A stretch of DNA of 32,000 nt from Archaeoglobus fulgidus DSM 4304 (GCF_000008665.1 NC_000917.1:1680001-1712000), one strand, 5' to 3'; shown: positions 1 through 32,000, counted from the first letter of the stretch. Numbers and translations are program-made. The notes: a model not told the origin generated them from the letters alone.

Positions 1-1450
<1,450 letters not shown>

Positions 1451-1463
1451 TGGCTATCAAAGG

Positions 1464-1473
1464 AAAATATTAA
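1464..1473 (-). promoter_or_regulatory. Candidate TATA box of the cmr operon
   Basis: The minus strand reads TTAATATTTT, centred ~26 nt upstream of the ATG at 1444-1442. This implies a leaderless transcript. The 8-bp palindrome TTTCGAAA (1476-1483) lies just upstream. Confidence 0.35.
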
Positions 1474-1501
1474 GCTTTCGAAATGTGCTCATTTTACAGT
1501 G

Positions 1502-2143
1502 TTACGGTACAATCAACCCAGCGAGTTCGGTTGCACTCACAATCAGGGGCTTTCTCTTCTTCACCTCAATCAACCCCATCTTCTCAAGAGCTGCAAGATG
1601 CCTCCTTATGGTGCTCTCATCCTTGCCCAAGTGCTTGGATAAGCCTCTCACGTCTCTCAGCCCGTTCATAACGGCCTTAAGGACTTCAACTTTATCATCA
1701 CCAAGCGGTGACTTGACTATTTTCAGAACTCCAACGGGCAGCTCCACAATATCAGAGAAATCTTCTTTCTCAATCTCAACTTTCAGGTTTTCTGGCAGCC
1801 CCAACATGCATGCGAGAAGCACGATGACGACCAAAACTCTCATACCTCCGCTGATATTAACAACAACCAAATCATAGCCCTCAACCTCTTTGATTTTATC
1901 CGCAACCTCTCTGATTGCTTTTTCAACACTCTTCAGCTCAACCTGTAGAACTTCAACCTCCACCCTGTCTCCGTAGGAAGTTTCCAGAAGCTTTCGAATC
2001 CACTCGTAAGCCTTTGCCACTCTTTCAACCATCTGCGTCGTTATAAGGATTACTCTGTCCCCTTCTTTGATTCCGTGCCGGAGTATGGCTCTGTAACAGA
2101 ATTTTTCGTCAAAGCCGAGTGTGGCGATTAGTGCAGTTCTCAT
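1502..2143 (-). CDS. csa3: Csa3, CRISPR-associated CARF + winged-HTH transcriptional regulator
   Basis: 213 aa. The N-terminus is a Rossmann-like CARF start (MRTALIATLGFDEKF...). The C-terminal wHTH reads LSKHLGKDESTIRRHLAALEKMGLIEV. It is divergent from the I-A operon. Confidence 0.85.
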   Translation of the reverse strand: MRTALIATLGFDEKFCYRAILRHGIKEGDRVILITTQMVERVAKAYEWIRKLLETSYGDRVEVEVLQVELKSVEKAIREVADKIKEVEGYDLVVVNISGGMRVLVVIVLLACMLGLPENLKVEIEKEDFSDIVELPVGVLKIVKSPLGDDKVEVLKAVMNGLRDVRGLSKHLGKDESTIRRHLAALEKMGLIEVKKRKPLIVSATELAGLIVP

Positions 2144-2164
2144 ACACGTTGTTAATTTGAAAGC

Positions 2165-2172
2165 AATATTTA
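2165..2172 (-). promoter_or_regulatory. Candidate TATA box for csa3
   Basis: The minus strand reads TAAATATT, centred ~26 nt upstream of the csa3 ATG (2143). This is leaderless geometry. Confidence 0.4.
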
Positions 2173-2204
2173 GCCTTTTCCGATGTATATTGGTAGCAGA
2201 AAGA

Positions 2205-2212
2205 TTTATATT
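2205..2212 (+). promoter_or_regulatory. Candidate BRE/TATA for the type I-A interference operon
   Basis: AGAAAG followed by TTTATATT. The predicted TSS at ~2234 coincides with the second in-frame ATG of csa5. An alternative TATA (GTATATTG, ~2185-2192) would suit the ATG at 2222. Confidence 0.4.
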
Positions 2213-2221
2213 AAATGAAGT

Positions 2222-2572
2222 ATGAGTTCTACCATGAGTTTCGACAATTTAGCAAAGGTCCTTGCAGTTCTCGTCGCAGAGCAGGGAAGCTACACCTACG
2301 TTGACAAGCTCGGATACGTGCCCTCTAAGGATTTAGCAGTTTTTTACCTGAAGGAGGCCTTGAGAGACCTCCATTCCATCCAGCAGAAGGAAAAATTTGA
2401 AAATGAGAAGGCCAGAGAACTGGTTGGAAAGATTGACTACGAGAGGGTGGAGAAAGAGCTTGAAGATATAGCCAAAACTGACGAGAGGAAGGAGCTGAGA
2501 GAGAAGACCTCTCTCATCGCTGCTAAGGCTCTTGCCCTCTCAGCAAAATTGGGAGGTGGTAGTGGTGAGTGA
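2222..2572 (+). CDS. csa5: Csa5-like small subunit (Cas11-type) of type I-A Cascade
   Basis: 116-aa, helix-rich, charged protein placed directly upstream of and overlapping cas7, the position Csa5 occupies in I-A operons. The call rests mostly on position and size. The start may be the ATG at 2234. Confidence 0.6.
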   Translation: MSSTMSFDNLAKVLAVLVAEQGSYTYVDKLGYVPSKDLAVFYLKEALRDLHSIQQKEKFENEKARELVGKIDYERVEKELEDIAKTDERKELREKTSLIAAKALALSAKLGGGSGE

Positions 2573-3515
2573 CGTTTTCGTTTCGGTAAGAGGAAGAGTT
2601 ATGCTCAATGTGGAAGCAATGAACATGACTGAGAGCGTTGGAAATTACGTGAAGCACAGAAGAGTGCCCGTAGTTTTGCCTGACGCAAAATACACAACAT
2701 ACTTTGTTCCTGCAATCAGTGGTGAAAGCATTGCCCATGGCTTTCAGGAGGTTCTTGCAGAGGTTGGCAAAAAGAATGGGCTGAAGGTTTGCAAGCTATG
2801 TGAGAAGGGAATTTTCCTTAAGAGCACCAACGAGAACGTTTTCAAGGAGTCCTTCTCATCAGACCCGCCAAAGGACGATTTCGAGTTTGAAAAAACAGTA
2901 ATTGAAAATTGCATTGTTGAGGATGTTGGTGGATTCCTTTACGCTCCCAGAGCAGGTGGAAACGTAAAAAGAACGTCAAACTTCTACACCGGCTACATGA
3001 TTCCCGTAAGGGAGTCCATAGAGGGAGCAGTAATAGAGCCTCAGCTTCACTCAAGGTACGCCCTCGGCACTCCCTTCGTTGAGGGAGGGCAGGGACAGAT
3101 GATTTACTACGTGGAGCTTTCTTCAGCGGTTTACACTTTCAGCTTTGACCTTGATACGAGGTACATTGGAAGGACGACCTTCAGCTATGAAAAAGCTGGG
3201 ACAGAGGTGGGGAAGAGGAGTGAAAGAATTAACGCAGCTCTTGAAGCCCTAAAGAAGTTTCTCATCGAGTTCGCCTTTGGAGCAAAGAAAACGAGGTTTT
3301 TGCCAGTAATGGAATGGGATTCCTTAGTTGTGGCAGTTTCTGACGACGTGTGGACTGTCCCAAGCCCCTACACTGCAGGCTACATAGATAACGCAAGGAA
3401 GAAAAAGGAGAAGGTTAACTTCAACACGAAGCTCTTTGTTTACCCCGAAGGTGGAAGCTTTGAAGAGGTTGTGGTTGAGGCGATTGAGGAGGCGAAGGAG
3501 AGAGCGGGCAAATGA
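2532..3515 (+). CDS. cas7: Cas7 (Csa2), type I-A Cascade backbone RAMP
   Basis: The N-terminus VSVRGRVMLNVEAMNMTESVGNYVKHRRVP is the Csa2 family signature. The ORF-track start is a TTG. A GTG at 2562/2565 preceded by GGAGG (2551-2555) is the more likely start. Confidence 0.9.
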   Translation: MPSQQNWEVVVVSDVFVSVRGRVMLNVEAMNMTESVGNYVKHRRVPVVLPDAKYTTYFVPAISGESIAHGFQEVLAEVGKKNGLKVCKLCEKGIFLKSTNENVFKESFSSDPPKDDFEFEKTVIENCIVEDVGGFLYAPRAGGNVKRTSNFYTGYMIPVRESIEGAVIEPQLHSRYALGTPFVEGGQGQMIYYVELSSAVYTFSFDLDTRYIGRTTFSYEKAGTEVGKRSERINAALEALKKFLIEFAFGAKKTRFLPVMEWDSLVVAVSDDVWTVPSPYTAGYIDNARKKKEKVNFNTKLFVYPEGGSFEEVVVEAIEEAKERAGK

Positions 3516-4312
3516 TTGGCTATCTCGTTGATGTTGAATTCGTCTGGGGATTTCAGGCGAGGATTGCTGGGCTGTCAAAGACTTCCCCATCCTTTTACTA
3601 TCCCCCTCCAACAACCTTTCTCGGTGCAGTTGCAGAGGCTATTGCAAAGGATAAGGGCATTGGAGAGCAGAGGGGAAAGGAGATAATTTCGGAGCTCGGA
3701 GAGAATCTGCTTGCCATAGGCTGGAAGGCTTTAAACTGCACTCCCCTGAGGTATTCAGATATTAACAGGATTCTCGCTGTCAAAATCACTTCAGGTGTTC
3801 TTTACCCCAATCCCCAAGACCTTGCAAAGTCCTTCGACTCCCCCGCAAGAGGGAAAACCATCTTATCCTCGCTAAACGATGAGGCTCCAAAAATAAGATG
3901 GTTCCTCGTATTCAAAGAGGAAGCAGTAGAGGAGAAAATCCTGTGGAAAATACACAGAATCGGCTCGAAGGAGAGCAGAGTGGCGGTTGTGGACGTCAAA
4001 AAGGTGAAGGTCACGCAGAAGGATGGTCTTATTTCAACAGATTACAGCTTTCCCGCAGAGGACGGTGTGGAACTCAGGGGAATCCTGAGCCAGAGATGGG
4101 AGTTTGAGGTTTATCTGAATCCTTTTGAGGTGAAGTATTCAGAGAAGGAAAACCCCCTAATGAGCTACATCTCTGGGAAGAAGGCGGTGCTCTACAGAAT
4201 TCCCATTATGACCTCCATATTTTCAACGCCCGAATGTTTGGTAGAGGTGGGGGGCGACTTCAAAGCCTACGAGGCTGGCGGAGAGGTGGTGATTGGTAGA
4301 TGCTCAAAGTGA
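3512..4312 (+). CDS. cas5: Cas5a (type I-A Cas5 RAMP)
   Basis: 266 aa. Motif GLSKTSPSFYYPPPTTFLGAVAEAI is typical of Cas5a. It shares an ATGA overlap with cas7. Confidence 0.85.
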   Translation: MIGYLVDVEFVWGFQARIAGLSKTSPSFYYPPPTTFLGAVAEAIAKDKGIGEQRGKEIISELGENLLAIGWKALNCTPLRYSDINRILAVKITSGVLYPNPQDLAKSFDSPARGKTILSSLNDEAPKIRWFLVFKEEAVEEKILWKIHRIGSKESRVAVVDVKKVKVTQKDGLISTDYSFPAEDGVELRGILSQRWEFEVYLNPFEVKYSEKENPLMSYISGKKAVLYRIPIMTSIFSTPECLVEVGGDFKAYEAGGEVVIGRCSK

Positions 4313-5472
4313 AACTCTCGCTGCCTCCAGACTCGACCTTTTTAAGCCAACTGATTTACGAAAGCCTTCTTTACCTCTCTGGAAAAAAGCTTGCAAAGTT
4401 TGAAAACGGAGAGCTCTTGATTGAATCCATTTCAAAGGCTCTTGAAACTTTTGATGATGAAAGAGTGGGCGAAATTCGGATTGTAATGTCTGGAAATGAT
4501 AACATTAACGCCAAAATCTTCGAAACTTTTGGGATAGGTGGGGTAAAAAGCAGAAAAACCTACTACGACCTCATCGCTTTACTTAAGGAGCACAGGGATA
4601 AAATCTCCACCAAAGATGAGTCGGAAATCCATCTCAATATAAAGGGAAAAGACGTTTTCATGGATATAAACAGCAAATCCGACGGTATTGCGGCACCACA
4701 ACTCCTCAAAGTTGACAGATACACCGGCTTCTCCTCCCTCGACACCCCCTACACCTCTCAGCAGCTAACCTTTTACCTCTCAAAGGAGGTTGCTCTCCTC
4801 GCGCTGCTGGGAATCTACTCCTCTTTCGTGACCAACGTCAGGCAGCAACAGCAGAGCTACTACTACTTCCTTTTCTTCTCCCCGGAAGAGGTTGCAGGGC
4901 TGCTAAACAGTCCATCCTTAGCTGAGAAGTTTTTCTTGGTAAAAGAGAGCGTAAGGGAGAGCCTGCGAGAGCTTTTAAGGAGGACAACGTTTAACGAGCT
5001 TTTGCTGATTGAGACAACTCTAAACCTTGAGCTGCAGAGGCTCATGGAGACAGAAAATCTGGATAAGATCTCTTTGACACTTTTCAAGATTGCCCACGAA
5101 GGTCAAACTTACAAGATTTACGAGCAAATACCCATAACAGTTTACAGAAATCCAGCTTTTTACGAAACAGCCAAAAAGTACTTCAGAGACCCGTTAAAAT
5201 TCTCTGAGAAGTTGCGAAAAGCCATTACACAGGGAGTAATTCCCTCAGCCCTTGCAATTCTAAGCACCAAAAACAAGTACAGCGAGGCTGACAACATTCT
5301 AAAAGCAATCCAGATGCTCTACAGGTTCGTGGTTCTTGGCGACCTGCAGGGATGGTTTGGTTTTTTGAGGGAGCTCAACAATGCACACTCGAAGCTCAAG
5401 AACAGCAGTGACGGAAGGGAGAAGAAAAGGGCAGGTCAGTATCTCAACATTGTGAAAGAGGTAGCATGGTAA
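4300..5472 (+). CDS. cas8a: Cas8a-like large subunit of type I-A Cascade (assignment by position)
   Basis: 390-aa ORF, translationally coupled on both sides (13-nt overlap with cas5, 7-nt overlap with cas3'). I recognise no catalytic or metal-binding motifs, and cysteine appears to be absent. It occupies the large-subunit slot. Confidence 0.5.
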   Translation: MLKVKLSLPPDSTFLSQLIYESLLYLSGKKLAKFENGELLIESISKALETFDDERVGEIRIVMSGNDNINAKIFETFGIGGVKSRKTYYDLIALLKEHRDKISTKDESEIHLNIKGKDVFMDINSKSDGIAAPQLLKVDRYTGFSSLDTPYTSQQLTFYLSKEVALLALLGIYSSFVTNVRQQQQSYYYFLFFSPEEVAGLLNSPSLAEKFFLVKESVRESLRELLRRTTFNELLLIETTLNLELQRLMETENLDKISLTLFKIAHEGQTYKIYEQIPITVYRNPAFYETAKKYFRDPLKFSEKLRKAITQGVIPSALAILSTKNKYSEADNILKAIQMLYRFVVLGDLQGWFGFLRELNNAHSKLKNSSDGREKKRAGQYLNIVKEVAW

Positions 5473-7106
5473 CGCTATCCGAAATCTACGGGGAGATTGT
5501 GGAAAAATGGTTTGGAGGCAGAGACGAAAGACCCTTCATCGCCAACGCCATCAGAGAAATTGAAAAAAACTGGGACAGGAACATCTTCGTCATAGAAGCT
5601 CCAACAGGCTACGGAAAGTCCACGATTTCTGCCACTATTGCTGCATACTCTTTACAAGAGGAGCTTAAATCAATAATAGCTTTCCCGCTCAGAACGCTCC
5701 TTGAGGACCAGTATAACAAGTTTAAGGGCCTGTTTGGCAACAAATTAGGAAAGAGGTACATGCACAACCCCGACTCCCCTTACCTGATTAAGCCCGTCAC
5801 CCTAACAACCATCGACACCCTTGCCCTGACACTCTTCGGCATTCCTCCAGAAGACCTTGATAAGGCGGTAAAATACTGGGATGGCACATCTTCGGGCTCT
5901 CTCGGCCATTATCTTTTTTCTCAGGCCTCGGTGGCTTTATCCAACATCGTTCTTGATGAGGTGCATCTTCTCGCAGACTCAACCAAATCTCTCAATTTCC
6001 TCTTTGCCCTCATGCATGCTGCGATTGATAATGACCAGAAGCTCGTCCTGATGTCCGCAACAATACCCGAAGCGCTAAAGAAAAGAATAAAGGAGTTTAA
6101 TCCCGATGTGTGTATGGTAGAGTTTAATGAGTCGTTCGACAGAAAATTCGTTGAAGAAAGAAGAAAGAAAAAATACCGTATTAATTTGATTGCTCTGGCA
6201 TCGGTTGAGAAGTTTGGAAGTCTGGAGAGGATCCTGCTGGAAGGATCGAAGAAGTTCTCAAAAATCACAGTGGTTTTTAACACAATTGGCGATGCTGTTT
6301 ACTTTTACAACAATATAAAGGAAAAGATTCCCGAGTTTAAAAAGCTCCTCCTTCATTCAAGATTCAGCGAAATGGATAGGGAGAAAAAGGCTGAGCTGCT
6401 CGCAGAGATGAAAAAATCGGAAAAATTTGTAATCGTGACAACTCAGGTGATAGAGGCGGGAGTGGACATCTCATCCAACTTATTCATAACAGAAATTGCT
6501 CCTGCCAGCTCTTTAATCCAGCGCCTCGGAAGATTTCTGAGGTATGGGGAAAGGGAGGGGGAAGTTTACATCTGGTATGAGGTGGATGACAGAGGAGAGC
6601 TTGCTCGCTGGAAAGATGACAGGTACAAGGTTTACGACTACAGTCTTACCGCTCTAACGCTTGAAAAACTCGCAGAGATGAAAAACTTCAGCGTGCACGT
6701 TGATTACGACAGATTGCTTGACGTGTATGGGGAATTTGAGGTTGACGAAAGGGGCGTGAATGATTTGAGAAGGATACTGATGAACTTCGAAAACATCAAT
6801 TCAGCGGTTGAAAAATTCTTTGAGCTGGAAGGTAGCTTCGTCAGAGACTCGTTTATAATACCAGTAGTTCCTTACAGCGTTATTGAGGAAAAAAGAAGGT
6901 CCTCGAAGGTTCCAGTATCCTTTGAAACTTTCAAGAACTTCAAGGTTTATGGCTGCATAGTTTCAGATGAATTCGTTAGCGCTGAAAAGTTAAAATGCAA
7001 TCTCAGCTCCCCCAAAGCCCTTCTCAGAGACATGATTAGGAAGTCAATAGCCGCATTTGTTGTTGACGGAGATTATGACAGCGAGATGGGGCTGGTGAAA
7101 AGATGA
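5466..7106 (+). CDS. cas3: Cas3' (SF2 helicase part of split Cas3)
   Basis: Motif I EAPTGYGKST, motif II LDEVH, motif III MSAT, motif VI QRLGRFLR. Confidence 0.9.
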   Translation: MVTLSEIYGEIVEKWFGGRDERPFIANAIREIEKNWDRNIFVIEAPTGYGKSTISATIAAYSLQEELKSIIAFPLRTLLEDQYNKFKGLFGNKLGKRYMHNPDSPYLIKPVTLTTIDTLALTLFGIPPEDLDKAVKYWDGTSSGSLGHYLFSQASVALSNIVLDEVHLLADSTKSLNFLFALMHAAIDNDQKLVLMSATIPEALKKRIKEFNPDVCMVEFNESFDRKFVEERRKKKYRINLIALASVEKFGSLERILLEGSKKFSKITVVFNTIGDAVYFYNNIKEKIPEFKKLLLHSRFSEMDREKKAELLAEMKKSEKFVIVTTQVIEAGVDISSNLFITEIAPASSLIQRLGRFLRYGEREGEVYIWYEVDDRGELARWKDDRYKVYDYSLTALTLEKLAEMKNFSVHVDYDRLLDVYGEFEVDERGVNDLRRILMNFENINSAVEKFFELEGSFVRDSFIIPVVPYSVIEEKRRSSKVPVSFETFKNFKVYGCIVSDEFVSAEKLKCNLSSPKALLRDMIRKSIAAFVVDGDYDSEMGLVKR

Positions 7107-7828
7107 GGATATACAGCTTCTACAATGAGAATGCCAGAAGGGAGACGCTTGAGGAGCATGTAGCTACTGCCCTCAAACTGCTGGACTCGGCAGAGAACTC
7201 AAAGCTGGTAAAATACGGAAAAAAGCTAAGCCCCGAATTTGAGAGGGCGGTGAAGCTTGCCATTATTTTCCACGATACGGGGAAGGTTTTCTTTCAGATT
7301 AAAAAGGGATATGGATACATGAGCTTCAGAGGGCATGAGTATTTCTCCACCTACATTTTCGACGTTTTCGCCCGCAGATTAATCAAAAGCGAAATTGAGA
7401 ACTACGAAGCTCTTTCTGAACTCAGAAAAATCTGCAATTTTTCAATCTTCTTCCATCACCACGCTATGAACATTCGGATGAGGGAGCCAGAGGCAGGAAG
7501 TAACATAAAAGCAGGGTTAAAGCTTCTCGATGTTCTCTACAGCGAAGTTAAGCGTTTTCTGGAGGATAAAGAGAAGAAAGCTTTGAAGGCGGCTTTGGAG
7601 GAAGTAAAAGAAAAAGGAACCGCAAATTTAACAGGATACGTTAAAGGCGAAATAGTAAGAGAGGTGTGGAGAAATGCGATGGACAGCAGCAAATTGAAGA
7701 GGCTTTGCTACCTGAACCTTCTCGTTTTAATCGCCGCAGATTACAGCTCAGCAGCTTTGAACAGAGGAGGTAACAAAACACCCTTCGGAAGAGTGGTGGA
7801 GGAGTTCAGCGAGTTCTATTTAAAGTAG
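7103..7828 (+). CDS. cas3: Cas3'' (HD nuclease part of split Cas3)
   Basis: HD-domain motifs EEH, IIFHDTGK, RGHEY and FFHHHA. It shares an ATGA overlap with cas3'. Confidence 0.85.
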   Translation: MRIYSFYNENARRETLEEHVATALKLLDSAENSKLVKYGKKLSPEFERAVKLAIIFHDTGKVFFQIKKGYGYMSFRGHEYFSTYIFDVFARRLIKSEIENYEALSELRKICNFSIFFHHHAMNIRMREPEAGSNIKAGLKLLDVLYSEVKRFLEDKEKKALKAALEEVKEKGTANLTGYVKGEIVREVWRNAMDSSKLKRLCYLNLLVLIAADYSSAALNRGGNKTPFGRVVEEFSEFYLK

Positions 7829-7829
7829 G

Positions 7830-7835
7830 TTTTTT
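7830..7835 (+). terminator. Oligo-T tract between cas3'' and cas2 (possible archaeal terminator or attenuator)
   Basis: A T6 run starts 2 nt after the cas3'' TAG stop. This is the only non-overlapping junction in the csa5-to-cas2 gene string. Confidence 0.25.
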
Positions 7836-7857
7836 AACCTCTGCTTATAATTAAGCT

Positions 7858-8142
7858 ATGCTCCACCTCGTCGTTTACGACATAAGCGATGATGGCAGTA
7901 GGGCAAGGCTGGCAAAGCTCCTCGAAAAGTTTGGATTGCAGAGGGTGCAGTATTCAGCCTTCCGTGGAGAGCTGAATCCCAACGACAGAGAGGTTCTGGC
8001 GAGGCAGGTGGGAAAATTTGTGAGGGATGATAGGGACTGCATCTTCATCATCCCTCTCTGCCAGCGCTGCTCCTCCACCGCAATTGTAATCAGCAACACG
8101 GGAGTTGAGCTTGTAAAGGAGAAGGGAGTGGAGTTCGTTTAA
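7858..8142 (+). CDS. cas2: Cas2
   Basis: 94 aa. MLHLVVYDISDD... is the beta1 strand with the catalytic Asp. RVQYSAFRGEL is typical of the Cas2 ferredoxin fold. Confidence 0.9.
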   Translation: MLHLVVYDISDDGSRARLAKLLEKFGLQRVQYSAFRGELNPNDREVLARQVGKFVRDDRDCIFIIPLCQRCSSTAIVISNTGVELVKEKGVEFV

Positions 8143-8163
8143 TGGCTCACAACTCCCAAGCAG

Positions 8164-8733
8164 CTAAACGCAGAACTCCCTAACTTCGCAGTAACCGCAC
8201 TTTTTCGATTTGGACGTTCTGGGATACTTTTCTTCCTCAATCAGCCTCTCTATTTCCTTTATTATCCTTAAAAGTGCTTTCCTGTCATCAGGAGATATGC
8301 TGACCTCCACAAATTTTCCCTGATTGAGAAGAAAGAGATAACCCTTCCTCACCTCAACTGCGTAGTTCTCCTCAACAAGCAGGGCGTAGGCAGTTAGCTG
8401 CATCTTCCATGCGTAGGTGATGGACTGAAATCTCGTCAGCTTCACGTCAACGGGAAAGGCCCCTCCATCAACAATCACAAGAGCGTCGAGCACACCCTTC
8501 AGCCCATATCTTTTGCTCTCAAGATAAACCGACGTTAAAAGCTCTCCTTTCAACTTTCTGGCAAAGCTCCTCAGCTTTCCCCTCGCCTCTTCCTGCGCAG
8601 CCTTTCCCTCCTCCATTTTCGGCTTAGAAATCCTTATCCCTGCTATTTTTAAAAAATAAAGCTTCCTCGGGCAATAAAGATACTGAACTATGTCGCTAAC
8701 ATCCATTTTACCACTTCTGAACAAACCCCTCAT
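8164..8733 (-). CDS. cas4: Cas4 (RecB-like nuclease with Fe-S cysteines)
   Basis: N-terminal YCPRKLYF, DxK-type motif PVDVK, and C-terminal CGYCEVREFC. An alternative ATG at 8706 (MDVSDIV...) lies 1 nt after the cas1 stop. Confidence 0.9.
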   Translation of the reverse strand: MRGLFRSGKMDVSDIVQYLYCPRKLYFLKIAGIRISKPKMEEGKAAQEEARGKLRSFARKLKGELLTSVYLESKRYGLKGVLDALVIVDGGAFPVDVKLTRFQSITYAWKMQLTAYALLVEENYAVEVRKGYLFLLNQGKFVEVSISPDDRKALLRIIKEIERLIEEEKYPRTSKSKKCGYCEVREFCV

Positions 8734-9751
8734 ACCTCCTCTCTCCTCTTAGAAAAGCAACAACATCTCTGGCGTGCAGGAGGATAATGGAGGAGTATGC
8801 AAGGTTTCTACCCCTGTATTGCGTTTTTGAGTCCAATCTTTCAAGCAGACTTGCTAATAGAAGTCTCCTCGCATTATCGCTCAGCTGGCAGACCATATTT
8901 CTCTTCTCGCAGTCCTCGGGCTTAATCTGCCTGTAAGAAATGAGCCTCAGCACCACTCTGTCAACAACCTGCTGCCTGAAGTTCTCCATTAAGTCTATGG
9001 CGAGGGAGCTTCTTCCTGAGACGTCCACATGAAGAAAACCTGCATAAGGATCAAGACCCGCAAGCTCAACAGCCTTGACACATTCGGCAAGCAGTATAGA
9101 ATAGCCGTAGTTGAGCATAGCGTTCACAATATCCTTGGCATATCTCGGACTTCCGATTTCAATCCCTCTCCTTCCGTTAAACCGATACTCCTCCGGAATA
9201 ACGAGAGATATAGCATCCCAGTAATGTTTCGAAGCTTTACCCTCAATTCCGAGCAATCTTTCCCTCACTTTGTCGATCATCTCTGCCTCCACGCCATCCA
9301 GTTCGTTCAGACAAGCATCTATTTCCTTCTTAGCCTTCAGGAGCGATTCAGCTACTTCCGGATTCGAATCTTTCCTTGCCTTAGCAAGATTTGTAAGAAT
9401 GGCCATTTGGTTGGCCATCTTTGCTTTGATGAACTCCTTCGCCAGATGAACTCCTCTTTTATCGCCGTATGCAAGATACTGCTCTCTTCTCGTTTTTGCT
9501 GTGCCAATCAGAGGATGGCTCAGCCTTCCGAGAATTTCGCCATTGAAATCGAGAAAAACCACGTCCACTCGATTTTTGAGCAATAGCTTGATAGCATCGC
9601 TGCTTATTGCTGCTTTCCCGATAATCAGAACCTGCTTCAGGTCCTCAGGTCTGACTTTCCTCAATGCCTTGCCCTTCTCCTTAACGACAATCAGCCCGTT
9701 TTCAATTCCAAGATACTTTCCAAAGCCATCGACAACGAGCCTCATAGGCAA
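8708..9751 (-). CDS. cas1: Cas1 integrase
   Basis: 347 aa. Conserved blocks NAMLNYGYSIL, GFLH and AIDLMENFR. Confidence 0.95.
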   Translation of the reverse strand: MPMRLVVDGFGKYLGIENGLIVVKEKGKALRKVRPEDLKQVLIIGKAAISSDAIKLLLKNRVDVVFLDFNGEILGRLSHPLIGTAKTRREQYLAYGDKRGVHLAKEFIKAKMANQMAILTNLAKARKDSNPEVAESLLKAKKEIDACLNELDGVEAEMIDKVRERLLGIEGKASKHYWDAISLVIPEEYRFNGRRGIEIGSPRYAKDIVNAMLNYGYSILLAECVKAVELAGLDPYAGFLHVDVSGRSSLAIDLMENFRQQVVDRVVLRLISYRQIKPEDCEKRNMVCQLSDNARRLLLASLLERLDSKTQYRGRNLAYSSIILLHARDVVAFLRGERRYEGFVQKW

Positions 9752-10587
9752 AAGGCATTAAACAGGCAGTTACTGCTGCAGCTCTTCGCCACTCCCGGAT
9801 CAGCCTCATTAAAAACGATTTCAGCCTTTCTGTCCCTCTCCTCAATCCACCAGCTTCTCAGATTTGCGTCGATGTAATGGAGGTCCTTGCTGACTCTCAT
9901 TCTCTCACCGTTGAATGTGATGGAGATTATACAGCCCACATCAACAGGAATCTCGTGAATGCTTTCGAGAACGAGAGCGTAGCCGGTGGTGTAGAGCCTC
10001 ATTTCTTCATTGAACTCCCCAACTTTCAAATCGAAAACGACGTTTCTGAGATAGTCGTAGCAATCAACTGATATCAGCCCGCTGCAGCCGAGAAGGGAGC
10101 CATCCATTCTGTGCTCAACGAGAAAAGGCATGGACGTGAGAAGAACGCCCTCTTCGGTGGCGTAGGGTTGTTCAGACCTGACCTTGAGGTAGGATGATTG
10201 GCACAGGGACATGGTGTATTCCCATACTGCTTTAACTGCAACATTAATCATCTCGTTATCGTAATTCGGAGGCTCTGCAGAGAAATTCTTACTCTTCGCC
10301 TCTCTTATAGCTTTTGCAACAGCTTCGTGAATGGCTTTACCGAGAGAAACAGGAAAGCTCTCCTCTCCCCTCACCTTCTCAACCATTGTGAGATAAACAT
10401 CCCTCGACGTAGGGCAGTATCTGCTGCAGATGAGGTACATGGGGAGCTTAACATTGTAGTAGGGCTTGAGCGGAGGAGAATGCCAGTTCCACCCTCTGAG
10501 CTCCTCAGGAACGGGATTCTGCCTGATTCTTGGCCTTAGCTCAAGGGTGAGAAACTTATGCTCCAGCTCGTTAAGAAAGTAAACCAT
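9742..10587 (-). CDS. csa1: Csa1 (Cas4-family paralog of type I-A adaptation modules)
   Basis: 281 aa. RecB-like FDLKVGE motif, N-terminal Cys (CSRYCPTSRD) and C-terminal CSSNCLFNAFC cluster. It overlaps the cas1 start by 10 nt and sits next to the leader. Confidence 0.8.
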   Translation of the reverse strand: MVYFLNELEHKFLTLELRPRIRQNPVPEELRGWNWHSPPLKPYYNVKLPMYLICSRYCPTSRDVYLTMVEKVRGEESFPVSLGKAIHEAVAKAIREAKSKNFSAEPPNYDNEMINVAVKAVWEYTMSLCQSSYLKVRSEQPYATEEGVLLTSMPFLVEHRMDGSLLGCSGLISVDCYDYLRNVVFDLKVGEFNEEMRLYTTGYALVLESIHEIPVDVGCIISITFNGERMRVSKDLHYIDANLRSWWIEERDRKAEIVFNEADPGVAKSCSSNCLFNAFCL

Positions 10588-10609
10588 GAATTAATTAGGC
10601 ATAGCCATA

Positions 10610-10620
10610 CTTATAGTTTT
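10610..10620 (-). promoter_or_regulatory. Candidate TATA box for the csa1-cas1-cas4 operon
   Basis: The minus strand reads AAAACTATAAG, centred ~27 nt upstream of the csa1 ATG (10587). This is leaderless geometry. Confidence 0.35.
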
Positions 10621-10683
10621 CCACACGATACAAAGGAAGTGATGCCCGAATAGTTTAAGATTTAAACTAATTATTTTTTGATT

Positions 10684-10721
10684 GTCAAGAAAGTCCAAAA
10701 TGAATGGAGGGATTTCGTGAG
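10684..10721 (+). repeat. Degenerate CRISPR-repeat-like relic inside the leader
   Basis: GTCAAGAAAGTCCAAAATGAATGGAGGGATTTCGTGAG is 38 nt. It shares GT.AAGAAAG, TCC, AAAATG, GGAG and the TCGTGAG ending with the array repeat. TCGTGAG is otherwise found only in the terminal degenerate repeat. Confidence 0.5.
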
Positions 10722-11393
10722 TTTTGATAGAGAATGGAAAGTTTTGGGTGGTGAAAAATTGTGGGTTAGTTTTAAGAATTGGCTGTTGGGTTAACGAAGC
10801 TATCCTATTCCGCAAACTGCTCCGGCATCCCTTTATAAATACAGTGTTAGTTTTGAGGTATGCTGCAATGGGCGGGAGAAGGGGGCAGTTAACTTTAAAT
10901 ATTAGGTGAATGGAGGGATTTTAGGGAGGGTAAGAAAGGGAGGCTCCTGAAAATGGAGATTGAAAGCTATTCTCCAAATAAAATTATATAACGCATTAAC
11001 ATCAATAAGAAAGGGAGGCTCCTGAAAATGGAGATTGAAAGCAGGAGGGACCGGAAACACACGGTTGAAGGGGAACGCGTAAGAAAGGGAGGCTCCTGAA
11101 AATGGAGATTGAAAGTCTATAACTCCTATACGGTCAACATTGTAACCTGGGTTGTAAGAAAGGGAGGCTCCTGAAAATGGAGATTGAAAGTCTCGCTTGC
11201 CCTGATGAAATCGGATGGCTTTGCGTCCAGTAAGAAAGGGAGGCTCCTGAAAATGGAGATTGAAAGATCTTTTGCACTTCCTCCTTAACCTTCTTAATCT
11301 CCGTAAGAAAGGGAGGCTCCTGAAAATGGAGATTGAAAGGCTCTGCAGGGCCAGGGTAAGACAATTGCTGACATAATTGTAAGAAAGGGAGGC

Positions 11394-11431
11394 TCCTGAA
11401 AATGGAGATTGAAAGCTTCAGGTAACCCCTG
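11394..11431 (+). repeat. Copy 1 of an exact 38-nt direct duplication (22 nt of repeat 3' part + 16 nt of spacer)
   Basis: TCCTGAAAATGGAGATTGAAAGCTTCAGGTAACCCCTG is identical to 11469-11506. The flanking bases differ on both sides. Confidence 0.95.
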
Positions 11432-11468
11432 AACTAAGACCTACTCGGACAGGATTAAGCTGCCGTAT

Positions 11469-11506
11469 TCCTGAAAATGGAGATTGAAAGCTTCAGGTAA
11501 CCCCTG
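11469..11506 (+). repeat. Copy 2 of the exact 38-nt direct duplication
   Basis: Same 38-mer, 75 nt downstream of copy 1. The two copies bracket a unique 37-nt segment (11432-11468). Confidence 0.95.
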
Positions 11507-14355
11507 CACAATTTCGGCCTTTTTCTGTAAGAAAGGGAGGCTCCTGAAAATGGAGATTGAAAGGTCTAACAGGCACAGGAGAACACATTGCACCCTTGCA
11601 AGTAAGAAAGGGAGGCTCCTGAAAATGGAGATTGAAAGCCTTCAATATCACTGTCCAGTTTCTTGAAGCACACTGGGGTAAGAAAGGGAGGCTCCTGAAA
11701 ATGGAGATTGAAAGATGTCAACATGTTCATGCCTGCTTCAAAGCCGGATTTGGGTAAGAAAGGGAGGCTCCTGAAAATGGAGATTGAAAGTTTGGACTAT
11801 TTCGCCGCAATCTGCACAGACTACTTCGTAAGAAAGGGAGGCTCCTGAAAATGGAGATTGAAAGGTCTCGCTCAGGTCGGTTAAGGCATCGTTCATCTCC
11901 TAAGAAAGGGAGGCTCCTGAAAATGGAGATTGAAAGAACGTCGTGCTGAACTTAGGAATAGTGATGTCCAACTATCTGTAAGAAAGGGAGGCTCCTGAAA
12001 ATGGAGATTGAAAGGAAATCGCTGTATTCATTTGGTTTTTTGAATTGGAAAGTAAGAAAGGGAGGCTCCTGAAAATGGAGATTGAAAGAAATCTACACCG
12101 TTTATTTTAACCGCCTTCATAACAAGTAAGAAAGGGAGGCTCCTGAAAATGGAGATTGAAAGCAAGCTGTTCTGGTGGCAACGATGCGAGTAAATTCTGT
12201 AAGAAAGGGAGGCTCCTGAAAATGGAGATTGAAAGATATACTCCTTACCCCCTATCTTCTTGCTTGAAATTGCGTAAGAAAGGGAGGCTCCTGAAAATGG
12301 AGATTGAAAGTCATCCTCTCGTACAGCGTCCTCGTTGAAATGCCGAGAGTAAGAAAGGGAGGCTCCTGAAAATGGAGATTGAAAGTCCCTCTCCCCACTC
12401 TCCATATCCTCGATAACGCTGAGGTAAGAAAGGGAGGCTCCTGAAAATGGAGATTGAAAGATTATCAGAGGTGTTGTAATCAAGGACGAGGAGCTGGATG
12501 TAAGAAAGGGAGGCTCCTGAAAATGGAGATTGAAAGATATCAGCTCTTTTGTGAACTCATCCGTATAGTATGTGTAAGAAAGGGAGGCTCCTGAAAATGG
12601 AGATTGAAAGAATATCTGATTTATCAGGGCGATGCTTATCTCGGAGAAGTAAGAAAGGGAGGCTCCTGAAAATGGAGATTGAAAGAACTGATACCACAAC
12701 TGGTGCACCAACTGAGGTTGCCGCGTAAGAAAGGGAGGCTCCTGAAAATGGAGATTGAAAGCAGTAAACATTGACGGCCAAATTTATCAGGGAGACGTGT
12801 AAGAAAGGGAGGCTCCTGAAAATGGAGATTGAAAGATAAATTCCTGATACATATTATTTGAATCAGAACCCACGTAAGAAAGGGAGGCTCCTGAAAATGG
12901 AGATTGAAAGATTTTATCTGCATCTCCACACTACCTCTGCAGGAAGCTGTAAGAAAGGGAGGCTCCTGAAAATGGAGATTGAAAGCAATAATCTCATCAT
13001 TGCCTGGAATTTCCGAAGTTAGGGGTAAGAAAGGGAGGCTCCTGAAAATGGAGATTGAAAGTGCAGCCACCAAGTTTGGTGACTTGGCAACCATCTTGTA
13101 AGAAAGGGAGGCTCCTGAAAATGGAGATTGAAAGGATACATGCAAAATATCTTGAGTGAGGTGGTTTGATGGGTAAGAAAGGGAGGCTCCTGAAAATGGA
13201 GATTGAAAGAATGCATCAGATTCATACTCAAGAACCTTCTTAACAAGTAAGAAAGGGAGGCTCCTGAAAATGGAGATTGAAAGATATTTTCGTATCCTTG
13301 AGAGTATCAGCGATCGATTCGGTAAGAAAGGGAGGCTCCTGAAAATGGAGATTGAAAGTCATATCACCTGATGAAATTCATCCTTTTCCTTTAGTAAGAA
13401 AGGGAGGCTCCTGAAAATGGAGATTGAAAGAATCACGACCCATTCATATCACCTCTTCTCCAAACCAAGTAAGAAAGGGAGGCTCCTGAAAATGGAGATT
13501 GAAAGTAAATGCTTTCTCACTTCCCTCTTTCTCATATATCTCTGTAAGAAAGGGAGGCTCCTGAAAATGGAGATTGAAAGGAGCTATCAGCAGATGGGCG
13601 AGAGTTTAGGCGGCTTGTAAGAAAGGGAGGCTCCTGAAAATGGAGATTGAAAGTGCAAAATAGGGGTGGTAGTAATGCGGTATAATTTCAGCGTAAGAAA
13701 GGGAGGCTCCTGAAAATGGAGATTGAAAGATGCAAAAGAGAAGTTCGGGTAGTGGTAGTGGGGAAGGGTAAGAAAGGGAGGCTCCTGAAAATGGAGATTG
13801 AAAGGTTGCTTGGCCTGCCATCTGAGTCATATGCCCCATCCGTAAGAAAGGGAGGCTCCTGAAAATGGAGATTGAAAGATGTCGTTGAACTGGGCTTGGA
13901 TTTCTCTTATAATCGGGTAAGAAAGGGAGGCTCCTGAAAATGGAGATTGAAAGCCCTCGAAGCGGGCCTGCTGCTTGAACCTTACGGTTGTGTAAGAAAG
14001 GGAGGCTCCTGAAAATGGAGATTGAAAGACTGCAGGGGTGTGGACACAAGTGGACCGCAACAGAGGTGTAAGAAAGGGAGGCTCCTGAAAATGGAGATTG
14101 AAAGCAAGTCTTCGATTTCGCCTGCGACTTGTTCAACATCCTCTGTAAGAATGGAAGTCTCCTGAAAATGGAGATCGTGAGAACTTCATAAAACAGCACC
14201 ATTCCATGTATCCTAAATAGTAAATGCTACACGGGCTACCGGAAAGGCGTTTTGAGCGGTTGTGGTGAGAATTCTGCATCACACCTGTAAAAACTTCAAC
14301 AGCGGGCAGTGCTGTGCCCTAACTGAAAATACATGAAGTTTAAAATTATCAGGAA

Positions 14356-14428
14356 AGCCGCCGGCGGGATTTGAACCCGCGACCTGGTGATTACAAGTCA
14401 CCCGCTCTGCCAGCTGAGCCACGGCGGC
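14356..14428 (-). tRNA. tRNA-Thr (anticodon UGU)
   Basis: The minus strand folds as a cloverleaf: GCCGCCG/CGGCGGC acceptor, GCTC/GAGC D-stem, GGTGA-CTTGTAA-TCACC anticodon arm, GCGGG-TTCAAAT-CCCGC T-arm. It is 73 nt with no encoded CCA. AAATTAATTAA lies ~27 nt upstream as a likely TATA. Confidence 0.9.
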
Positions 14429-14463
14429 AGCATGGGGTGATTGAGGCGAAGAGTTAATTAATT

Positions 14464-15219
14464 TTACTCCACGGTGCTCCTCTCGAATGAGACCATCGCC
14501 ACGTACAGCATCAACGCTGTGAGTGACAGAAGTATCAGCAGGCTTTGGTCTAAGGGGAAAATCCCGCTGACTCCCGTAAGCAGAACTCTCGAAGATTCTA
14601 CGGCGTACGTTAGAGGATTTAGGAGAGCCAAGACCTTCATCCAGGCGGGCATGAAGGCGATGGGGTAAATCGCCCCACTGAGGAATATCAGGGGGAGCAT
14701 CACGAGAGCCATTATCATCTGAAATCCCTCCATGCTCCTCATCCTGGCTGCGATGCTGACCCCGAAGCTGGAGAACGCTACCGCAAGAACAAAACCTACT
14801 CCGAGAGCGGGAATCACACCGAATATGTTTATCCTTGCAATGAAAAAGGTGAGAGCTAGTATTATCGCTCCCTGAAGTGTGGCGACCGCCGAATCGCCAA
14901 AAATTCTGCCTGCTATCGTCTCCTTTCTCGATGCGGGAGCTACAAGCACCTCCTTGAGAAACCCAAACTCTCTATCCCATATCACGCTTATTCCGCTAAC
15001 GAAGCTCTGGTTGAAAACGGTCATGGCAAATATGCCAGGAGAAAGGTAGGTGAGGTAGTCAACGCCTCCGAAAATGCTCGGGTCTCTGAAAGCTCGGCTC
15101 CACCCGATGCCGAAGAACGTTAGCCAGACAAGGGGGTTTATAATCATCCCAGCCACCCTCGACCTCGCCCTCAAAAATCGCTTTATCTGCCTGTAAACCA
15201 TGATTTCAAACGCTCTCAT
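14464..15219 (-). CDS. ABC-2 type transporter permease
   Basis: 251 aa, about 6 hydrophobic segments, and a typical ABC-2 N-terminus (YRQIKRFLRARSRV). It lies immediately downstream of the ATPase gene. Confidence 0.85.
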   Translation of the reverse strand: MRAFEIMVYRQIKRFLRARSRVAGMIINPLVWLTFFGIGWSRAFRDPSIFGGVDYLTYLSPGIFAMTVFNQSFVSGISVIWDREFGFLKEVLVAPASRKETIAGRIFGDSAVATLQGAIILALTFFIARINIFGVIPALGVGFVLAVAFSSFGVSIAARMRSMEGFQMIMALVMLPLIFLSGAIYPIAFMPAWMKVLALLNPLTYAVESSRVLLTGVSGIFPLDQSLLILLSLTALMLYVAMVSFERSTVE

Positions 15220-15221
15220 CT

Positions 15222-16190
15222 TTATCTCCTCATTCTAGCCCTGATAATCGCTTTTCTCAGCTCACCACCCTCATCCCTTATTTCCCTTCCCGTGAGGTGG
15301 AGAAACACATCGTTGAGCGTGGGTCTGTGGTATGTAACCTCCAAAATCCTGACGCCCTTCTCTCTTGCAATCTCGAAAATTTTTGGTATCGCCTCGCTCG
15401 CGTTGGAGACGTCTATTCTGATTCTTCCATCCGGCAAAACGACGCAGTTGCCCAAACCCGTCTCAAAGCACTCCGCCCCGTTTTCCACTTTAAGGTAAAC
15501 AACATCGCTCCCCACGAGCCTTTTAAGCTCCTCAACGCTTCCCTCCGCAATAATTCTCCCGTGGTCGATTATAGCAACTCTGTCCGCAAGCTTCTCAGCC
15601 TCCTCCATGTAGTGGGTTGTGAGAAATATCGTCATGTCCTGCTCCTCCTTCATGGCCTCAATGTAGCTCCAGACGTGAGCTCTTGTTTGCGGGTCTAAGC
15701 CAATAGTCGGCTCATCGAGGAAGAGCACTTCGGGATGGTGCAGCAGAGACCTCGCTATCTCCAGCCTTCTCTGCATCCCCCCGCTGAAGTACTTGACGAG
15801 CTTATCTCTGAACTCCCAGAGCTCAACGAACTTCAAGAGCCTCTCTATTTTCTCCTTAAGCTCCTTTCCCTTCAATCCGTAAACGCCACCATGAACCAGC
15901 ATGTTCTCGTATGCTGTCAAATCTCTGTCAACGCTTGGGTCCTGAAAGACTATTCCTATTCTCCTCCTCACCTCCCTTGCCTCCCTCACCACATCAAGGC
16001 CTGCGACAAAAGCTTTCCCCGAGGTGGGCTTGAGCAGTGTTGTGAGAATGTGAACCGTCGTTGTTTTCCCAGCCCCGTTGGGGCCGAGAAAAGCGAAGAT
16101 TTCACCCCTTTTAACCTTGAAGCTTACACCCCTAACAGCTTCAAAATCCCCGAACTTTTTCACCAGATTCTCCACTTCAATGGCGTACAT
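15222..16190 (-). CDS. ABC transporter ATP-binding protein (ABC-2/DrrA-like)
   Basis: Walker A GPNGAGKTT, signature FSGGMQRRL, Walker B VLFLDEPT. I set the start at MYAIEVENL (ATG at 16190). The longer track ORF reads through tRNA-Lys on the opposite strand. Confidence 0.9.
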   Translation of the reverse strand: MYAIEVENLVKKFGDFEAVRGVSFKVKRGEIFAFLGPNGAGKTTTVHILTTLLKPTSGKAFVAGLDVVREAREVRRRIGIVFQDPSVDRDLTAYENMLVHGGVYGLKGKELKEKIERLLKFVELWEFRDKLVKYFSGGMQRRLEIARSLLHHPEVLFLDEPTIGLDPQTRAHVWSYIEAMKEEQDMTIFLTTHYMEEAEKLADRVAIIDHGRIIAEGSVEELKRLVGSDVVYLKVENGAECFETGLGNCVVLPDGRIRIDVSNASEAIPKIFEIAREKGVRILEVTYHRPTLNDVFLHLTGREIRDEGGELRKAIIRARMRR

Positions 16191-16266
16191 GCCTTTTCCC
16201 CGCAAATCTCGAATGCACCGATAAATATATCTGTCCTTTGCTTGTATCTTTAGAGCACGAAAAAGA

Positions 16267-16273
16267 TTTAAAT
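16267..16273 (+). promoter_or_regulatory. Candidate BRE/TATA for tRNA-Lys
   Basis: AAAAGA followed by TTTAAAT, centred 26 nt upstream of the tRNA 5' end (16296). Confidence 0.45.
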
Positions 16274-16295
16274 CCTCACCATCGCTAATGGATGA

Positions 16296-16369
16296 GGGCT
16301 CGTAGCTCAGCCAGGCAGAGCGACGGGCTTTTAACCCGTCGGTCGCGGGTTCAAATCCCGTCGAGCCCG
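16296..16369 (+). tRNA. tRNA-Lys (anticodon UUU)
   Basis: Cloverleaf: GGGCTCG/CGAGCCC acceptor, GCTC/GAGC D-stem, ACGGG-CTTTTAA-CCCGT anticodon arm, GCGGG-TTCAAAT-CCCGT T-arm. It is 74 nt with no encoded CCA. Confidence 0.9.
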
Positions 16370-16392
16370 TATTTAAAAATAGGAGGATCAAC

Positions 16393-16623
16393 ATGAAGTT
16401 CAAGCTGCAGGACCACATGCTCGTTCCGAAGCATGAAGTTTTGAGTAAAGAGGAGGCAGAAGAGCTTTTGAAGATACTGGGAATCGGGAAAGAGCAGCTT
16501 CCGAAAATTAAGGCAGACGATCCAATAGCAAAGGAGATCGGAGCAAAACCCGGGGATATTGTAAAAATAACAAGGAAAAGTTTAACTGCAGGGGAGAGTG
16601 TTTTTTACAGATTGGTTGTATGA
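16393..16623 (+). CDS. rpoH: DNA-directed RNA polymerase subunit H (Rpb5 homolog)
   Basis: 76 aa. [12 protein letters not shown]...LPKI...[33 protein letters not shown] matches archaeal RpoH. AGGAGG sits 7 nt before the ATG. Confidence 0.95.
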
Positions 16624-16655
16624 TGAAATCTGCAAAAAGAGAAAGGTGAGATGAC

Positions 16656-20009
<3,354 letters not shown>

Positions 20010-20020
20010 GGTGAAATGAG

Positions 20021-24020
<4,000 letters not shown>

Positions 24021-24035
24021 CTTCGGGGGTTCATC

Positions 24036-24455
24036 ATGGGAGTAAAGCTATCAGCAGACGGTATCAGATATCTCACTCTTTTTGAGAATCTTACAGGAGC
24101 GAGCGTCAAGGACTGTCTTGTTTACGATGACAAGGTCGTCTTCGTTGTTAGAAGGGGGCACATGGGTGTTGCGATTGGCAAGGGAGGAATCAACGTCGAG
24201 AGAGCGAGAGAGCTCATAGGCAAGCGAATTGAAATTATCGAGCACTCAGAAGACCCAGCAGAGTTTATTGCCAATATTTTTAAACCCATTAAGGTTAATG
24301 TCAAATTAATGGAGAAAGAAGGTTCAAAAATAGCAGTAGTGAGTGTCAGTCCAGATTTAAAAGGAATAGTGATTGGAAAAGGAGGTAAAAACATTAATAA
24401 AGCCAAAGAACTGGCTAAGAGGCATCACGATATTGAAGACGTGATAGTAAGGTGA
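24036..24455 (+). CDS. nusA: Archaeal NusA-like KH-domain protein
   Basis: 139 aa with two KH GxxG loops ([16 protein letters not shown]). It sits at the conserved position between L30e and S12. Confidence 0.85.
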
Positions 24456-24889
24456 TGGATATGGGTAGAGGATTATTCGCTGCGAGAAAGCTCATGGAAA
24501 ACAGGAAGAAGTTCAGGTGGAGCGACAGGAGATTCGTCAGAAGGACTCTTGGTTTAGCTGCCAAAGCAGACCCGCTTGAGGGAGCACCGATGGCGAGGGG
24601 AATTGTGCTGGAGAAGATCGGTATCGAGGCGAGACAGCCGAACTCAGCCATCAGGAAGGCTGTCAGAGTGCAGCTAATCAAGAACGGCAGGCAGATTACA
24701 GCCTTCTGCCCCGGAGATGGTGCTATCAACTTCATCGACGAGCACGATGAGGTCATTGTGGAGAAAATCGGAGGAAGGATGGGCAGAAGCATGGGAGATA
24801 TTCCGGGAGTGAGGTACAAGGTTGTCAAGGTGAACAACACCAGCCTCAGGGAGCTTGTGAGGGGCAGGAAAGAGAAGAGGCTGAGGTGA
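24455..24889 (+). CDS. rps12: Ribosomal protein S12 (uS12)
   Basis: [28 protein letters not shown] is the S12 core. The ATG at 24455 overlaps the nusA TGA stop. The track ORF starts 3 nt earlier at a GTG. Confidence 0.95.
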
Positions 24890-24893
24890 AGGC

Positions 24894-25478
24894 ATGAAAT
24901 ACGGTTTTACAAAGGAGGAGCTGCTGGTTTTTGGCAAGTATGATCCAAGCGAGGTTCAAATCAGCGATCCAGCACTGGAGAGCTACATCTGCCTTGAGCC
25001 GAAGTACGTGCCGCACAACCACGGAAGGCATGCCAACGTCCCATTTGCGAAGCAGAAGGTGTTCATTGTCGAGAGGCTGATAAACAAGGTCATGAGGAAG
25101 GGCCACAACACGGGGAAGAAGATTCTCGCCTACAACATAGTTAAGGAGGCTTTCGAGATTATTGAGAAGAAGACAAAGAAGAATCCCATTCAGGTTCTCG
25201 TTGATGCGATTATCAATGCAGGGCCGAGGGAAGAGGTTGTAAGGCTGAAGTACGGTGGTATTGCCGTTCCCAAGGCCGTTGACACCTCAAGCTCAAGGAG
25301 AGTTGATATAGCTCTCAGAAACATTGCAGAGGGTGCGAGGAGGGCTGCATTTAAATCAAAGAGAAGCATCGCTCAGTGTTTGGCGGATGAGATTATTGCT
25401 GCCGCAAACAACGAGAGCAGGAGTTTTGCAGTGGCGAAGAAAGAGGAAGTTGAGAGAGTCGCCAAGTCAGCGAGGTGA
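24894..25478 (+). CDS. rps7: Ribosomal protein S7 (uS7)
   Basis: 194 aa. The S7 family C-terminal block reads [26 protein letters not shown]. Confidence 0.95.
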
Positions 25479-25483
25479 TTTTA

Positions 25484-27670
25484 ATGGCCAGAGCGAAGAA
25501 AGTCGACAAGATTAAGGAGTTAATGTGGAAACCGAAGTTCATAAGAAACATTGGAATTGTCGCTCACATCGACCATGGAAAAACAACGTTGAGCGACAAC
25601 CTTCTTGCCGGAGCCGGAATGATCAGCGAGGAGCTTGCGGGACAGCAGCTCTATCTCGACTTCGATGAGCAGGAGCAGGAGAGGGGAATTACCATAAATG
25701 CTGCGAACGTTTCTATGGTTCACGAGTACGAGGGGCAGGACTACCTCATCAACCTCATTGACACTCCCGGACATGTGGACTTCGGAGGAGACGTTACGAG
25801 GGCGATGAGAGCTGTTGATGGTGTCATCGTTGTTGTTGATGCTGTTGAGGGTGTAATGCCGCAAACTGAGACAGTTCTTAGGCAGGCTTTGAAGGAGAAC
25901 GTCAAGCCGGTTCTCTTCGTCAACAAGGTTGACAGGCTTATCAAGGAGCTTGAGCTAACGCCGCAGCAGATGCAGGAGAGGCTTATTAAAGTAATTACTG
26001 AAGTCAACAAGCTCATCAAGGCAATGAGGCCCGACAAGTACTCGGAATGGAAGATTGACGTTGCCAACGGAAGCGCAGCTTTCGGCTCAGCGCTCTACAA
26101 CTGGGCTGTAAGTGTGCCATCTCAGAAGAAGACCGGAATAGGTTTTAAGGAAGTTTACGAGCACATTAAAGAGGGCAAGGTTAAGGAGCTCGCCAAGAAG
26201 AGCCCCCTTTATCAGGTTGTCCTCGACATGGTCATAAGGCACCTTCCCTCCCCAATTGAGGCTCAGAAGGAGAGAATAGCCGTTATCTGGAAGGGAGACA
26301 TTAACAGCGAAGTGGGCAAGGCGATGGTAAACTGCGACCCCAAAGGGCCGGTTGCGTTGATGATTACCAAAATCGTTGTCGAGCCGCAGGCAGGCGAGAT
26401 TGCGGTTGGGAGGCTTTACAGCGGAACAATAAGGCCGGGAATGGAGCTTTACATAGTCGACAGAAAGGCAAAGAACAGAATCCAGACGGTCGGTCTCTAC
26501 ATGGGGCCGAGGAGGGTTGAGGTTGATGAAATCCCCGCGGGAAACATTGTTGCGGTGATTGGCTTGAAGGATGCTGTTGCAGGTTCAACCTGCACAACGG
26601 TTGAAAATCTAACGCCCTTCGAGAGCATCAAGCACTACAGCGAGCCCGTTGTTACGATGGCCATTGAGGCCAAGAACCCGAGGGACCTGCCGAAGCTCAT
26701 TGAGGTGCTTAGAAAGCTCGCGAAGGAAGACCCAACGCTTCACATCACGCTTAATGAGGAGACGGGAGAGCACCTCATAAGCGGTATGGGAGAGCTTCAT
26801 CTCGAAGTCAAGGTTGAGAAGATCAGAAGGGACTACAAGCTTGATGTTATCACCTCCCCGCCAATTGTCGTCTTCAGGGAGACTGTTACCGGCACCTCCC
26901 CTGTTGTGGAGGGCAAGTCGCCGAACAAGCACAACAGGTTCTACATTGTTGTCGAACCCTTGCCGGAGAAGGTAATTCAGATGTTCAAAGAGGGCGTAGT
27001 TGACATGAAAATGGACAAGAAAGAGAGAAGGAGACTTCTCCAAGAAGCTGGACTCACAAGCGAAGAAGCTGCCGGAGCGGAGGAGTACTACGAAGGGAAT
27101 CTCTTCTGCGACGTCACGAAGGGTATTCAGTACCTCAATGAGACTATGGAGCTGATTCTTGAGGGATTCAGAGAGGCGATGAGAGCGGGGCCAATTGCAA
27201 GGGAGCCGTGCATGGGCATAAAGGTAAAGCTGGTTGACTGTAAGCTCCACGAGGATGCTGTTCACAGGGGGCCAGCACAGGTAATTCCAGCGGTGAGGTC
27301 GGCAATCTTTGCCGCAATACTGCAGGCAAAGCCAGCGCTACTCGAACCGTACCAGAAGATATTCATTACAGTCCCGCAGGACATGATGGGTGCTGTGACG
27401 AGAGAAATCCAGGGTAGAAGAGGCCAGATACTCGAAATGAAAACCGAAGGAGACATGGTAACGATAATCGCAAAGGCACCGGTTAAAGAGATGTTCGGAT
27501 TTGCCGGGGCTATAAGAGGGGCTACTTCAGGAAAGGCCATCTGGAGCACAGAGCACGCGGGATTCGAACTCGTCCCACAGAACCTCTTCCAGGAATTCGT
27601 AATGGAGGTCAGGAAGAGAAAAGGACTGAAACTTGAAATGCCAAAGCCCGAAGATTTTGTTGGGCTCTAA
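25484..27670 (+). CDS. fusA: Translation elongation factor 2 (aEF-2)
   Basis: G1 [10 protein letters not shown]3 DTPGHVDF, G4 NKVDR, and the diphthamide-region HEDAVHRG. I chose the ATG at 25484 (MARAKK...) over the GTG at 25475. Confidence 0.95.
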
Positions 27671-27681
27671 TTTTTTCTTTT
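27671..27681 (+). terminator. Oligo-T tract (TTTTTTCTTTT) after EF-2; candidate archaeal terminator of the RNAP/str cluster
   Basis: The T-rich run begins immediately after the EF-2 TAA stop. Confidence 0.35.
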
Positions 27682-27686
27682 AACAC

Positions 27687-28316
27687 ATGCAGGAACTTGA
27701 GCCCGTTGACAGGTTTAACTTTGCCTGTTATCCCGGCATAAAGTGCTTTAACGAGTGCTGTAAGAATCTAAACCTCGCTTTAACACCCTACGACGTTCTC
27801 AGAATGGCGAGGGGGCTGAAGATTACAACAACGGAGTTCCTCGAAAAGTACACGTCAAGACATGTGGGGATGGCAACCGGGCTTCCCGTTGTCGTGCTGA
27901 GGATGGTGGATGAAAGGTGTCCCTTTGTGACCGAAAGAGGATGCAGCATCTACGCCCATCGCCCCACACCGTGCAGACTCTACCCCCTCGCAAGGGTCAG
28001 AGTTGGCGAAGAAATCCAGTACTACCTGCTGAGAGAGGATTTCTGCCTTGGGCATGCGGAAGAAAGAGAGTGGAGCCCGGAAAAGTGGGTTGAGGATCAG
28101 GGAGCGATGGAGTACAACAGCATGAACGACCTATTCTTCGAGCTGGTTTCGGCAAAAAACAGATCGGGAAGGACGCTGAGTGAAAGTGAAATCGAAGAAA
28201 TATACAAAGCCTGCTTCGACGTTGACAGGTTCAAGAGCGAAACGGAGATTGAGGACGACATAGAAGCGCTGAAAGAAGGAATTCGCTACTCCATAGATTT
28301 GGTTCTCTCACTTTAA
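27687..28316 (+). CDS. YkgJ/UPF0153-type Cys-rich (putative Zn/Fe-chelating) protein
   Basis: The N-terminal CYPGIKCFNECC cluster plus CPF...GCSIYAHRPTPCRLYP is the pattern of the CxxCxxCC (YkgJ) domain family. Confidence 0.7.
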   Translation: MQELEPVDRFNFACYPGIKCFNECCKNLNLALTPYDVLRMARGLKITTTEFLEKYTSRHVGMATGLPVVVLRMVDERCPFVTERGCSIYAHRPTPCRLYPLARVRVGEEIQYYLLREDFCLGHAEEREWSPEKWVEDQGAMEYNSMNDLFFELVSAKNRSGRTLSESEIEEIYKACFDVDRFKSETEIEDDIEALKEGIRYSIDLVLSL

Positions 28317-28349
28317 AAAAGGTTAAATACTTCCCTCCTTATTCCCCCT

Positions 28350-28955
28350 ATGAAACTGCTGGCAATAAATGGCAGCCCCAACAAGAGAAACACGCTGTTC
28401 TTGCTTGAGGTGATTGCCGAAGAGGTGAAAAAGCTTGGTCATGAGGCAGAGATCATCCACCTGAAAGACTACGAGATTAAGGAGTGCAAGGGCTGCGATG
28501 CCTGTTTGAAAGGAGACTGCAGCCAGAAAGATGACATCTACAAGGTGCTTGAGAAGATGCAGGAGGCAGATGCGATAGTTATCGGCACTCCCACGTACTT
28601 CGGAAACGTGACGGGAATTGTTAAGAATCTCATCGACAGAAGCAGGATGGCGAGAATGGGGAATTACAGGCTGAGAAACAGAGTTTTTGCTCCCGTTGTA
28701 ACTTCAGGCCTCAGAAACGGAGGTGCTGAGTACGCGGCGATGAGCCTCATAGTTTACGCACTCGGCCAGGCAATGCTTCCAGTTTCGATAGTTGAAAACC
28801 CCATCACGACGGGAACGTTCCCTGTTGGAGTGATTCAGGGAGATGCGGGGTGGAGAAGCGTTAAAAAGGATGAAATTGCGATAAACTCTGCGAAAGCTCT
28901 CGCAAAAAGGATTGTGGAGGTTGCTGAAGCAACCAAGAACTTGAGAGAGTCCTAA
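28350..28955 (+). CDS. Iron-sulfur flavoprotein (Isf) / NADPH-dependent FMN reductase family
   Basis: The flavodoxin-like start MKLLAINGSPNK, the compact CX2CX2CX5C motif (CKGCDACLKGDC) and the GTPTYFGN FMN loop. Confidence 0.75.
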   Translation: MKLLAINGSPNKRNTLFLLEVIAEEVKKLGHEAEIIHLKDYEIKECKGCDACLKGDCSQKDDIYKVLEKMQEADAIVIGTPTYFGNVTGIVKNLIDRSRMARMGNYRLRNRVFAPVVTSGLRNGGAEYAAMSLIVYALGQAMLPVSIVENPITTGTFPVGVIQGDAGWRSVKKDEIAINSAKALAKRIVEVAEATKNLRES

Positions 28956-30019
28956 ACCACCCAGTCCTTCAACTCTATTTTTCTTCCCGTAACCCTGGCA
29001 ACCGCAACCCTTACAAGTGATATAAGGCAAATCACAGTCCACAGCGGTGAGTAAATGAAGTAGTAAATCGGAAGGACTTTCATGTCCACTCTGTAACCGA
29101 GCTTTTTCGATGCAAGCAAAATAAGGCCCGACCATGCAACGAAAGACGCCACTCCCGCAACCAAGTTTCTCACGTTCTCCATCTCGTAAACGGCCAGTAT
29201 AGCTATTGAAGCGAGCTTTGGTGAAATAAGTGCCAGAAAGGGCAAGACAAGGTAAAGAAGCTTTGCAATGTAGTTTTCGGTGAAAAAGAGAGAAATCACC
29301 AAACCGAATATCGCAGGGTAGAAGAGCACCAGATACGGCACCCACAAACGAGGTTTGCGAATGATTGCCGAGAGGTTCTCCACAAAAACCTCCGTCCCTC
29401 CTACGCTCCACCTTTCCCTCTGCCTGAACCACTCTCCAATGCTCTTTGGGACTGACGTAACGGCCCTTCCGCATACTGCGAATCTGTATCCCCCTAACGC
29501 CGCCCTAATGCCGAGTTCCGTGTCCTCATTAACCTTACACCTGAACCCTCCAAGCTCCTCAAAGGCCCTTCTTTTTATCAAAAACGCCGCACCGTTAACC
29601 CCAAGACAAGAGCCGAATTTTGAGGCGAGCTTGGCACACATCGCCATAACAAGATAGTCCACAGCAACGAGCTTTTCAAGCAACCCTTTTCCCTCGACCT
29701 CTTTAACAACTTCAACAACATCGGCACCGTTAAGACCCGTGAGATTCTTGATTATGGTATCCGAATCCAGAAAAAGCAGCTCTTCACCATCGGCAATCCT
29801 TGCAGCATCGTTCAGCGCTCTCCACTTTCCTCTCCTCCTTTCGCTCACCGTAGCTCTGAGGCTGTACTTTTCAATTATCTCCCTAACGCTCTCCTCCGGC
29901 TCATCGGCGGCGACAATTACATCAAACCCCTCCTTCTGCAGCAGCCTCACGTTCTCCTCCAGAAACGCGGCATTCTTGTACACTGCAATCACTGCTGTTT
30001 TCATCTGAAGGTCGAGCAT
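28952..30019 (-). CDS. Family 2 glycosyltransferase with C-terminal transmembrane domain (processive-type QxxRW)
   Basis: GT-A fold start (AVIAVYKNAAFLEE), DxD (FLDSDT) and FRQRERWSVG. At least 4 C-terminal hydrophobic helices follow. An alternative ATG lies at 30004. Confidence 0.8.
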   Translation of the reverse strand: MLDLQMKTAVIAVYKNAAFLEENVRLLQKEGFDVIVAADEPEESVREIIEKYSLRATVSERRRGKWRALNDAARIADGEELLFLDSDTIIKNLTGLNGADVVEVVKEVEGKGLLEKLVAVDYLVMAMCAKLASKFGSCLGVNGAAFLIKRRAFEELGGFRCKVNEDTELGIRAALGGYRFAVCGRAVTSVPKSIGEWFRQRERWSVGGTEVFVENLSAIIRKPRLWVPYLVLFYPAIFGLVISLFFTENYIAKLLYLVLPFLALISPKLASIAILAVYEMENVRNLVAGVASFVAWSGLILLASKKLGYRVDMKVLPIYYFIYSPLWTVICLISLVRVAVARVTGRKIELKDWVV

Positions 30020-30093
30020 TGCCTCGCCACAAAAAGGTATCGGAATGACTAAGTTTTTAAATTGCCAAGTCTAATTTTTACAGGTGTCAGGAA

Positions 30094-30447
30094 ATGATCA
30101 AAGTGATGGTCGTCGATGATGAAATTGCAATGAGGGAAATTCTCAAAATAATGCTTAAAGATTACAAGGTCATCGAGGCCTCGAACGGAAGGGAGGCGGT
30201 TGAGCTGTACAGGGAGGAGCGGCCGGACATCGTTCTCATGGACGTCATGATGCCCCTGATGAATGGAATTGAGGCCACATCGGAAATCAAGAAAATAGAC
30301 CCTGATGCAAAAATAGTCGCGATAACGGCCTACGCAAGCTCCAAAGGGGAGAAGGTAATTGAAGCCGGGGCGGATTACATTCTCAAAAAACCCTTCACCA
30401 GAAAGGAGGTGGTGGAGCTTATTAAGAGAATTCTCAACTCGTCCTAA
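30094..30447 (+). CDS. Single-domain CheY-like response regulator receiver
   Basis: 117 aa. VVDDE acidic pocket, phospho-acceptor context IVLMDVMMP, ITAYA and KKPF. Confidence 0.9.
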   Translation: MIKVMVVDDEIAMREILKIMLKDYKVIEASNGREAVELYREERPDIVLMDVMMPLMNGIEATSEIKKIDPDAKIVAITAYASSKGEKVIEAGADYILKKPFTRKEVVELIKRILNSS

Positions 30448-30489
30448 TCTGCAATAACTATTTATAAAGCGAGTTAGAATTTTATTTGA

Positions 30490-31689
30490 ATGTCATCTGA
30501 CATGGAAGGAGGTATGATAACCATGAAAGCTAACGACACTACAAAATACTTAATTCATGCTGAAATAGAAGCAGAAGGTGTTGTTGAACGTCCTGACGTA
30601 GTTGGGGCTATATTCGGTCAAACTGAGGGACTGCTGGGTGGTGACCTGGACCTGAGAGAACTGCAGAAAACTGGGAGAATAGGGAGGATAGAGGTTAAGA
30701 TAGAGAGCAAGGGAGGCAGGAGCTTTGGAGAAATCAAGGTTCCATCGAGCCTCGATAAGGTGGAAACGGCTATCCTAGCTGCAGCGCTTGAAACGATCGA
30801 GAGAGTTGGGCCATGCTCTGCAAAGATTAAAGTTCTGAAAATTGAGGACGTGAGGGCGAGCAAGAGGAAGAGAATCGTTGAGAGGGCCATGAACATTCTC
30901 AGAGAGCACTTCGAAGAGCCGGAGATTGAGTCTGAGAGGATAGTGGAAATCGTAAGGCAGGCTATAAGGGCTGACGAGATTGTCGAATACGGCGAGGAAA
31001 AGCTGCCAGCAGGGCCAGCGATTGATGAGTCTGATGCAATAATAGTCGTCGAGGGCAGGGCTGACGTGCTGAACCTGCTGAAGCACGGAATCAAGAACGT
31101 TATTGCTGTCGAGGGAACGAATATACCTAAAACGATAGTTGAGCTCAGCAAGAAGAAGACCGTTACAGCGTTTCTTGATGGTGACAGGGGAGGAGATTTG
31201 ATTTTAAAGGAATTGCTGCAAGTTGCTGAGGTTGACTACGTGGCAAGGGCACCTGAAGGGAAAGAAGTGGAGGATTTGACGCAGAAGGAAATCCTGAAGT
31301 CCCTTAGGAACAAAGTTCCGGTTGAGCAGCTTCACGTGCTGAAGAAGGAGGCAAAGGAGGGCAGGGAAAGGGAGAAACTAGCGGAAATGCCCAAGGACAG
31401 CATCTCCGACGTGCTCAGGAAGCACACAGAGTCCGTGAAGGGCAGACTGACTGCAAGAGTCCTCGACAGGAACTTGAACGTCATAAAGGAGGTTCCGGTG
31501 AGGGACCTTGTAAAGATCCTGAAGACCAACAACATGAAGGGCAGTGCGATCGTCTTTGACGGCATTATAACACAGAGACTCATCGATCTCGCCGCGAAAA
31601 AAGAGTTTGACTACATCGTCGGAGTTAGGCTAGGAAGTGTTGTTAAGGTCCCCACATCACTCAGAGTTATTACTTTTGATCAACTTTAA
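30490..31689 (+). CDS. dnaG: Archaeal DnaG (Toprim primase-like, exosome-associated)
   Basis: N-terminal block GVVERPDVVGAIFGQTEGLLG. Toprim motifs VVEGRADV and LDGDRGGD. Start options are the ATG at 30490 (leaderless relative to TTTATAAA at 30461-30468) or the ATG at 30523 after GGAGGT. Confidence 0.9.
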   Translation: MSSDMEGGMITMKANDTTKYLIHAEIEAEGVVERPDVVGAIFGQTEGLLGGDLDLRELQKTGRIGRIEVKIESKGGRSFGEIKVPSSLDKVETAILAAALETIERVGPCSAKIKVLKIEDVRASKRKRIVERAMNILREHFEEPEIESERIVEIVRQAIRADEIVEYGEEKLPAGPAIDESDAIIVVEGRADVLNLLKHGIKNVIAVEGTNIPKTIVELSKKKTVTAFLDGDRGGDLILKELLQVAEVDYVARAPEGKEVEDLTQKEILKSLRNKVPVEQLHVLKKEAKEGREREKLAEMPKDSISDVLRKHTESVKGRLTARVLDRNLNVIKEVPVRDLVKILKTNNMKGSAIVFDGIITQRLIDLAAKKEFDYIVGVRLGSVVKVPTSLRVITFDQL

Positions 31690-32000
31690 TTTTTTTAACC
31701 TCTACCGCTTTAAGTATTATTTCCACTACTCCTTCAGCATCAAAGCTTCCCGAATTTATTATAAGATCGTAAATCGTCCAGTTGTCGATGTCGATGCTGT
31801 AAAACTTCCAGTACCTCCTCTTTTCAAATTCCTCCCTGAGCCTCGTCTCCTGCCTCACTACGGTTAGGTCCTTTCCCTCTCTCTTTGCTATTCTCGAGTA
31901 CCTTACCTCGGGGTCGGCAAAAATCCAAACCTTGAGGTCGGCGTTTTTAACAAACCAGCCGGAAAGTCTGCCCTCGACCACAACGTTCTTCTCCTTCTCC
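31670..32000 (-). CDS. cmk: Archaeal-type cytidylate kinase, C-terminal part (the gene continues beyond the right edge)
   Basis: VVEGRLSGWFVKNADLKVWIFADPEVRYSRIAKREG...IYDLIINSG matches the archaeal CMP kinase family. The reading frame stays open to position 32000. Confidence 0.8.
   Translation of the reverse strand, partial: EKEKNVVVEGRLSGWFVKNADLKVWIFADPEVRYSRIAKREGKDLTVVRQETRLREEFEKRRYWKFYSIDIDNWTIYDLIINSGSFDAEGVVEIILKAVEVKKIKVDQK
31690..31696 (+). terminator. T7 tract directly after the dnaG stop
   Basis: TTTTTTT begins 1 nt after the dnaG TAA stop. It lies inside the 3' end of the convergent cmk gene. Confidence 0.3.

Follow-up and report, generated by a model that had tools for sequence, protein, structure and literature searches.

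During normal spacer acquisition the CRISPR integrase attacks the 5′ border of a repeat on one strand and the repeat–spacer border on the other, and experiments have established that Cas1-Cas2 measures out one repeat length between its two attacks, also when these fall at wrong sites. Integration errors of this kind are so far known mainly from experiments; to our knowledge fixed natural examples are scarce, and those that have been described are either small (1–2 nt) or located outside arrays. For E. coli, part of the work of Nivala et al. (2018) reportedly describes the formation of “neo-CRISPRs” in vivo by off-target integration. In vitro, Cas1-Cas2 of P. furiosus produces paired off-target integrations that lie 30–31 bp apart, i.e. 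at repeat length, with G/C preferred at the attacked sites (Grainy et al. 2019, PMC6698737). Shifts of register are also on record: where PMC4872114 cites the pairing of non-cognate Cas proteins and arrays in E. coli, it gives a −2 shift with constant duplication length, and in the type I-B system of H. hispanica the mid-repeat motifs AACCC/GTGGG position the cuts (Wang et al. 2016, PMC4872114; for register shifts and motif-anchored rulers see also Goren et al. 2016, PMC5039180). Finally, ectopic acquisition within arrays has been described for CRISPR1 and CRISPR3 of S. thermophilus and for S. mutans (PMC7999890, PMC5338259, PMC8265633).

Here we analyse an irregular unit in a type I-A array of Archaeoglobus fulgidus (hereafter, “the window” denotes the whole 32,000-nucleotide stretch of DNA analysed), which would be a rare natural example of such an error. 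Like off-target Cas1-Cas2 integration, the unit combines spacer-sized DNA at a non-canonical site with a repeat-sized target duplication, and the attacked bases can be read as C and C. Unlike the off-target products of P. furiosus and the neo-CRISPRs of E. coli, the site lies inside a functional array, across a repeat–spacer border and not elsewhere on a plasmid or chromosome, and is a fixed natural allele of an archaeal type I-A system rather than a product detected by deep sequencing; unlike in neo-CRISPR formation, no new array was made, and one unit of an existing array was damaged instead. With the shifts seen in E. coli and H. hispanica it would share a misplaced first cut and a duplication length that is nevertheless kept, mid-repeat motifs being thought to dock the integrase. 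Those shifts, however, measure 1–3 nt and come about through mutation or non-cognate proteins, whereas here the displacement would amount to 15–16 nt in a wild-type array with cognate genes. As in ectopic acquisition, the spacer may have entered at a repeat that was not leader-proximal, leaving a record of imperfect site choice, but ectopic events are in register with full repeats on both sides, whereas here a truncated repeat and a chimeric spacer are found.

The array and its irregular unit

Assignment of the locus to type I-A CRISPR-Cas is based on the regular repeats, on the adjoining signature genes (csa1, cas1, cas2, cas4, csa2/cas7, cas5, cas3′ and cas3″) and on turnover at the leader end combined with a conserved trailer (Table 1). 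Pfam matches were obtained for Csa1 (1e-111), Cas1 (1e-82) and Cas4 (4e-32), and none for the putative cas8a. The call of cas2 comes from the homologous loci (L001–L010), in which the gene is located between cas4 and cas3″ and the gene order also takes in csa3; the Csa1 sequence is the same as that of A. fulgidus proteins AAB89380.1 and AIG98877.1. The terminal repeat of the array is degenerate, with 6 mismatches, which places the leader on the left and transcription of the array on the + strand. Comparison between strains backs this polarity: the degenerate last repeat and trailer spacers 40–42 are common to the window and to loci L001 and L002, and the leader-side spacers differ. The array is active and polar, since its leader-side spacers vary even between strains that are more than 99.7% identical.

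Table 1. Coordinates of the CRISPR-Cas features and of the elements of the irregular unit, counted from the first nucleotide of the window.
Feature	Coordinates	Strand	Description
Type I-A interference genes	2532..7828	+	csa2/cas7, cas5, putative cas8a, cas3′ helicase, cas3″ HD (Pfam)
Adaptation genes	7850..10587	-	csa1 9742-10587, cas1 8708-9751, cas4 8164-8733, cas2; adjoin the leader
CRISPR leader	10588..10929	+	Between the csa1 start (10587) and the first repeat
CRISPR array, type I-A	10930..14181	+	43 full 37-nt repeats GTAAGAAAGGGAGGCTCCTGAAAATGGAGATTGAAAG and one 5′-truncated repeat
Repeat 7	11379..11415	+	Intact and perfect; its 3′ 22 nt open duplication copy 1
Duplication copy 1	11394..11431	+	Repeat positions 16-37 (22 nt) and the first 16 nt of the original spacer, CTTCAGGTAACCCCTG
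Insert	11432..11468	+	AACTAAGACCTACTCGGACAGGATTAAGCTGCCGTAT, 37 nt; putative mis-integrated spacer, possibly 38 nt if one junction base is included
5′-truncated repeat	11469..11490	+	Positions 16-37 only; ATTGAAAG tag kept
Putative original spacer Y	11491..11526	+	36 nt, CTTCAGGTAACCCCTG followed by CACAATTTCGGCCTTTTTCT; length in the normal range
Repeat 8	11527..11563	+	Full repeat, intact and perfect

Repeats 7 and 8 are separated by 111 nt, whereas all 41 other spacers of the array measure 35–41 nt (mode 38; modal unit length 75 nt). An earlier note on this DNA had described a 38-mer (TCCTGAAAATGGAGATTGAAAGCTTCAGGTAACCCCTG) that occurs twice in this interval, consists of 22 nt of repeat and 16 nt of spacer, and is bordered by different bases on the outside; exact matching confirms this description. 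The two identical copies, the second of which occupies 11469–11506, are the only ones in the window. The base before the 38-mer is C at copy 1 and T at copy 2, and the base after it is A and C, respectively, so the maximal duplication is exactly 38 nt. Between the copies lies a 37-nt segment that was said to be unique, and indeed no other copy is present in the window even when up to three mismatches are allowed (GC content 0.46, against an array mean of 0.45). From the start of copy 1 to the start of copy 2 there are 75 nt, the same as the modal unit, in agreement with the period given before.

Copy 2 opens with the truncated repeat. The 15 nt that stand in place of repeat positions 1–15 have 3/15 identities to the repeat, which is chance level, and no intermediates were found, as expected from the claim that this stretch is dissimilar to the repeat and not the outcome of mutational decay. 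Decay was likewise rejected on the grounds that the same unit is identical in a separate record (L003, see below) and missing from other arrays, and no stepwise-decayed version of a full repeat was found in related arrays. The truncated repeat had also been said to keep its tag and to lose one base of the CTCC/GGAG hairpin: the tag is retained, and T replaces C15, such that the 4-bp hairpin of the normal repeat is folded with 3 bp. The first 16 nt of Y (11491–11506) belong to duplication copy 2, and two spacer intervals therefore open alike. The chance probability of this 16-nt identity is ~2e-10, and the longest block otherwise common to two of the array's spacers measures 11 nt.

The structure is present as described in two independent records. 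One is the window and the other a JGI metagenome contig, Ga0169454_100418 (L003), which matches the window at 99.995% identity over 20 kb. The contig carries the same structure; a homopolymer indel in spacer 37 sets it apart from the window and recurs in an ENA contig (L035). Its occurrence in a separate record argues against an artefact of one assembly.

Off-register integration as the probable origin

The unit is best explained by one full-site Cas1-Cas2 integration in which both staggered cuts were placed ~15–16 nt downstream of their normal positions, an event that is unproven but that we regard as probable. Before it, the array would have read repeat 7 – Y – repeat 8, with Y being CTTCAGGTAACCCCTGCACAATTTCGGCCTTTTTCT. 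The first attack would have occurred within the repeat, after position 15 or 16, and the attack on the other strand within spacer Y, again after position 15 or 16, with the cut-to-cut distance, and hence the length of the duplication, held at repeat length. Gap repair would then have copied the 37–38 bp between the cuts, comprising the last 21–22 nt of the repeat and the first 15–16 nt of Y, and the duplicated block would have come to flank the new 37–38-nt spacer, presumably of foreign origin, on both sides. The upstream repeat would have been restored intact, enabling later acquisitions to go on normally, and the downstream copy would have been left without repeat positions 1–15. A single event of this kind would explain why 15 nt of the repeat are missing, the identity of the 16-nt spacer starts, the normal register downstream and the intact repeat 7.

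The lengths involved agree with this reading. The earlier note had pointed to a repeat-sized duplication around a spacer-sized insert, and an exact direct duplication of 38 (or 37) bp does directly flank an insert of 37 (or 38) nt; with a repeat of 37 nt and spacers of 35–41 nt, one normal integration yields a duplication and an insert of such lengths. The complete adaptation module that adjoins the leader (csa1, cas1, cas4 and cas2) provides supporting context. The offsets had been given as +15 and +16, of which a shift of ~15–16 nt stands, and the exact values can be read in more than one way, within 1 nt. If the duplication was in truth 37 bp long, one base at one of the two junctions would match by coincidence with a probability of ~44%, and such a match would imply an exact 37-bp duplication, a 38-nt insert and a shift of +15/+15 or +16/+16. 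In its 37-bp version the duplicated block has C as its first base and G as its last, which would place both attacks at a C, consistent with the G/C preference reported for P. furiosus. Apart from the terminal repeat, the other repeat variants of the array differ only at repeat position 1 (repeats 2 and 13), exactly what 1-nt slips of the leader-side cut would yield.

Two related processes were rejected. Canonical in-register acquisition, whether leader-proximal or ectopic, does not fit a downstream copy that lacks positions 1–15 or a duplication that takes in 16 nt of spacer, and neo-CRISPR formation or other off-target integration outside arrays does not fit a target that lies inside an array, between repeats 7 and 8.

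All structural predictions of the off-register integration proposed in the earlier note thus hold, whereas the searches for the pre-insertion allele and for a protospacer came back empty. The internal junction of Y (GGTAACCCCTG|CACAATTTCGG) and the chimeric junction (CTTCAGGTAACCCCTG then AACTAAGACC), which were sought together with one degenerate pattern, gave 0 matches in metagenome and viral contigs. Neither three subsequences of the insert (IMG/VR) nor the 3′ part of Y matched viral contigs, BLAST of the 111-nt interval returned nothing from phage or plasmid collections, and BLAST of the whole array returned nothing credible, the sole match (E=1) being to a Staphylococcus phage. Two further spacers were searched for a targeted element and had no credible match; a 19-mer match of one of them, to a virus of 36% GC and without extension, was discarded as chance. 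The pre-insertion allele was not found through exact-protein look-ups of Csa1 and of the ABC-2 permease, which yielded three complete arrays only: in one of them the allele is that of the window, and the remaining two (L001 and L002) have just three trailer spacers in common with it. Most contigs end at the first repeats. A k-mer search for overlapping spacers in the arrays of other strains found chance-level 11-mers only, and the look-up of a spurious 247-aa ORF within the array returned nothing on record.

Further cases were sought with the conserved 3′ portion of the repeat (22 nt) as a probe in contigs from genomes and metagenomes, and the 44 loci recovered contained no other repeat without its 5′ part, nor was there a second truncated repeat among ~850 repeats of this and related families. 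A 112-nt irregular interval in locus L050, considered as a second case, is merely a 1-nt insertion in a repeat.

Alternative explanations

In a one-sided slip, the leader-side cut alone would have moved, to repeat 15|16, with the cut on the spacer side at its canonical place. The outcome would be a 22-bp duplication and a single 53-nt spacer (11416–11468); that this spacer and Y open with an identical 16 nt would then reflect their origin from homologous sites of related elements. The sequence formally allows such a geometry, uncoupling of the two cuts is on record for H. hispanica (PMC4872114), and other spacer pairs of the array have 11-nt blocks in common and then diverge, so related targets do exist. 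These 11-nt blocks are more frequent than chance predicts, meaning that partial spacer identity has a precedent without integration errors, a point that counts against the integration reading. We nevertheless judge a one-sided slip improbable, as three independent oddities are required (a spacer of 53 nt against the usual 35–41, a 22-bp duplication and a common 16-nt prefix) and as it would be a coincidence that 53 − 16 equals 37, a spacer length, that 22 + 16 equals 38, a repeat length, and that the period is 75 nt. No contiguous 53-nt protospacer was found in viral, phage, plasmid or metagenome collections, and no chimeric junction in metagenome and viral contigs.

Recombination or template switching could have acted through CCTG microhomology, or through an array or allele that already held the insert beside a partial repeat. 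The 37-bp block does start and end with CCTG (repeat positions 17–20 and spacer positions 13–16), and CRISPR arrays do recombine, one assembly (L005) having a collapse between repeats. Slippage or unequal crossing-over at CCTG or between repeats, however, would produce a plain tandem duplication or deletion, with no unique 37 nt between the copies. The insert is absent elsewhere in the window and from 65 loci, barring L003 and L034, which are the same JGI contig and the same array, and no other array with the same sequences was present among the fetched loci. A donor of this sort would in any case leave the odd junction to be explained, only at a different locus, and we hold such a history to be improbable as well.

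Third, two normal acquisitions, one of 38 nt and one of 36 nt, whose related targets had their first 16 nt alike, may have been followed by block replacement of the first 15 nt of the intervening repeat, be it by gene conversion, a repair patch or recombination. All elements would then have normal lengths (37-38-37-36-37), and common blocks between spacers are seen elsewhere in the array. Yet we know of no mechanism by which precisely 15 nt of a repeat would give way to an equal number of unrelated nucleotides (3/15 matches), at least two independent rare events would have had to strike one spot, and the common block begins at the first base of the spacers and extends over 16 nt, as opposed to at most 11 nt elsewhere. 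In addition, no repeat family with a 5′ part like ATTAAGCTGCCGTAT occurs in related arrays, and we consider this sequence of events improbable too.

An assembly or sequencing artefact within the repetitive array is scarcely credible, for although mis-assembly is common in arrays (in L005 the last spacer directly follows the leader-proximal repeat), a unique 37-nt sequence would not arise in this way, and the window and L003 are identical here yet are separate records, as the homopolymer indel elsewhere in the array attests.

Placement of the cuts

If the unit did arise by off-register integration, the size of the shift may relate to the internal structure of the repeat. The strongest self-similarity within the repeat is found at offset 16, the same size as the shift, between AAAGGGAG (repeat positions 6–13) and AAATGGAG (positions 22–29), although the signal is modest, with 7/9 matches in a purine-rich repeat and a ~7% chance that the best offset matches the shift. 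Speculatively, the second copy of this mid-repeat motif may have served as the docking site of the integrase, and occasional docking there would displace the entire 37-bp ruler by exactly 16 bp. We regard it as doubtful that the shift was non-random in this sense, with both cuts set from a mid-repeat anchor, AAA(G/T)GGAG, whose two copies lie 16 nt apart, and not from the leader–repeat junction. AAAnGGAG may accordingly be viewed as a candidate anchor for integration in A. fulgidus, and the unit would point to a specific secondary docking site for its Cas1-Cas2; were the anchor reading true, the scar would amount to a natural experiment pinpointing the anchor motif of an archaeal type I-A integrase.

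The leader, whose final 60 nt are identical across L001–L010, resembles the repeat in two places: its 3′ end, AGGGAGG (7 nt, 10923–10929), equals repeat positions 8–14, and AATGGAG at 10909 is similar to positions 23–29. As a cause of the shift, the pseudo-leader motif AGGGAGG predicts an offset of +14, not +15/+16, and was ranked below the offset-16 motif.

Irregular units number 3 in the array of the window as against 0 in 126 units of sister strains (p = 0.015). The variants of repeats 2 and 13, together with the insertion event, might mark a lineage with reduced integration fidelity.

Consequences of the proposed event

The earlier note had presented the locus as a record that the integrase ruler is independent of correct anchoring, which is not new, having already been shown experimentally in P. 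furiosus and E. coli. The unit is thus one unproven case of a phenomenon whose principle is known; what it would add, if true, is a mis-registration of 15–16 bp that persists in a wild archaeal array with cognate genes, with the ruler distance preserved and subsequent acquisitions normal.

For crRNA production, the arrangement of the unit suggests that 16 nt likely separate the new spacer from the 5′ tag of the crRNA. Should cleavage at the truncated repeat still take place, unit 7 would give a chimeric guide that matches neither target, and Y would still be usable; if this repeat is left uncut, both spacers would be lost in one long chimeric crRNA. The unit offers natural material to learn if the variable 5′ 15 nt of the repeat are required by Cas6 or if its conserved 3′ 22 nt suffice. 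Array-parsing software would call the entire unit a 111-nt “spacer”.

Structure of the irregular unit and its locus

The left side of the window, a segment of archaeal chromosome, holds a type I-A CRISPR-Cas locus, and the right side carries an ABC transporter, RNA polymerase subunits, NusA, ribosomal proteins S12 and S7, and EF-2. The window's Csa1 and the A. fulgidus proteins AAB89380.1 and AIG98877.1 have the same sequence, and the region shares 93% identity with CP006577.1, from which the homologous locus L001 derives. The final repeat copy of the array has six mismatches. This degenerate terminal repeat and the last one to three spacers are common to every A. fulgidus-type array examined (the window, L001, L002, L036, L050 and L059), the remaining spacers differ completely, and those at the opposite end vary even where strains exceed 99.7% identity; the trailer is an old, stable end of the array. 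From the degenerate last repeat, the shared trailer spacers and the variable opposite end we therefore place the leader at 10588-10929 and read the array on the + strand. At its 3' end the repeat has ATTGAAAG, the usual archaeal crRNA 5' tag.

Coordinates of features in the window (A, repeat positions 1-15; B, positions 16-37; y1, first 16 nt of spacer Y)
Feature	Position	Strand	Remark
cmr1 gene	461-1450		
Interference genes	2532-7828	+	csa2/cas7, cas5, putative cas8a, cas3', cas3''
Adaptation genes	8164-10587	-	cas4, cas1, csa1
CRISPR array	10930-14181	+	single, between csa1 and transporter; 43 copies of 37-nt repeat
Repeat 2 (R2), position 1	11005		A
Spacer 4	11191-11229		shares 11-mer
Repeat 7 (R7)	11379-11415		
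First 38-mer (B y1)	11394-11431		
Inverted repeat, first copy	11419-11433		CAGG-TAACC-CCTG
Insert I	11432-11468		37 nt
Second 38-mer (B y1)	11469-11506		
Truncated repeat	11469-11490		B
Spacer Y	11491-11526		36 nt, inferred original
Inverted repeat, second copy	11494-11506		
Repeat 8 (R8)	11527-11563		
Repeat 13 (R13), position 1	11900		C
Spacer 32	13359-13393		shares 11-mer
Spacer 33	13431-13468		shares 11-mer
Spacer 37	13730-13767		homopolymer
Conserved trailer	13954-14181		

All elements that the earlier note had described at 11379-11563 are present in the sequence: the 38-mer occurs at two places only, the bases directly outside both copies differ, and no other part of the window matches the intervening 37 nt, even if three mismatches are permitted. 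R7 and R8 are perfect and lie 111 nt apart, against 35-41 nt for all other spacers. The layout is A B y1, I, B y1 y2, A B, where y2 is 20 nt; taking out one B y1 copy together with I leaves a normal unit, R7-Y-R8. The duplication is one nucleotide longer than the 37-nt repeat, the insert has normal spacer length, and the 75-nt period is the modal unit length. The 16 nt of spacer sequence in common, for which the next-longest block between any two spacers is 11 nt, cannot be due to chance. The duplicated part of the spacer contains an inverted repeat whose stem grows to TTCAGG/CCTGAA once joined to the insert; CCTGAA is present also at repeat positions 17-22.

Of the four hairpin base pairs the truncated repeat retains three, along with the 8-nt tag. 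Should Cas6 still cleave it, the guide from unit 7 would be chimeric (y1 with 22 nt of I) and Y would stay functional; if Cas6 requires the 5' 15 nt of the repeat, one long chimeric RNA would result. In either case the mis-placed spacer would probably not work as a guide.

Proposed off-register integration and its alternatives

The observed footprint is what spacer-sized DNA would be expected to leave on joining at staggered nicks, 38 bp from each other, followed by gap filling. Such a single off-register integration is clearly the most economical model, and we consider it likely. It would place the right-hand cut exactly at the 3' border of the spacer inverted repeat and would regenerate the upstream repeat intact; the six normal units upstream are consistent with an intact R7 if the event struck the then-first repeat. 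The shift of +15/+16 proposed in the earlier note is compatible with the sequence but is not the sole option, as one junction base may match by chance (for the insert's final T, or the G that directly follows y1, the probability of such a match at one junction at least is 7/16). If so, the event would have duplicated 37 bp around an insert of 38 nt, 38 nt being the modal spacer length, and the shift would be +16/+16 or +15/+15, beyond which the sequence alone narrows the offsets no further.

A one-sided slip, in which a 22-bp duplication surrounds a 53-nt spacer whose 16 nt in common with its neighbour are fortuitous, requires three oddities whose sizes add up to normal lengths by coincidence. 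Two related adjacent spacers, with exactly 15 nt of the intervening repeat later swapped for unrelated sequence, would draw on the related targets to which the 11-nt blocks common to other spacer pairs attest, but the 15 nt now present show 3/15 identity to the repeat, two rare events are required, and the scenario has no known mechanism. For slippage or recombination, the duplicated block in its 37-bp version has CCTG at either end, but slippage between these copies would yield no unique insert, and I occurs neither in the rest of the window nor in any fetched locus except L003 and L034, two fetches of a contig with the same array. Against an assembly artefact speaks L003 (JGI contig Ga0169454_100418), which carries the identical structure and counts as a separate record because an A3/A4 homopolymer in spacer 37 sets it apart from the window; the structure is not an artefact of one assembly. 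Spacer 37 reads ATGCAAAAGAG in the window and ATGCAAAGAG in both L003 and the ENA contig L035, the sole difference in about 20 kb, which may be a sequencing error in one record.

It is already established that the two attacks keep repeat-length spacing even at wrong sites. Off-target integrations reportedly seeded new arrays in E. coli in the work of Nivala et al. in 2018. Paired off-target integrations by P. furiosus Cas1-Cas2 lie 30-31 bp apart (PMC6698737), and a passage of PMC4872114 cites a -2 register shift in E. coli with non-cognate proteins. Ectopic acquisition in streptococci is in register (PMC7999890, PMC5338259, PMC8265633), whereas the event proposed for A. fulgidus would be out of register. 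New here, provided that the integration model holds, as it probably does, is a fixed, natural register shift of 15-16 bp within a working archaeal type I-A array.

Possible causes of the shift

The strongest internal similarity of the repeat, a unique maximum over all offsets, lies at offset 16, where GAAAGGGAG (positions 5-13) and AAAATGGAG (positions 21-29) are identical at 7/9 positions. [quoted passage not shown] Docking on the second motif copy would displace a 37-bp ruler by exactly 16 bp, giving the +16/+16 version, in which C is the attacked base at both sites, as would suit the G/C preference reported for P. furiosus. This gives a weak statistical hint of mis-anchoring on the motif as the cause, the chance of a coincidental offset being about 7%, and mis-anchoring is a more novel possibility than a plain register shift. 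The last 7 nt of the leader, AGGGAGG (at 10923), recur at repeat positions 8-14 (10937 in repeat 1); as an alternative cause this motif is a faint candidate, predicting +14, a poorer fit than offset 16.

The last ~26 nt of the leader end (10900-10929; GGTGAATGGAGGGATTTTAGGGAGG) resemble a degenerate repeat 3' part fused to repeat positions 8-14. GGAG stands at 10912, 10925, 10939 and 10955, spaced by 13-16 nt, and AATGGAGGGATTT occurs a second time in the leader, about 200 nt farther upstream (near 10704).

With the degenerate terminal repeat set aside, repeats vary only at position 1, in R2 and R13. Both variants fit 1-nt slips of the leader-side cut, with the new spacer's last base replacing G1; two random mutations would both fall at position 1 with p of about 7e-4. 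No position-1 variant occurs in L001 (92 repeats), L002 (36), L052 (28) or L059 (13), and all three irregular units fall in the window array (hypergeometric p = 0.015 against L001 and L002 together).

Related alleles and protospacers

Exact-protein look-ups on both flanks retrieved only three complete arrays: L001 and L002, which share only spacers 40-42 with the window, and L003, with the same allele. A degenerate pattern for the Y junction or the chimeric junction (y1 joined to I) had no match in metagenome contigs, and a look-up through a spurious ORF inside the array had nothing on record. No protospacer was found in viral contigs, nor any match to the 111-nt interval in the phage and plasmid collections; with the whole array as query, BLAST gave no credible target for any spacer, the sole match being a Staphylococcus phage (E=1). 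The findings that the earlier note had named as contrary to its reading were thus not seen in these searches, nor were the confirming ones, a pre-insertion allele or a protospacer. In L005 (Logan SRR11566844_3272, reverse complement 11189-11302) a leader-proximal repeat is fused directly to the window's last spacer and terminal repeat, which most likely reflects a collapse of the array during assembly and not a genuine allele with two repeats.

In four spacer pairs an exact same-strand 11-mer is shared before the sequences diverge, against about 0.3 such pairs expected by chance; spacers 4, 32 and 33, for example, are linked by TCATATCACCT / CCTGATGAAAT, and 5/30 and 22/24 are further pairs. 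This suggests that the targets have a short element in common or are mosaic relatives; the searches gave no target for these spacers.

Recurrence and the modular repeat

A search with the conserved 22-nt B part returned 44 loci (Archaeoglobus, Geoglobus and related MAGs and metagenomes), which with the A. fulgidus arrays amount to roughly 850 repeats. Among these the truncated repeat is the only B copy without its A part, and the event is therefore rare. The 3' 22 nt (TCCTGAAAATGGAGATTGAAAG), being the search pattern and hence biased, are identical in at least ten repeat families (L011-L031 and L042-L064, Archaeoglobus/Geoglobus MAG and metagenome arrays). The 5' 15 nt vary between families save for a shared G.A..AA…C pattern that includes the final C. 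With its conserved 3' part and variable 5' part the repeat is therefore modular, subject to the same bias, and the A/B boundary coincides with the ectopic cut, although the search pattern itself selects for a conserved B. Within one metagenome array (L043, 4636-5015) the 5' part changes midway from GAAGCAAAGCTGAAC to GAAGCAAGGGCGGAC with the 3' 22 nt unchanged; two arrays may have fused, or a repeat variant may have spread from the leader end.
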